Below are positions 1 through 64,000 of a stretch of 64,000 nt of DNA, piece after piece. The stretch is taken from assembly GCA_963662615.2 (NCBI GenBank), contig CAXXSR010000001.1:448001-512000 (forward strand), written 5' to 3'. How positions within the stretch are numbered: the stretch's first letter is position 1; each line of letters starts with the position of its first letter. The notes beneath the pieces are model-generated. The model had not been told where the DNA came from. It saw only the letters and a program-made list of their open reading frames with translations, and searched no databases. This stretch comes from Dehalococcoidia bacterium. Lineage in GTDB: Bacteria; Chloroflexota; Dehalococcoidia; Bin125. The translations under genes were made by a program, and so were the position numbers.

Positions 1-303
1 AAGAGCGCCGACGAATGGTCCCGCATTCTCAATGAGGTGGACGTCTGCGCGGCGCCCGTGTTGACTTTGGAGGAGGCGCTCGTCGATCCCCACAACGTGG
101 CGCGACAGATGGTCATTGCCGTGGAAGGCCCCAACGGCGACATGGTGAAACAGGTGGGCATTGCGCCGAAGCTGAGCGAGACGCCCGGCGGCGTGCGGCG
201 GCGGGCGCCCAGGCCCGGCGAGCACACGGACGCGGTGCTCACGTCGCTGGGTTTCGACGCGGCGACGATCAGCGCCTGGCGGGCGGCAGAGATCGTTGCC
301 TAG
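1..303 (+). CDS. CaiB/BaiF family III CoA-transferase, C-terminal part (5' truncated by window edge)
   Basis: C-terminal signature APVLTLEEALVDPH...PKLSETPG...APRPGEHTDAVLTSLG; frame open to window start. Confidence 0.85.
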   Translation, partial: KSADEWSRILNEVDVCAAPVLTLEEALVDPHNVARQMVIAVEGPNGDMVKQVGIAPKLSETPGGVRRRAPRPGEHTDAVLTSLGFDAATISAWRAAEIVA

Positions 304-333
304 CCTCCGCGCTCGCGCGCCCGGCGACGGTGG

Positions 334-930
334 TTAGAGGCCGAACCGCTCCCACAGGAAGATGGGTGGGGCGAACTGGCCGTCGCGGTCGTTGAGCGCG
401 CTTAGCACGATCAGCCAGAGGACGAAGCCGAAGAGGTTGGAGCCGAGCGCCCGCGCCAGCGAGGTGCCCAAGGCGATTTGCGTCGCCAGCGTGGTGGAGA
501 GGAGCAGCAGTCCCACGGAGAGCAGGGTGACGGCATAGCCCAGGCCGGGCAGAAAGATGAAGAAGGAGAAGGTGAAGGGGACGGTGGCGAAGCTGAGCGT
601 GCGGACCGTGGCCGTGAGGGCGGCGCTGTCCTGGCGGCCCACCTGGCCCGCCATGGCGGCGACCAGGCCCGCCCAGACGAAGAACATGCCGGTGGCGACG
701 AGGGCGCCGATCACCACGGAGTCGAGGAAGAAGCCCAGCTTGTCGGGGACGTCCTCCAGCACGGCCCAGAGCAAGCCACCCAAGGCGGAAACGAACATGA
801 CCAGGGCGACGGTCAGCATGGCCGGCACCACCGCGGTGGTGTCGCGGTAGATCTCTTGCAGCACCGCCCCATCAAAGGTGGCGAGGCGCTTCCAGCGGGC
901 GCCGGGGTTCGGTCCAAGCCACTGCCGCAT
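334..930 (-). CDS. YIP1-like multi-pass membrane protein
   Basis: 198 aa, about five hydrophobic helices, VRTLSFATVP motif resembling the Yip1 family. Confidence 0.6.
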   Translation of the reverse strand: MRQWLGPNPGARWKRLATFDGAVLQEIYRDTTAVVPAMLTVALVMFVSALGGLLWAVLEDVPDKLGFFLDSVVIGALVATGMFFVWAGLVAAMAGQVGRQDSAALTATVRTLSFATVPFTFSFFIFLPGLGYAVTLLSVGLLLLSTTLATQIALGTSLARALGSNLFGFVLWLIVLSALNDRDGQFAPPIFLWERFGL

Positions 931-1017
931 GGCCCGCGCTCCTTTTGTCGGGACGGCCGCACATGCGCCGGCCCTGCCACCGTAGCAGCGGCGCTGCTGC
1001 AGGGCCGTTGGGGCAAT

Positions 1018-1077
1018 TCCCTATTCCGGCCGCGTCTTCGCGGCGACTCCCTATTGCGGCCGCGTCTTGGCGGATTG
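1018..1077. repeat. 30-bp imperfect tandem duplication including the rsmG stop codon
   Basis: tccctattccggccgcgtcttcgcggcgac / tccctattgcggccgcgtcttggcggattg; CTA at 1021 and 1051. Confidence 0.8.
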
Positions 1078-1809
1078 CAAGGGCGCGCGACGGATCTGGC
1101 GGACGTTGCGTGGGTAGCGGTCGGGGGAGGGCCGGCGCTTGCGCGAGGTCAGGAGGAGGAGGTCGCGGCCGCTGCCGGGCCAGGAGAGGGGCGTGAACGC
1201 GGGCGGCTCGCCGCCGAGCATGGCGGCGACGGCGGCCGCGTCGGGGAGCACGGCCCGCGCCGCCGGGCCAACGAAGAGCGTCGCCAGACCCGCCGGCGCC
1301 AGCAGCGGCAACAGCAGCTCCAGGGCGACGGGCGGGGGCGCCAGGGCGCGCGCGAGCGCCACGGCGAAGGACTCCCGGGAGGGCGAATGGGCGAACGTCT
1401 CCCCGCGGGCGTGCACGACGCGGACGTTGGTGAGTCCCAGGGCGGCCACCGTTTCCTCCAGGAAGGCGGCCTTGCGGCGTCGGCTCTCGACCAGGGTGAC
1501 GGGGCGCGCCGGCGCGACGATGGCGATGGGGATGCCGGGGGCGCCGCCGCCGCTGCCCACCTCCACGATCGCGCCGGCCGGGGCCTGAGGGGCGAGCAGC
1601 GCCCAGCCCGCCAGCGGCTCCAGAATGTGCCGCGCCATGGCCTCATCCGGCTCCGTAATGCGCGTCAGGTTGAGACGGTCGTCGGCTCCCCACAGCGCTT
1701 CCAGAAACCCCGCCAGGCGGGTGAGGGCCGGCTCCTCAGCGGACAGCTCCGCGCCAACCAGCGCGGCCGCGAGCATTCGCGGGAGGTCGGCGGATGGGGC
1801 CACGGCCAT
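1051..1809 (-). CDS. rsmG: 16S rRNA (guanine-527-N7) methyltransferase RsmG/GidB
   Basis: NLTRI, RHILE, EVGSGGGAPGIPIA, ESRRRKAAFL, ARAL, C-terminal YPR motifs. Confidence 0.92.
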   Translation of the reverse strand: MAVAPSADLPRMLAAALVGAELSAEEPALTRLAGFLEALWGADDRLNLTRITEPDEAMARHILEPLAGWALLAPQAPAGAIVEVGSGGGAPGIPIAIVAPARPVTLVESRRRKAAFLEETVAALGLTNVRVVHARGETFAHSPSRESFAVALARALAPPPVALELLLPLLAPAGLATLFVGPAARAVLPDAAAVAAMLGGEPPAFTPLSWPGSGRDLLLLTSRKRRPSPDRYPRNVRQIRRAPLQSAKTRPQ

Positions 1810-1928
1810 GGCAGATCCCCTTGGCTGGGCGGGCGTGTATTCTGCGAGTCGGGTCGCTGTCGCCGGGCGGATTGTACGGGCGCCCCCGCGAAACCTACGA
1901 TAGAGGGACTGGTGGAGAGAGGGTGACG

Positions 1929-2756
1929 ATGGCCGACGCCGACGTCGAGGCTCCAGCGCTGACGCTGGAGCGGGCCGCAGCGGAATACTTTGACGCCGCC
2001 GCCAAGAAACTGGAGCAGCGCCAGCGCGTGGCCGTCACGCGGTTCGTCTCTTGGTCCGGCCCCTCGCGGGCGATCGGCGCAATTACGGCGCACGAGATCA
2101 GCCAGTTCCAAGAGGGACAGGGGCAGCACGTCGCCGATCTCTCCGAGCGGCTGGTGCCGCTGAAGGCGTTCTTCACGTACGCGCGACGGCGCGGCTGGAC
2201 GGCGACGAACCTGGGTGTCCATCTGCGTGTGAAACGGCCGCAGCGCCGGCTCGGCGCCGCCGGCGCGCAGGAGGAGCCGGAGCCGAGGGAAACGATTGAG
2301 ATGACACCGGAGGGGCTGAAGGCAGCGACGGGGGAGCTGGAGCGACTGAAGGGGGAGCGGCCGGGGATGGCGGCACAGTTGGAGGCGGCGATGGCGGATA
2401 AGGACTTCCGCGAGAACGCGCCGCTGGAGGCCGCCCGCGACGCCCAAGGCCACTTGGAGGCGCGCATACGCGAATTGGAGCACCAGCTCGGGCACGCGGT
2501 GGCGGTGAAGCGGGACGAGGCCTCACGGGGCGGGCAGGCGCACCTCGGCAGCGCCGTCAAGGTCACCAATCTTGTCTCCAGTCGGACCGTTCAGTACACT
2601 CTCGTCGGCCAAAACGAAGTGGATACGGCGGCCGGACGGATTTCGGTCGTGAGTCCAGTGGGTCAAGCGCTGGTCGGCCGCAGTGCGGGTGACGTTGTGG
2701 CTGTGGAAGCGCCCTCTGGAACCATCCGCTTCCGCGTTGAAACGGTTGAGGGGTAG
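1929..2756 (+). CDS. greA: Transcription elongation factor GreA with an extra ~105-aa N-terminal helical domain
   Basis: MTPEG...EL..L, DFRENAPLEAA, ISVVSPVGQALVG; ATG 1929 preceded by GGAGAGAGGG. Confidence 0.88.
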   Translation: MADADVEAPALTLERAAAEYFDAAAKKLEQRQRVAVTRFVSWSGPSRAIGAITAHEISQFQEGQGQHVADLSERLVPLKAFFTYARRRGWTATNLGVHLRVKRPQRRLGAAGAQEEPEPRETIEMTPEGLKAATGELERLKGERPGMAAQLEAAMADKDFRENAPLEAARDAQGHLEARIRELEHQLGHAVAVKRDEASRGGQAHLGSAVKVTNLVSSRTVQYTLVGQNEVDTAAGRISVVSPVGQALVGRSAGDVVAVEAPSGTIRFRVETVEG

Positions 2757-2830
2757 GATCGCCCGTCCGCGGACGCGCGAGTGGCGCGGGACAGCGTCGC
2801 CCGGCATACGGTCTGGAAGGGGCGCTCGCC

Positions 2831-4006
2831 ATCAGCAGCGACCTGCCCGACATTGCCTTTGAGGTCACGGGAGCGCATCTGGACAGCGGGCTGCGCGGCG
2901 TCCCCGTGGGGACGTGCTGGACCAGCTACGTCGATCCCGAACTCGGCGTCAGCTACGCCGGGTACAACATCGCCGAGCTGGCCTACATGGCGCCGGAGTC
3001 GGTCATCTACTTGCTCTTTCATAAGCGCCTGCCCACGAAGGCCGAGGCCGCGGCGTTTGACACCGACCTGGCAGCACGGTCGCAAGTGGACCCGCAGGTG
3101 TTCGCCATGCTGCAGTCGCTGCCGCGCCAGGGGCATCCCATGGAATGGTTCTGCACGGCCATCCAGCTGCTGGGGATGGAGGGCAAGAGCGGGGACTACC
3201 AAGAAGACGGGATGAATCTGGTGGCGCGGATCCCCGCCGTGCTGGCGGCGCTGTTCCGCATCCGCGAGGGCTGGGGGGCCCCGATCCCGTCGGAGCCGGA
3301 TCGCGGCTATGTGGAGAACTTCGTCCACATGCTCGGCCTCCCCGGCGCCGCCGACGCGGCGCTGACGAAGCTGCTGCGCATCTACTACGTGCTGCACATG
3401 GACCACGGCGGCGGCAATCTCTCCACCTTCACCGGCAAGGCGGTGGCGTCCGGGCTGGCCGACATGTACCAGTCCATGGCGTCCGCCATGAACGGCCTGG
3501 CCGGCCCCCGGCACGGGCTGGCCACCCAGGACTGCTTCGCGATGGTGCGGGAGATCGACAGCGAAGACGAGGTGGAGGTGGAACGGCGGCTGGCCGATCG
3601 GCTCGCCCGCGGCGAATTGCTCTACGGTTTCGGTCACGCCGTCTTGCGACGGGAGGACCCGCGAGCGAAGGTGCTGTTCGACGTGGGCGACGAGATCTGC
3701 CCCGCCGACCACAACTTCCGCGTGCTGAAGGCGATGCGGGTAGCGGGCGTCAAAGTGCTCAAAGGGAACGCGAGGGTCACGGATCCATACCCCAACGTGG
3801 ACCTGGCCTCCGGCACCCTCCTGCACGCGGTGGGCTTCACCGATCCCGCCTACTACACGACCCTCTTCGGTTGGTCCCGCACGGCGGGCATCGCCGCCCA
3901 GATCGTGGACGAGCGGCTGCACTTCCGGAAGGGAAAGGGCGTGCCCATTTACCGGCCGCGCTATATCCCGGTCAACCAGCCGCGCCGCTCCCTCAGCAAG
4001 CAGTAG
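2831..4006 (+). CDS. gltA: Citrate synthase (probable non-canonical ATC start; first canonical start is GTG 2906)
   Basis: DHGGGNLSTF, GPRHGLA, YGFGHAVLR..DPR, YPNVD, WSRTAG; homologous-looking LDSGLRGVP continues upstream of 2906 in frame. Confidence 0.85.
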   Translation: MSSDLPDIAFEVTGAHLDSGLRGVPVGTCWTSYVDPELGVSYAGYNIAELAYMAPESVIYLLFHKRLPTKAEAAAFDTDLAARSQVDPQVFAMLQSLPRQGHPMEWFCTAIQLLGMEGKSGDYQEDGMNLVARIPAVLAALFRIREGWGAPIPSEPDRGYVENFVHMLGLPGAADAALTKLLRIYYVLHMDHGGGNLSTFTGKAVASGLADMYQSMASAMNGLAGPRHGLATQDCFAMVREIDSEDEVEVERRLADRLARGELLYGFGHAVLRREDPRAKVLFDVGDEICPADHNFRVLKAMRVAGVKVLKGNARVTDPYPNVDLASGTLLHAVGFTDPAYYTTLFGWSRTAGIAAQIVDERLHFRKGKGVPIYRPRYIPVNQPRRSLSKQ

Positions 4007-4191
4007 AGCCCGCCTGGCTGTGCGCCGTCGGCCGAGGGGCGCGACCACCTGAACGCGCCCCAGACGGTCCGCTTGTGCGTAAGAGAGCGTCCGCCAGACT
4101 GGGAAGCGGCCGGATCAGGGGCGTGATTCGCGCGCGCGTCGCCGACGAGCGACGCGCGCGAACATCGTGCGGCAAGGGGCGGACGAAGCCG

Positions 4192-5229
4192 ATGCCAACG
4201 GTCGATGCGGCGCGGACAAAGCGGGCCGACGTCGTGCGGCGGGTCGCGGAAGCGCGGTTTCAGTATCCCTCGGAGGAGCAGCCGGCCTGGCGGGCCACAG
4301 TCAACTTCCCCGACCGTCAGTTGGGCATTCAGATTCGCGACGGGGGTTGGATCTACCCGGACGTCGCGGTGACCGAGGAGCCCGGACACTTCATCCAGAT
4401 GCTGGGCGTGGTGACGCTGCGGCACGAGGTCACGGAAGCGGAGGCGGTGGGTCGCTGGCTGCCGCTGGCCAAGGCGGGGGCGCTCTATCTGTTCGTGCCC
4501 GCTGGGCAGGCCGGGCGGGCCAATCGACTCTGCCAGCAACACAGCATCAAATTGGCCGGCATCCGCACGTGGAGGCACACCACGACGTTCGGCTTGGAGA
4601 TCGTGGAAGCCTACTCGGGACCGGATCTGTTCGGCATGATCGCCGCGCTCCTGCCCGAACCGCTGCGGCCGCGGGCCTACCGAGTCCAACGCGTCCGCAT
4701 TGAAGAGCGCTACGGCGCGCCCGCACCGGCGCAGCGGGAAGCCGCCGCCGTGGCGGCGCCGGCTGCGCCGGCGGCCCTGTCGGCGGGGGCGGAATCCGTT
4801 GCGGGCCCCGCGCCGCATGCGCCCGCGGGCATACACCTGCCGCCGCCCAGCGTCTTCCCCTTCGTGATTGCCGCGGGCGCGGTCTTGACGGCCTTCGGAT
4901 TCGTCTTTCCCAGGGAGCTGTTAGGCGCCGGTGTGGCGACCTTGGTGGTCGGCGTGGGCGGTTGGCTGTGGGAGGACGTCGCCTACTTCGGGGGCGCGGC
5001 CCATGCGGAGGGGCTTGCGTCTCATCAGGAAGGCGGGGCGGTCCATCTGCCCCCGCCCAGCCTGAGCCCCTTCGTCATCGCCTTGGGGGCGGTGCTGACG
5101 GCGCTCGGCTTCGTCTTCCCGGCGGAGCTGTTGGGGGCGGGGATCACCTTGATCGTGATGGGAGTGTTCGGCTGGATCGCCGAGGACGTGCGCGATTTCG
5201 CGAAGAGCGGGCAGGGGGGCCATGGCTGA
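4192..5229 (+). CDS. Membrane protein: N-terminal PD-(D/E)XK-like soluble domain fused to two tandem cytochrome c oxidase subunit-IV-like helical hairpins
   Basis: ATG 4192; IYPDVAV...LYLFVP domain; two copies of HLPPPS.(F/S)PFVIA.GAVLTA.GFVFP.ELLGAG...GW..EDV at 4834 and 5044; overlaps start of coxB. Confidence 0.7.
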   Translation: MPTVDAARTKRADVVRRVAEARFQYPSEEQPAWRATVNFPDRQLGIQIRDGGWIYPDVAVTEEPGHFIQMLGVVTLRHEVTEAEAVGRWLPLAKAGALYLFVPAGQAGRANRLCQQHSIKLAGIRTWRHTTTFGLEIVEAYSGPDLFGMIAALLPEPLRPRAYRVQRVRIEERYGAPAPAQREAAAVAAPAAPAALSAGAESVAGPAPHAPAGIHLPPPSVFPFVIAAGAVLTAFGFVFPRELLGAGVATLVVGVGGWLWEDVAYFGGAAHAEGLASHQEGGAVHLPPPSLSPFVIALGAVLTALGFVFPAELLGAGITLIVMGVFGWIAEDVRDFAKSGQGGHG

Positions 5230-6619
5230 GCGCCCACGCTCGGGAGCGGGACGGAGCAGCATGCCGGAGGGACGAGGGAGGCGGATGCCGCCCCTGGCGC
5301 TCCCCTGGGCCTCTCGCTGGTTCCACCTCAGCCTGGCGCTCTCCCTGGCTGCGACCCTCTTCCTGCTGTGGGCCGGGGTGGCGGCGGCGCAGGCGTTTCC
5401 GCCCGAGGCGACGAGCGAGCAGGGCGAAGACATCCGCGAGCTTTACCTCGTGGTCTTCGGCGTCGCGGCGGCGATCTTCATCCTCGTGGAGGCGGCGATC
5501 CTCTACCTGGTCATCCGCTACCGGCGCCGGAACGATGAGCTGCCGCCGCAGATTCACGGCAACCGCGTGGCGGAGATCCTCTGGACGGCCGTGCCCACGG
5601 TCATCGTCGTGGTGCTCTTCGCGCTCTCGTACGTGGTCTTGGAGGACGTGGAATCGGCGCCGGACGCCGACGAGCCGGTGGAAGTGATCGACGTGCTGGG
5701 GCAGCAGTGGAGCTGGGCCTTCAACTACTCCGCTCCCCTTAATGCCACGACCGCGGCGCCGTTGAGCCGGGACCCCGCCGAGACGACGCTGCAAGTCTCG
5801 GACGGCGGGGCGTTCCGCCCCTTCATGACGGTCCGCATTGATGTGGAGCACCTGCGGGTGCAGGAGATCAACGGCGACACGCTGACCGTAGAGCGGCGCG
5901 TCGACGGGACGGTGGCGCAGGAGCACAAGGCGCGCGCGCCGATCGATCGGATCTTTCAGGTCAGCGACACCGTGGAGGAGCGGCGGCTGGAGGGGGCCGA
6001 TCGCACGCCCGTGGTGACGGTGCCGGTGGGCCGGACGGTGCGCTTCAACCTGGCCAGCCAAGACGTTATCCACTCCTTCTACATCCCCCAGTTTCTCTAC
6101 AAGCTGGACGCGATGCCGGGCCGGGTGCAGTCGTTGTGGGTGAAGGTGACGGAGCCGGGCTTCTACCAAGGCCAGTGCGCCGAGTTCTGCGGCCTCAATC
6201 ACGCCCGCATGATCTTCGCGGTGGAGGCGCTGGCGCTGGCGGAGTACGAAGAGTGGCTGCGAAGTAAGACGCCCGAGCTGGGCGCGGCGGCGGCCCAGCC
6301 GGCGGCCGCGCCCGGGGAGGAGCCCGCTGCGGCGGCGGCGGCGGGGGGCGACCCCGCCCGCGGCCAGCAGCTTTTCTTCGCCAACGGATGCAACGTCTGC
6401 CACGGCGACATCGGCCAGGGAGCGATTGGGCCGACGATCGCGCAGACGGGGCTGAGCCTGGACGAGGTGATTACTCAGTACCGTGACCCGGTGGGGACGA
6501 CGATGCTGCCCTTCTCGGAGGGCGCGGTCCCGGACGAGGACGTGGCCGACATCTACGCCTGGTTACAGACGTTGGACCTGCCCGAGGAGATCGTCCCGGG
6601 GCGGGGAACGTCGCCCTAG
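5222..6619 (+). CDS. ctaC: Cytochrome c oxidase subunit II (caa3 type, C-terminal cytochrome c), with internal insertion
   Basis: QIHGN..EILWT, QWSWAFNY, DVIHSF, CuA motif CAEFCGLNHARM, heme c CNVCH with downstream Met; true start may be 5261 or 5285. Confidence 0.93.
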   Translation: MAERPRSGAGRSSMPEGRGRRMPPLALPWASRWFHLSLALSLAATLFLLWAGVAAAQAFPPEATSEQGEDIRELYLVVFGVAAAIFILVEAAILYLVIRYRRRNDELPPQIHGNRVAEILWTAVPTVIVVVLFALSYVVLEDVESAPDADEPVEVIDVLGQQWSWAFNYSAPLNATTAAPLSRDPAETTLQVSDGGAFRPFMTVRIDVEHLRVQEINGDTLTVERRVDGTVAQEHKARAPIDRIFQVSDTVEERRLEGADRTPVVTVPVGRTVRFNLASQDVIHSFYIPQFLYKLDAMPGRVQSLWVKVTEPGFYQGQCAEFCGLNHARMIFAVEALALAEYEEWLRSKTPELGAAAAQPAAAPGEEPAAAAAAGGDPARGQQLFFANGCNVCHGDIGQGAIGPTIAQTGLSLDEVITQYRDPVGTTMLPFSEGAVPDEDVADIYAWLQTLDLPEEIVPGRGTSP

Positions 6620-6672
6620 GGGTTGGGTAAGGTGAGGGACGCAGTTAACCGCGATCGGCGGGAGCGTAGCGA

Positions 6673-8376
6673 ATGGCGACGGTAGCGGACGCGGTACCTC
6701 GGGGATACGGCGGCGCGGCGCCGTGGGCTGCCGTGATGTCCTGGGTCACGACGGTCGATCACAAGAAGATCGGCATCCTCTATGTGATCACGGCCGGCGT
6801 CTTCGGCGTTGTGGGGGCGGCGTTCTCGCTGGTGGTGCGGACCGAGCTGGCCAATCGCGGCGCCGTCCTGGACGCGGACACCTACAACCAGATGTTCACG
6901 ATGCACGCCAGCATCATGATCTTCCTGTTCATCATCCCCGCCTTTGTCGGCTTCATGAACTACGTGGTGCCGCTGCAGCTGGGGGCGCGCGACATGGCGT
7001 TCCCGCGCGTGAACGCCCTCTCCTATTGGATGTTCCTCTTTGGCGGCGTGCTCATTCTGAGCAGCTTCGCGTTCGGCGGCAGCGCTTCGGCGGGCTGGAC
7101 CATCTACGCGCCGTTGACGGGCAACACGGGCGCCAACCGGGACGTCGTGGGCGCGGGCATGGATCTGTGGCTGGTGGGAGTGATCATTTTGGGGGCCGCT
7201 TCCACCGCCGGCGGCATTAATTTCATGGTCACGATCTTCAAGATGCGGGCGCCGGGCATGACGATGTTCCGCATGCCGCTGCTCGGCTGGACCACCTTGG
7301 TGACGGCGTTCCTGACGGTGCTGGCGACGCCGGTGCTGGCGGCGGCCCTGATCATGCTGTTCGTGGACCGCAACGGCGGCGGAGGCGTCTTCTTCGACCC
7401 GGCCAGCGGCGGCCAGGCGCTGCTGTGGCAGAACGTCTTCTGGTTCTACTCCCACCCGGCGGTCTACATCATGATCCTGCCGGCGATGGGCATCATCTCG
7501 GAGATCATCCCAGTCTTCAGCCGCAAGCCGCTGTTCGGCTATCGGTCCATGGTGCTGGCGCTCGTGGCGATCGGCCTGCTCTCGTTCGTGGTCTGGTCGC
7601 ACCATATGTTCGCCACCGGCGGGGTCTTCCTGCCCTTCTTCATGGCCTCCACGTTCCTCATCGCCGTGCCCACCGGGGTGAAGATGTTCAACTGGATGGC
7701 CACCATGTACCGCGGCTCCATCCAGCTCACCACGGCGATGCTGTTTTCCGTTGGCTTCCTCCTGCTCTTCCTGATCGGGGGGCTGACGGGCATGTTCAGC
7801 GCCGCGGTGCCGGTGGACTTCGCGCTCCACGACACCTACTTCGTGGTGGGCCACCTGCACTACGTCCTGGCCACGGGCTCGGCCTTCGGCATCTTCGCGG
7901 CCAGCTACTACTGGTTCCCCAAGATGTTCGGCCGCTTCATGAACGAGGGCTTGGGCAAGGTCCACTTCTGGTTGATGTTTGTGGGCACGAACATGATCTA
8001 CTGGCCGCAGTTGATGCTGGGGCTGGACGGCATGCCGCGCCGGATCAACGACTACGCGGGCAACGGCGGCTGGGAGCTGATGAACCTGATCGCGTCGGTG
8101 GGGGCGTTCATCGCCATCAGCGGGGTGATGATCTTCCTCTACAACGTGGTCCACTCCATGTTCTGGGGCGAGCGTGCGGGCGACGATCCCTGGGAAGCGA
8201 ACACGCTGGAATGGGCCACCAGCTCGCCGCCGCCGCCGCACAACTTCGATGAGGTGCCGACGGTGCGCTCGGAACGGCCGCTGTTCGACCAGCGGCGGGA
8301 TGCGCTGGCCGCACTCGCCGCGGGAGCGGGCGCCGGCGCCAGCGAGCCGCAGCCCGACGCGCAGAGGGAAGGGTAG
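6673..8376 (+). CDS. ctaD: Cytochrome c oxidase subunit I, type A2
   Basis: TVDHKKIG, TMHA, DMAFPRVN, WFYSHPAVY (A2 YS motif), WSHHMF, HDTYFVVGHLHY, MPRR. Confidence 0.97.
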   Translation: MATVADAVPRGYGGAAPWAAVMSWVTTVDHKKIGILYVITAGVFGVVGAAFSLVVRTELANRGAVLDADTYNQMFTMHASIMIFLFIIPAFVGFMNYVVPLQLGARDMAFPRVNALSYWMFLFGGVLILSSFAFGGSASAGWTIYAPLTGNTGANRDVVGAGMDLWLVGVIILGAASTAGGINFMVTIFKMRAPGMTMFRMPLLGWTTLVTAFLTVLATPVLAAALIMLFVDRNGGGGVFFDPASGGQALLWQNVFWFYSHPAVYIMILPAMGIISEIIPVFSRKPLFGYRSMVLALVAIGLLSFVVWSHHMFATGGVFLPFFMASTFLIAVPTGVKMFNWMATMYRGSIQLTTAMLFSVGFLLLFLIGGLTGMFSAAVPVDFALHDTYFVVGHLHYVLATGSAFGIFAASYYWFPKMFGRFMNEGLGKVHFWLMFVGTNMIYWPQLMLGLDGMPRRINDYAGNGGWELMNLIASVGAFIAISGVMIFLYNVVHSMFWGERAGDDPWEANTLEWATSSPPPPHNFDEVPTVRSERPLFDQRRDALAALAAGAGAGASEPQPDAQREG

Positions 8377-8384
8377 GCGTCCGC

Positions 8385-9011
8385 GTGGCCACGAGGGTTC
8401 GTACGGCCCGGCGCATCAACCCCATCAAGGAGTTCTTCATGGGCCAGGAGCCCATGACCAACGGCCTTTGGGGCGTCGTCTTCTTCATCCTCTCCGAGAT
8501 CATGTTCTTCTCCGGCCTGATTGCGGCCTCCTTGGCGCTGCGGGAGGACACGCTGGTCTGGGCGCCGCTGTTCGACGGCGTCGCCAACCCGGAGGCGGTG
8601 CTGGAGGCCGAGTTCCAGACGGTCTTCTTCGCCTTCGTCCTGGTGGGGAGCAGCCTGCCCATGCAGTACGCGGCCTTCGCGATCCGCAAGGGTAACCGGC
8701 GCGGCATGCAGTGGGGGATGGCCATCACGCTGGTGATGGGCATCGCCTTTTTGATCAGTCAAGGGCTGGAGTGGGAGGCGGCGGAGTTTGGCATCGGCAA
8801 CGGCGCCTACGGGGCCACCTTCTTCCTCCTGACGGGCTTCCACGGCGCCCACGTATTGGGCGGGCTCCTCTTTATCCTGGTGCTCTTTTTGCGTTCGCAG
8901 GTGGGGCAGTTCGACGCGCGGCGCAATACGGCGGTGGAAGCCGCCACCATATACTGGCATTTCGTGGACGTGGTCTGGATCCTGCTCTTCTCGCTCCTCT
9001 TCCTCGCCTAG
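8385..9011 (+). CDS. ctaE: Cytochrome c oxidase subunit III
   Basis: FILSEIMFF, TGFHGAHV, YWHFVDVVW. Confidence 0.95.
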   Translation: MATRVRTARRINPIKEFFMGQEPMTNGLWGVVFFILSEIMFFSGLIAASLALREDTLVWAPLFDGVANPEAVLEAEFQTVFFAFVLVGSSLPMQYAAFAIRKGNRRGMQWGMAITLVMGIAFLISQGLEWEAAEFGIGNGAYGATFFLLTGFHGAHVLGGLLFILVLFLRSQVGQFDARRNTAVEAATIYWHFVDVVWILLFSLLFLA

Positions 9012-9098
9012 CGCGAGTGGGAGGGGGCGGCCCCCGCTTCGCGATCCGGACGCCGGCCAGCGCCCTATGGCGGCAGCGATGAGGAGAACGGCGGAGGC

Positions 9099-10061
9099 AT
9101 GAGCAAGCGCTGGGCCGCAGTCGCGGTCGCTCTGTTGGCCGCACTCGTTCCCGGCGTCGCCGCGGCGCACGACGGCGCGGCGGCTGAGTCGGGCGACGTG
9201 CTCCACGCGCTCACGGTGTGGAGCCCGGATCCGCCCGGTATCGTGCTGCTGCTGGTCATGGCCGGGCTTTACGTCTGGGGCTACCGCCGCCTGCGACGCG
9301 GCGCGCCCGGCTTCCATTTCCCGCGCTGGCACGCCGTCGCGTTCGGGGCCGGCGCCCTGCTCCTGCTGGGCTCGGTCGTCTCGCCCATCGACACCTACAG
9401 CGACGATCTCTTCTGGGTGCACATGGCCCAGCACATGCTGATCGTGATGCTGGTGGCGCCGCTGCTGCTGCTGGGCGCCCCGGCGACGCTGGCCCTGCGC
9501 GCGTCGAGCCCACGAGTGCGGCGCAGCTATGTGGTCCCGCTCATGCGCAGCCGCGCGCTGCAGCTGCTGACCTACCCGCCCGTGGCGCTCCTCCTCTTCG
9601 TGGCCGCCGTCTGGATCTGGCACCTGCCGGCCCTCTACGACGCCGCCATTGGCAGCGAAGCGCTGCATTTCCTGGAGCACGGGATCTTCCTGGGCGGGGC
9701 CTTGCTGTTCTGGTGGCTGATCATTGGCGTGGACGCCAGCCACCTGCGTCCCGGCTACGTTGCGCGGCTTGCGATTCTGGTGGTGGCGGTGCTGCAGAAC
9801 ATCGGCCTGGCGCTGATCCTGACGAACATGGGTGAACCGGTGTACGAGACGTACGCGGAGCTAGCGCCGCTGCGGGGCTGGGGCCCCAGCGCCCTCATCG
9901 ATCAGCGCATTGGCGCCGGCATCATGTGGGTGCCGGGCGCCATGATGTTTGCGCTGGCCGTGCTGGTCAACGTGTATTACTGGGCGGAGCATGAAGGGTT
10001 CAGGGGGCGGCGTGGCGACATGCTGCGGGAACGGACGGCGCGGGAGGTGCGCCTTGCTTGA
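9099..10061 (+). CDS. ctaG: Cytochrome c oxidase caa3 assembly factor CtaG
   Basis: SPID, HMAQHMLI..APLLLLGAP, WHLPALY, LEH, DQRIGAGIMWVPG. Confidence 0.88.
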   Translation: MSKRWAAVAVALLAALVPGVAAAHDGAAAESGDVLHALTVWSPDPPGIVLLLVMAGLYVWGYRRLRRGAPGFHFPRWHAVAFGAGALLLLGSVVSPIDTYSDDLFWVHMAQHMLIVMLVAPLLLLGAPATLALRASSPRVRRSYVVPLMRSRALQLLTYPPVALLLFVAAVWIWHLPALYDAAIGSEALHFLEHGIFLGGALLFWWLIIGVDASHLRPGYVARLAILVVAVLQNIGLALILTNMGEPVYETYAELAPLRGWGPSALIDQRIGAGIMWVPGAMMFALAVLVNVYYWAEHEGFRGRRGDMLRERTAREVRLA

Positions 10062-11088
10062 GGGACAGCCGGTCCTTCCCTGGCTCCGCTCTCTCACGGG
10101 CTACCAACGGTTGGGCCTGGCCACCATGCTGGGCGTGCTGGCGTTGGTGGCGCTGGGGGGGACGGTGCGGGTGACGGACTCCGGGCTGGCCTGCCCGGAC
10201 TGGCCGCTCTGCAACGGCAAGCTCATCCCCGAGGGCGATTACCACGTCTGGATCGAATGGGGACACCGCCTGCTCGCCAGCGTGATGGGGATCGTGATCA
10301 TCGCCTTCGTGGTGGGCGCGGTGCGCAAGCACCGTGACCGCCGCTGGGTGGTGGGGCCGGCGCTGGCGGCGATCGTCGTGCTGGGCGTGCAGGTCACGCT
10401 GGGTGGACTGACCGTGACGGAAGATCTGTCGGCGGGGTTTGTCAGCGCCCATCTGGCCGTGGCGATGGTCCTGGTGCTGCTGCTGCTCACGGCCTGGCTG
10501 GTGACGTTCGTCCCGGCGCGGGGGCGGCCCCAGCCGCCCGAGGGACGGACGCAGTCCGCGCCGGCGCGACGGTTGGCCACGCTGAGCGTCGCCACGGCCT
10601 TGACGCTGCTATCGCTTGTCATCGTGGGCGCGTATGTGAGCGCCACGGAAGCCGGATTCTTCTGTGGCGAGGACTGGCCGCTGTGCAACGGTTCGCTCCT
10701 GCCCGAGGGCGGGCCCGCGGGCGCGCAGGTGGCCCATCGCTATCTCGCCGTTTTCACGGGGCTTCTGATCGTCGCGACCTGGCTGGTCGCGTTCCGCGCG
10801 CGGCGCAGCGCCCCGGGCGTGTTCCGGCTGACGACGATCGTGGCGGGGCTGTTCGCGCTCCAGGTCCTGCTGGGGGCTGCGTTAATGTGGAGCGGACTGG
10901 CGGAGGGGGTGCGCGTGGCGCACCTGGTCGTCGCGACGGCGACGTGGGCGGGCGCCGTGACCGCCGCCGCGTTCGCCGTGTACCACAGCGGCGCGCTGCC
11001 CTCGCTCGTCGCTCCGCCCAGGAGCCAGGCGGCGACGTCGCGCGCTCATCCCCAACCGCTTCGATCGGAAGGAGAGGCGCTGCGGTGA
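10054..11088 (+). CDS. ctaA: Heme A synthase (COX15/CtaA)
   Basis: GLACPDWPLCNG, EWGHR, second CGEDWPLCNG, AHR, AHL; TTG 10054 after GGAGG. Confidence 0.92.
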   Translation: MLEGQPVLPWLRSLTGYQRLGLATMLGVLALVALGGTVRVTDSGLACPDWPLCNGKLIPEGDYHVWIEWGHRLLASVMGIVIIAFVVGAVRKHRDRRWVVGPALAAIVVLGVQVTLGGLTVTEDLSAGFVSAHLAVAMVLVLLLLTAWLVTFVPARGRPQPPEGRTQSAPARRLATLSVATALTLLSLVIVGAYVSATEAGFFCGEDWPLCNGSLLPEGGPAGAQVAHRYLAVFTGLLIVATWLVAFRARRSAPGVFRLTTIVAGLFALQVLLGAALMWSGLAEGVRVAHLVVATATWAGAVTAAAFAVYHSGALPSLVAPPRSQAATSRAHPQPLRSEGEALR

Positions 11089-12071
11089 CGAGCCAACCCG
11101 TCAAGCTGCCGCCGCCCGCGGCGCGGATCTCCCGCGCCGGGCCGTCGCTGCCGGCGGCGGCGTTGCCCCGCGGGACGGCGTTGCCCCGCGGGGCGGGCCG
11201 GATTTGGGCGCAGGCGTCGGAGACGGCGCGGGCCTACGTGGAGCTGACCAAGCCAGGCATCGTCTGGCTGCTGCTGGTGACCACCGTGCCCGCCATGATC
11301 ATGGCGTCCGAAGGCTGGCCGCCGCTGGGGCTGATCGCCCTGACCATGCTGGGCGGGGTGCTGACGGCGGGGGGCGCGAACACCCTCAACCACTGGTTCG
11401 ACCGCGACCTGGACGCACTCATGGCGCGCACGGCCAAGCGGCCTCTTCCTCAGGGCCGGGTCGCGCCCGCGCAGGCGTTGGCGTGGGGCCTGGCGCTGGC
11501 CGCGTTGGGCGGAGTGCAACTGGCCTTCACCGTGAACTGGCTGGCCGCAGTCTGGGCGTTGGTCGCAGTGGGCTTCTACGTGCTGGTCTACACCATGTGG
11601 CTGAAGCGCTGGACGGCGCAGAACATCGTGATTGGGGGGGCGGCGGGCGCCGTGCCGCCGCTGGTGGGCTGGGCGGCCGTGCGCGGGAGCGTGGACGTGG
11701 CGCCGCTGCTCCTCTTCCTCATCGTTTTCCTCTGGACGCCCCCGCACTTCTGGGCCCTGGCGCTGCGCTACAAAGACGACTATGCCCGCGCCAACATACC
11801 GATGCTGCCCGTATCGCGCGGCGAGCGGGAGACGAAGAAGCAGATCCTCGTCTACTCGGTGCTGCTGCTCGCGGGCAGCTTGCTGCTCCCGATCCTGGGG
11901 GAGGCGGGAATGCTCTACCTGGCGGCGGCGGCGGTGCTGGGGACGGCGTTCGTGGTGCAGGCGCTACGGTTGTGGCTGGGCCGCATCCAGCCCATGGCCC
12001 TCTTCTTCGCCTCCATCATCTACTTGCCGCTTCTTTTCTTGGCCGCAGCGGCGGACGAACTCCTTCTCTAA
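11085..12071 (+). CDS. ctaB: Heme O synthase (protoheme IX farnesyltransferase)
   Basis: LTKP, DRDLDALMARTAKRP, NIVIGGAAGA, WTPPHFWALA, DDY; GTG 11085 overlaps ctaA stop. Confidence 0.95.
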   Translation: MTSQPVKLPPPAARISRAGPSLPAAALPRGTALPRGAGRIWAQASETARAYVELTKPGIVWLLLVTTVPAMIMASEGWPPLGLIALTMLGGVLTAGGANTLNHWFDRDLDALMARTAKRPLPQGRVAPAQALAWGLALAALGGVQLAFTVNWLAAVWALVAVGFYVLVYTMWLKRWTAQNIVIGGAAGAVPPLVGWAAVRGSVDVAPLLLFLIVFLWTPPHFWALALRYKDDYARANIPMLPVSRGERETKKQILVYSVLLLAGSLLLPILGEAGMLYLAAAAVLGTAFVVQALRLWLGRIQPMALFFASIIYLPLLFLAAAADELLL

Positions 12072-12113
12072 CACGTGGTCAACTCAGCGTGCTCTTAGTA
12101 GGGCGCTCATCGC

Positions 12114-12368
12114 ATGGACCCTGAAGACAAGGCCATGGACGAGCGCGCTTGCCAGTTTTTCGGCGATTGGGATGCGCCGCGTGATAAGCAAGGCCAGCTA
12201 CTCGACACCTGGTTCCCAACGCACGACTTAGATTTGGCGAATCGCCTCCGTGAATACGTTGAGGGTCTTACGGGGAGGCCGCTCAATGCCCCTACGGACG
12301 ATCCGCGGGCAATGGTGCGGGTGGGACTTAACGAGATCGGCAAGCTGATGGGGCACTCGCGGACCTAG
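12114..12368 (+). CDS. Hypothetical protein (84 aa, visibly lower GC than flanks)
   Basis: ORF with protein-like composition; no recognised motif. Confidence 0.45.
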   Translation: MDPEDKAMDERACQFFGDWDAPRDKQGQLLDTWFPTHDLDLANRLREYVEGLTGRPLNAPTDDPRAMVRVGLNEIGKLMGHSRT

Positions 12369-12453
12369 CTGCGCCATCAAGGCGCTCTAAGGCCGACGCC
12401 GGACGAGGTTATTCCCGGCGGCGGCCGACGCCCTCCTGCTGCATCACATTGCG

Positions 12454-14115
12454 CTAGGGCGGGGCGTCCGGATCCACGACGACTCGCTCTCCATCGATCC
12501 AGACCACGACGAACACTTCCGGGGCGGCCAGGCGATACGGCCCCGGGATAAAGTCGCCCCAATGCCAGCCCAAAGGTCCGAACGTGCGAGCGATCTCGTC
12601 CTGCGATCGTGCGAAGCCCTGGAACAGCGCCACATGTGGCTGGCCATCGAGGACGAGCCCCTGCGCCCGCACGAAGGCGACGAAAACGGGATTCTCGAAG
12701 GCCAGTCCAGGCTCCTGCATGGTGACGTCCGGAAACCGCTCCAGGACCTCGTCGATGGTGACGATCCGCGCGCCCTCATACGGGATCAGAAAGAGCACGC
12801 GGGCGTCGTCCACCCAGCCGGGGATGGCGTACTCGACCCGCGCGAAGAGGAACTGCCCGTCGGAGAGATCGCCCTCCGGCACTTGGTGCTCGATGATGCG
12901 AGAGGAGACTCCTTCCAGACGGACGGGCGGCGGCTCATCCTCTCGTTTGAAGAGCCCAATGCCGCCCTTCGGTTCCTCCACTTCCTCCTCGGGCGATGTG
13001 GCATCGACCGTGGGGGCGCTCTCCGGGGCGCGTCCTTCGACAGGCTCAGGACGAGCGGATCCCGGCGCCGGGGCCTCCTCGGGCGGCGGCGTCTCCTCGG
13101 CGCTCTCAACGACCGCCTCATTCTTCGCGCTCTCGTCGGCGCGTCCTTCGGCAGGCTCAGGACGAGCGGCCTCAGGACGAGCGATGGCCGGCGCCGGCGC
13201 GGTCGCGGCAGCGGCGTCGAGGGCGACGGCGAGATCGGCATCTCTGACGACCGTCTCAAATCTGGCCAGGATCGTTCCGTCCGCTGCCACCACGAAGAGC
13301 CAGGGGTCGTTGCGGAGATGCCAGTCCCCCAGCGCGCCCGCGGCGGCGCTCGCTCCTTGGCCGTCGGCGTCGCGGAACGGTTCGACGTGGATCGCCGGGA
13401 CCGCGGCAGCGGACGCCAGCCGCTTGATCTGGTCCAGCGCCCGCTCGCAGAGCTGCCGCACGATGCACGTCTCCAAGGAGCTGAACAGCACCACGAAGGG
13501 GCGGCCCCGCCGCAGCGCGCCGGCAACGGAGATCTCGTAGAGGAGGGGATCGGGCGCGCGATCGCCGCTGAGCTGGGCCAGGGGAAGGTCGGCGGTCGTG
13601 AGGGTGGGAGTGGCGGGGGCCGCTGCGCCGACGGCCGGGGTGAGCGGGGTCGCCGCGACGAGGAAGGGCAAGCGCGCGCTCAGTTGCGATTCGCCATTGG
13701 GGAGCGCGGCGATGACCTGCAGCTCCCACTGCCCCGGGCGATCCAGCGGCGCCGCCGCCACGTAGAACGTCTTCGAACCGACAGGGATGACCTCCAGCTC
13801 GTGGTCGGCGCGAAAGCGCACGCCGCCCGTCACCGGATCGAAGTAGCGCAGCGTGAAGGTGGCGCCGGGGGGAAATCGCGGCGGCGCCGCGCGGTCGAGC
13901 AGGGAGAGGACGAGGCGCATCTCCCCCACCGCCAGGTCGCTCGATTCCAGGACCGGCACGAAGGGGGCCGTGGAGGGCAGGACGACGGTGGCGGCGTCGG
14001 CAGGGCCGTCGGAGCCGTCGGTGAGGAGGACGACCAGCAGCGCCACCAGCGCCGCGACGCCGACGAGGGAGAGCGGGATCAGCCAGCGAACCCGGGGGAG
14101 CGCGCGCGGGAGCAT
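12454..14115 (-). CDS. Membrane-anchored extracytoplasmic protein: Ig-like plus thioredoxin-like (C-x5-C) domains, acidic linker, unknown C-terminal domain
   Basis: N-terminal TM; RPFVVLFSSLETCIVRQLC...IHVEP...DPWLFVV; start overlaps permease stop. Confidence 0.6.
   Translation of the reverse strand: MLPRALPRVRWLIPLSLVGVAALVALLVVLLTDGSDGPADAATVVLPSTAPFVPVLESSDLAVGEMRLVLSLLDRAAPPRFPPGATFTLRYFDPVTGGVRFRADHELEVIPVGSKTFYVAAAPLDRPGQWELQVIAALPNGESQLSARLPFLVAATPLTPAVGAAAPATPTLTTADLPLAQLSGDRAPDPLLYEISVAGALRRGRPFVVLFSSLETCIVRQLCERALDQIKRLASAAAVPAIHVEPFRDADGQGASAAAGALGDWHLRNDPWLFVVAADGTILARFETVVRDADLAVALDAAAATAPAPAIARPEAARPEPAEGRADESAKNEAVVESAEETPPPEEAPAPGSARPEPVEGRAPESAPTVDATSPEEEVEEPKGGIGLFKREDEPPPVRLEGVSSRIIEHQVPEGDLSDGQFLFARVEYAIPGWVDDARVLFLIPYEGARIVTIDEVLERFPDVTMQEPGLAFENPVFVAFVRAQGLVLDGQPHVALFQGFARSQDEIARTFGPLGWHWGDFIPGPYRLAAPEVFVVVWIDGERVVVDPDAPP
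13031..13183. repeat. REP-like palindromic units CGTCCTTCG(A/G)CAGGCTCAGGACGAGCGG in frame inside the CDS
   Basis: copies at 13031-13058 and 13142-13169, plus a partial at 13170-13183; encode ARPEP(V/A)EGRA. Confidence 0.75.
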
Positions 14116-14930
14116 CAGGCGGCGCGGGCGGAGCGACGGAGCCCCACGGTAAAGAGCGCAAGCGCCAGGCCACCCAGGACCGCGAAATCGATGGCGGGAC
14201 CCAGGAAGCCGTCGGTGTTGGCCGCGTAGGCGGCGGTCTGCAAGAGGTCAACCGGATAGGTGAGCGGGTTGATCAGGCCGAGAATGCGGAGCCACTCCGG
14301 CAACTCGTCGAGGGGGAAGAAGGCGCCGGAGAGGAAAAAGAGAGGGAACAGCACCAGGTTCATGACGAGGTGGAAGCCTTGCATGGTGCGGATGCGCGTG
14401 GCGATGAGGAGGGCGAATCCGGAGAGCATGACGTTCAGCGCCAGGATGCCGGCCACCACCATCGCCAAGCCGCCCAGCCAGCCGTACTGCCAGGCCAGGT
14501 CGATGCCGGGGATGAGCACCGCCACCGCCAGGATGATCAGCGCCTGCGCCGTGCCGATGACGACCGCGGCCAGCGCCTTGCCCAACAAGATCGTGTGGGC
14601 GCTGTGCGGCGACGCCAGGAGCGTGCGCAGCATCCCGTTTTCGCGGTCGCGGTAGAAGGAGGCGCTGGAGAAGGTGGAGGAGAAGAGCGCCGTCAGCGCG
14701 ATCATGCCGGGGGCGAGGTAGCTGACGTAGTCGCCGTCGCGGATGATCGCGGAGGCGGGGTTGAGCCCGTCGGAGACGCCCGTGCCGAGGATGGCGAGCA
14801 GCATCAGCGGCAGCAGCACGGACGAGTAGAGCTGCGAGCGCGAGCGCAGGAAGGCGCGCAGGTCGCGTTGCAGCAAGGCCCCGCAGGCGATGGCGGCTGC
14901 AGTGATGGGGGCCGCGGCGAAGGCGGTCAC
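14115..14930 (-). CDS. ABC-2 type exporter permease
   Basis: YLAPGM, DRENG, GKAL, FLSGAFFPL, NPLTY. Confidence 0.9.
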   Translation of the reverse strand: MTAFAAAPITAAAIACGALLQRDLRAFLRSRSQLYSSVLLPLMLLAILGTGVSDGLNPASAIIRDGDYVSYLAPGMIALTALFSSTFSSASFYRDRENGMLRTLLASPHSAHTILLGKALAAVVIGTAQALIILAVAVLIPGIDLAWQYGWLGGLAMVVAGILALNVMLSGFALLIATRIRTMQGFHLVMNLVLFPLFFLSGAFFPLDELPEWLRILGLINPLTYPVDLLQTAAYAANTDGFLGPAIDFAVLGGLALALFTVGLRRSARAA

Positions 14931-15907
14931 GGGGAGCCCAGCTCTTCCCCAACGGGGGCAGGGGCGTCGCTGTCCAGGGGCGTGCCCACAAGCTGGAAGT
15001 AGGCATCCTCCAGGGTGGATTCGCGGATGCGAATCCCCTGCACGGCGCCGTTGGCGATGCGGAACAGCTGGGGGACGAAGGTGGAGGCGCTATCCACCGT
15101 CGCGTGCAGGAGCGGAGGGGCGCAGGTGACGCGACCGACGCCCTCCCAGCCGGCCAGGGTGGCAGCGATGTGGGACGGCGCCGACGGCCACTCCACGCGG
15201 ACCGAGTCGCGTCGCAGGTTGCGCTTGAGGTCGGCGGGCGCGCCCGCGGCGATGACGCGGCCGTCGCGCAGGAAGGCGACCGTGTCGCAATAGCGCTCCG
15301 CCTCGGCGACGTCGTTGGTGGCGACGAGGAGCGCAGCGCCCTGGGCCCGGACCTGCAGCAGCATCTCCCACAGCGTCGCTTTGGAGTTGGGGTCCAGCCC
15401 CAGCGAGGGCTCATCCAGCAGAAGCAGGCGCGGCCCGTGCAGGACCGCCCGCAGCAGCTCCAGGCGGCGCTTCATGCCGCCGGACAGCGTTTCCACGGGA
15501 TCGTCGGCGCGCTCCGCGAGCCCCGCGAGCGCCAGCAGCTCGTCGCTGCGGCGCCGCAGCGCGCCACGCCCGGTCCCGAAGAGGCGTCCATGCAGCCACA
15601 AGGTCTCGCGGACCGTCATCAGGGGGTCCAGGCAGCTCTCCTGGAAGAGGACGCCGAGGTGGCGTCGGAGGTGCCGGCCGACGGGCTCGCCCAACACTCG
15701 CACCTGGCCCTGCTGGGGCGCGCGAAAGCCCGCAACCAGGCTCAAGATGGTGCTCTTGCCCGAACCGTTGGGGCCCAGCAGTCCCAGGACGGCGCCCGCC
15801 GGCAGCATCAGGGTCACGTCCTCGACGCCTCGGCCCCCTGGGTGGAGATAGGTGAGGTCGCTGAGGGCGACCGCCGCGGCGTTGGAAGAGGGCGGGATCT
15901 GTGTCAT
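14927..15907 (-). CDS. ABC exporter ATP-binding protein (DrrA-like)
   Basis: GPNGSGKST, LSGGMKRR, LLLDEPSLGLD. Confidence 0.92.
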   Translation of the reverse strand: MTQIPPSSNAAAVALSDLTYLHPGGRGVEDVTLMLPAGAVLGLLGPNGSGKSTILSLVAGFRAPQQGQVRVLGEPVGRHLRRHLGVLFQESCLDPLMTVRETLWLHGRLFGTGRGALRRRSDELLALAGLAERADDPVETLSGGMKRRLELLRAVLHGPRLLLLDEPSLGLDPNSKATLWEMLLQVRAQGAALLVATNDVAEAERYCDTVAFLRDGRVIAAGAPADLKRNLRRDSVRVEWPSAPSHIAATLAGWEGVGRVTCAPPLLHATVDSASTFVPQLFRIANGAVQGIRIRESTLEDAYFQLVGTPLDSDAPAPVGEELGSP

Positions 15908-15994
15908 GCGGACCTGAACGAGAACGGTTCGAGTGTATGCCGTTGGCGCTCCGGCGGCGAGGGCTGCGGCGGCGAGCGCGTAGCGCGGAGGCGA

Positions 15995-16044
15995 TTGACC
16001 CGCTTTCCTTGCCGCCCATACAGTTCGTGTAGAACCTACACTAA
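15995..16044 (+). promoter_or_regulatory. Putative sigma70 promoter (TTGACC-N18-TACAGT) with an adjacent 21-bp NrtR-type operator upstream of nadE
   Basis: TTCGTGTAGAACCTACACTAA at 16024-16044, palindrome with GT-N7-AC core. Confidence 0.6.
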
Positions 16045-16074
16045 GTCAACGGACGACCGTCGAACGGCAGTCGC

Positions 16075-17799
16075 ATGCGTCGGTTCCGCCTCGCGCTGGC
16101 CCAACTGAACCCCACAGTGGGGGACTTGGACGGCAATGTGGCCGCCATGCAGGCGCGCCTGAGCGAAGCCGAGGAGTTGGGCGCGGACCTGGTGGCCTTT
16201 CCGGAGCTGGCCATCACCGGCTACCCACCGGAAGATCTGGTCCTGCGACGGCGCTTTGTGCACGACAACCTCAAGGCGCTGGAACGGCTGCAGACGGCCA
16301 CGGCGGGCAAGCACGTGACCGTCGTGGTGGGCTTTGTGGACCTGCAGGACGACGCCTACAACGCCGCCGCCGTCCTCCACGACGGCGCCGTGGCGGGCGT
16401 GTATCACAAGCGCTACCTGCCCAACTACGGCGTCTTCGACGAGGCCCGCTACTTCCGACCCGGCAGGGAGGCGCCGGTGTTCGAGGTGGCGGGCGTGAAG
16501 GTGGGCGTGAGCATCTGCGAGGACATCTGGTATCCGCTCGGCCCCGTGCGGGAGCAGGCGCTGGCCGGAGCGGAGGTGATGGTCAACATCAACGGCTCGC
16601 CGTTCCACGCCGGCAAGATCGGCGAGCGCGAGCGCATGCTGGCGACCCGCGCTTGGGACAACGGCGTGATCGTGGCCTACTGCAACATGGTGGGCGGCCA
16701 GGATTCGCTCATCTTCGACGGCGGCAGCATGGTCCACGACCCGCGCGGCCGGCGCATTGCGGCGGCGCCCATGTTCGAAGAGACGCTGTTGACCGTCGAT
16801 CTGGATGTGGACTTCGTGGGGCAGGTGCGCCTGCACGACCCGCGCATCCGCAGCCTGGAGGCGGAGCCGGCCCCGGCGCTGCCGGTGTCGTCGCCGCAGC
16901 GGGAGCCGCCGCCGCCACTGCCGCCACAGTCGCTGCCCGAGCCGCTGCGCGAGGTCGAGGCCGTCTACGCGGCCTTGGTGCTGGGCACGCGCGACTACGT
17001 CCGCAAGACGGGCTTCGAGGACGCCGTCATTGCCCTCTCCGGCGGGATTGATTCCAGCCTCACCGCGGCGATCGCCGTGGCTGCACTGGGCGGCGCGCAC
17101 GTCCGCGGCGTCTCCATGCCTTCGCGTTATTCGTCGGAGGGCAGCATGGGCGACGCGCGGGCCCTGGCGGACAGTTTGGGCATGGAGCTGCTGACGATCC
17201 CCATTGAAGGGCCGTTCGCGGCGTTTCTGGACGCGCTCCAGGACGCCTTCGCCGGGGTGGAGGCGGACGTCACGGAAGAGAACCTGCAGGCGCGCATCCG
17301 CGGCACCCTGATCATGGCGCTGAGCAACAAGTTCGGGTCGCTGGTTCTCTCCACGTCCAACAAGAGCGAAGCCGCTACCGGCTACACGACGCTCTACGGC
17401 GACATGAGCGGTGGCCTGGCCGTGCTCCAGGATGTGCCCAAGACGCTGGTGTACGGCCTGGCCCGTCACGTCAATGAGCGGGCCGGTCGCGAGATCATCC
17501 CTGAGCGCGTGATCGAGAAGCCGCCCAGCGCGGAGCTGCGCCCCGACCAGCGGGACGAGGATTCCCTGATGCCCTACGCGCGCCTGGATCCCATTCTGCA
17601 GGCGTTCGTGGAGGAGGACCGCACGCTGGGGGAGATCGTGGCGGCGGGCTCCGCGGAGGCCGAGGTGCGGCGCGTGATGTCGCTGGTGAGGGCCGCCGAA
17701 TACAAGCGCCGCCAGGCCCCGCCGGGGCTGAAGATCACCCCCCGCGCCTTTGGCAAGGACCGCCGCTTTCCCATCGCCAATCGCTACCTGGGATCGTAG
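16075..17799 (+). CDS. nadE: Glutamine-dependent NAD+ synthetase
   Basis: nitrilase domain FPEL, K..LPNYGVFDE, ICED; synthetase SGGIDS, ENLQARIRG, NKSE..GY.TLYGD, PSAELRPDQ. Confidence 0.96.
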   Translation: MRRFRLALAQLNPTVGDLDGNVAAMQARLSEAEELGADLVAFPELAITGYPPEDLVLRRRFVHDNLKALERLQTATAGKHVTVVVGFVDLQDDAYNAAAVLHDGAVAGVYHKRYLPNYGVFDEARYFRPGREAPVFEVAGVKVGVSICEDIWYPLGPVREQALAGAEVMVNINGSPFHAGKIGERERMLATRAWDNGVIVAYCNMVGGQDSLIFDGGSMVHDPRGRRIAAAPMFEETLLTVDLDVDFVGQVRLHDPRIRSLEAEPAPALPVSSPQREPPPPLPPQSLPEPLREVEAVYAALVLGTRDYVRKTGFEDAVIALSGGIDSSLTAAIAVAALGGAHVRGVSMPSRYSSEGSMGDARALADSLGMELLTIPIEGPFAAFLDALQDAFAGVEADVTEENLQARIRGTLIMALSNKFGSLVLSTSNKSEAATGYTTLYGDMSGGLAVLQDVPKTLVYGLARHVNERAGREIIPERVIEKPPSAELRPDQRDEDSLMPYARLDPILQAFVEEDRTLGEIVAAGSAEAEVRRVMSLVRAAEYKRRQAPPGLKITPRAFGKDRRFPIANRYLGS

Positions 17800-17879
17800 C
17801 CATCGCGCAGCGCCGGGGACGGCGGCGCCGTTCTTGCTCCGGCGGGGCTCTTGCTCCGACTGGGAAGGGCGTAAGGCCG

Positions 17880-20162
17880 TCAGGGCAGGTAGTTGGTCGC
17901 GTCCAGGAGCCAGCCGTTGTGCTCCATCTCCAGGTGGAGGTGGATGCCGGTGCTGAAGCCGGTGGTCCCGGCGAAGCCGATCGTCTCGCCCCGGCCGACG
18001 CGTTGCCCAACGGCGACGGGCGGCTGATTGGCCAAGTGGCCGTAGCGGCTCAGCCAGCCGTTGCCGTGGTCGATCTCCACGTAAAAGCCCAGGCCGCAGC
18101 AGAAGGTGCCGCCGGCGAAGGTCACCTCGCCGCCGGCAATGGCGACGACGGCCCCCCCGGGATTGAAGTGCAGGGCGATGTCTAGGCCGTGGTGGCGCAC
18201 GCCGCAGTCGCTGGTGCGACAGAGGCCGAAGCCGTCGCTGATGTCGCCGCTGGCCGGCCAGATGAAGGGGGGCACGGACACGGGCACGATCAGCTCCTGC
18301 CCGATGATCAGCGCGTTGGCATCCGTCACGCCGCTGCGGGGATCGCGCAGGATCGCCTCCACCGTGGTTCCGTACTGCGCCGCGATCACCGCGAGAGTGT
18401 CGCCCGCGGTCACCTGCACCACCACGCCCTCGCGGTCCGGCACCCGTAGGGGCGTTCCCGCCGAGATCCAGTCGCTGTCGGCGAGGCTGGGGTTATTGGC
18501 GATCAGCGTGTGGGGCAGGACGCCCAGTCGCGCCGCCACGTACGTCAGCCCATCGGTCTGCTCGGTGACCACGGTGCGGGAGGCCACCGGGATGGGGACC
18601 GTGCCGGGGAGGCGCAACTCGTCGCCCAGGGCGATGAGGTTGGGATCAATGTCGGGGTTGAGTTGCTCCAGGGCGGCCACTTGTGTGCCGAATTTCTCGG
18701 CGATGGCGCTGAGCGTATCGCCGGTCTGGACGGTGTAGCGCGGGAAGGGCGGCGGGCCGGCGGGGACGGTGCCGGGCGGCGGCGGGGGGAGATCGATGTC
18801 GGGGACGGTCAGGATGGCGCCGATCTGCAGGAGGTCCAGGTTCGCCTGCGGGTTCAGCTTCGCCAGCGCGTCCAGCGTGATTTGGTGGATGGCGGCGATG
18901 GTGGTGGCGTTGTCGCCGGGGAGCACCGTGTAGCTGGTGAGTTCGACGGCGAGGTCGGGCAGGGCGGGCGTGCCGTCCTGCCGGGGGCCCGGCAGTTGCA
19001 GCGTATGGCCCACGTAGACCGTGTTGAGGTCGCGTTCCGGATTCAACGCCTGCAACTGCGCCAGGGTGAGCCTGTGGGCGAGAGCGATGCCGATGGCGCT
19101 GTCGCCCGCCACAACGGTGTAGGGGTGCGTGGCTGAGCCGCCCGGCGACGCCGGGGTGACGGCCGGATCAGCGGCCGAGGGCAGCAGCAGCGTCTGTCCC
19201 ACGTAGATCAGGTTCAAGTTCAGATCCGGATTGGCCGCCCGCAGCTGCGCCAGCGTGATGCCGACTTCCAGCGCGATGCCGCTCGCGGTGTCACCGGGGA
19301 GGACAGTGTACGGTCGCGTGGCGGCACCCGAGGGCGGCGGCGTCACCGTCACATCGTCGCCGGAGGAGATGGGCGGCGCGCCTCCGGATCGGGGCGCAAA
19401 GATGACCGCGCCCGCCCGCAGTCCGTCATCGGCAGCGCGCGGGTTTAGTGTCAGCAGCGTCGCCACCGTCGTGCCGAAGCGGTCGGCGAGGGTGCTGAAC
19501 GTGTCGCCGGGTTGGACGAGATAGGGGATCACGTTGCGGCCGTCCAGCCGCGGCGTGGAGCCGGGCGCCAGCGCGCGGTCTGCGTCCGCGCTGGAGGTGG
19601 GGTCGGGCGGCGCGCTGAGGTCGTCGCGGATGACCAGTTCCACGCCTACCGGCAGCGCGTTGGGAATCAGGCTGGGATTGAGGTTGACCAGGTCCGCCAC
19701 CGAGACGCCGTAGAGGCCGGCGATCTCGCTGAGCGACTGTCCCGATTGCACCGTGTGTGTGAGGCGGATCGCTTCGGTGGTGGGGACGGTGGTTTCGGGG
19801 ACGGTGGTTATGGGGACGGCTGTGTCAGGGACGCCGGCGTCGGGCACGGTGAGGCGCTGTCCCACGTAGATGAGGTCGGGCGAGGTAACGCTGGGATTGA
19901 GGGCGTGCAGCAGGTCGGGCGTGAGGCCCAACGTCGCGGCGATGGCCGAGAGGCTGTCGCCGGGCTGCACCTCATAGGTATCGGCGACGGCCGAGCCCGG
20001 CGCCAAGGCGGCGACAATCAGCCCGCCCAGAATGAACGACCGGCGCAGGCGCAGGCGTAGGCGTAGGCGTAGGCGTAGGCGAGGGATGCGTCGCAGGGTG
20101 CTTCCCCTAGCTGGCCGCCACCGCCACCTTCCTGGCCCGTCGCCGGGCCAGGGCCGCGCCAC
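17880..20162 (-). CDS. Secreted M23 peptidase with nine LysM domains (start uncertain: GTG 20162 or CTG 20096)
   Basis: repeated Y.V.PGD....IA LysM motifs (ninth-count includes one degenerate copy); HHGLDI, YGHL, HLHLE M23 motifs; signal peptide. Confidence 0.88.
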   Translation of the reverse strand: MARPWPGDGPGRWRWRPARGSTLRRIPRLRLRLRLRLRLRRSFILGGLIVAALAPGSAVADTYEVQPGDSLSAIAATLGLTPDLLHALNPSVTSPDLIYVGQRLTVPDAGVPDTAVPITTVPETTVPTTEAIRLTHTVQSGQSLSEIAGLYGVSVADLVNLNPSLIPNALPVGVELVIRDDLSAPPDPTSSADADRALAPGSTPRLDGRNVIPYLVQPGDTFSTLADRFGTTVATLLTLNPRAADDGLRAGAVIFAPRSGGAPPISSGDDVTVTPPPSGAATRPYTVLPGDTASGIALEVGITLAQLRAANPDLNLNLIYVGQTLLLPSAADPAVTPASPGGSATHPYTVVAGDSAIGIALAHRLTLAQLQALNPERDLNTVYVGHTLQLPGPRQDGTPALPDLAVELTSYTVLPGDNATTIAAIHQITLDALAKLNPQANLDLLQIGAILTVPDIDLPPPPPGTVPAGPPPFPRYTVQTGDTLSAIAEKFGTQVAALEQLNPDIDPNLIALGDELRLPGTVPIPVASRTVVTEQTDGLTYVAARLGVLPHTLIANNPSLADSDWISAGTPLRVPDREGVVVQVTAGDTLAVIAAQYGTTVEAILRDPRSGVTDANALIIGQELIVPVSVPPFIWPASGDISDGFGLCRTSDCGVRHHGLDIALHFNPGGAVVAIAGGEVTFAGGTFCCGLGFYVEIDHGNGWLSRYGHLANQPPVAVGQRVGRGETIGFAGTTGFSTGIHLHLEMEHNGWLLDATNYLP
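20042..20081. repeat. 6-bp microsatellite (GGCG(T/C)A)n encoding RLRLRL in the signal-peptide n-region
   Basis: ggcgcaggcgcaggcgtaggcgtaggcgtaggcgtaggcg. Confidence 0.85.
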
Positions 20163-20320
20163 TGTACGCGAGTTCAGCGGATACGGGCAATGCGGGAGGA
20201 GCCGCACTCTTGTGGGACCGTTGGGCTCGCAGCGATGGGAGCGCGAACCGATCGGAGGACGCCGGTCATCATGGCGGCTATAGTGCCGGAGGGCGCGGGT
20301 GCCCGAGGTACGCCGGATCC

Positions 20321-21652
20321 ATGGAGATCGAAGCCCGAGAGGCGTCCCCCGGCACCTCAGCGGACCGCAACGCTGTCTGCCCCTTTCTCGGCCTCCGTCA
20401 CGACGTCGCCACCGCCGCGTCCTATGCCACGCGGAGCCACGCCTGCTTCCATTCTTCGAAGCCGGCTGCCATCCGCCTGGACGTGCAGACGCGCTTCTGC
20501 CTGACCGATCAGCACCCACGCTGTCCCGTCTACACGGGTGCGGCGAAGCGCCCCCCGCGGCCTCGCTGGACCGTTCCGGCCATTGGCCGTCGCCAGGCGG
20601 CGGCGTTCACGCTCTTCGCGGTGCTGATCCCGGCGCTGCTGGGCGCGCTCCTGGCGGTCTTCAGCGGCGACGAGGGTGGGGACGCCCCGTCGGCGGCGGT
20701 GACGGCGCCTGCGGCGCTGCGCCCGGCCGATGTGGAGACCGCGGCCGTTCGCGCGGTTGAGGTGACAGGGATTCGCCGGGACGAAGCGCCCGCGGTCCCC
20801 GCGGTGCCCGCCGATGCCGCTGCCGGGGCCGGCTCCACGGACGCGCCCGCCGTGTCTGAAGCGGCCAGCGCTTCGGAACGGCTACTGGGATGGGAGAACG
20901 TCCTGGCGTGGACGGTGGAGCCGGGCGATACACTCTTGGCTCTCGCCGACACTTACGGCACGACTGTGGAGGCGATCGCCGTCTACAACAGGCTGGCGGA
21001 CGCCTTCACGATCCTCGCTGGGGAGTCCCTCTCGATCCCGGTGGGGTTCGCCGAGCCGCTCGGCGAGGAGGTGACGGCGACCGTCCGCTCGGCCCCGGCC
21101 GCCGCCGAGGGCGCGGAGCCGCCGCCGTTGGTGGCTCCCGAGGAGTTGCTCAACTGGCCCGACATCGAGAGCTGGGAGGTGCAAGACGGCGATAACCTCG
21201 CCGCTATTGCGCGCGACTTCGACACGACCGTGGAGGCGATCGCCCTCTACAACGAGATCGATTCAGTCGCCACGCTCTTCGTCGGCGCGGTGGTCCTGGT
21301 GCCGGTGGGATACCCGCCCGGGCCGGCCGTAGAGGAGGTGGCGAGCGAGGATGGAGGGGAGGGTGAGGTTATCACTGCACCCGTTGCTCCCGCTGCACCC
21401 GACGAGGATCCGCAGGCGGCGCTTCGCGACTGGCAGGAGGTCGTGGAGGTGACGGTGGCGACGGGCGACTCGTTCTTCAGCATCGCACAGCGCTTCAGCA
21501 CGTCCGTGGAGGCGATCGCATTTCTGAACGACATTGATCCCCGCGATCCGCTCTTCGCCGGCGCGGCGGTCCTGGTACCGGTCGGATTCGTTGAACCGCT
21601 GTCGCTGGAGGCGGCGCTGGTTGAGGTGGCCGCTCCCGTCGAGAGCGGCTAA
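20321..21652 (+). CDS. Membrane-anchored triple-LysM protein with N-terminal Cys-rich putative Zn-binding domain
   Basis: CPFLG...HAC...FCL...HPRCPVY; TM helix; three W..V..GD....A...TTVEAIA LysM repeats. Confidence 0.82.
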   Translation: MEIEAREASPGTSADRNAVCPFLGLRHDVATAASYATRSHACFHSSKPAAIRLDVQTRFCLTDQHPRCPVYTGAAKRPPRPRWTVPAIGRRQAAAFTLFAVLIPALLGALLAVFSGDEGGDAPSAAVTAPAALRPADVETAAVRAVEVTGIRRDEAPAVPAVPADAAAGAGSTDAPAVSEAASASERLLGWENVLAWTVEPGDTLLALADTYGTTVEAIAVYNRLADAFTILAGESLSIPVGFAEPLGEEVTATVRSAPAAAEGAEPPPLVAPEELLNWPDIESWEVQDGDNLAAIARDFDTTVEAIALYNEIDSVATLFVGAVVLVPVGYPPGPAVEEVASEDGGEGEVITAPVAPAAPDEDPQAALRDWQEVVEVTVATGDSFFSIAQRFSTSVEAIAFLNDIDPRDPLFAGAAVLVPVGFVEPLSLEAALVEVAAPVESG

Positions 21653-21689
21653 TCGGTGGCTGCAATCCCGCGGCGGCAGGCGGCGACTG

Positions 21690-22076
21690 CTAGCTATCGA
21701 AGGTCACGTCTCGTCGCGCGAACTTCCAGGCGCCGTCGACTCGCCGCAGCGTGTCGTTGTAGATCCCGGTGATGACGGACTGGCCGCCCTGCTTCGTGTC
21801 AATGACGTTGAGGTAGCAGGTCAGCGTTGCGCTGTCGCCGTCGCCGTCGATGATGACGCTGTTGACCCAGTGGCGGAGCACGAGCCGAGCCGGGTCGCGC
21901 TGCTGCAGGTAGCGGCGGAGGCCGTCGTGCCCCTCGGCGCGGCCCAGGGGTGAGTCCATCACCCCGTCCCCCGTAAAGGTGGCGGCCCAGGCGTCGGCGT
22001 TGCCGGTGTCGATGGCCTGGTTGTAGCGCCCGATCAGCTCCAGAATCTCCACCCGGTCCGCCGCTGCAATTGGCAC
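21690..22076 (-). CDS. SnoaL-like / NTF2 family protein
   Basis: ADRVEILELIGRY...D.G....WAATFT.DG, RH, G.Y.D.L.RVDGAWKF. Confidence 0.88.
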   Translation of the reverse strand: MPIAAADRVEILELIGRYNQAIDTGNADAWAATFTGDGVMDSPLGRAEGHDGLRRYLQQRDPARLVLRHWVNSVIIDGDGDSATLTCYLNVIDTKQGGQSVITGIYNDTLRRVDGAWKFARRDVTFDS

Positions 22077-22104
22077 GGTTCCCTCCCTGTCTCTGACGAA
22101 CCGC

Positions 22105-22491
22105 CTAGGCGTCCAGCGTCACCTTGCGACGGCTGAACTTCCAGGCGCCGTCCACCCTGCTTAAGGTGTCGTGGTAAATGCCGGTCTCGGCGGAGCGCTC
22201 AAGGTTGGTGGTGTCCAGGACGTTGAGGTAGCAGGTCAGGGTGGCGGTGTCGCCGTCCCCCTCAATCACGACGCCGTTGACCCAGTGGCGCAGTTTGCGG
22301 CGGGCGGGATCCATGTCCGCCATCCGCTGCCTGATGGCGGCTCGACCGTGGGGCTGGGCGTAGGGCGACTCCAGGACGCCGTCCTCTGTAAAGGTGTCCG
22401 CCCAGGCGTCGCCGTCGCCGCTGTCGAGGGCGTGGTTGTAGCGCGCGATCAATTCAATGATCTCGATCTTGTCGGCCGCCGAGAGCGCCAT
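22105..22491 (-). CDS. SnoaL-like / NTF2 family protein (tandem paralog)
   Basis: same motifs and same length (128 aa) as neighbour. Confidence 0.88.
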   Translation of the reverse strand: MALSAADKIEIIELIARYNHALDSGDGDAWADTFTEDGVLESPYAQPHGRAAIRQRMADMDPARRKLRHWVNGVVIEGDGDTATLTCYLNVLDTTNLERSAETGIYHDTLSRVDGAWKFSRRKVTLDA

Positions 22492-22637
22492 GTCTCATTT
22501 CCCCTGGTCAGCGGCTGCGCCGGTCGCGGAGGCGACGGCACGGGTCGCGCGCCGGAGGCATGATAAGCGCCGCGCGGGGACGAGGGTAGGGCCGTTGCGC
22601 TTGGGCAGATGCGCCTGACCACGTGCGAGGGGCGCCG

Positions 22638-22967
22638 TTAGGGCAAGGCCGCGAGCCGGTCGCGTCCGGCAGCCGCAAGCGACCAGCCCTCCGCTGCTTC
22701 CGAGACCCACCCGGCCACGGCTGCCTCCCGCAGCGCCGCCGCTACGCTCTCGGGGGCCAGGCTCGCGCCGCATTCCGACGCCAGCAGCGCGATGAGGTTG
22801 GGGCTGAGCGGCCGTCGGTCGGCGCCGGCGTAGGCGTCCAGGAGCCAGAGCACGCGCTCGACGACGCCGGTGCAGCGGGCGAAGCGCTCGACGTCGGCGG
22901 GCCTGAACTGGAGCAGCGCCGGCAATCGCGCGGCTTCCTCATCGTTGAGGCTGACGCGCGGCCCCAT
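22638..22967 (-). CDS. Small hypothetical protein, possible winged-helix fold
   Basis: AAGGAG SD; C-terminal SVAAALRE...GWV....GWSLAAAGRDRL resembles a wHTH recognition helix and wing. Confidence 0.5.
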   Translation of the reverse strand: MGPRVSLNDEEAARLPALLQFRPADVERFARCTGVVERVLWLLDAYAGADRRPLSPNLIALLASECGASLAPESVAAALREAAVAGWVSEAAEGWSLAAAGRDRLAALP

Positions 22968-23044
22968 CCGCTGCTCCTTCCGTCGCGCGGCCAGTATCCC
23001 CGCTATCCTGCTGGGCGGCCATCAGCCTGCTGGGCGGCTATGTA

Positions 23045-23251
23045 ACGAAGGCAGGCGACGAAGGCAGGCGACGAAGGCAGGCGACGAAGGCAGGCGACGA
23101 AGGCAGGCGACGAAGGCAGGCGACGAAGGCAGGCGACGAAGGCAGGCGACGAAGGCAGGCGACGAAGGCAGGCGACGAAGGCAGGCGACGAAGGCAGGGA
23201 CGAAGGCAGGCGACGAAGGCAGGCGACGAAGGCAGGCGACGAAGGCAGGCG
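23045..23251 (+). repeat. Tandem array of 13-bp ACGAAGGCAGGCG x16 (15 perfect, 12th copy with a 1-bp deletion)
   Basis: counted directly; no spacers. Confidence 0.97.
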
Positions 23252-23265
23252 ACAAAGGAGAGCGC

Positions 23266-24453
23266 ATGAGCGGACCGCTGGACGGCGTTCGCGTCCTGGA
23301 CTTCAGCTGCTTTCAGCAAGGTCCCTACGCCAGCGTGATGCTGGCAGCGCTGGGCGCGGAGGTCTGGAAGGTTGAGCGGCGCGATGGCGGCGACCCCGGC
23401 CGCCGGCTCGACGTTGGCCCCGACGGTTTCAGTCGCTACTTCGAGGCGCACAACCGCGGCAAGCGATCGCTCACCCTGGACATCAGCGGCGACGCCGGTC
23501 GTGAGGTCGCGCTTCGGCTGGGGGAGCGGGTGGAGGTGGTGATGGAGAACTTCCGCCCCGGCGTGATGGAGCGCTTGGGACTGGGCTACGGCGCTTTCCG
23601 GGCGCGAAACGCGGGCGTGATCATGCTCTCCGCCTCCGCCTTCGGCGCCGAGGGCCCGCTGGCCAGGCGGCCCGGCTACGACGTGACCGGCCAGGCCATG
23701 GGCGGCCTGATGACGCTGCTGTCCCGCGGCGCGGATGCGGAGCCCACCACCTTGCCCGGCGGCTTCGCCGACCAGGTGGGCGCCATGCAAGCGTGCGTGG
23801 CGGTGCTGGCGGCGCTGCTGGCGCGGGAGCGGACGGGTCAGGGCCAGCACGTGGACGTGTCGCTGTTGGGGTCGCAGATCGATCTGCAGGCGGTGTATCT
23901 GACCGGCTTCCTCCACGACGGCGCGCAGCCGTTCCAACGTCGGCGGCGCACCCCCACGTTCACCTTCTACTGCGCCGGCGACGGTCGCTGGTTGGTGATC
24001 GGTGTGATCGATCCGCGTACATGGCAAGCGCTGTGTCGCGCGATGGAGCTGCCCGAGCTGCTCGACGACGATCGCTTCCAGCGGGGCCGAGCGCGACTCG
24101 AGAACAGTGACGCCTTGGAAGCGATTCTGGAGGAGCGGTTCGCGCAAGCCGACCGCGAGAGCTGGCTGCGGCGCTTGGAGGAGGCCGATATTCCCTCCGC
24201 CCCGGTCAACGACTACGCCGCGGTGACCGGCGAAGAGCAGGCCTGGCGCAACGGCTATTTCGCGAAGGTGAGGCATCCGGAATTCGGTTCGATCAACGTG
24301 CCCGGCGTCCCCTGGCGCTTCAGCGCGACGCCGGCGACGGCGTCGGCGGCGGCGCCGGAGCCGGAGCTGGGCGCCGATGCGGAGTCGATTCTCCAGGAGG
24401 CGGGCTACAGTGAGGCCGAGATCGCCGGCCTGCGCGATGCCGACATGATCTAG
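23266..24453 (+). CDS. CaiB/BaiF family III CoA-transferase
   Basis: GPLDGVRVLDF, GPYA, NRGKRSL, ENFRPGVMERLGLGY, PGYD; AAAGGAG SD. Confidence 0.93.
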   Translation: MSGPLDGVRVLDFSCFQQGPYASVMLAALGAEVWKVERRDGGDPGRRLDVGPDGFSRYFEAHNRGKRSLTLDISGDAGREVALRLGERVEVVMENFRPGVMERLGLGYGAFRARNAGVIMLSASAFGAEGPLARRPGYDVTGQAMGGLMTLLSRGADAEPTTLPGGFADQVGAMQACVAVLAALLARERTGQGQHVDVSLLGSQIDLQAVYLTGFLHDGAQPFQRRRRTPTFTFYCAGDGRWLVIGVIDPRTWQALCRAMELPELLDDDRFQRGRARLENSDALEAILEERFAQADRESWLRRLEEADIPSAPVNDYAAVTGEEQAWRNGYFAKVRHPEFGSINVPGVPWRFSATPATASAAAPEPELGADAESILQEAGYSEAEIAGLRDADMI

Positions 24454-24475
24454 TCGCGGCGCGCTTTTCGCGCCG

Positions 24476-25102
24476 TCAGCCGCCGGTGACTGTTGCGATG
24501 CCTTCGCTGATGTCGACACGGTAGGGAGGATTGTTGAGGTCGAGCTCTTCGAGTGCTTCGTTGACCCCGTCTTCAACTTCGTCCTTGGCGCCGAAGGCGT
24601 CCACGAGGAATCCAGTGCTCCCCACATCGAAGTCGTCGATCTCGAAGACGGGGACATTCCCGCTCAGGACGATCCGACCGCGGATTTTCACAGAGATATC
24701 GGGGAAGACTTGGACGTCGACCTTGCCCTTGCCCTCGGCGATGCCGTCCGCGAACAGGCAGATCGTGACCTCCTTGATCTCTTCAATGTCCTCGTCAACA
24801 AGGAACGCCTGAGCACGCTGCGTGAGCTCCGACTCATCGAACGCGACGGTGCTGCGCTGTCCACCGGCAACCCGACTATCGAACGCGTCCCACTTGCCGT
24901 CGAAGGCTGCGGAGGTGTGGGGGGACGCGTCGATTTCGCGGTCGTCGCATTCAGCATCGAGATTCGGGCCCCCGACGTAGACGAGCCCGGCGGCACCGGC
25001 AAGAATGAGCGTAACGCCGGTTGCAAGCAGGACCCCGACAAGTGCCTTCGGTGTGGTTGAGATGACGATCGGCATGCGTACCCCGAGAAGGCGCGGCTTC
25101 AC
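24476..25102 (-). CDS. Membrane-anchored hypothetical protein, possibly TULIP/DUF2993-like lipid-binding fold
   Basis: N-terminal TM, acidic beta-rich body (V.FDESELT), lower GC. Confidence 0.5.
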   Translation of the reverse strand: MKPRLLGVRMPIVISTTPKALVGVLLATGVTLILAGAAGLVYVGGPNLDAECDDREIDASPHTSAAFDGKWDAFDSRVAGGQRSTVAFDESELTQRAQAFLVDEDIEEIKEVTICLFADGIAEGKGKVDVQVFPDISVKIRGRIVLSGNVPVFEIDDFDVGSTGFLVDAFGAKDEVEDGVNEALEELDLNNPPYRVDISEGIATVTGG

Positions 25103-25105
25103 CCG

Positions 25106-25255
25106 TTATGAGTGTGCGTCGTTGGGCGGATACAATTCGATGCGCACCAAACCCGCGATTGATATCGATTTCGGACGCATGCCCGCCGCCAAGAGGAGCG
25201 CAACCAGGACGAACACGAAGCCGCCTCCGACCAGAGCCAAGAAGACCTCCGTCAA
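25106..25255 (-). CDS. Small 49-aa single-pass membrane protein (absent from ORF track)
   Basis: GGGAGG-N6-TTG; MTEVFLALVGGGFVFVLVALLLAAGMRPKSISIAGLVRIELYPPNDAHS; stop 3 nt before next start. Confidence 0.55.
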   Translation of the reverse strand: MTEVFLALVGGGFVFVLVALLLAAGMRPKSISIAGLVRIELYPPNDAHS

Positions 25256-25510
25256 CCTAGCCCTCCCGTTTCGATGCCTGTCCGTTCATCCCGCCGCCGC
25301 CGCGCCCGTGTCGCATCGGCTACGCCTCTGAGGCACGAATAATACATCCGTCCTGTTTTCGGCGTGATCGAATGTCGGAGTGCGCTTCATCAGCATTCGA
25401 AATTGGAACAGCTGTGGTTTGGCGCCCCACGGCGGATCAGCCGGCAGCGTACTCAACTGGCAGCGCGCCTCGGCCGCGACGAGTGCTGCCAAAAGCGTCG
25501 ATCTAGTGCG

Positions 25511-25566
25511 CCGTTCGTCCTTCGACCCTTCGGCAAGCTCAGGACAGGCAAGCTCAGGACGAAGGG
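25511..25566. repeat. Nested REP-like element (one unit inserted into another)
   Basis: ccgttcgtccttcga-[cccttcggcaagctcaggacag]-gcaagctcaggacgaaggg. Confidence 0.75.
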
Positions 25567-25655
25567 TCTTTTCAGCGCGCGCTCGCGGCTCGTCTGAGCC
25601 GGCGCGGCGGCGGTGACCGCTCGCGCCGGCGTCGGATGGCCGGGTGATGTCAGTC

Positions 25656-25688
25656 CCGTTCGTCCTTCGACAGGTTCAGTACGAACGG
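25656..25688. repeat. REP-like palindrome
   Basis: CCGTTCGT-ccttcgacaggttcagt-ACGAACGG with perfect 8-bp terminal inverted repeat. Confidence 0.75.
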
Positions 25689-25733
25689 AACCGGTGTGTC
25701 CTCCGACTTTGTGACTGGCGCACGACGAGTGTG

Positions 25734-26150
25734 CTAGTCGAACGCGATGGTGGCGCTGCCGCGGAGGGAGCGATCGCCGTTGGGGTTGTCGATGTAGAGC
25801 TCCATGTCCACGAGCCGCTCTCCGTCCGCTTCATAGGTGCGCGTCACCACGCCGCTGAGGGTCAGCTCCGCGTCCTGCACGTCGGGCCGGCGGTGCGCCA
25901 CCTGGAGGCGACGGATGGCGCCGCTCCCGCCCAGCCAGCTACTGAGGTACTGCTGCAGGAAGGCGTGCTTCATGGGACCAGGGACCACGAGTCCCGCCAG
26001 TCCCATCCTTTCCGCCGTCGCGGGGTCGTAGAATTGTGAGCCCCACATCCAGGACGCGCCGAGGAACTGCAACACGCGCAGGCGCGTGGGCGTGCGCGTG
26101 GCCGGCGGGATGGCGTCGCCCTCGTGCAGCGACTCGAAGTTGACGGTCAC
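25734..26150 (-). CDS. MaoC/hot-dog fold dehydratase-like protein
   Basis: NFESLHEGDAIP, YDP.TA...G..G.VVPG, L.LSGVVT, RGSATI; GGAGG SD. Confidence 0.75.
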   Translation of the reverse strand: MTVNFESLHEGDAIPPATRTPTRLRVLQFLGASWMWGSQFYDPATAERMGLAGLVVPGPMKHAFLQQYLSSWLGGSGAIRRLQVAHRRPDVQDAELTLSGVVTRTYEADGERLVDMELYIDNPNGDRSLRGSATIAFD

Positions 26151-26632
26151 GACTCGCCTCCGTCCGACCGCCGGTTGTAATGGGTGATCGTGCGCCGCGT
26201 GCGCGCCACCTCCACGCCGTCGCGGTTGGTGTAGCGCCACTCGTGGTGCACGAAGAGCGAATGCCCTACGCGCCCGCCGATGCGCTCCTGGATGTCAACG
26301 ATGCGCGGCGTCACGGTGAGGACGTCGCCCAAGCGAAGCGGCGCCAGCATCCGCATCTCATCGGCGGCCATGAGGCGGTGTTCGGGGAGGCCGGGCAGGG
26401 ATTGAGGCCGCAAGCGCGCGTAGGTGGTGAAGATGGCCCAGTGCGGCACGACGGCGGCGGCGTCGTCGCCGGCGAGCGCGGCCTCCAGTTGCGGGTCGTT
26501 CGCTTCCAGCGCCTCGGCCATGCGCGTGACAAGCTCGCGGCTGATCTCGACGGTGAAGGAGCGGCCGTCTTTGCCGATGGCCGCGTTCATGGCGGGGGTG
26601 ATCATGCTCTCGTCGTGGGGGTCGTCGGGCAT
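26147..26632 (-). CDS. MaoC-like dehydratase partner (FAS1-type N-terminal hot-dog domain)
   Basis: PLRLGDVLTV..RIVDI.E..G, Y.NRDG..VA; overlaps next gene. Confidence 0.75.
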   Translation of the reverse strand: MPDDPHDESMITPAMNAAIGKDGRSFTVEISRELVTRMAEALEANDPQLEAALAGDDAAAVVPHWAIFTTYARLRPQSLPGLPEHRLMAADEMRMLAPLRLGDVLTVTPRIVDIQERIGGRVGHSLFVHHEWRYTNRDGVEVARTRRTITHYNRRSDGGES

Positions 26633-26731
26633 GGCGGCTCCCGGAGGCGCCCGTGGCGGGCCGTTGGTGCGGACGCGTTGCTGGGGACGCGTTGGTGGGG
26701 ACGATAGAGGGCAGGGATGGCTGCCCACAAC

Positions 26732-26799
26732 TTCCCCGGATACTAGAGTTCCCCGGACACTAGGGTTCCCCGGACACTGGGGTTCCCCGGCTACAAGGG
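26732..26799. repeat. 17-bp tandem repeat x4 (TTCCCCGGACACTAGGG consensus)
   Basis: units at 26732, 26749, 26766, 26783. Confidence 0.85.
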
Positions 26800-26819
26800 T
26801 CTCAGTGAGCTTGGGCGGG

Positions 26820-27284
26820 TCAGTCGCAGGAGCCGGAGAGGTAGGCTTCGATCTGCTCGCGGTGCTCCGCGTAGTGTTCGAGGGCGGCGAGGTGGACGAT
26901 GCGGTTGGCCGTGCGGCCGTCGCCGTAACGCTCGTCGGGGATGGCCGCGGCAGCGGCGCGAAAGGCGGCGTGCGAGCGCTCGAAGGCGGCCAGCGCCTGC
27001 GCCATCGACTGGTCGCCGCGGACCTCCACGAACTTCGCGTTCCAAGCGTCCGCGTTGCTGTAGTCCGCGCCCTCCCGCATAGCGCGCTCGCCACGCGCCA
27101 GCCGCTGCAACCCCTCGCCCATCTCGACCAGCCAGCCGTCGATGTGCTGGAGCACGTTCACGACCGACCATGATCCCACGGCGCCCTGCCAGGTCCCGTG
27201 GGGCTCGTCAATCCCGCCGACCAGGGCATGCAGGGCGTTGTAGCGATCGTCCAGGGCCGCCAGCGTTTCCGGTTTCGTCGCCAC
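26820..27284 (-). CDS. DinB/ClbS-DfsB-like four-helix bundle protein
   Basis: GSWSV..VLQHI.GW, EHYAEHREQI. Confidence 0.8.
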   Translation of the reverse strand: MATKPETLAALDDRYNALHALVGGIDEPHGTWQGAVGSWSVVNVLQHIDGWLVEMGEGLQRLARGERAMREGADYSNADAWNAKFVEVRGDQSMAQALAAFERSHAAFRAAAAAIPDERYGDGRTANRIVHLAALEHYAEHREQIEAYLSGSCD

Positions 27285-27313
27285 GGAGGGGTCCTCTTCC
27301 TGTGCGCGCGGCC

Positions 27314-28027
27314 TTAGTCCGGCAGGATCAGCCCGGAGCTGCTGCTCCGTTCGCCGGCGGCGCGGGCGGCAAGCGCTTTGCGGATGAAGGGGTTGGAGTC
27401 ACGCTCGGCGGCGATGGTGGTCTGCTGCATGTGCCCGGGCAGGACGACGGTCTCGTCCGGCAGCCGCAGCAGCTTGTCGACGATGCTGGCCATCTCTTGC
27501 TCGTAGTCGCCGCCGGGCAGGTCGGTGCGGCCAATGCTGCCGCGGAAGAGGGTATCGCCGCTGAAGAGCAGTTGGTTGGCGTAGTAGCAGACGCTGCCCT
27601 GCGTGTGGCCGGGGGTGTGGAAGACGCGCAGGGAGAGGCCGTCCACGTCAACGCTGTCGCCCTCATCAAGAAAATGATCCGGCGCCGGCGCCGGATCCGC
27701 TTCAATCCCGAAGCGCTTGGCGCTCTCCACCAGGCTGCGCGCGATCTCCAGATCGTCGCGGTGCAGGAGGAAGGGGGCGCCGGTCTTCGCCTGGACCTCG
27801 CGCACTCCCAGGACGTGGTCCAGGTGCGCGTGCGAGTTGGCGATCACCTTGATGGTGACGCCCATCTCCGCAGCCATGTGGAGGATGTCGTCCGCCTGGT
27901 CGCCCGGGTCGATGCAGATCGCCTCACGCGTGCGGCGGTTGCCGACGACCCAACAGTTCTCCTCGAACAGGCCCACCAGGATGCCGCGCACCTCGATCTC
28001 GTTGACCGTCGGCGTCTCAGAGGCCAT
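27314..28027 (-). CDS. MBL-fold metallo-hydrolase (glyoxalase II/YcbL-like)
   Basis: HAHLDH, HTPGHT, GDTLF.GSIGRTD, PGH. Confidence 0.92.
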   Translation of the reverse strand: MASETPTVNEIEVRGILVGLFEENCWVVGNRRTREAICIDPGDQADDILHMAAEMGVTIKVIANSHAHLDHVLGVREVQAKTGAPFLLHRDDLEIARSLVESAKRFGIEADPAPAPDHFLDEGDSVDVDGLSLRVFHTPGHTQGSVCYYANQLLFSGDTLFRGSIGRTDLPGGDYEQEMASIVDKLLRLPDETVVLPGHMQQTTIAAERDSNPFIRKALAARAAGERSSSSGLILPD

Positions 28028-28085
28028 GGCGATCCCTCAATCTCGCCTCGGCGGCGTCGGGGGATGGGCGCTAGCGCAGGACCGT

Positions 28086-28138
28086 TCAGGCATCGTCTCA
28101 GGCATTGGCTCAGGCATCGGCTGGGGCTCAGGCATTGG
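28086..28138. repeat. ~12-bp tandem repeat (TCAGGCAT core x4) including the PAC2 stop codon
   Basis: tcaggcat at 28086, 28098, 28110, 28128. Confidence 0.75.
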
Positions 28139-29039
28139 CCGGGGGCTCGGCGGTATCGTCCTCGTCGCCGCTATTGCCGCCGTCATCGCCGCCCAGCAGG
28201 CGATTCACTTCGTCCAGCACGTCGGCGCTGCTGAGCGGCGGACGCTCGAGCTCCTGCCCCTCCGCGTCGCCGGCGGCGGCCTCCAGCTTCTGCACGTACT
28301 CGCGCATCTCCGGATTCTGCTTGAGCGCTTCGGTCACCTGCGCTTCATAGCGACGGGAACGGCTGTCGAGGTCCGCCAGGTCCAGCTCCAGGCCGTAGAT
28401 CTGGCTGAGGCGAAGCAGCAGCGCCTGCGTGGCACGCGGGTTCTGTCCGACCGAGACGTAATGGGGGACGCTCGCCCAGAGGCTGATGTGCGCCACGTCC
28501 GCCCGGCGGCAGGCGTCCGCGACGGCGCCCACGATGCCCGTGGGCCCTTCGTACCGCGATGGCTGGAAGCCCAGCTCGGATGCCCGCTCGGCGCGGCTGG
28601 CGCTGCCAATGATGGGGACGGCGCGGGTGTGGGGCGTGTCGGCGAGCAAGGCGCCCAGCGTCACGATCTCGTGGACGTTCATGGCGGCGGCCAGCTCCAT
28701 GACCAGGCCGGCGAACGCCTTCCATTTCAGGTTGGGCTCCGTCCCCAGCCCCAGGATGATGTCGCGGTCACCCTGGCCGGGGTGCATGGGGGTGAAGTCC
28801 ATGACCGGCCAGCGAATCTCGCGGCTCTGTCCATTGACGTAACGAATGTGCGGGCGCTGGTCCGTGAAGACGAAGAACTCATCCGGGTCGATATGGGCGA
28901 AACGTTGCCCGCGCGCGCGCCGGCGCAGGTAGCGCACCGCGCCGCTGGCCGACTCCGCGCCGTCGTTCCAGCCGAAGAACGCCGTGACCAGAATGGGGTC
29001 CCGCAGGGTGGGGCGACGATCGATCGTCAGCGCGCTCAT
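28128..29039 (-). CDS. PAC2 (proteasome assembly chaperone) family protein
   Basis: GWNDGAESA, RP, EPNLKW, LGALLADTPHTR, YEGPTGI, WASVPHY. Confidence 0.9.
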   Translation of the reverse strand: MSALTIDRRPTLRDPILVTAFFGWNDGAESASGAVRYLRRRARGQRFAHIDPDEFFVFTDQRPHIRYVNGQSREIRWPVMDFTPMHPGQGDRDIILGLGTEPNLKWKAFAGLVMELAAAMNVHEIVTLGALLADTPHTRAVPIIGSASRAERASELGFQPSRYEGPTGIVGAVADACRRADVAHISLWASVPHYVSVGQNPRATQALLLRLSQIYGLELDLADLDSRSRRYEAQVTEALKQNPEMREYVQKLEAAAGDAEGQELERPPLSSADVLDEVNRLLGGDDGGNSGDEDDTAEPPANA

Positions 29040-29124
29040 ACTCGCAGGATAGCCGTGCGCCGGGGCTCGGCGCCAAGAGCGCGCGCGCCGGCGCCTCACT
29101 CGGTCTCAGGCGGAGCCGCTCACG

Positions 29125-29784
29125 CTAATACAAGGTGACCAGCTCCGGCGGCAGGTGGCGGACGTCATTCAGGCGCAGCACCGTGGAGGCGTAGGGCGCC
29201 CCGTCGGGATGGCGGCCCTGGGGCCAGTGCCGGATCTCCGTGAGGGAGGCGTTGAAGGGCTCGACGATGGTGTGCCAGTCGTGCTGGGACGAGAGCCCGT
29301 AGGCCCAGCGCATGGCCGCGGCAATGGCGCCGGCGTGCGAGAAAACGGCCACCGTGGCCCCGAGATGGCGCTCCGCGACGCCGGTCAAGAACTCGGCGAC
29401 GCGGGCATGGAACTGGCCTAACGTTTCGCCGTCGTGCGCCAACTGGTCGTGCGGCCGCCACAGCGCGAGGTGCCGCCGCGTCGCGATGATCTCAGCGATG
29501 GCGGCGGCGCCATCGTCCCCCATCTGAAACTCGACCAGCCGCGGGTCTTCGGCGTAGGCGCAGCCCAGGCGCTCCCGCGTCGGCCGCGCTGTCTCCACTG
29601 CGCGGGTGTAGGGGCTGCTGAAGATGGCGTCAATGCGGTCGCGCGCCAACTCCGCGGCGACGCGCTCCGCTTGTTTCCGGCCCTGAGCGGTGAGCGGCGC
29701 TTCAGCTCCGTAGCTGATCCCCGGGCCGCCGGCCTGTCCGTGCCGGATCAGGATCAGGCGCACCGACGGTTGCTCGGGCGGCAC
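29125..29784 (-). CDS. Histidine phosphatase family protein
   Basis: LIRHG, SSPYTRA.ETA, SHAG, NAS, LND..HL. Confidence 0.9.
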   Translation of the reverse strand: MPPEQPSVRLILIRHGQAGGPGISYGAEAPLTAQGRKQAERVAAELARDRIDAIFSSPYTRAVETARPTRERLGCAYAEDPRLVEFQMGDDGAAAIAEIIATRRHLALWRPHDQLAHDGETLGQFHARVAEFLTGVAERHLGATVAVFSHAGAIAAAMRWAYGLSSQHDWHTIVEPFNASLTEIRHWPQGRHPDGAPYASTVLRLNDVRHLPPELVTLY

Positions 29785-29793
29785 GCGGCGAAC

Positions 29794-30774
29794 TCAGGCG
29801 GGGCCGGCGTTGGCTGCGGGTCCGGTGTTGGCGAAGCGGCGTCGCATGGCCGGCACCACCTCGCGCATGTAGATGCGCAGCGCTTCTTGCTCCCAGGGCA
29901 CGCGCACGGCGACGTTGATGCGCTGCGCCCCCGCGGCGACGTAGGGGGCGATCAGGTCGGGTGCGTCGTCAAGGGTCCCCAGGATGGTGCCCTGGCGTCG
30001 CCCGGCGGCGGCATCTCCCCACTGCCGTTGTAACTGTTCCTCCAGCTCGTCAATCCGGCTCTTGTCCTGCGTGAGGTAGAACATCACGTTGATGCTGCGC
30101 TCAATGGCGGCGGGGTCGCGTCCCTCTTTGCGGCACCAGTCGTTGAGGACCCCGTTGAGCCGGCCGAACTCCTGCGGCGAGACGAAGGGGGCGTTCCAGG
30201 CGTCGGCGTGGCGGGCGGCGATGCGCAGGGTGCGCTTTTCGCCGCGACCGCCAATGCAGATGGGCACGCGCTCCTGGACCGGCGGCGGTTCACATCTGGC
30301 GTTCTCCAACTGATAATGCTTGCCGGCGAAGGTCGTCTCCTCCTGCGTCAAGAGGGAGCGCACGATCTGCACGGCCTCTTCCAACATGTCCATGCGCTGC
30401 CCGAGCGGGGGGAAGCGGTAGCCGTAGGCGCGAAACTCTTGCGCGTACCAGCCGGCGCCCAGGCCGATCTCCAGCCGTCCGTGCGAGACGTGGTCGATGG
30501 TGGTCAAGGACTTTGCCAGCGCCGCCGGATTGCGGTACGGCACGCAGAGGACCAGGCAGCCGATCCGGACCTGCTCCGTGACAGCGGCGATGGTCGTCAT
30601 GGTGGTGAGGGCCTCAAAGCTGGGCGAGCGGCCGCCGCGAGGCGGCACTTCGTAGAAATGGTCATAGATGGAGATGGCGTCCATGCCGGCCGCGTCGATC
30701 TCGCGCCAGAGCGCCCGCAGATCGTCCATGGGAAGATCCTGTGGGCCGATGTAGACGCCGAAGCTGACGCTCAT
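29794..30774 (-). CDS. LLM-class (probably F420-dependent) oxidoreductase
   Basis: YDHF, YRNPAALAK...D.VSHGRL..GLGAGW, GGRGEKRTLRIAARHAD.WN. Confidence 0.9.
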   Translation of the reverse strand: MSVSFGVYIGPQDLPMDDLRALWREIDAAGMDAISIYDHFYEVPPRGGRSPSFEALTTMTTIAAVTEQVRIGCLVLCVPYRNPAALAKSLTTIDHVSHGRLEIGLGAGWYAQEFRAYGYRFPPLGQRMDMLEEAVQIVRSLLTQEETTFAGKHYQLENARCEPPPVQERVPICIGGRGEKRTLRIAARHADAWNAPFVSPQEFGRLNGVLNDWCRKEGRDPAAIERSINVMFYLTQDKSRIDELEEQLQRQWGDAAAGRRQGTILGTLDDAPDLIAPYVAAGAQRINVAVRVPWEQEALRIYMREVVPAMRRRFANTGPAANAGPA

Positions 30775-30861
30775 CCCCCCTGCTCCCTTCGCCGCCCGCG
30801 GCGGACGGCGCGCGGCCGCCACGCGCGCGCGGCTGGAGGACGGGACGTGCGGCCCATCCTC

Positions 30862-31125
30862 CTACGGCTTCCCGCCGGCGCTAGAGCCCGAGGACTTGCC
30901 CGCCTTGGGTGGGGGGTAGCGGGACGGCCGTGGCACGGGGCGCGGCCCCCAGCCGCTCAACTCGATCAGGCCCTTGCCCACGTAGAAGAAGAGCATCCCG
31001 ACCGAGTAGATCAGCAGCGAGATGATGAACCAGAATGACCGGGCCAGGTTCTGGAGCCCCTCCAAGAAGAGCGAGGCCCGGCCTTTTTGCGGCGTTGGCG
31101 TTGGTGGGCTCGGTTGGGTGGCCAT
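30862..31125 (-). CDS. Small membrane protein (87 aa)
   Basis: one long hydrophobic segment; GGAAGGAAG SD-like; co-oriented with operon. Confidence 0.55.
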   Translation of the reverse strand: MATQPSPPTPTPQKGRASLFLEGLQNLARSFWFIISLLIYSVGMLFFYVGKGLIELSGWGPRPVPRPSRYPPPKAGKSSGSSAGGKP

Positions 31126-31283
31126 GGGCGCGCGCTTCCTTCCGTTGGCGGCACGACCCGCCGGGCCTGCCGGCCGCGACCTGCGGCTCGGGGCGATGCT
31201 TGGGGGCGTGGAGACGGCGGCCCGCCCGCGGCAGCGTGAATGCTACCATGCCGCCCGACCGTGAGCGGGCAGCGGGCCGGGCC

Positions 31284-31325
31284 GCACCGCGAACGCTGCA
31301 CCGCGAAAGCTGCACCCTGAAAGGA
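31284..31325. repeat. 14-bp tandem repeat x3 whose last unit merges into the SD
   Basis: gcaccgcgaacgct gcaccgcgaaagct gcaccctgaaagga(gg). Confidence 0.75.
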
Positions 31326-31331
31326 GGCCCC

Positions 31332-31835
31332 ATGAGCCCTCGGGCGCGGGCGCGCCGCGAGATTCCGGAGTGGGCGCGGGGCGACCCGCTCATGGAGCAG
31401 TACGCGACCGAAGTCTTCGGCCGTCGCACTGATGATGAAGACGAACTCTTCGAGGTGATGTGCCTGCAGCTGTTCCAAGCCGGCTTGACCTGGCGGATGA
31501 TCCTGGCCCGCCGCGGCGCCTTTCGCAAAGCGTTCAAGGGCTGGCAGATTGAGAAGGTGGCGCGGATCACGCCGCGGGGGGTGGAACGGCTGTTGGCGGA
31601 CGCGTCGATCGTGCGCAACCGCAAGAAGATCGAGGCCTGCATCGCCAACGCCCGCGTGGTGCGGGAGATCCAGGGCGAGCATGGCTCCTTCTGCCGTTGG
31701 TTCTACGACGTACTAGACGGAGATGACTTGCCGGGTCTGCAAAAGCAGCTGCGCAGCAGGTTTCGGTTCATGGGACCGGAGATCGCGCGGATGTGGCTGA
31801 TCTCGGCCGGGCGCATTCCCGAGGGCACGCACTAG
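31332..31835 (+). CDS. tag: DNA-3-methyladenine glycosylase I family protein
   Basis: LFE.MCLQLFQAGLTW..IL.RR..F..AF, IVRNRKKIEA.I.NA, F.FMGP. Confidence 0.85.
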   Translation: MSPRARARREIPEWARGDPLMEQYATEVFGRRTDDEDELFEVMCLQLFQAGLTWRMILARRGAFRKAFKGWQIEKVARITPRGVERLLADASIVRNRKKIEACIANARVVREIQGEHGSFCRWFYDVLDGDDLPGLQKQLRSRFRFMGPEIARMWLISAGRIPEGTH

Positions 31836-31876
31836 CGCCTCGCCGCCAGCGCGCCGCCACGGTGCCGCGTCGGAGG

Positions 31877-32453
31877 CTAGTAGGCCGACCCGACGTCGGC
31901 TGTCGCTGCGGCCTGCACGACGTAGGCCTCGGCGCCGACGCCCTCACCGAGGTAGACGATGGCGTCGCCCTCGCCGGCCTCGACGTCGTCATCGCCCCAG
32001 ATGCCGGCCGCTCGGGCGACGTCCCTGCGGGCGATGCCGCCGCTCCAGGAGACGAAGCTGACGATGTCCTCCTTGGTGCCGAAGCCGGAGCCGCGGTACA
32101 GGCCCACCGCACCGATGCCGCCCAAGACGCCCAGCATCCCGTCGGCGTGGAACGTGTCCGCCGTGTCCTCGCCCGATCCCAGCTTGACGATGATCTCGTC
32201 GCCGTTCTTGAGTTCCAGCGCCGGCATCGGCCAGTAGAGGAAGTCCTTGCAGAGGAACCAACCATCTAAGTTGACCGGCGTGGGACTGGCGCCGCGGAGG
32301 CGGGGCCGCCGCCGCGGGCTCCGCGCCGTCGTCGTCGCCACAGCCCAGCAGGGCCAGGCCGGCGGCGCCGATGCCCAGGCGAGCGGTCCAGGACAGCATG
32401 GTGCGACGCGAAAGTCGCCCTCGTCCCGCTTGCGTCCGGCCTTCTTCGCCCAT
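31877..32453 (-). pseudogene. Tat-exported lipoprotein with lamin-tail-like domain, frameshifted or internally deleted near 32300
   Basis: one frame gives SRRTML...LLGC (Tat plus lipobox); a second frame gives PVNLDGWFLC..., AVGLY, SFVSW. Confidence 0.6.
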
Positions 32454-32579
32454 GGCTCCTCCTCACCGCTCGCGCTACGGCGGCACGGCTTCCGGCTCTG
32501 ATGCCTTCGACCCCATATACGCACGCCTCAGCGGTTTGGACCACCCCGGGGAGGCGGCGGACGACTCGCTGTCGGCGCA

Positions 32580-32635
32580 CTGTGACTACAGGCCTGTGAC
32601 CCCGGGGCTGTGACTAGAGGGCTGTGACCCCGGCA
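32580..32635. repeat. 14-bp tandem repeat x4 (CTGTGAC core), alternating ABAB
   Basis: ctgtgactacaggc ctgtgaccccgggg ctgtgactagaggg ctgtgaccccggca. Confidence 0.8.
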
Positions 32636-32647
32636 GAACGCACTCGC

Positions 32648-33370
32648 CTAGTCCAGGGTGACGCTGAAACGGATCTCGTCCAGCGAGGGAGGGCCCGGCG
32701 ACGGCCGCTCGCTGTCCTCCAAGGAAACGGCGAAGCCCACGACATGCTCGTCCTCCCTCGTCGACAGCGCCAGCGCCACGAACTCTTCCCCGCGCACTTG
32801 GAAGGCTTGGTCGCGTGCGATGCCGCCGCCGTCCAGCAGGCGCCAGAGGCGGTAGCTCTTGCCTTGCGGGGTGGGCGGGATCGCTTGGAAGAGGAGCCCC
32901 ACCGGCGCGCCGGCGTAGTCCGTGACGTAGACCCAGCCGGCGCTCTCGGATGCTCCCACATCGGCGGCGGGCCCGGCTTCAACCGGCAACCAGCGGCCGG
33001 CGGGCTCACCGTCGTCATCGCTGAAGAGGAGGACGCCGAAGGCCACGGCGACGGCAGCGGACGCCGCCGCTACGGCGTGGGGCAGCCACCGCCGCCACAA
33101 AGGCCAGTGGCGGCGAGCACGGCGCTGGGCCTGCTCCGCGCTGCGCTCCTCGCGGGCATGGGTGATGATGCGTCCTTCCAGCCGGAGAGCGGGCGTCGGC
33201 TGCTCCGCTGGGGCGGCCGCCAGCGCGTCCGCGGTGGACAGCAGCTGCGCCAGCTCGCGACGGCCTTCTGGCCAATCGCGAAGGAGCGCCAGGAGTTCTT
33301 GGCGCTCCTCCTCAGGCAGCGCGCCCAGGGCGTAGGCGGCCAAAAGATCGCGGGCCTCGTCGCGGTCCAT
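32648..33370 (-). CDS. Anti-sigma factor (RskA-like)
   Basis: DLLAAYALGAL..EE, TM helix, GKSYRLW, FAVSLE...P.P; coupled to sigma gene. Confidence 0.85.
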   Translation of the reverse strand: MDRDEARDLLAAYALGALPEEERQELLALLRDWPEGRRELAQLLSTADALAAAPAEQPTPALRLEGRIITHAREERSAEQAQRRARRHWPLWRRWLPHAVAAASAAVAVAFGVLLFSDDDGEPAGRWLPVEAGPAADVGASESAGWVYVTDYAGAPVGLLFQAIPPTPQGKSYRLWRLLDGGGIARDQAFQVRGEEFVALALSTREDEHVVGFAVSLEDSERPSPGPPSLDEIRFSVTLD

Positions 33371-33918
33371 TACGGCGACGCTCCGTCAAGGTGCTTGCGC
33401 ATCTTCTCCAGCCCCAGCCGCATGCGGGACTTGACCGTGCCCTCTGGAATCGCCAACGACTGCGCGATCTCCCGGTGCGTGAGCCCCTGGAAGTAGGACA
33501 TCTCCATGACTTGACTCTGCTCGCTGGGCAGCTTCAGGAAGGCTTCGCGGACCACGATGCGGTCGAGCACCGGCGCGTCGATCGGATCAACCGGTGCCAG
33601 CAGGCGCTCGACGTCCGCGATCGGGCCGGCGCGACGCAGCGGCTCGCGCCGGCGCAGGACGTCCACGCAGAGATTGCGGACCACGCGCGAGAACCAGGTA
33701 GGAAATGAGGCTTTGTCCGCATCGAAGCGGCCGGCGTGCCGCCAGACCCGCAGGAACGCCTCTTGGACCGTCTCCTCGGCGATGTCCTCTCGGCCCAGAA
33801 TGCGGTAGGCGAGGGTGTAGGCGAGCCGACCGTAGCGGCGGTAGAGCTGTCGCAGTGCCTCTTCATCCCCGCCGGCGATGCGGCGCAGCAGCAGCTCCTG
33901 CTCACGACGATCCTGCAT
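33370..33918 (-). CDS. ECF RNA polymerase sigma factor (SigK-like)
   Basis: GDEEAL..LY.RY, AEETVQEAFL.VW, YFQGLTHREIA..L.IP.GTVKSR. Confidence 0.92.
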   Translation of the reverse strand: MQDRREQELLLRRIAGGDEEALRQLYRRYGRLAYTLAYRILGREDIAEETVQEAFLRVWRHAGRFDADKASFPTWFSRVVRNLCVDVLRRREPLRRAGPIADVERLLAPVDPIDAPVLDRIVVREAFLKLPSEQSQVMEMSYFQGLTHREIAQSLAIPEGTVKSRMRLGLEKMRKHLDGASP

Positions 33919-34201
33919 CCGCCGCCGCCCCTCACTGCGATTCGCGGTCCAGGGCGATGGTCGGGCAGGAGCACGCCGGGTGGCAAGGGCCAGGGATTGC
34001 GGCGCCGGCATCAGCGCGCGGTTCATGCCAAGAGGTACGGGATCGCCGCCGAGTCCGATCAGTCCCGCCCTGGAGGGGCGGACGGCCCGGCGCGCGGATC
34101 CGTCGCTCGCCCGCTGGATCTGCAGGGGCTATCCTCGGGACGGGCGGCGTCTTGCGGAAGATCGAGCCTTGTGGTTGTGGCCGTTTGTCGGTGGACCAAA
34201 G

Positions 34202-35515
34202 TTGCGGGGGCGCTTGTCGTCGCGCCTCGCCCTGGGCCTGACGCTCGTCCTGACCACTGTCGGCGTGGCGGCGCTTCTTGCCGTTCTGCTCAACGATTCA
34301 GATGCCGGCCGCGAGACGGACGCGACGACCGCCGCCGTTTCGGAGCCGGCGCCGCTCCCCCAGCGCGCGCCGGCCGGCGCGTCCCCCCCGGCGCCCTCCT
34401 CCTCGCGGCCGACGGCGGGGCCGACGGCGCTACCCTCGGGCCCCGCCGCGGCGGCCCCTGGCGGGCCCGCCCCAGCCGTTGCGGCTCCAGGGACGCAGAG
34501 CGCCGAGCCGGCCCCGTCCGCTCCTCCCGAGTCTGTTCCTCCCGAGTCTGTTCCTTCCGAGGCTGTTCCTTCCGAGCCTGTCGATGGGCCCGCGCTCGAC
34601 GAGGGGCCGTCGGATGAAGCGCCTCCTGCTTCCTTGGATAGCGCGCCGGCCGGCGGAGCGAGCGGTTCCGCCGCTGAGGGGTCCGACGCCCTTGCTCCTC
34701 CCGAGGCAGAGGGCGAGGCCAGCGTCGTTCCGGCCACGATTCGGCAGGGGGAGACCGCCCTGGTGCGCCTCTCCGGCGTCGACGCCGCAGGGGCTGCGCT
34801 CAGCGTTGAGGGCGCCACCTGGCCCATGGTGCAGGAGGAGGGCGCTTGGCTCGCCTACGTGCCCGTCCCGCCCTTGAGCCGCCTGGGCTCTTACGCCATC
34901 AGGATCGACCTCTTCGACGCCGACGGCGCCCTCATCGGCACGTACGTGGCCCCGCTGCAGGTTGTTGAGACGGGACAGGAGATTGAGGAGATCTTCCTGG
35001 ATCCCGACACCGCCGCCCTGCTGGCGCCGGAGCTTGTGGCGATCGACAACCGCGTGCGCTACGAGGACCACGTCGCCGTGAGTGGAGCGCGACGTTGGCG
35101 CGACCCCTGGCGGAGCCCGCTGGAGGGCCCGCTGGATGGCGAGAGCTCCGGCAACTTCGGTGTCCTGCGCTCGTACAACGGCGCTGCCCCGCGCGACTGG
35201 CATCACGGCCTCGACATCGCCGCCGACGCGGGCGCCCGCATCGCCGCGCCCGCGGCCGGGCTGGTCGTTTTCGCCGGCGAGCTGCCCGTGCACGGCCTGG
35301 GCGTCATCCTGGATCACGGCGCCGGCGTCTTCAGCGGCTACTGGCACATGTCCGCGCTGGCCGTGGACGAGGGGGCGCTGGTGGCCCGCGGCGACACGCT
35401 GGGACGCGTGGGCCAGACGGGGCTCTCCGTTGGCCCCCATCTGCACTGGGAGGTCATTGTCCACGGCCGCGACGTGGACCCTGCTCAGTGGCTCCAGGCC
35501 GCGCTCCATCAGTAG
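34202..35515 (+). CDS. Membrane-anchored M23 family peptidase with Pro/Ala-rich linker
   Basis: HHGLDIA, DHG.G..SGYWHMS, GPHLHWE; 15-bp PPESV repeats at 34521-34580; start approximate. Confidence 0.85.
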   Translation: MRGRLSSRLALGLTLVLTTVGVAALLAVLLNDSDAGRETDATTAAVSEPAPLPQRAPAGASPPAPSSSRPTAGPTALPSGPAAAAPGGPAPAVAAPGTQSAEPAPSAPPESVPPESVPSEAVPSEPVDGPALDEGPSDEAPPASLDSAPAGGASGSAAEGSDALAPPEAEGEASVVPATIRQGETALVRLSGVDAAGAALSVEGATWPMVQEEGAWLAYVPVPPLSRLGSYAIRIDLFDADGALIGTYVAPLQVVETGQEIEEIFLDPDTAALLAPELVAIDNRVRYEDHVAVSGARRWRDPWRSPLEGPLDGESSGNFGVLRSYNGAAPRDWHHGLDIAADAGARIAAPAAGLVVFAGELPVHGLGVILDHGAGVFSGYWHMSALAVDEGALVARGDTLGRVGQTGLSVGPHLHWEVIVHGRDVDPAQWLQAALHQ

Positions 35516-35530
35516 CCGCCGGCCACAGCC

Positions 35531-35572
35531 GCTGGCTCCGAAGGGCCGGGCGCTGGCTCCGAAGGGCCGGGC
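35531..35572. repeat. 21-bp perfect tandem duplication
   Basis: gctggctccgaagggccgggc x2. Confidence 0.85.
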
Positions 35573-35608
35573 GGTGGCGCGCCGGCGCTCGCTACACTGA
35601 CCCCGCGC

Positions 35609-36634
35609 ATGGCATCACCCTCGACAGCAGGGGAGCCCTCGACACCAGGGGAGCCGTCGTCGCCGGGAGCGGACGCCGCTGCCGCCGCCCCGATGCCGGT
35701 GATGGACCTGGACGTCTACGCCGCCGCCATCAGCGGCGCGTTTCTCGACATCGCCCAGGGCGAGCCGCCGGCGCTGCTATCGGCGAGCCGGGCCAACGTC
35801 GTTGTGGCGACTGCCGGCGGCGTCGCCTTTCACTTTCCGCGTGAAGAAGCCGCGGCGGAGCGACTCGCGATGACAGGGCTGTTGCTTCCGTACCTGCGCG
35901 GCCACGTCACGCTGGCGATTCCGGCGCCGGAGTGGCGGGCAGCGCCGACGAGCGCGCTTCCGTGGGGCTTCTGGGGCTATCGCCGCCTGCCCGGCGCACC
36001 GCTCCAGCCCGGGCAGATCAACGAGCGCACGGTCGTGCGGTTGGTGACCGACTTGGCGATCTTCCTCTCGGAGCCGCATCAGTTCCCGCCGCAGCGGGCG
36101 CGGGCCCTGGGAGTCGCCGGGCCCGACGCCTGGAGAGAAGGATGCAAGCGGCTGCGCGGGGACGTGCTCCCTGTGCTGCGGAAGCGCCTGAGCGTCTCGG
36201 AGTACCCCCGAGTGCGCCGTTGGTGGGACGCGTTCCTCCAGGACGAAGGTAGTTGGGTGTTCAACCCCACGCTGGTCCACGGCCAGCTGGTGAGCGAGCA
36301 TCTCCTGTTCGACTCCGGTGCGGCAGCGCTCAGCGGCGTGATCGGCTGGGGCCATTCCGCCGTGGGCGACCCCGCCGCGGACTTCGTGGGGCTGATTCAC
36401 TCCTACGGCGGCGATTTCGCCTGGCGCGTCGTGGACGCCTACCGCGGCCGCGGTCTGGGGGTGGACGCCGGTTTTCTGAAGCGGGTGCGACGGCTCAGCG
36501 CGCTGCGCGCCTTCCACGACGTGCGGATTGCAGCGCAGTCCCTGGGCGAACCGGGTGCGCCGAGTCTGGAGGAGGCGGTGGTGCAGCTCCGCGCCGGCCC
36601 GATCCTGGCCCGCCCGTCTCCGTCCGCCCCTTAG
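35609..36634 (+). CDS. APH/aminoglycoside phosphotransferase-fold protein lacking the catalytic aspartates
   Basis: TLAIPAP, Y.RLPG, LVHGQL..EH, GVIGWG...GDPAADF. Confidence 0.8.
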   Translation: MASPSTAGEPSTPGEPSSPGADAAAAAPMPVMDLDVYAAAISGAFLDIAQGEPPALLSASRANVVVATAGGVAFHFPREEAAAERLAMTGLLLPYLRGHVTLAIPAPEWRAAPTSALPWGFWGYRRLPGAPLQPGQINERTVVRLVTDLAIFLSEPHQFPPQRARALGVAGPDAWREGCKRLRGDVLPVLRKRLSVSEYPRVRRWWDAFLQDEGSWVFNPTLVHGQLVSEHLLFDSGAAALSGVIGWGHSAVGDPAADFVGLIHSYGGDFAWRVVDAYRGRGLGVDAGFLKRVRRLSALRAFHDVRIAAQSLGEPGAPSLEEAVVQLRAGPILARPSPSAP

Positions 36635-37161
36635 CCCTCGTCGCCGGGGAGACCTTGGACGGCGCGCATCGCTTGGATCTGGCCAAGGTGGAAGGGGCCG
36701 TGGGTCAGGACTCCCTGGCCAATGTGCTGAAGTTTGGGCTGAATACCAAACGGCTTCATCTCCGTGACCGAGAACAGCTCCTCGGGACTGGCGGACTCCA
36801 GGTAGCCCATGACGTCGGCGTGGACGTCTTGGGCGTACTGCACCAGCGCCTGAACGCTGGGGACGCGGAGGGCGTGCGCCTCCGCCTGCGACATGCCGGT
36901 TCCCTGCGCCACTTTGGGCAATCCCCATTGGGCGTCGAGCCCTTGTCGGAGCCAGACCGGCGGCTTGCGCTCCTGGAGGACGAAGTTGATCACGCTGTCC
37001 TCGCTGCGGAGCCAGTGCCAGGCGTGGAAGGCGATGTGGCAGGTGCGGTCGTTGACGCGGTGGTACAGCTGCTCCTCCGTCAGATCCGAGAGCGCGGCCT
37101 GGTACTCCAGGTTGAGCTTGTTGACGAAGTGGCAGAGAAAGTCGCTGAGGGTGGATGCCAT
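36631..37161 (-). CDS. DinB family protein
   Basis: IAFHAWH..RSED, TH...HLGQI. Confidence 0.85.
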   Translation of the reverse strand: MASTLSDFLCHFVNKLNLEYQAALSDLTEEQLYHRVNDRTCHIAFHAWHWLRSEDSVINFVLQERKPPVWLRQGLDAQWGLPKVAQGTGMSQAEAHALRVPSVQALVQYAQDVHADVMGYLESASPEELFSVTEMKPFGIQPKLQHIGQGVLTHGPFHLGQIQAMRAVQGLPGDEG

Positions 37162-37394
37162 GTTCCGGCGCTCCTCTTCCGCCGAACCGGGCGGGCTCTT
37201 CGCTGCAAGGTAGCGCCGAAGCGGGCTCTGTCGACAGCGGCCAACGGGCCCTACGCATTGAATGCCGCGTCTCTTTGGCGCCGGTGGGAGTCGGAGCGGT
37301 GAGGGCGGTGCGGTGAGGGCGGTGCGGCTGGCGACGGGGGGCGATCCCTGATAGTCGCGCCGATCGCCGGCACGTAGTCTGAGAGCAAGGCGCT

Positions 37395-38186
37395 ATGGTC
37401 GAGGTCAATCCCCCTCTCTCCGCAGCCTCCTCCGGTGGACCGACGCCCGTGCAGTCGGCGCAGCTGGCCGACGACGCGTTCGCGGAGCAGTGGGCGAAGG
37501 CGCAGTCGGCGGCGGGGCCCGCTTCACCCACTCAGCTCCCCAGCGGAGACGAGGACGACAACCCCCTCGCGCCGCCCTCTCCACCCATGCCCCCCGGCAC
37601 TACGTCAGCGCCAGCACCTGTCGGTCCCTCCAGCGCCGACGTCGGCTCCGCGAGCGGGGCCGCCGAAGCAGGGGAGTCCGGCGCGGCGGCGCTGCTCACC
37701 GCACTGGGCATCTCGCCGGCGCTCTCGCGCATCATCAAAGAGGCGCGCAGGTTCGTCCCCCCCGGCGCAACGCTTCAAGTCCTTTCCACGGAGCCGGGCC
37801 GGTTCCGCGCCCGCTTTGCGGGGGGCCCAACGACGGCCGGCCCGTCGCCGGTTGTGACTCTGGGGTCCGCGACGCCGACCGCCACCGGGATCGACATGCC
37901 CACGCCACCCGCACCACCTCTGCCCCCGAACATTGGCGGCGCCGACGCAGCCGGACCGCCGCCTCCGCCGCCCATCCCCCCGGACGAGATCCCGTTCAAC
38001 CCCGCGCCGGCGCCCGACGACGAGAGCGTCGACGACTCGCCCTTGCCGGCCCAGTCCAACGCCGCCGTCATGCCGCCCAGCCAAAGCGCCGTCCAGACCG
38101 CCTACCGCTTGGCGCAGCAGGGGGAGTTGAATTGGGCCGCTGCGCCTTCAAGCGTGCGCGACGAGGCGGTGGACGAGCAAGCCTGA
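37395..38186 (+). CDS. Pro/Ala-rich, largely disordered hypothetical protein
   Basis: 263-aa ORF filling the gap between flanking genes. Confidence 0.55.
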   Translation: MVEVNPPLSAASSGGPTPVQSAQLADDAFAEQWAKAQSAAGPASPTQLPSGDEDDNPLAPPSPPMPPGTTSAPAPVGPSSADVGSASGAAEAGESGAAALLTALGISPALSRIIKEARRFVPPGATLQVLSTEPGRFRARFAGGPTTAGPSPVVTLGSATPTATGIDMPTPPAPPLPPNIGGADAAGPPPPPPIPPDEIPFNPAPAPDDESVDDSPLPAQSNAAVMPPSQSAVQTAYRLAQQGELNWAAAPSSVRDEAVDEQA

Positions 38187-38260
38187 GCGGCGGCCGCGGC
38201 AGCCAATGCGGTGACGCAGCCCGCGGCGATGCAGCCCACGCCCGGGCTGATCCCGGCCCT

Positions 38261-39448
38261 CTAGCGCGGGAAGAGCGCGGCGGCGCCCGTCACCTGAAGG
38301 CGGACACGATCGCCCAGGTGGAAGTCATCGCTGGGGCCCAGCCGGGCTCGCACCGTCCGTCCCGACGGCAGCCGCACGGCGATGAGCTGGTCGTGACCGT
38401 AGTACTCGCGCTCGATCACCTCCGCGACCGGCCCGCCCTGGGCTTCGTCGGAGGCGCTGGCGAGCCGCACCATCTCCGGGCGCAGCATTACCTCCACTTC
38501 GCTTCCGACAAGCACCTTGCCGCCGGCGGGTGTCTCCGAGGATGCCGCCAGCAAGCCCACTTCCGTGCGTACGCCGCTCCCCTCCACGCGCCCGGGGAGG
38601 AAGTCGGCGTCGCCCACAAACTCGGCCAGGGCGCGGCTGGCGGGCCGGCGATAGATCTCCTGCGGCGTCGCGACCTGCTCAATGCGCCCCTCCCACATCA
38701 CGGCGACGCGGCCGGCCAGGCTGAACGCCTCTTCCTGGTCGTGGGTCACGAAGACCGCGGCCGCCCCCGCGCGACGCAGGATCTGCCGTACCTCGCTCCG
38801 CACCGACGCGCGCAGGGGGCTGTCCAGATTGGAGAACGGCTCATCCAGGAGGATCAGGGCTGGTTGGGGGGCGAGGACACGAGCCAGCGCCACCCGCTGC
38901 GCCTCTCCGCCCGACAGTTCGTGGGGGTAGCGGCCGGCCAGGTGCCCCAGCGCGACGAGGTCCAGCGCCTCGCGTACGCGTGCGGCGGTCGCGGCGCTCA
39001 TCCGCAGTGCCGGCCGGTTCCGCCAATGCACCCGTGTCCAACGGCGGAGCCGCGCTCCCAGGCTGCCGTCATCGTCGTCGTCGGCCGCCGGCTCGACGCT
39101 GGTGGCGGTGAGGCCGTAGCGGACGTTGGCGGCCACGGTGAGATGGGGGAAGAGGGCGTAATCCTGAAAGACCATCCCCACGCGCCGGCGCTCGGGCGCC
39201 AGCATTGTCCCGGATCCCACTACCTCCTGCCCGTCGATGCGGACGCTGCCGCTGTCGGGCGTCTCGAAGCCGGCGATCAGGCGCAGGGCGGTCGTCTTGC
39301 CGCAGCCGCTGGGGCCGAGAATGGCGACCAGCTCGCCGGGGAACACCGTCAGCGAGAAGCCGTCGACCGCGGCGACGGAGCCGAAGCGCTTGCCCAGGCC
39401 AATGCACTCCAGCGCCGGCGGCGCAGCAGGGAGGGTGCCGTCAGTCAC
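38261..39448 (-). CDS. fbpC: Fe3+ ABC transporter ATP-binding protein
   Basis: GPSGCGKTT, FQDYALFPH, LSGGEAQRVALAR, DEPFSNLD, TOBE domain; GTG 39448 overlaps permease stop. Confidence 0.88.
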   Translation of the reverse strand: MTDGTLPAAPPALECIGLGKRFGSVAAVDGFSLTVFPGELVAILGPSGCGKTTALRLIAGFETPDSGSVRIDGQEVVGSGTMLAPERRRVGMVFQDYALFPHLTVAANVRYGLTATSVEPAADDDDDGSLGARLRRWTRVHWRNRPALRMSAATAARVREALDLVALGHLAGRYPHELSGGEAQRVALARVLAPQPALILLDEPFSNLDSPLRASVRSEVRQILRRAGAAAVFVTHDQEEAFSLAGRVAVMWEGRIEQVATPQEIYRRPASRALAEFVGDADFLPGRVEGSGVRTEVGLLAASSETPAGGKVLVGSEVEVMLRPEMVRLASASDEAQGGPVAEVIEREYYGHDQLIAVRLPSGRTVRARLGPSDDFHLGDRVRLQVTGAAALFPR

Positions 39449-41057
39449 GGATCTGTTTGTCACGGCCAATCAACAGTGCCATAGGGATCGCCGCCAGGGC
39501 AATCAACAGCAGCGCGGGCGCTGCGGCACGGGCGAAGAAAGCCTCGTCGGCCGCCAGCCAGACCTTGGTGGCGAGGGTATCAAACTCAATCGGCGCCAAG
39601 AGGAGGGTCGCGGGCAGCTCCTTCATCGTCGTCAGGAACACCAGCGCGAAGCCGCTGATCAGGCCGGGCAGCAGCAGGGGCATCGTAATCGTGGCCGTGA
39701 CCCAAGGGGGCGACCGGCCCAAGCCGCGCGCCGCCTCCTCCACGCTCGGCTTGATCCGGACCATCGCCGCGCGCACCCCTGCCAGGGCTTGGGGAAAGAA
39801 CAGGACCAGATAGGCAAAGATGAGGACGGCCCAGCTCTGGTACAGCCCCGGCACGACCTTGAGCGAGAAGAAGACGAGCGAAAGCGCCACCACGATGCCG
39901 GGCAAGGCGAAGCCGAAATAGCTGAGCCGCTCCACCAGCGCCGCCAGCATCGAGCGGCGGCGCACCACCACGATGGCGACGGGAATCGCCGCCGCCGCCG
40001 CCACCGTGCCCGCCACCGCGGCGACCGAGAGCGAATGCCACGCCGCCGACCATATGCCGCTGAACGGCTCGCCGGCGCGCAGCCCGCGCACCAGCCAGTC
40101 CAGGAGCACGCCCACCGGCACTCCCAGGGCGGCGATCGCAACCAGCGCCAGGAAGGCGGTCGCCGGCCAGCGCCACCGGCCCAGCCGGATGACGCGGGGC
40201 GGCCGCGGGCTGCCGGCCCCGCTGGTGTAGTAGCGTCCCCGCGATCGCGAGAGGGCCTCAGCGGTCAGCAGGACCACGACCAGCGCGACCAGCAGCAGGC
40301 TCAGGACCGCCGCCGCCGAGCGGTCGAAGCTGCTCTGGTGCTGCACGAAGATGGCGCGGGTCAAGGTGTCGAAGCGGAGCATGGAGACGGCGCCGAAGTC
40401 GCTGATGGTGTAGAGCGCGACCAGCAGCGCGCCGGCCGCCAGCGGCACTCGCAGCTGGGGCACCACCACCCGGAAGAACGTGCGCCAGGGGCCCGCACCC
40501 AGCGCCCGTGATGCCTCCTCCAAAGCCGGGTCAACGCCGCGCAGCCCCACTCGCAGCGTCAGCAGCAGATAGGGGTAGCTGAAAAGGGTAAGGGCGAGCC
40601 AGGCGCCCTCGAAGCCGAAGATGTTCGGGAGCGACTCCACCCCGAGCGGCTCCAGCAGTCGCTGGAACGATCCCCGCGGCCCCAGCGCCGCCACGAAAGC
40701 GAGGCCGCCCACGAAGGAGGGGATGACCAGCGGCAGGACCATGACGACGCTCCAGAAGCGGCGCCAGGGCAGGTCCGTCCGCACCGTCAGCCAGACCGTG
40801 GGCAGGGCCAGGGCGATAGAGCCGGCCGTGACCGCTAGCGCGAGAAGGGCGGTGTTCTTCAGCAGCGTCAGGGTTGAATCACGGGTGAGGTCGCGCCAGG
40901 CGTCGGCGTCGGCCTGGGCGGCGCGCACCAGCAGGTAGACCAAAGGAATCGCCATCGCTCCGGCGACGGCCAGCGCCGGCAACCAGACGAAGGCCGGGCC
41001 CCGCCGCCTTGGCGGGAAACGCTGTGCCCGCGCCGGAAGCCCGGTGAGAAGGGACAT
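39441..41057 (-). CDS. fbpB: Fe3+ ABC transporter permease
   Basis: two EAA loops (LEEASRALG, VEEAARGLG), KELPATLLL. Confidence 0.9.
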   Translation of the reverse strand: MSLLTGLPARAQRFPPRRRGPAFVWLPALAVAGAMAIPLVYLLVRAAQADADAWRDLTRDSTLTLLKNTALLALAVTAGSIALALPTVWLTVRTDLPWRRFWSVVMVLPLVIPSFVGGLAFVAALGPRGSFQRLLEPLGVESLPNIFGFEGAWLALTLFSYPYLLLTLRVGLRGVDPALEEASRALGAGPWRTFFRVVVPQLRVPLAAGALLVALYTISDFGAVSMLRFDTLTRAIFVQHQSSFDRSAAAVLSLLLVALVVVLLTAEALSRSRGRYYTSGAGSPRPPRVIRLGRWRWPATAFLALVAIAALGVPVGVLLDWLVRGLRAGEPFSGIWSAAWHSLSVAAVAGTVAAAAAIPVAIVVVRRRSMLAALVERLSYFGFALPGIVVALSLVFFSLKVVPGLYQSWAVLIFAYLVLFFPQALAGVRAAMVRIKPSVEEAARGLGRSPPWVTATITMPLLLPGLISGFALVFLTTMKELPATLLLAPIEFDTLATKVWLAADEAFFARAAAPALLLIALAAIPMALLIGRDKQIRD

Positions 41058-41063
41058 GCTGGG

Positions 41064-42137
41064 TTACGGCAGCGCGCCGACCTCCCGGAGCAAGTTCAGC
41101 GTGCCCCGTAGATCGGCCAGCGACGTCAGGCGCAGGGAGGGGGGTTGCAGCGTGGCCAGCGGCGGAATGCCGGGGCCGGGCGCCACTCCAGCGATGAGCG
41201 GATATTCGTTGGTCTCCTGGGCGAAGTAGCGCTGCGCCTCCGGCTCCAGGAGATAGGTGAGGAAGCGAAGCGCCGCCGGCTCGTTGGGGCTGGAGCGGAG
41301 CAGGCCGGCGCCGGCCACGTTGATGAGGGCGCCGGCGGCGCCGGGGTCGGTGTAGCGGTTCGCCGCGGGGAAGTTGCGGTCCTCGGCCAGGAAGCGGTGC
41401 AGGTAGTAGTGGTTGACCAAGCCCACGTCGATCTCGCCATCGGCGACGGCCTGCACGATGGGCGAGTTCTTGGGGTACTCCTTGACCCCGTTGGCGATCA
41501 TGCCGCGCAGCCAGCGGGCCGTGCGCTCGTCGCCGTCGATCTCGCGCATCGCAGTGACGAAGGCCTGGAACGAGCCGTTGGTGGGCGCCCAGCCCACGCG
41601 ATCGCGCCACCGCGGCTCGACGAGGTCAACGATCGACGCGGGCAGCTCCTCCTGCGTGAGCCGCTGCGTGGAATAGACCAGGACGCGCGCACGTCCGGAG
41701 ACGCCCACCCAGGCGCCGCCGGCCGATTGGAAGGCCGCATCGACCCGCGCGAGGACGTCGGCGGGCAGAACGGCGAGGAGGCCGGCCGCCTCCACCGCGC
41801 CCAAGGCGCCGGCGTCTTGGGCCAGGAAGATGTCCGCCGGGGAGCGCGACCCTTCTTCCAGGAGCTGGGCTGCGAGCGCGGCTGTGTCGCCGTAGCGGAC
41901 CCGCACATCGACGCCGGTGGCCTCCTCGTATCGATTCAGCAGGGGGCCGATCAGGTCCTCGCTGCGGCCGGAGTAGACCGTGAGGGAGCCCGACGCGCCG
42001 GCGGTGTCTGGGTTGCCGGTGCCTGGGTTGCCGGCGCCGTCATCGTCGCCGCAAGCGGCCAGGGCCAAGGCCGCGAGCGTCGCCAGGCAGACGATGAGCC
42101 GCAGGCGGGTTGGCCGCCATGCCCCGTGGCCCTCCAC
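41064..42137 (-). CDS. fbpA: Fe3+ ABC transporter substrate-binding lipoprotein
   Basis: lipobox LAAC, YSGR, SPAD, N.SFQAFV, LVNHYY; AGGAGG SD before GTG 42137. Confidence 0.9.
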   Translation of the reverse strand: MEGHGAWRPTRLRLIVCLATLAALALAACGDDDGAGNPGTGNPDTAGASGSLTVYSGRSEDLIGPLLNRYEEATGVDVRVRYGDTAALAAQLLEEGSRSPADIFLAQDAGALGAVEAAGLLAVLPADVLARVDAAFQSAGGAWVGVSGRARVLVYSTQRLTQEELPASIVDLVEPRWRDRVGWAPTNGSFQAFVTAMREIDGDERTARWLRGMIANGVKEYPKNSPIVQAVADGEIDVGLVNHYYLHRFLAEDRNFPAANRYTDPGAAGALINVAGAGLLRSSPNEPAALRFLTYLLEPEAQRYFAQETNEYPLIAGVAPGPGIPPLATLQPPSLRLTSLADLRGTLNLLREVGALP

Positions 42138-42236
42138 GCCTCCTCCTTGCAGGCTCCCTGACACGGAATCCACCGGTTCCGCGGGAGGGACCATCCGCAC
42201 CCCGCGCGCGTGGCAGCATGGCGACGCGCGCAGGGG

Positions 42237-42278
42237 TTAAGCTAGGCTTCTTCATCTCGTTAGCCAAGGTTAATATGA
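42237..42278. promoter_or_regulatory. AT-rich putative DtxR/IdeR-type operator sites upstream of the iron ABC operon
   Basis: TTAAGCTAGGCTTCTTCAT and TTAGCCAAGGTTAATATGA, about 12-13 of 19 matches to TWAGGTWAGSCTWACCTWA. Confidence 0.45.
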
Positions 42279-42481
42279 ATCTGGAGGCGACATAACACAT
42301 TGAAGGCCGCTGCGAAGACGGCCGTTCCGGACACGGCCGTTCGGGACACGATCGCCGTTCGTCAGAGGGCAGACGGTGGTGGCGGCCGCGCACGGCTGGA
42401 GCCGGCTTGGCGCAGGGGAATCGCCAGGGTCGCGGGCGGGTCTGGCGGGCTGTCAGATGATGCCGGGTCCAGCCGCGGGAG

Positions 42482-42787
42482 TTACCAGGACGACTTGCGC
42501 ACGCCGGGGATAAGCCCGCGCGCTGCCAGTTCACGGAAGGTGATCCGTGAGAGGCCGAATTTGCGCATGTAGGCCCGCGAGCGCCCGGTCACCAGGCAGC
42601 GATTCTTGATGCGCGAGGGGCTGCTGTTGCGCGGCAGCTTCTGCAGTTGCACTTGGGCCAGCCAGCGCGCGTCCGGGTTCTGCCACGACGCTCGCAGCTT
42701 CGCCTTGAGTTCGGCGCGCTTATCCTTGTACTGCTCAATCATCTTGCGGCGCTTGAGGTCGCGCGCGATCTGGCTCTTTTTCGCCAT
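42482..42787 (-). CDS. rpsN: 30S ribosomal protein S14, long Zn-independent (C-) form, stand-alone
   Basis: [48 protein letters not shown]. Confidence 0.96.
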
Positions 42788-42939
42788 ATGGTGTCCCCTG
42801 CGGCCGCGACGACATCGGACCGCTGCTGAGGACAGGCTATCGAAGCGTGGCCGGTTGGGGCAACTGCCGGGCGCGCTCCCCGGCCGTCCGACGTGGGCGC
42901 CTGGGACGCATGGGGGGGAAGGGAGTGAGGTGGTGGCCC

Positions 42940-43827
42940 GTGAGCGTGCTTCTGCAAATCAGGGGCTGGCCCTGGCTCCTGCGGGACCGCGCCATTGACG
43001 CGCTCTTCCGCGTCCAACGCGAATGCCTGAACGACCACATCGCGGCGACGCCGGCCGAGCCCGCTGCGGTCGCACAGGAGCTGCGGGAGATGGCGGCCTT
43101 CCTGAAGGCCGAGGCCGTTGACCCGGCCACGGGCCGGCTGGACTTCGCCATGGTGGCGAAGTCGGAGGCGTACCGGCGCTTCCGGCAGTCCTGCACGCCA
43201 CGGGCGCGCGGGCTCGACCTGCGCCGCCTGGGTCGCCGCGAAGAGCGGCTGGCGTTCTGGATCAACTGCTACAACGCCCTCCTCGTTGACGCCGTGATCT
43301 GCTACGAGATCCGCACCTCCGTGAAGGAGGCGCGCGGCGGGCTGGTGGGCTTCTTTCGCCGGGCGGCTTACGAGATCGGCGGGTATCGCTTCTCGTTGGA
43401 CTACATTGAGCACGGCGTGCTGCGCGCGAATCGTGGCCATCCCCGCATCCCGGGGCCGCATTTTCGCGCCACCGATCCGCGTCGGGCCTGCGCGCTGGAG
43501 AAGGCGGACCCGCGCCTTCACTTCGTGCTCAACTGCGGCGCCGCCAGCTGCCCACCGATCAAGTCCTTCAGCGCGGACCGCATTGACGAGGAGTTGGAGC
43601 TGGCCGCCGCCGGCTTCCTCAACGGCCCCGAGGGGGCGACGTTGGACCGGGCCCAGGGCACGCTGCTGCTGCCTCGCGTGATGAGTTGGTACGCCACGGA
43701 TTTCGGCTGCCAGGCGGGCGTGGTCCGGTTCGTGGCCCGGCATCTGGACAGCGACGCCGACCGCGAGTTCCTCCAGAGCGAACGCGTGAAGCTGCGCTAT
43801 CGCGAATACGACTGGAGCCTGGGCTAG
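42940..43827 (+). CDS. DUF547 domain protein
   Basis: [46 protein letters not shown]; start approximate. Confidence 0.88.
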
Positions 43828-43866
43828 CGCAGGGAGCGGCGGCTTCGATCCGGCGGCGACCAGCCG

Positions 43867-44352
43867 CTATTTCGGTTTGCCCCCCGGTTCGTGCGTGCGC
43901 TTCTCGATCGATTGGCCGCGCTTCGCTTCCAGACGGGCGAAGGCCCGTCCCTTCTCCGGGTGCGGGTCTGCGACGAGACCGTAGATCTCGCGGCCTTCGT
44001 GGTCTTGGGGGAGATAGGTGGTGATGGGAAGACCTTCCGCATCGCAGAAGAGCAGTCAATGGCAGTACTTGTATTTCTGCATCTCGTCGCAGGGGCAGAT
44101 CCAAGTTGAGGACTTCACCTCTTCGTGCTTGTCCTCGTAGAAGTTGCAGGGGCAGAGCGGCCGGCCGAGATCGTCAACGTGCTTGGCCAAGCCGATCACG
44201 AGGAACTCGGTGATCTCCTTCTGCGGGTGCAGGAAGGAGCCGCTGCGCTCGGCATAGCCACGGACGAACTTCCACATCTTGGCCAGGCTCTTCTCCGACG
44301 CCTCCTTGCGGTCGGCGTCGGTGACCTGGTCCACGGGCTGTTCGTCAGCCAT
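43867..44352 (-). CDS. Ferredoxin:thioredoxin reductase catalytic subunit, selenocysteine-containing (161 aa, Sec99)
   Basis: CPC...CPC...CH-TGA(44056-58)-LLF in place of CHC; frame continues 62 codons to TAG 43867; SECIS-like hairpin downstream. Confidence 0.85.
44023..44043 (-). promoter_or_regulatory. Bacterial SECIS element
   Basis: 12 nt after UGA: GAUG-(C bulge)-GGAA-[GGUC]-UUCC-CAUC. Confidence 0.78.
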
Positions 44353-44406
44353 GTCCTGCTCCCTCCAAGCGGGATGGCGCGACCGCCATCGCAGCGCCGG
44401 CGCTAT

Positions 44407-44480
44407 GGCTAGTAATCGCGGCGCCGCCGCTTTGGCTAGTAATCGCGGCGCCGCCGCGACGGCTAGGAATCGGGGCGGCG
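44407..44480. repeat. 27-bp tandem repeat (~2.7 copies) including the PAC2 stop codon
   Basis: ggctagtaatcgcggcgccgccgc at 44407 and 44434; ggctaggaatcggggcggcg at 44461. Confidence 0.85.
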
Positions 44481-45359
44481 ACTTTCGCGCAAGAAGTCCT
44501 CCAACTCCTCAATCAGCCCCTCCGCCGAAGGCAGCTCCAGCGGGGCGCCGGGGGGGACATCGGCGTCGGCCGGCGCCCGCGCGCCTTGCACTTCCTCCAA
44601 ACGGCGTATGTAGGAGGCCAGCCTCTCGTTCTGTTCGACCGCCGTCCGCATGCGTCGCTGGAAGCCGTCGATCTCCTTGTCAAGGTACTCGTAGTTCACC
44701 GTGAGGCCGGAAAGCTCGGCGAATTTCTCCAGCAACGATCGCGTTGCCATGGGGTTGCGCGCCCCCGGGAGGTAGTGAGGCACGCTGGCCCAGAAGCTGA
44801 TCCCATCGATCCCGCGCTGCCGGCAGAAGTCGTGGAAGACGCCCACAACGCCGATGGGGCCTTCGTAGCGGGACGGGTGCAACTGGTAGCGGTCGGCGAG
44901 CTTCGAGGCGTTGGCCGATCCGCGCACCGCGACGGGCCGGGTATGCGGGACCGGAGCGGCGAACGCGCCCAAGGTGACCACCAGCTCCACTTGCGTGGCG
45001 CCGATCAGCTCGGTGATGGCCCCCATGTAGCTCTTCCAGCGATGGTTGGGTTCCACGCCCGCCCCCAGGATGAGGTCCCGCGGCAGCTCCGGCAGCCGGG
45101 CGGCAAAGAACTCGGTGCTGGGCCAAACGATCTCGCGCTCGCCGTCGCGGTAGCGCGCCAGCGGTCGCGCCTGGGTGAAGTCGTAGTAGTCCTCCGGATC
45201 GATGGTGGCGAAGAGCTGCGCGTCCAGCGTGCTGATGAGCGAGCGGACCGCCTGCGAGGCCGCCTCGCCGGCGTCGTTCCAGCCGCTCCAGGCCAAGACG
45301 AGCAGGGGCGTGCGCAGATGCGGGGCGCTCTCCATCTGGAGGTGCGGATGTTCGGCCAT
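44463..45359 (-). CDS. PAC2 family protein (second paralog)
   Basis: GWNDAGEAAS, DPEDYYDF...RP, EPNHRW, PHTRP, YEGP, WASVPHY. Confidence 0.9.
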   Translation of the reverse strand: MAEHPHLQMESAPHLRTPLLVLAWSGWNDAGEAASQAVRSLISTLDAQLFATIDPEDYYDFTQARPLARYRDGEREIVWPSTEFFAARLPELPRDLILGAGVEPNHRWKSYMGAITELIGATQVELVVTLGAFAAPVPHTRPVAVRGSANASKLADRYQLHPSRYEGPIGVVGVFHDFCRQRGIDGISFWASVPHYLPGARNPMATRSLLEKFAELSGLTVNYEYLDKEIDGFQRRMRTAVEQNERLASYIRRLEEVQGARAPADADVPPGAPLELPSAEGLIEELEDFLRESRRPDS

Positions 45360-45443
45360 GGCACCAACGATTGTAGCGATCGGGCGAAACGCCCGGCCAG
45401 CGGCGTCTGAGAGGCCGGATACATCCCCCCAACGCCCAGCACG

Positions 45444-45513
45444 GGGACATCCATCCTTCGTGGCACAACCGTCCTTCATGGGGCATCTGTCCTTCATGGG
45501 GCATCTGCCCCAT
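45444..45513. repeat. 18-bp degenerate tandem repeat x4
   Basis: ggggcatctgtccttcat consensus at 45444, 45462, 45480, 45498. Confidence 0.75.
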
Positions 45514-45999
45514 GAAGGATGGGGCGTCCGCACCTGCTCTCGGCGCCGGGCCGCGGCCACACTGAGCGCGAACTCAGGTGATTCAAGCGGGAACCGAGAG
45601 GCAGCCTCGATCGTCAAGTGCAGTAGCGGTCGAGACGGCCATCGCAGGGAAGCGGGGCGCAATGACTTTGAACCGGGCAGGGAACGCATTTGGGGCCGTC
45701 ATGGTGACGGCCGGGACCACGAGCGCCCCGTCGCAGCTGAAGGCGGCGGCGCGCGTATGGACGTAGGTGCGGACGGCCGCGGAGCGCAGGCAGGAGCGGA
45801 CCGCGGTCCTGGGCCGGCTGCACCGCTTGGCGGAGCGCGACCAGGTCGCAAATCGACGCGGATCGACGGCAGCGCCGCAGCGCGCCGAGGGCGGTTCCGG
45901 CGCGCGGCTTGACTCGCGGCTGGGGAACCGACGAAGGGTCCGCGTCGTCATGCCAGAAACGGCGTCACAAGTCGGCGCTCGCGGTTAGGACGGTTGAAG

Positions 46000-46200
46000 A
46001 TGTTGCATAGAACGTATCGAAGCTGTCTCAACTGTCGCAGCGTCGCCATTGGCGGCCTTGTGGGCGCCGCGATCGGCGCCGCCGTTGGCGGCGTCAGCGG
46101 CGATTGGCTGTTCACGGCGATGTGGACGGCGGGCAGCGGCGCCCTGGGCATGGTGATGGTTTACGCCTCGGTCTTGTCGGCGTCGTCCCGCTGGGAGTGA
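46000..46200 (+). CDS. Small membrane protein with CxxC and glycine-zipper helix
   Basis: SCLNCRS then GGLVGAAIGAAVGG and a second TM. Confidence 0.5.
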   Translation: MLHRTYRSCLNCRSVAIGGLVGAAIGAAVGGVSGDWLFTAMWTAGSGALGMVMVYASVLSASSRWE

Positions 46201-46258
46201 GAGGCGGCGCCACGCCGGAGCGGCGGCCGTCCCTCTTCTCGCGCGCCGCCTCGCCCAC

Positions 46259-48127
46259 CTAGACGTGGAGAGCCTCGGCCACATCCGCGAGGCCCAGCGA
46301 TTCCAGCTTGCTGCGGCTGGGGGTGCAGGTCTCCGCGTCCCAGTCGCAGGCGCGGAGGAAGTCGCGCTCCATGGTCTCGGCATCGACGATGACGTCCTTC
46401 AGCGGCCCCGACTGCTGCGCCGTCCCCTCGCCGCCGTAGATGCGGCCGGGCACGTTGCGGGCGCGGGGGTTGTTGCCCTCGCGCACCTCAAAGGCCATGC
46501 GCAGGTTGGCGATGCGCTCGCCCGCGCGCTGAAGGTCGTCGCCGTTGATGCTCCAGCCGGTGACCTTATTGATCCACTCAGGGAAGCGGTCGGTGGGGGC
46601 GGTCATCATGATGAACTGGCACATGCCCGTGGCGTTGACGATGTGCATGTACTCGCTGGCGCCCTTGTGGTGCTCCCCCCGGTTCGCGTAGTCCTTGAAG
46701 TCCTTGGGCGCGCGCGGGTACTTGGGGCCGCCGAACGTGCTGCGACCCTCGTATTGGGTGTGCCGCGCCGGCGTGGGGTCCAGCTTGTAGGTGGTGTGGA
46801 ACTCCGGCTGCAGCTTGGGGTCGTGCATGGGCACTTCTTGCCCACCGATGTGCATGGCGTATTGCTCCGCGCCGCGGCCAATCTTCTCAGCCGCGACCTT
46901 GACGCCGTCGGCCAGCACGTCGCCGATGCCCTCGCGCTTCCCCATCTTGTGCAGCAGCGCGATGATCGCTTTGTCGTCTCCCCAGCGCAGCTCCAGGCCG
47001 TCCGTGTCCTCCTTCGTGAGGATGCCGTTCTCGAAGCACTCAACGGCGAACGAGATGGTCGCGCCGGCGCCAATGGTGTCCAGCCCGTACTCGTTGCAGA
47101 CGTGGTTGGCGAAGATCAGCGCGTCCAGGTCGTTCATCAAGTTCATGGTGCCGAAGGAGGCCATGGTCTCGTATTCGGGGCGGTGGGTGTGATGCGGGTA
47201 GGGGTACTGCGCGTTGCTTGATTCCACGCTCTCGGCGCCGCAGGCCAGCGGGCAGTGCCAGCAGGCGTAGTGCTTCTCCATCTTCTCGTTGACGACGGTC
47301 CCTTGCAGGCTCTCGACGTCGCTGAAAACGTCTTCGCCCACGCCGCCCCAGTTCTGCACGGGTGAGTCGCCGCTGTGCGCCGAGCCGGCGGTGATGCCGG
47401 TGGTGCCCACGGTGCGGAAGAAGTCGCGCAGTGGCGCCGCGAACTCGTCCAGCGACTCCTTCATCATCCGGCGCGCGTCCTTGTCGTGCTGCTGGATCAT
47501 CTGCCGGGTGGACTTCACCACCACCGCTTTGACCTTCTTTGATCCCATCACCGCGCCCACGCCGGAGCGTGCGGCCAGGCGGCCGTGGTCGTTGCAGATG
47601 CCGCTGAGGTAGGAGAGGTTCTCTCCCGACTGCCCGATCACGGCGACGGAGGCCTTCTTACCGTACTTTTCCTTGAACTGCTTTTCGGCGCTGATTGCGT
47701 CGATGCCCCAGTAGGCGGAGGCGTCCTCAATGCTGACCTTGTCATCCTCAATGAGAATGTAGACGGGGCGATCGGCGGCGCCGTAGAGGAGGATGCCGTC
47801 CCAGCCCGCGAACTTGAGGTAGGGGCCAAAGTCGCCGCCGCAGTTGGCGTCGCCCCAGCCGCCCGTGGGCGGGCTCTTGCAGACGGCCTGGAAGCGGTTG
47901 CCGAAGATGGGCGTGCCGGTCATCAGCCCTGGAATGAGCCCCAGAACGTTCTCCGGCCCCAGGGGGTCGGCGCCCTGCGGGATGCGGTCGAACAGCAGGC
48001 GCACGCCAATGCCGTAGCCGCCTAGATAGTCTTTGTACATCTGCTCGGGCAGCTCTTCCGGCGAGATCTTGCCGCTGCTCAGATCCACGTTCAGGATCTT
48101 GCCGTTGTATGCGAGTTCCTCCGGCAT
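46259..48127 (-). CDS. Aldehyde:ferredoxin oxidoreductase (AOR/WOR tungstopterin family)
   Basis: YLGGYG, KSP.TGGWGD.N.GG, R.GVGAVMGSK, CWHCPLAC, PEYE, GLD.I, HDP, GMC. Confidence 0.92.
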   Translation of the reverse strand: MPEELAYNGKILNVDLSSGKISPEELPEQMYKDYLGGYGIGVRLLFDRIPQGADPLGPENVLGLIPGLMTGTPIFGNRFQAVCKSPPTGGWGDANCGGDFGPYLKFAGWDGILLYGAADRPVYILIEDDKVSIEDASAYWGIDAISAEKQFKEKYGKKASVAVIGQSGENLSYLSGICNDHGRLAARSGVGAVMGSKKVKAVVVKSTRQMIQQHDKDARRMMKESLDEFAAPLRDFFRTVGTTGITAGSAHSGDSPVQNWGGVGEDVFSDVESLQGTVVNEKMEKHYACWHCPLACGAESVESSNAQYPYPHHTHRPEYETMASFGTMNLMNDLDALIFANHVCNEYGLDTIGAGATISFAVECFENGILTKEDTDGLELRWGDDKAIIALLHKMGKREGIGDVLADGVKVAAEKIGRGAEQYAMHIGGQEVPMHDPKLQPEFHTTYKLDPTPARHTQYEGRSTFGGPKYPRAPKDFKDYANRGEHHKGASEYMHIVNATGMCQFIMMTAPTDRFPEWINKVTGWSINGDDLQRAGERIANLRMAFEVREGNNPRARNVPGRIYGGEGTAQQSGPLKDVIVDAETMERDFLRACDWDAETCTPSRSKLESLGLADVAEALHV

Positions 48128-48246
48128 GGGCCGTCCCACCTTTCCTGCACGATCGCGCCCGGCGCCGCAGGCGCCTGGTCGTCGCCGCCCGATTATCGCG
48201 GAGCGACGCCGCCCGCCACAAGGGCCGCGGCAGTCCGTCCCCGCGC

Positions 48247-48278
48247 CGCCCGCCTACGAATTCGCCCGCCTACGAATC
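48247..48278. repeat. 16-bp tandem duplication including the LLM gene stop codon
   Basis: cgcccgcctacgaat(t/c) x2. Confidence 0.8.
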
Positions 48279-49223
48279 CAGGCGCGCCAGCTTGCCCAGC
48301 AGCGCCAGCGTCCGCTCAATGCCGGCTTGCGGGTCGTCACCCACGGGGAGGACCATGGCCAGCAGCTCGTCGGCGCCGTAGTCGGGCAACGTCGCGATGC
48401 GCTCGGCGACTTGCTCCTCGGAGCCGGTGACGACCAGCGCCTCGGCCAATGTCTCGGAGAGTTCCGGGCCGGCCGCCTCCGGGAAGCCGGCGTCCTGGAA
48501 CATGCGCGCGTAATAGGGGAGACGCAGGTAGCGGCCCAACTGCTGTCGCGCCGCCGTCCGCACGGTCGCGGCATCCTCACTGACGATAATGGGCGCATGG
48601 ACGACCATGGGGGGCTTGGCCCGGCCCGTCTGCGCGGCGCCCGCCGCCAGAGCCGGGGCGGCCACGTCGCGGATGTAGGGCCAGGGGCACATCCAGGAGA
48701 TGGCGCCGTCCGCCAGCTCCCCGCAGAGCCGGAACGCTCTGGGGCGCAGGGCCGCCGCCATCACGGGCACCTCTCTGGGGCTGTCAATCTCCCCTTCCGC
48801 CCGCAGGATCTCTCCCTGGAAGGCAACGCGTCCCTCCTGGAGGACCGCCTTGAGGATGGTGAGGTACTCCCGCAGGTGCGCCTGCGGGCGCTCGAAGGGG
48901 ATGCCCCAGACGCTTTCGACCATTGGCTGGTGGCTCGGGCCCACGCCCAGTCGCAAGCGCCCCGGCGCGATCTCGTCCACCGCCAACGCCGACTGGGCCA
49001 GGGAGAGAGGGTGCCGGGGAAAGGTGGGCACGATCGACGTGCCGAACTGGATGCGCTCTGTCCGCGCGGCTGCGGCGGCGAAGACGGGGAAGGGGTCCGG
49101 CGCCAGTCGGCCGACGGTGAGCCAGGCGACGTCCAGCCCCGCCCGCTCCGCCGCTACGATCCCGTCAACCAGGCCGGGCGCATCCGGCGCGGCCACATGT
49201 ACACCGATGGTCAGATTTTGCAT
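48270..49223 (-). CDS. LLM-class oxidoreductase (Mer-like, probably F420-dependent)
   Basis: FGTSIVPTFPRHP, GRLRLGVGPSH, AALRP...LCGELADG. Confidence 0.9.
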   Translation of the reverse strand: MQNLTIGVHVAAPDAPGLVDGIVAAERAGLDVAWLTVGRLAPDPFPVFAAAAARTERIQFGTSIVPTFPRHPLSLAQSALAVDEIAPGRLRLGVGPSHQPMVESVWGIPFERPQAHLREYLTILKAVLQEGRVAFQGEILRAEGEIDSPREVPVMAAALRPRAFRLCGELADGAISWMCPWPYIRDVAAPALAAGAAQTGRAKPPMVVHAPIIVSEDAATVRTAARQQLGRYLRLPYYARMFQDAGFPEAAGPELSETLAEALVVTGSEEQVAERIATLPDYGADELLAMVLPVGDDPQAGIERTLALLGKLARLDS

Positions 49224-49295
49224 GACGCCCCCGCTGCGGGCGCCGCGATCCCGCGGCGGCGCCGGTCGCCAGGATAGCGCTTGGAGCCCGTCGGA

Positions 49296-50522
49296 TCAGC
49301 CGCTGTCGTAGCCCTCGCTGAGGGGCCGGTTGGCGCGCTGGCCGGCGGCGCCCTCCGGCCCGAAGTCGTCAATGACGGCCGCCAGCTCCTCGCCGGTGGG
49401 CAGCGGCGGCAGCGCCGGCGGCTGTCCCGGCAGCTCGCTGACGTGGAGGGTCTGGGTGGGGAAGGCGAACTCCACCTCCAGCCGTTCGGCCAGCCGCATG
49501 ACGTCCAGATTGAGGACGTGGCGGGTCCGCATCTCTTGGTTCCAGCCTGCTGCGGCAATGAAGCATTGCAGCACGATGTCCAGGCTGTGCGCCCCGAATT
49601 CGGCGAACTCCACCAGGTAATTGTCCTGGCGGATGTCGGCACGGGTGCGGAGGATGGCGCGCACCCCTTCCACGAACGCCTGCAGCCGCTGGGGCTCCGT
49701 ATGGTAGGCGACGCTCAGGGTGGTGCGGTAGCGGCGCCAGCGCCGCTCGCGCCAATTGTCGATGTCCGTGTCGGTCATGCGGGCGTTGGGGATCGTGACC
49801 AGCGAATCGTAGAAGGTGCGCACGCGCGTGGAGCGGAAGCCGACCGCCTCGACGGTGCCGGTGACGTCGCCGACGGTGACCACGTCGCCCACCTGAAACG
49901 GTTTGTCCGTAAAGATCGTGACGCCGCCCAGCAGGTTCTTGATCGTGTCCTGCGCCGCCAGCGCCACTGCCAGGCCACCGATGCCGAGCCCGGCGATCAA
50001 GGAGGCGATATTCACGTCCAGGTTCTGCAGGACGAAGAGCACGCCGATGATCGCGACGAAGATCTTCAGCGTGGTGCGCACGAGCGGAACGAGCTGATCG
50101 TCCAGCTTGGTCTCCGTCAGCTCCGCGCGCCGGCGGAGGACGTCGGCGAAGATGTCGACGGCCCGATAGGTCAGCCAGACGGCTGAGCCGCCGCCCAACA
50201 GCCGCCCCAGCGTCTGCAGGACGTCCTCCACGTCCGCGTCGAAGTCCAGGACCGGAAAGCCCACCAGGATGGTGATTGCGACGGTGAGGCCCAGGAGGGG
50301 CCGGTTCAGCCGCCGGCGTTCTCGCGTCCAGAAGGGCACGCTGTCGTCCGTGACCCGATAGCGGATGTAGAGAGCGATGAGCCCGACGGCGATGCGCTGC
50401 GCCGCGAGCGCCAGCACGACGAGGACGGCGAGGCCGAGGAACTGCTCGACCTCAATGCCCAAGAACGTGTCTTTGAACCAGTTCGGGGTGAGGACGGGTG
50501 GGGCGGCCGAGGGACCAGCCAC
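49296..50522 (-). CDS. Small-conductance mechanosensitive channel (MscS family)
   Basis: SLIAGLGIGGLAVALAAQDT..N, PFQVGD, GFRSTR.RT, IPN, FAFPTQT. Confidence 0.93.
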   Translation of the reverse strand: MAGPSAAPPVLTPNWFKDTFLGIEVEQFLGLAVLVVLALAAQRIAVGLIALYIRYRVTDDSVPFWTRERRRLNRPLLGLTVAITILVGFPVLDFDADVEDVLQTLGRLLGGGSAVWLTYRAVDIFADVLRRRAELTETKLDDQLVPLVRTTLKIFVAIIGVLFVLQNLDVNIASLIAGLGIGGLAVALAAQDTIKNLLGGVTIFTDKPFQVGDVVTVGDVTGTVEAVGFRSTRVRTFYDSLVTIPNARMTDTDIDNWRERRWRRYRTTLSVAYHTEPQRLQAFVEGVRAILRTRADIRQDNYLVEFAEFGAHSLDIVLQCFIAAAGWNQEMRTRHVLNLDVMRLAERLEVEFAFPTQTLHVSELPGQPPALPPLPTGEELAAVIDDFGPEGAAGQRANRPLSEGYDSG

Positions 50523-50804
50523 GCTGGACCTCTCCTTGCCTGGGGCGCCTCAACACCGGGCTTCCGGGTTCCCCGGCCGGTGAGGGTCTCGGCTCGCCGA
50601 GCCGGACGCACGACTGGGCGCCTGACGGTACCGTAGCGAACAAACAGATCATGCGCCAACGCACTTGACTAGAACGCGGCTCCCTACAGGCGTCTCGTCT
50701 TCTCAGGGAATGACCGCCGCGAGGCCCGGCCTGCCGTACAATCGCACGCGAGACCCGTCCCAGCGGGGCCGGCGCAATGGGGTGGGGCGAGAGGGAGAAA
50801 CGCC

Positions 50805-50999
50805 GTGAAGGTCGTGGTTGATTACGATAAGTGCGACTCGAACGCTGTCTGTGTGGGGATCGCCCCGGAGCTCTTTGAGGTCCGGGACGACAATTTTCTC
50901 TACATCCTGCAGGAGAATCCGCCGGAGGAGCTGCGGGCCAAGCTGGAGCAGGCCGTGCGCATGTGTCCCACCCACGCCATCTCCATTGAAGACGATTGA
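50805..50999 (+). CDS. Ferredoxin (3Fe-4S type)
   Basis: CDSNAVC..IAPELF...MCPTHAI; GGGAG SD. Confidence 0.9.
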   Translation: MKVVVDYDKCDSNAVCVGIAPELFEVRDDNFLYILQENPPEELRAKLEQAVRMCPTHAISIEDD

Positions 51000-51086
51000 G
51001 GCGCCAAGCGCCCCCTTGGCTCACGAAGCGAGGCACCCGAGCCCAAGCCTCCGCCCCCAGAACGCCCCAGCGCCCGAAACGATGCA

Positions 51087-52298
51087 ATGGCCAACCTCAC
51101 CCGCTGCGTGGTCGTCGGCGCTTCCCTGGCGGGCCTGCGCGCGGTCGAGGCGCTGCGGCGGGCCGGCTACGACGGCGCCATCACCATGGTGGGCGCGGAG
51201 GCCCACCTGCCGTACGACCGCCCGCCGCTCTCCAAAGAGATCCTGGCCGGCAAATGGGAGCCGGAGCGCGCCGGCCTGCGCGAGTCGGGGAGCTACGCGG
51301 AGCTGGATGTAGACCTCCGGCTGGGCCTGGAGGCGACCGCCCTCGACCCCGGTGCGCGTGAGCTTCAGCTTGACGGCGGCGGCCGGCTGCCCTTCGACGG
51401 GCTGATCATCGCGACCGGCGCCAGGCCCCGTATGCTGCCCAACACGCCCGACCTGGCCGGCATCTACACCCTCCGTACCTTGGACGACTGCCGCGCGCTC
51501 CGTGGCGAGTTTGAGGCGGGCCCGCGCGTCGTGGTGGTGGGGGCGGGCTTCATTGGCGCCGAGGTCGCCGCCACCGCCCGCGGGCGCGGCCTGGACGTCA
51601 CCTTGCTGGAGGCGCTCCCCGTTCCGCTGGCGCGCGCATTGGGGGAGGAGATGGGCGAAGCCTGTGCCGATCTTCATCGCGAGCACGGCGTCGACCTGCG
51701 CTGCGGCGTCAGCGTGGCCGGCTTCGACGGCGCCGGGCGGGTGGAGCGGGTGCGGCTGGCCGACGGCGCGACGGTCGCCGCGGACGTGGTTGTCGTCGGC
51801 ATCGGGGTGACGCCGAACACGAGTTGGCTGGAGTCGTCGGGGCTGCCGCTGCGTGACGGGGTGGTCTGCGACGCGACCTGCGCCGTGGCGCCGGGCATCT
51901 ACGCCGCCGGCGACGTGGCCCGCTGGGACAACCCGCTGTTCGGGGAGGAGATGCGGGTGGAGCACTGGACCAACGCGGTGGAGCAGGGCGCCGCCGCCGC
52001 CGAAAATCTGCTGGCCGGCCCGGAAGGGGCGCGCCCCTTCGCGCCCGTTCCCTTCTTCTGGTCCGACCAGTACGACACCAAGATCCAGTACGTGGGATCG
52101 TCCCGCGCCGACGACGAGGTGCGGGTCGTGCACGGCTCGGTCCGAGAGAACCGATTCGTGGCGATTTACGGCCGCAACGGGCGCATCATGGCGGCGCTGA
52201 CGTTCAATTGGCCCCGCTTGCTGCTGGACTATCGCCGCCTCATCGGCGAGCGCGCCTCCTGGGACGATGCGCTGGCCCATGCGGCGGAGGTTGGCTGA
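51087..52298 (+). CDS. FAD-dependent ferredoxin reductase (putidaredoxin-reductase-like)
   Basis: GASLAG, PYDRPPLSK, GAGFIGAE, AAGD, R.EHW.NA, PFFWSDQY. Confidence 0.92.
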   Translation: MANLTRCVVVGASLAGLRAVEALRRAGYDGAITMVGAEAHLPYDRPPLSKEILAGKWEPERAGLRESGSYAELDVDLRLGLEATALDPGARELQLDGGGRLPFDGLIIATGARPRMLPNTPDLAGIYTLRTLDDCRALRGEFEAGPRVVVVGAGFIGAEVAATARGRGLDVTLLEALPVPLARALGEEMGEACADLHREHGVDLRCGVSVAGFDGAGRVERVRLADGATVAADVVVVGIGVTPNTSWLESSGLPLRDGVVCDATCAVAPGIYAAGDVARWDNPLFGEEMRVEHWTNAVEQGAAAAENLLAGPEGARPFAPVPFFWSDQYDTKIQYVGSSRADDEVRVVHGSVRENRFVAIYGRNGRIMAALTFNWPRLLLDYRRLIGERASWDDALAHAAEVG

Positions 52299-52306
52299 CG
52301 GGCGAT

Positions 52307-52873
52307 TCAGGCGCCGCGGCTGCCGGGCTCGCGTTCCACGTCCGCGAGCCGACAGATCTCGTCGAGCAGCGTGTCGAGCGAGTCGATCTCGCCGTCCAGG
52401 CTGAGGTGCCGGTCCTCAGGTCCGAAGACGTACCAGCGCACGTTCCCCATGGTTTCGACTCGCCGCAGGGCACGGACGTCGTTCCAAGCAAGCGACTGCA
52501 GCAGCCGCCCTTGGTGCCGCGCCTCGATTCCGCTCTCCCGCAGGACGATGGCGGTCGCCGTGCGCTGCCAGGTCAGGTAGACCAGCGGCAACATCAGGCC
52601 CGAGACGACGAAGAAGAAGATGCTGATCCCCAGCAGCTCCGCGCCGCCCGCGACGAGCCAGGCGATCAGTGTCCCCACGGCGGCAAGAAAAGGAAGCAGG
52701 AAGGAGGCGTTGTTGTACCAGCCTGCCTGGTGGGAGTGCGCGCTGACCGAGTCGGGCAGCGCCGCGATGGCGGCTGCGTCCCTGGGGCGCAGGCGCCTCG
52801 CGGTGTCGGAGTCGCGAGGCCCGGACCGGGTCTCCTCCGGCGCCGCGATCGAGCGGCCGGACGGCCGCCGCAC
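52307..52873 (-). CDS. Membrane protein with two TMs and a bacterial PH-like domain
   Basis: two TMs then IVLRESGI...LAWNDV; GTG overlaps peroxiredoxin stop. Confidence 0.55.
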   Translation of the reverse strand: MRRPSGRSIAAPEETRSGPRDSDTARRLRPRDAAAIAALPDSVSAHSHQAGWYNNASFLLPFLAAVGTLIAWLVAGGAELLGISIFFFVVSGLMLPLVYLTWQRTATAIVLRESGIEARHQGRLLQSLAWNDVRALRRVETMGNVRWYVFGPEDRHLSLDGEIDSLDTLLDEICRLADVEREPGSRGA

Positions 52874-53355
52874 TAGACCAGTTCCAAAATGCTCTGCGCC
52901 GACGTGAGGGTGCAGGTCCCCGGCTTCTCTTCCACGTTCAGCGCTTTGACGACGCCGTCGTCCAAGACCATGGCGAAGCGGGTGACACGCGAGCCCAGGC
53001 CCACGGCGCTGAGGTCCACCGCCAGGCCTAGCGCGCCGGCGATGTCGCCGTTGCCGTCGCTGAGCATGGTGATGTCGTCGCTGCCGTGCTGCCGGTTCCA
53101 CTCCTGCAGCACGAAGACGTCGTTGGCGGCCAGACAGACGATCTCGTCCACTCCCTTGGCCCGCAGCGAGGCCGCTTCCTTCACGTAACTGGGGAGGTGC
53201 TCGTTGGTGCAGGTGCCGGTGAAGGCGCCCGGGATCCCGAACATGACCACCCGCTTCCCGCCCGTCACCTCCCCCAGGCTGACCTTCTTGGGACCGTCGT
53301 CCAGCACGAAGCCGGCCACGTCCGCCGGCACTTTCGCTCCCACTGCGATAGGCAT
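52873..53355 (-). CDS. Peroxiredoxin, Prx5 subfamily
   Basis: PGAFTGTCT..HLP, ND.FV, LSDGNG, RFAMV. Confidence 0.92.
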   Translation of the reverse strand: MPIAVGAKVPADVAGFVLDDGPKKVSLGEVTGGKRVVMFGIPGAFTGTCTNEHLPSYVKEAASLRAKGVDEIVCLAANDVFVLQEWNRQHGSDDITMLSDGNGDIAGALGLAVDLSAVGLGSRVTRFAMVLDDGVVKALNVEEKPGTCTLTSAQSILELV

Positions 53356-53487
53356 TGGCGCTGCTCCCTCCCCCGATTACCGTGATCGCGACCGCCGCGG
53401 GAGCGGCGGGGCTCGGATAAGGGTAGCCGGTCGCGCGGACAAGGATCAGCCGACGCGACAGAGGCGGAGTCGGCGGGGAGGGGAACG

Positions 53488-53875
53488 ATGGCGAAGGCGC
53501 AGAGCGGGGCCGAGGTCCAGGCGTTCTTCAACGGATTGGGGGCGGCGCAGCGCCCCATCGCCTTGGCGCTGCACGAGATCGTTGTGGGCGTGGCGCCGGA
53601 GTGCGAGCAGTCGATCAAAGTGGGGCCACCCCACCTACACCCTCAACGGCAACGTCTGCTCCATCATGCCCGCGCGGGAGTACGTGCGGCTGCAGCTCTT
53701 TCGCGGCGTGGAGCTGGACGACCCGGCGCGACGGCTGGAAGGCAGCGGCAGGGGGATGCGGCATGTGAAGGTGCGCAGCGTCTCGGAGTTGGACGCGGCG
53801 TCACTGCGAGACTTCGTCCGGCAGGCAGTGCAGCTGCAGCGGAGTGGTTCCAGAGCGAACCGTTCCGGGACGTGA
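53488..53875 (+). pseudogene. DUF1801 family protein with a +1 frameshift at 53617-53620
   Basis: ...EQSIK in one frame continues as WGHPTY...L.L.RG..L.DP...LEGSGRGMRHVK in another; ATCAAAGTGG has one extra base. Confidence 0.75.
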
Positions 53876-53953
53876 CCGGCGCCGCGACGAGGCCGAAGCG
53901 AGCGTCCTCCTTCGCGGACGAGCGCGAACGGGCGGGCGCGTTGACAGACGTGG

Positions 53954-54029
53954 TGGTAGCCCCAACGGGATTCGAACCCGTGCTACCAGCTTGAAAGGCT
54001 GGCGTCCTAGGCCTCTAGACGATGGGGCC
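53954..54029 (-). tRNA. tRNA-Glu (TTC)
   Basis: GGCCCCA acceptor, CCAGC-CTTTCAA-GCTGG anticodon arm, GGTTCGAATCC, encoded CCA. Confidence 0.96.
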
Positions 54030-54139
54030 GCGCGCGTGGCGGGCGCAGCCTATCACGGCGGCGGCGCGTGACATAGTCTGCGGGCGCATCCGCGTGCGCC
54101 CGCCGATGTCCCCAGTCCGATCTGGAGCGTACGATCGAT

Positions 54140-55591
54140 ATGGTGGCGGCGCCGCCACCGTCAGGGGGCGTGCGAGACGGCATGACGCCTGCAGATCACC
54201 GCCGACCCGCCGACGTGGTGCTGCGGCGCAGGCGCATTCGTCCCGAGACCGTGGAGTTGCGGCCCCCGCGTCGCCGCTTCGGGCTGCGGCCCACGCCGTG
54301 GTTGGTGGCGGGATCGTTCGCTGCGGTCATCGCCGTGGGCACGTTCCTCCTCTCGCTCCCCATTGCCGCGGAGTCGCGGGACTGGACCAGCGGCTGGGAC
54401 GCCCTCTTCACGGCCGCGTCCGCCGTCTGCGTGACCGGCCTGGTCCGCGTGGACACGTCGGAACACTGGAGCGGCTTCGGCGAGGCGGTGATCCTCGGGC
54501 TCTTTCAGGCGGGCGGCCTGGGCGTGACCATCTATGCGGGCATGGTGATCATGGTGGCAGGGCAGCGCTTCGGCTTGCGCGGGCGCGAATTCTTTGGCCT
54601 GGAACTGACCGGCGCAGGCGACTGGGACGTGCGGCGCCTGCTCCGGCGCGTCTTGATCTTCGTGCTGGTGACGGAGATCGTTACCTTCGTGCTGCTGCTC
54701 CCCTGGTTCCTGGAGCGGTCCGCGGACGCCAACGCCGTCTGGCGGTCGCTGTTCCACGCCGTCTCCGCCTTCAACAACGCCGGCTTCGACGTCATGGGCG
54801 GCCGGCGCAGCATGACGGCGGAGATCGGCTCGGCCTATCCGATCGTGGTCATGGGCGTGGCCGCGCTGCTCGGCAGCCTCTCGTTCGTCACCGTCTTCGA
54901 TCTGCGCCGCCACCGCCGCCGTTGGAATCTGGACACGCGGGTCGTGGTGGTGGGCATGGTGGCGCTGCTCGCGGTGGGCATGCTCATCTTCGCCGCCGGC
55001 GAGGTGCAGGGCGGCCATGTGCTCGACGGCCTCGGCGCCGTCGACGTCATTGCCAACAGCTTCTTCCTCTCCGTCAATCGCACCACGGGGATGGCCACTG
55101 TGGACATGGGCGCCATCCGCGACGTCACGGCCGCGGTCCTGTTAGCGCTCATGTTCATTGGCGGCGCCTCCACGTCCAACGCGAGCGGGATTAAGGTGGG
55201 CGCCTTCATGGTCAGCGTGGCCGTGGTGCTCTCCAGCCTGCGCGGCCGCCACCGGGCGGAGCTGTTCGGGCGCGAGCTGCCGCCGGCCATCGTGCTGCGC
55301 GCCGTCGCCGTGGTGCTGCTCGGCGTGGCGACCGTCACAGCCGGCGTCTGGGCCCTGGGGGTCACGGACAACGATCTGCGCTTCCTGCCCACGGTCTTTG
55401 AGGTGATGTCGGCGGCGGCCAACGTGGGTTGGTCGCAAGGCGTGACGGCGCAGCTTTCCACGGTGGGAGCGATGGTGTTGGTGGCGCTGATGTTCGTGGG
55501 ACGATTGGGGCCGCTGATGGTGGCGCTGACCGTGCCGGAGCGCACGCAGGCCAGCTACCACTACCCGGCGGAGGGGCTGCGGATTGGCTAG
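54140..55591 (+). CDS. ktrB: Ktr/Trk potassium uptake membrane subunit (KtrB/TrkH family)
   Basis: SAVCVTGL, SAFNNAGF, RTTG, FIGG...S.A.GIKV, FE..SA...VG, MFVGRLG; start may be 54182. Confidence 0.88.
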   Translation: MVAAPPPSGGVRDGMTPADHRRPADVVLRRRRIRPETVELRPPRRRFGLRPTPWLVAGSFAAVIAVGTFLLSLPIAAESRDWTSGWDALFTAASAVCVTGLVRVDTSEHWSGFGEAVILGLFQAGGLGVTIYAGMVIMVAGQRFGLRGREFFGLELTGAGDWDVRRLLRRVLIFVLVTEIVTFVLLLPWFLERSADANAVWRSLFHAVSAFNNAGFDVMGGRRSMTAEIGSAYPIVVMGVAALLGSLSFVTVFDLRRHRRRWNLDTRVVVVGMVALLAVGMLIFAAGEVQGGHVLDGLGAVDVIANSFFLSVNRTTGMATVDMGAIRDVTAAVLLALMFIGGASTSNASGIKVGAFMVSVAVVLSSLRGRHRAELFGRELPPAIVLRAVAVVLLGVATVTAGVWALGVTDNDLRFLPTVFEVMSAAANVGWSQGVTAQLSTVGAMVLVALMFVGRLGPLMVALTVPERTQASYHYPAEGLRIG

Positions 55592-55644
55592 CCCGGGCGG
55601 CCGGTCGCGGGGGCGGGGCGCCGCGGAGAAAGGTGAGAGCGACG

Positions 55645-56283
55645 ATGGCAATGCAGATCGCGGTATTGGGGCTGGGACGCTTCGGCTCGCAGTTGGCGCG
55701 GGCGTTGTCCGAGATGGGGCACGAGGTGCTGGCGGTCGATCGGAGCGAGTACGAGGTGCAGCAGCTCGCCGACGTCGTGGCGAAGGCGGCGATTGCGGAC
55801 ATGACGGATCCGGACGCCCTGCGTGACTTGGGCACCGGCGGGGTGGACGTGGGAGTGGTGGCGACGGCGGAGCTGGAGGCCAGCGTCCTGGCAATCATGA
55901 ATCTGCAGGCGTTGGGCGTCCCCGCCATCCACGCCAAGGCCGGCAGCGACGGGCACGCCACTATTCTGCGTCGCCTGGGCGCCCACGGCGTGGTGCAGCC
56001 GGAGAAAGAGGGGGGCGAGCGCTACGCCCATCTGCTGGGCTTCCCGGAGGCCAAGGACTACCTCACGCTCACGCGGGAGTACGGCATCGGCGTCTACCCG
56101 GTCCCCGCGCGACTGCAGGGCAAGCAGTTGGACGACATTGACGGCCGCGCGCGCACGCGCCGCTTGTTGCTGGTGGTGCGCGATAACCAAGTGCAGCTGA
56201 ATCCCGTGCGCTCGCAGGCCATTGAGGCGGGGGACCTGCTGGTCTTCGCCGGCGCCGACGAGGATTTGGCCCGGGAGCTGTGA
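55645..56283 (+). CDS. ktrA: Ktr/Trk potassium uptake RCK subunit (KtrA/TrkA family)
   Basis: GLGRFG, EVLAVD, AKA....H..IL..LGA..VVQPE. Confidence 0.88.
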   Translation: MAMQIAVLGLGRFGSQLARALSEMGHEVLAVDRSEYEVQQLADVVAKAAIADMTDPDALRDLGTGGVDVGVVATAELEASVLAIMNLQALGVPAIHAKAGSDGHATILRRLGAHGVVQPEKEGGERYAHLLGFPEAKDYLTLTREYGIGVYPVPARLQGKQLDDIDGRARTRRLLLVVRDNQVQLNPVRSQAIEAGDLLVFAGADEDLAREL

Positions 56284-56328
56284 GGCTACGGATCAGGACG
56301 CTCGTTGCCGGCCGGCCGCGCATAGCAA

Positions 56329-56360
56329 CGAGGCCGCCCTTCGGTAGAAGGACGGCCTCG
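56329..56360. terminator. Hairpin between convergent ktrA and the 23S-tRNAfMet unit
   Basis: CGAGGCCGcCCTTC-ggta-GAAGGaCGGCCTCG. Confidence 0.65.
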
Positions 56361-56371
56361 AGGGTAGACGT

Positions 56372-56446
<75 letters not shown>

Positions 56447-56503
56447 ACGTGCACACAGAACAGGGCGTAGAGGGTGCTGATGTACTGCCGTCACCGCAAA
56501 GTA

Positions 56504-59493
<2,990 letters not shown>

Positions 59494-59641
59494 TACTTTA
59501 CGGTCACGGCATGTACACCATATGCACCTGTGTGATCACGGCGCGACACGCACGTGGCTCCCACCTCCAGCGAGGTCCCGAGCCCGCGCGCCGTCGCGCT
59601 GACCGACCCTTCCCGGCCAAGGCCAGGAAGGGATCGTGTCG

Positions 59642-59672
59642 CTCTACGCCCTATTCTGTTGCTAAGGTGCTT
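59642..59672 (-). promoter_or_regulatory. boxA-like sequence and 5' arm of the 23S processing stem
   Basis: minus-strand AGCACCTTAGCAACAGAATAGGGCGTAGAG; 59642-59659 complementary to 56455-56472. Confidence 0.75.
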
Positions 59673-59725
59673 CGCCCTCACGGGCACGGTTACCCGCCCC
59701 CGCGCGTGGCGAAGTCAGCCAGGTA

Positions 59726-59754
59726 AGTCTAGGCAGGGCCGCGGGGGGTGTCAA
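59726..59754 (-). promoter_or_regulatory. Sigma70 promoter of the 23S gene
   Basis: TTGACA-N17-TAGACT on minus strand. Confidence 0.8.
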
Positions 59755-59863
59755 CCTGGACGGAGCCCGGCCCGCGGGGGCCGGGGGCGCTTATGGTCAG
59801 CAGACGCGCGCGCGCTTGAAAAGGGCGTGCGAAGACGACGCGGACGATTCCGGCGCCGACTGT

Positions 59864-60067
59864 CTAGGCGGCCGGCGCGGGGTCCGGGTGCAGGGGGCGA
59901 GGTCGGGCCTGCAGCCGCGCGAAGGGCGAGATGTTCGTTGGCGCCGCCGTCTCGCCTAGCTCTGCACCAGCAGGCCAGGCCAGGGGCCGCAGCGCAATCA
60001 CCGACCGTTGTCGGGGCCAAGGAATGATCGTCGCCTCGCGGGGATGTCCGTGGAGTTGGCTCGCCAC
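59864..60067 (-). CDS. Possible small hypothetical protein (67 aa)
   Basis: AAGGAG SD 6 nt before GTG; no recognised motif. Confidence 0.3.
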   Translation of the reverse strand: MASQLHGHPREATIIPWPRQRSVIALRPLAWPAGAELGETAAPTNISPFARLQARPRPLHPDPAPAA

Positions 60068-60216
60068 GCTCGCTCCTTCTCTTTACCACCGCTGCCAGTG
60101 GCATGACCGATCCTCGGGTGCTGGGCAGCGGCGGGGTATGGGGGACCGCCCCAATTGGGGGCGATGCCGTCCCTAACGCGCCCCCGCCAAGCGCCGAGGT
60201 TCGGCGGCCCGACATC

Positions 60217-61248
60217 CTATGCCGGGGCCAGGGTGCGCAGCGCCGTCAGCTTCGCTCCGGCGGCGCCGGAGACGAGCGCTTCGCGAGCTTGCGCAATCCC
60301 GTCCGCCAGTGAGGGCGCCGCTCCCACGGCCCACAGTCGAAGGCCGCCGTTGAGCGCTACCACGTCGGCACGGGGGCCGCGGTCCCGTCCCGCCAGCACC
60401 GCTTCCAGCGCCTCCGCGTGGCGCCGCGGGTCCGGCGGGCAGGCCAGCTCTTCCGCATCCGCGGGCTGCAGCCCGTGCTCCCGCGGGCGCAGGCGAAACT
60501 CCGTCACGCTCTCGGGCGTGACCTCGTACAGGCGGGTGGGCCGCGCTGTGGTCACGTCCTCGGTTCCCTCCAGCCCCTGGACGATCAACGAGCGTGGCCA
60601 GCCCATGGTCTGCATGGCGGCGGCGAGCGGCTCCACGTAGGGCGCATGCGTGAGGCCCACGATGTGGTGCGGCGCGTTCGCCAGGTCGTACAGCTTCTCG
60701 GCCGTGTTGATGCCGGTGCGCAGGCCCAGCTGGTCGCGCAGGGGCAGGAGCGCGGCGAGCGGCGGGGCGAAGAGGCGCGCGTCCATGTAGCCGAAGCCGT
60801 CGCGCTCGATCGACTCTTGGACGGCGGGCGGCGGCAGGCCTGTGGGGATGCCCAGCGCCTCCAGCACCGGGGCCAGCGCCAGGCCGCGCTTGGGCGGCAT
60901 CTCGCCGCTCCCGTGGAGCACCTGCGGTGCGCCGGCCGCCGCCGCCACGAGGCTGGCGGCGGGGCTGATCAGCAGCGCCTGCAACCGCCCGTCGTAGGGG
61001 CTGCCGATGTCCAGGAGGTGCGGCACGTTGGGGTGGATCGTCGTCGCCTGGTCACGGATCGCGTCGATGAAGCCCGTCAGCTCCTCCGCCGACTCGCCTT
61101 GCACTCGCATGGCGATCAGGAAGGCGCCGGCCTGCGCCGGGGTGGCCTCGCCGCGGAGGATGAGCCCCAGGGCCTCGCGGGCTTCGTGGCGGCTGAGGTG
61201 CCGGTTACTGTGCGGCCCCGTGCCCACCATCTTGATGAAGCGCTTCAT
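60217..61248 (-). CDS. Anthranilate phosphoribosyltransferase-like protein (TrpD2/YbiB group)
   Basis: IKMVGTG....R.L...EA, Q.GAFLIAMR..GE...EL, SPYDGR, LRDQLGLRT..NT.EK; lacks the TrpD GTGGD motif. Confidence 0.82.
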   Translation of the reverse strand: MKRFIKMVGTGPHSNRHLSRHEAREALGLILRGEATPAQAGAFLIAMRVQGESAEELTGFIDAIRDQATTIHPNVPHLLDIGSPYDGRLQALLISPAASLVAAAAGAPQVLHGSGEMPPKRGLALAPVLEALGIPTGLPPPAVQESIERDGFGYMDARLFAPPLAALLPLRDQLGLRTGINTAEKLYDLANAPHHIVGLTHAPYVEPLAAAMQTMGWPRSLIVQGLEGTEDVTTARPTRLYEVTPESVTEFRLRPREHGLQPADAEELACPPDPRRHAEALEAVLAGRDRGPRADVVALNGGLRLWAVGAAPSLADGIAQAREALVSGAAGAKLTALRTLAPA

Positions 61249-61348
61249 GGTCGTGGCTTCACCCTCACCGCCATGGGGCGACCGGCCGGGCGGACCCGTG
61301 TGTACGCCGCTCCAGCGTACAGAGATGGGGCAACGACGCGCGTCCGCT

Positions 61349-62491
61349 TCAGGCGGGCGCTGCGGTCCGCATCGCCGCGGGGTCGACGCCCTGCGCCGTA
61401 CACCACTGCCGATATACCGTGGGCGAGATCTCCGACGGTTTGATCTCGCTGCGGCCTCCCCAAAACACTGTGGTGTACGTGACGGGGATGTGCGCCGCCT
61501 GAAGATGCCGGTCAATGGCGCTCTTGTGCGCCAGCACCACCGCCTTTTCCTCCCCATGCGCCACGCCCATGACGTTCACGTTGTGGAAGTCCGCCCCCGC
61601 GTCGCGCCAGTAGGCGTGGGTCATGATGTGATGCCGGCCCACTTCCTGGCCCGCAGCGATCTCCCACCCCGGCGGCACCGCCCAGTGAAACAGGGCGTTG
61701 TAGCGGGTGACCGGCTTGGCGCCGGCCACCGCCTTGACGTGCTCCAGGAAAGTCGAGAAGCGTCCGACCACGTTGCGCGTCTGGAGCGACTCGGCGACTG
61801 CGAAGAACTCGTCCAACGGCACACCCGCCTCGGCGGCGCGGGCGCGCCAGAGGTCCGGCTGGATCTCCTCCGGCTGGAACTCTCGTTTCAGCGCGTCCAG
61901 TACCTGCCACTCCAGGTCGCTGAGCCGGACGATGTCCGTGTCCATGACCTCCGCGGGCTCATCGGCGCGACTGCCGGGCGGCAGACCTCGCCGCCGGATG
62001 TGGCCCACGCCCAGCTTGAAGAGCCGCTGGGCCGGCATGAGCCGGTAGCGCTGAACGCCGGTCCGCCGCGCCAGGAGGTCGGCGTGTTTCTGGAGCGAGT
62101 AGCCCTGCGGCACCTTCAGCGTGGTCCAGAGGCGGTAGGCGGCTCCGGACGAGGCCGCATCCGTAGTGCGGATGACCACGTGTCCGGAGAACGGATCGTC
62201 CTGGTACATGTAGTCGAAGGCCTCACGCAGCCGGTCGTCGGGCAGCTGCCAGGCCGTCAGCGCGCCGTGCGCGAGGTTGATGGAGAGCAGGGTTTGGCGC
62301 ACCCGCCGGATGGTCCCCGCCGCCAGCATGGCCCGGATCCGCTCGATCACCGTCGGCAGCGGCACCTCCGAGCGCCGTGCGATCTCCCCCAGCGGGTCGC
62401 GCTGAAACCCTTCGAGCTGGTCCTCTGAAACCGCCAGCACGGCCGCGTTGATGGGGTCGTCAACGGTCACGGGGACGGGGGGGGCGGTCAT
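61349..62491 (-). CDS. Fused AhbA/AhbB (NirDL)-like siroheme decarboxylase / Lrp-AsnC-fold protein
   Basis: two HTH+RAM halves; P..EIA......G.IRR, FKLGV, NAL..W.V, THAYWR...AH. Confidence 0.7.
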   Translation of the reverse strand: MTAPPVPVTVDDPINAAVLAVSEDQLEGFQRDPLGEIARRSEVPLPTVIERIRAMLAAGTIRRVRQTLLSINLAHGALTAWQLPDDRLREAFDYMYQDDPFSGHVVIRTTDAASSGAAYRLWTTLKVPQGYSLQKHADLLARRTGVQRYRLMPAQRLFKLGVGHIRRRGLPPGSRADEPAEVMDTDIVRLSDLEWQVLDALKREFQPEEIQPDLWRARAAEAGVPLDEFFAVAESLQTRNVVGRFSTFLEHVKAVAGAKPVTRYNALFHWAVPPGWEIAAGQEVGRHHIMTHAYWRDAGADFHNVNVMGVAHGEEKAVVLAHKSAIDRHLQAAHIPVTYTTVFWGGRSEIKPSEISPTVYRQWCTAQGVDPAAMRTAAPA

Positions 62492-62511
62492 GCGCCTGGA
62501 CTCGGCACGGG

Positions 62512-63126
62512 TTAGGAGTACCGCTCCTCTTTCCAGGGGTCGCCGTGGATGTGATAGCCGTACATCTCCCAAAAGCCGGGCTGGTCCTGCGGCAGGAACT
62601 CCATCCCCCTCACCCACTTGGCGCTCTTCCAGAAATAGAGCGAGGGGATCACCGCCCGCATGGGCCCGCCGTGCTCCCGCGCCAGCGGCCGGCCGTCATG
62701 TTTGACGGCGAACATGGCGTGGTCGTCGCGGGAGATGTCCTCCAGCGACACGTTGGTGGTGTAGCCGCCGTAGGAGTGGAACATGACGGAGACGGCGCCG
62801 GGATTGATTTTGATGCGCGACAGCACCGCCGACATGGGCACGCCCTCCCACTCGTTGTCGTAGCGCGACCAATGCGTGACGCAGTGGACGTCGTTGACGC
62901 GGCTCTCCGTCCCCATCGCCAGGAACTCGTCCCAGCTCCACGCGATCTCCTCGTCCACCTCGCCCCAGACCTTGAAGCGCCAGGTTTGCGTATCGATCTG
63001 GGGTGTGGCGCCGTAGCTGAGCACGGGCCAGTCGTTCGTCAGACGCTGGCCGGGGGGAAGGCGGGCGTCGCCGCTCTCGACGCGGCGGCGCTGCTCCTGG
63101 CTGAACGGGGTCGTGGCGGGCGGCAT
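62512..63126 (-). CDS. Sulfite oxidase-like molybdopterin oxidoreductase (YuiH-like)
   Basis: RLPPGQ.LT..WPVL, DVHCVTHWS, GYTTN, EHGGP, YFWKSAKW, GFWE..GYH..GDPW.EER. Confidence 0.92.
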   Translation of the reverse strand: MPPATTPFSQEQRRRVESGDARLPPGQRLTNDWPVLSYGATPQIDTQTWRFKVWGEVDEEIAWSWDEFLAMGTESRVNDVHCVTHWSRYDNEWEGVPMSAVLSRIKINPGAVSVMFHSYGGYTTNVSLEDISRDDHAMFAVKHDGRPLAREHGGPMRAVIPSLYFWKSAKWVRGMEFLPQDQPGFWEMYGYHIHGDPWKEERYS

Positions 63127-63245
63127 AGTCCGGCTTTGCTTCCAGTGGGCGGATGGCGCGGGCCGTCGCCCAGGCCATGCTACGAGCGCACTGCCGCGCC
63201 AGCAAGCAGGGCGCCGGCGGCGCAGCGCCGAGGGCCGCTGGTACG

Positions 63246-63887
63246 ATGAAATTGATGGCGATCTCTTCCGATCGTGACTCGTCCGACCGTGACGGCCCCC
63301 CGACGTCGCCGCCGCCCTCCGCGCCCGGCTCCGCACCGGATTCGGCGCCGCAGGCTGCTTGGTGGCGGCGCGCCTGGCGCCGTCGCCGGAGCCGTCAGCG
63401 GCAAGACCTTGTGTTCTTCGGGATCGCCGCCGGCTGGGTCCTCTTCGACCAGATCACCAAGGTGATCGTGCGCTCTTTCCTGGACAGGGGCGAGCATTGG
63501 GAGCTGGCGTCGTTCTTCCGCTTCTCGCACGTGACGAACGACGGCGCGGCCTTCGGGCTCTTCGACGGCGCCAACGTGCTCTTGGCCGCTTCCACCCTCA
63601 TCGCCGTCGTGGTGGTGGGCCTCTACTATCTCTTCCCCCCGCTGAATCACTGGATGATCCGCCTTGGCCTGGCGCTGATCCTGGGCGGCTCCGTGGGGAA
63701 TTTGCTGGACCGGCTCTATCAGGGGAGCGTGACGGACTTCATCAATTTCTCTCATTACGTGCCTTGGCCGCTTCCACCCTCATCGCCCGCCTTCAACGTG
63801 GCGGATTCCGGCATCGTCCTCGGGGTCGCCGCGGTGATCTTGTATCTTCTCTTCGCTGAGCCCCGAAGCGCAACGCCCGATCCGTGA
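63246..63887 (+). CDS. lspA: Lipoprotein signal peptidase II
   Basis: DQITK, NDGAAFG, GGSVGNLLDR, VTDFI, AFNVAD; start may be 63255. Confidence 0.94.
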   Translation: MKLMAISSDRDSSDRDGPPTSPPPSAPGSAPDSAPQAAWWRRAWRRRRSRQRQDLVFFGIAAGWVLFDQITKVIVRSFLDRGEHWELASFFRFSHVTNDGAAFGLFDGANVLLAASTLIAVVVVGLYYLFPPLNHWMIRLGLALILGGSVGNLLDRLYQGSVTDFINFSHYVPWPLPPSSPAFNVADSGIVLGVAAVILYLLFAEPRSATPDP

Positions 63888-63927
63888 ACTCCGCGCTGCG
63901 CCGTCGCGGGGATGATACGGTGCCCCC

Positions 63928-64000
63928 ATGACCGCTGGGCCGGAGACCGACACGCCCTCGCCCGACACGCCCTCGCCCGACGCGCCCTCGCCCGACGCGC
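63928..64000 (+). CDS. Start of next gene (3' truncated), N-terminus with 15-bp repeat (PDTPS)n
   Basis: ATG 63928; ccgac(a/g)cgccctcgc units from 63947. Confidence 0.45.
   Translation, partial: MTAGPETDTPSPDTPSPDAPSPDA

Follow-up and report, generated by a model that had tools for sequence, protein, structure and literature searches.

Our results indicate that a 64-kb stretch of DNA (hereafter the window, meaning the whole sequence analysed) very probably contains an intact selenoprotein gene. The gene would encode a stand-alone relative of the catalytic subunit of ferredoxin:thioredoxin reductase (FTR; Pfam family PF02943), in which the equivalent of Cys87 is encoded by UGA. An initial annotation of the window had proposed that this codon, at the last cysteine of the CHC motif, is read through as selenocysteine (Sec). 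Conservation of the TGA, an open frame behind it and a predicted SECIS hairpin now support that proposal. Judging from related sequences, the same hidden Sec form appears to occur in dozens of related Chloroflexota species.

A reductase gene interrupted by UGA

On the minus strand of the window an open reading frame from 44352 to 44059 encodes 98 amino acids and ends in ...CPC...CPC...KYCH, directly followed by a TGA at 44058-44056. Past the TGA the same frame continues (in a translation that reads TGA as U) as LLFCDAEGLPITTYLPQDHEGREIYGLVADPHPEKGR... for 62 codons, up to a TAG at 43869-43867. Both the position of the TGA, at the last cysteine of CHC where the ORF track stops at KYCH, and the continuation to a TAG at 43867 had been annotated initially, and the sequence agrees. 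The read-through translation contains a single in-frame TGA; the codon of C69 is TGC. The features of the gene are the following:

43867..44352, minus strand: predicted full selenoprotein coding sequence, 161 codons and TAG, similar to the FTR catalytic subunit, with U at residue 99 (translation with TGA as U)
44362..44366, minus strand: GGAGG ribosome-binding site, 9 nt 5' of the ATG at 44352-44350 (direct reading of the sequence)
44146..44154, minus strand: first CPC (C67, C69), both TGC (sequence, ungapped alignment with 1dj7_A; invariant in the alignment of relatives)
44089..44097, minus strand: second CPC (C86, C88) (sequence, alignment with 1dj7_A, alignment of relatives)
44056..44064, minus strand: predicted CHU motif C97-H98-U99, the putative Sec codon UGA at 44058-44056 being the Cys87 equivalent (alignment with 1dj7_A)
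44044..44046, minus strand: Cys103 (TGC), four residues past the Sec position, typical of the Sec clade
43870..44040, minus strand: C-terminal extension, residues 105-161, family-specific, conserved to about residue 137 and not present in the FTRs of plants and cyanobacteria (alignments)
44023..44043, minus strand: predicted SECIS hairpin, consisting of GAUG, a bulged C, GGAA, the loop GGUC (44034-44031), UUCC and CAUC, 12 nt past the UGA

PF02943 (FeThRed_B, the FTR catalytic chain; cutoff 22) gives 87.7 bits for the read-through product against 74.8 bits for the truncated one, and the matched span of the profile grows from positions 2-81 to 2-89. The alignment with the catalytic chain of Synechocystis FTR (1dj7_A) is ungapped, query residues 19-104 corresponding to residues 7-92 of the chain. 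It places U99 at residue 87, as the initial annotation had it in Synechocystis numbering, C69 at 57, and C67, C86, C88 and C97 at 55, 74, 76 and 85. The equivalents of residues 55, 57, 74, 76 and 85 are all cysteine, that of 87 is U, and the CPC/CPC/CHC spacing is the same as in 1dj7_A. In FTR, residues 55, 74, 76 and 85 are the ligands of the [4Fe-4S] cluster, a role that C67, C86, C88 and C97 would have by equivalence. Cys57 and Cys87 form the redox disulfide, and it is Cys87 that touches the cluster once the one-electron intermediate has formed.

Structure prediction points the same way. AlphaFold2, run with 97 aligned sequences, gave a model with a pLDDT of 91.9 and a pTM of 0.85, in which a block at pLDDT 92-98 extends up to residue 150. 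In a Foldseek search the model matched the FTR catalytic chains of 7c3f, 7bzk and 1dj7 with a core rmsd of 1.0-1.2 Å over 83-89 columns (probability 1.00), at a sequence identity in the core of 42-46%. As modelled, the window protein has the FTR catalytic fold.

Behind the core lies a C-terminal extension, which the initial annotation had already listed and which is conserved in the alignments of relatives. On this evidence it is a family-specific addition, common to Sec and Cys forms. We rejected the idea that the extension is a fused variable subunit: the C-terminal 62 residues have no Pfam match and no sequence match in the PDB at E values up to 10. A lone structural hint came from Foldseek (7c3f_V, E = 5.5, probability 0.10). 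The FTR variable subunit (PF02941) was not found among the 49 window ORFs searched with NCBIfam or the 15 searched with Pfam, and the neighbouring genes belong to the PAC2 family and to DUF547, so the annotation was right that no variable subunit is adjacent.

The organism is a member of the Chloroflexota. It has a predicted capacity for aerobic respiration, since the window encodes CtaD (683 bits, NCBIfam cutoff 671) as well as CoxB and heme o synthase, both also above their NCBIfam cutoffs. The annotation had called the organism aerobic; what these scores back is the capacity. The window also holds F420-dependent enzymes.

A conserved hairpin behind the UGA

A search of 5.8 billion proteins gave 829 relatives. 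The best full-length ones are 147-174 amino acids long, 62-70% identical and cover at least 90% of the read-through product. The initial annotation had named pairing of cysteine with the TGA in an alignment of homologs as a check, and the TGA column is indeed cysteine in all 17 aligned full-length protein relatives. After this column the 17 relatives read LLF..EGLPITEYLP.DHEGREIYG..DP.P.KGRA.

At the level of genomes, a scan of GTDB r232 with one genome per species gave at least 588 pattern matches and 580 confirmed relatives. We kept the best 80 of these at least 580 relatives, ranked by similarity to the TGA-type query. All 80 are Chloroflexota by NCBI rank, each from a different species-representative genome, and about 29-30 of them share the order PAC2 - FTR - ribosomal protein S14 - ABC transporter; this bears out the Chloroflexota origin initially annotated as probable. 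In eight loci an aldehyde:ferredoxin oxidoreductase gene (75-85% identity) lies two genes upstream. The Cys87 codon is TGA in 66 of the best 80 loci and TGC or TGT in 14, but this gives too high a share of Sec forms for the family as a whole, because these are the loci most similar to the query among at least 580. The tally is made up of 65 TGA and 13 Cys loci assigned by pattern, plus L004 (TGA) and L070 (TGC), which were checked separately.

Bacterial SECIS elements are hairpins shortly past the UGA with a G in the apical loop. The bulged hairpin with a GGUC loop 12 nt after the UGA, on which the initial annotation relied, is present at 44043-44023: it starts exactly 12 nt past the UGA and reads GAUG(C)GGAA-GGUC-UUCCCAUC. 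In a 27-nt piece of the window it is the minimum-free-energy fold (-8.1 kcal/mol, z = -1.58), which in isolation is not beyond chance, 14 of 200 shuffles folding as well. In contexts of 64 and 81 nt the minimum-free-energy fold of the window takes other pairings. The hairpin is significant because of the comparison with relatives and not because of the window sequence alone.

For this comparison 66 TGA sequences were aligned, namely the window and 65 loci, with L004 left out. Twelve nucleotides, GGAAGGUCUUCC, which include the GGUC loop, are invariant in all 66, synonymous sites included. The stretch covers four codons whose synonymous sites are free to change, and the Cys-type loci encode the same Glu-Gly-Leu/Phe-Pro residues with a variety of codons. 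At the third positions of the hairpin codons, diversity is 0.142 among the 67 TGA genes, as opposed to 0.455 among the 14 Cys loci. A minimum-free-energy fold with a GGUC tetraloop is found in 66 of 66 TGA sequences and in none of the 13 Cys loci examined, the mean fold energies being -7.50 and -4.15 kcal/mol, respectively (Mann-Whitney p = 1.4e-5).

The eight-pair structure is paired in 93.7% of cells, a value reached by none of 500 shuffles, and its covariation score of 0.173 (shuffled mean 0.072) was likewise reached by 0 of 500. Six slid registers all pair in at most 62.7% of cells. Pair 19-33 is GC in 31, UG in 24 and CG in 5 sequences, pair 18-34 is UA in 57 and CG in 2, and pair 16-36 is GC in 33, AU in 6, GU in 2, UA in 1 and unpaired in 21. 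The shuffle control keeps the relatedness of the sequences, and the invariance is partly inherited because all TGA forms descend from one gain. The stronger arguments for the hairpin are the contrast with the Cys loci and the compensatory pairs.

Other pairings in the same region were considered. An alternative hairpin of nt 9-15 with nt 19-25 was rejected as a conserved element for want of covariation: it pairs 82.8% of cells, and 415 of 500 shuffles do as well. In one window context the centroid fold takes this form (nt 9-25). Of two pairs that would extend the stem, 14-38 is G-C in 61 of 63 sequences, never varies and is uninformative, and 15-37 is paired in only 14 of 63. The register 20-33 instead of 19-33 was set aside too, as it pairs in 32 of 63 and the bulge alternates between columns 19 and 20.

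How closely does the element resemble a known SECIS? The K-12 record of E. coli fdhF has a single in-frame TGA at codon 140, and we folded the 48 nt from this TGA. Both elements have a GGUC apical tetraloop and a single 5' bulge in the upper stem, and the fdhF fold thus agrees with the similarity in loop and spacing that had been noted initially. The two differ in detail. The loop occupies nt 22-25 from the UGA in fdhF and nt 25-28 here, so that it lies 3 nt closer in fdhF, and there are three base pairs between bulge and loop in fdhF and four in the window element. The fdhF element pairs from nt 3 and its stem is longer (-14.9 kcal/mol for 48 nt), whereas the window element is a 21-nt hairpin that starts at nt 16 and is weaker (-8.1 kcal/mol). 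Taken together, constraint at the RNA level and covariation make the hairpin a well-supported candidate for an fdhF-like SECIS.

How is the UGA read?

The alternative that survives best, although we give it only a slim chance, is that the UGA is read through without Sec, either by a near-cognate tRNA (Trp, Cys or Arg) or through stimulation by the hairpin, so that the product is mixed or lacks Sec altogether. This reading draws on the searches for Sec machinery. In the 64-kb window neither the NCBIfam search of 49 ORFs nor tblastn found selA, selB or selD, and Rfam found no tRNA-Sec, the only tRNAs being tRNA-Glu and tRNA-Met. The flanks of the related loci, about 1.4 Mb of sequence, yielded neither SelA nor SelB when searched by tblastn with the E. 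coli proteins. One weak SelD-like tblastn match lies in the flanks of a Cys-type locus (L041).

We nevertheless prefer insertion of Sec, for the following reasons. First, the hairpin has the loop sequence, the 5' bulge and the spacing of the SelB-binding fdhF element. Second, tRNA-Sec genes (anticodon UCA, ARAGORN) adjoin six TGA-type loci, L002, L003, L012, L029, L050 and L053, scoring 61.9-73.8 bits with Rfam model RF01852 (gathering score 47) and sitting upstream of the FTR gene on the opposite strand, at distances of 69 nt to 5.7 kb. We estimate that well under one such neighbour is expected by chance, based on about 20 kb per locus and genomes of about 3 Mb, the six loci not being fully independent. 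Third, the recoded position is a redox cysteine, a classic site of Cys/Sec exchange. Fourth, TGA is an ordinary stop and is not generally reassigned: it terminates 14 of 48 window ORFs, and among the 67 Sec-FTR genes 26 have it as their own stop codon. Finally, Dehalococcoidia MAGs are described in one report as having 46-49 selenoprotein genes (PMC13326102), hence the lineage uses Sec. From these observations we infer that the source organism, too, inserts Sec.

A rough scan of the window for other in-frame TGA codons flanked on both sides by coding signal gave 1 and then 4 candidates, all of which were gene junctions or antisense frames and were discarded. The scan is uninformative on other selenoproteins in the window, since even the FTR TGA escaped it: the hairpin codons end in A or U and so lower GC3.

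Still less probable is that the TGA is a real stop, which would leave either a pseudogene or a truncated FTR of 98 residues that ends before Cys87. Gene callers do give that product, and Sec machinery was not seen in the 64-kb window. Truncated proteins are also what the collections contain, much as the initial annotation expected of annotation pipelines. Among the matches listed, none is more than 70% identical except P0065, which has 98 residues, is 94% identical and ends in the same ...KYCH; 15 of the 150 listed representatives at 50% identity end exactly at query residue 98, all in CH. TGA-type loci from the best 80 of at least 580 relatives encode proteins up to 80% identical.

The sequence behind the TGA, however, does not behave like a dead tail, which would not persist as an open, conserved frame in 66 species. 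Each of the 67 TGA genes (66 loci and the window) has 52-80 open codons past the TGA; in the Cys forms the downstream part has 53-66 codons. Nucleotide diversity at the three codon positions of the TGA genes is 0.194/0.150/0.451 downstream and 0.163/0.168/0.392 upstream. This match, with its third-position bias typical of coding sequence, argues that the part past the TGA is real coding sequence under purifying selection at the protein level. Conservation past the TGA had been put forward initially as a check on the proposal, and both the open frame and the pattern of substitutions favour it. Moreover, a truncated protein would be without one of its two redox residues.

An error of sequencing or assembly with a true codon TGC or TGT, for which one base change would be enough and against which the authors of the 2008 Global Ocean Sampling study cautioned for single reads (PMC2398784), is already effectively refuted, as the same TGA is found in 66 genomes that were assembled independently, some of which are complete chromosomes, and co-occurs with a hairpin that is absent from Cys-type loci.

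Gain and loss of the Sec codon

How often Sec and Cys have replaced each other can be read from a maximum-likelihood tree (quick search, 135 columns, the Sec/Cys column masked). The 67 TGA forms make up one clade (SH-aLRT 95) with one Cys form (L070) nested among them; the remaining 13 Cys forms branch off basally, and two Sec/Cys changes are needed on the tree. L070 has TGC at the Sec position and still carries the hairpin core. It therefore looks like a Cys revertant that has retained its hairpin, as would be expected of a recent reversion.

A second residue follows a similar pattern. Residue 103 is Cys in 65 and Val in 2 of the Sec forms, and Val in 13 and Cys in 1 of the Cys forms. We rejected the interpretation that Cys103 co-evolves with Sec: the association has no statistical weight because the tree shows one joint gain, a single event.

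Sec may have arisen in this family more than once. Five representatives that end in ...CH (P0151, P0152, P0200, P0216 and P0225) fall outside the Chloroflexota Sec clade, and they are 63-88% identical to outside Cys proteins and 52-67% identical to the Sec clade. Their closeness to outside Cys proteins hints at further origins of Sec.

What the enzyme might do

If Sec is inserted, we would expect the hairpin 12 nt downstream to recruit SelB carrying Sec-tRNA(Sec) to the ribosome, UGA99 to be read as selenocysteine and translation to proceed through 62 further codons to the TAG. In the resulting enzyme, the [4Fe-4S] cluster would be held by C67, C86, C88 and C97, and a selenenylsulfide between C69 and U99 would replace the disulfide normally present there. 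By analogy with FTR, the enzyme may take single electrons from ferredoxin, pass through an intermediate in which the selenium of U99 touches an iron of the cluster and C69 is bound to the substrate, and so reduce a thioredoxin-like disulfide. The electron donor, the substrate and the Fe-Se chemistry of the Sec-FTR are in this sense extrapolated from characterised FTRs.

One could also argue for a broader evolutionary scenario: a respiring clade of Chloroflexota swapped only the cysteine that contacts the cluster for Sec, the selenium acts as a transient fifth ligand of the cluster, Cys103 is a possible protecting thiol, and the exchange is recurrent. As a whole we consider this scenario unlikely, albeit worth spelling out for what it would entail. 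Cys103 might be a back-up thiol that keeps Sec beside an Fe-S cluster under oxygen. Selenium would be a transient fifth ligand of a [4Fe-4S] cluster that is paired with a sulfur nucleophile in a selenenylsulfide. And if the exchange has more than one origin, FTR would be a recurrent and so far uncounted family of single-Sec selenoproteins.

Some consequences are more immediate. Protein collections hold the single-Sec CHU subfamily only as truncated products of about 100 residues, and inferences on the redox metabolism of widespread Chloroflexota therefore miss what is probably an intact enzyme. For selenium biology, according to a 2026 review it is rare for aerobic bacteria to retain selenoproteins (PMC13188914), in contrast to which the Sec-FTR clade carries genes for aa3-type oxidases. 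A natural FTR with Sec in place of Cys87 and sulfur kept at position 57 could serve as a 77Se or heavy-atom probe of the chemistry between cluster and disulfide, and the Cys-type sisters, together with the putative revertant L070, would allow a direct natural comparison of Sec and Cys.

Comparison with known systems

The idea of a Sec-containing FTR is not new; the novelty consists in the single-Sec CHU subfamily and in how widespread it is. Sec-FTR homologs were first predicted in 2008 by Zhang and Gladyshev from Global Ocean Sampling reads (PMC2398784), so the initial annotation was right to mention earlier predictions in bacteria. According to the supplement of that paper, the reads show the pattern CPU...CPC...CIU, in which both redox positions are Sec, and the lone full-length read has about 105 residues. 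A 2022 review lists a single FTR entry with the motif CxU (PMC9312934), and so does the table in the 2026 review, with 2 Sec and the model NF041072 (PMC13188914). We found no description of the single-Sec CHU form in the literature searched, and neither the BSepDB paper nor one supplement to it, whose text may be incomplete, contains the word 'ferredoxin'.

The initial annotation had located the novelty in the lineage and the mechanism. Its claim is weaker than it supposed. Dehalococcoidia are already described as rich in selenoproteins (PMC13326102), and the published double-Sec FTR already has a Sec next to the cluster (PMC2398784).

The closest described selenoproteins are those of NF041072, the FtrB family double-selenoprotein. 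This family shares with the window protein the Sec at the Cys87 equivalent, homology to the FTR catalytic chain and a predicted bacterial SECIS. The window protein differs from it in having Cys (TGC) at the first redox position, CHU instead of CIU and a conserved C-terminal extension of 55 residues. It is not a member of NF041072, which it matches with 35.9 bits at a curated cutoff of 160; the family is defined by two Sec, in CPU and CxU, and the window gene has one in-frame TGA and TGC at C69. Its sequence thus assigns the predicted protein to a single-Sec CHU subfamily outside the double-Sec family.

FTRs of plants and cyanobacteria (1DJ7, 2PUK, 7C3F, 7BZK) are 43-46% identical to the window protein in the core and have the same CPC/CPC/CHC spacing. 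They are heterodimers with a variable subunit, a short C-terminus and Cys87, whereas the window protein has no adjacent gene for a variable subunit, a long extension and, by our reading, Sec in place of Cys87. Disulfide reductases with Fe-S clusters that do without a variable subunit are also known outside photosynthesis, namely the FDR of Methanosarcina acetivorans (4TPU) and the glutaredoxin/FDR of Desulfotalea (7PWE). Their similarity to the window protein is weak (phmmer E = 1.3e-6 and 0.0084, respectively; 24-26% identity in Foldseek), and they carry fusions to rubredoxin or glutaredoxin that the window protein lacks.

Stand-alone FTR-like proteins of the Cys type, from Chloroflexota, Nitrospirota and Methylomirabilota, are 57-70% identical over at least 90% of the length. 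These relatives go by the name 'ferredoxin-thioredoxin reductase catalytic domain-containing protein' in their source. They have the same C-terminal extension and the same set of six metal and redox motif residues, and the Chloroflexota Cys-type loci share the PAC2-FTR-S14-ABC transporter order with the Sec type. The Cys type differs in having Cys (TGC or TGT) at residue 99, usually Val at residue 103, and no hairpin.

Apparent exchanges between Sec and Cys

One Cys-type FTR gene (locus L070, 10280-10339), which carries a TGC codon, is nested within the Sec clade of TGA-type genes. The invariant hairpin core and the Cys at +4 are both retained despite the TGC, and the gene is apparently a recent reversion from Sec to Cys. 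Its product is a natural control protein.

Five truncated FTR-like proteins (P0151, P0152, P0200, P0216 and P0225) end in ...CH, but their closest similarity (63-88% identity) is to proteins of Cys type that do not belong to the Sec clade of Chloroflexota. Judged from protein sequence, they suggest that a replacement of Cys by Sec, like that of the Sec clade, also took place in other branches. In one TGA-type gene (L004, 5118-5570) the first motif is CPS instead of CPC, and therefore Ser occupies the position of the partner of Sec (equivalent to Cys57). Either the assembly is wrong here, or the gene is a variant lacking the selenenylsulfide partner.

TAG is the commonest stop codon among the 48 ORFs of the window (26, compared to 14 TGA and 8 TAA), in a genome with a G+C content of 69%. 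It is also the most frequent final stop of the Sec-type FTR genes (31 of 67).

tRNA genes near Sec-type FTR genes

Six genomes have a tRNA-Sec gene upstream of their Sec-type FTR gene at a distance of less than 6 kb; in L029 only 69 nt separate the two.

tRNA-Sec genes, all on the minus strand
L002, 6177-6273
L003, 5743-5839
L012, 7838-7935
L029, 9835-9931
L050, 4334-4430
L053, 6262-6358

Such proximity is more frequent than expected from random placement. No tRNA-Sec gene is present at the equivalent place upstream of the window's FTR gene. ARAGORN also called two unusually long tRNA genes in L053, a tRNA-Trp of 98 nt (10435-10532) and a tRNA-Arg of 91 nt (14242-14332). Both are probably false calls, because Rfam yields no tRNA at either place at gathering score. 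Both calls are directly 3' of the FTR gene.

Gene neighborhood in the window

Features of the window, all on the minus strand
28128-29099, PAC2-family paralog (proteasome assembly chaperone-like)
44406-44457, direct repeat in two copies, in the gap separating the PAC2 gene from the start of the FTR gene
44463-45689, PAC2-family paralog (proteasome assembly chaperone-like)
46259-48139, aldehyde:ferredoxin oxidoreductase gene (AFOR_N and AFOR_C)

One of the two PAC2-family paralogs directly precedes the FTR gene, a position in which it is syntenic in about 29 loci. The GC-rich repeat has a unit of 25 nt (3' end ATTACTAGCCA) and a period of 27 nt, with copies at 44457-44433 and 44430-44406. A short GC palindrome lies within each copy. 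The repeat may serve as a terminator or in regulation, or it may be a REP-like element.

The aldehyde:ferredoxin oxidoreductase gene, which co-occurs with aa3 oxidase genes in this organism, is found two genes upstream of the FTR gene, a layout shared by eight related loci (75-85% identity). The enzyme is possibly a local source of reduced ferredoxin.
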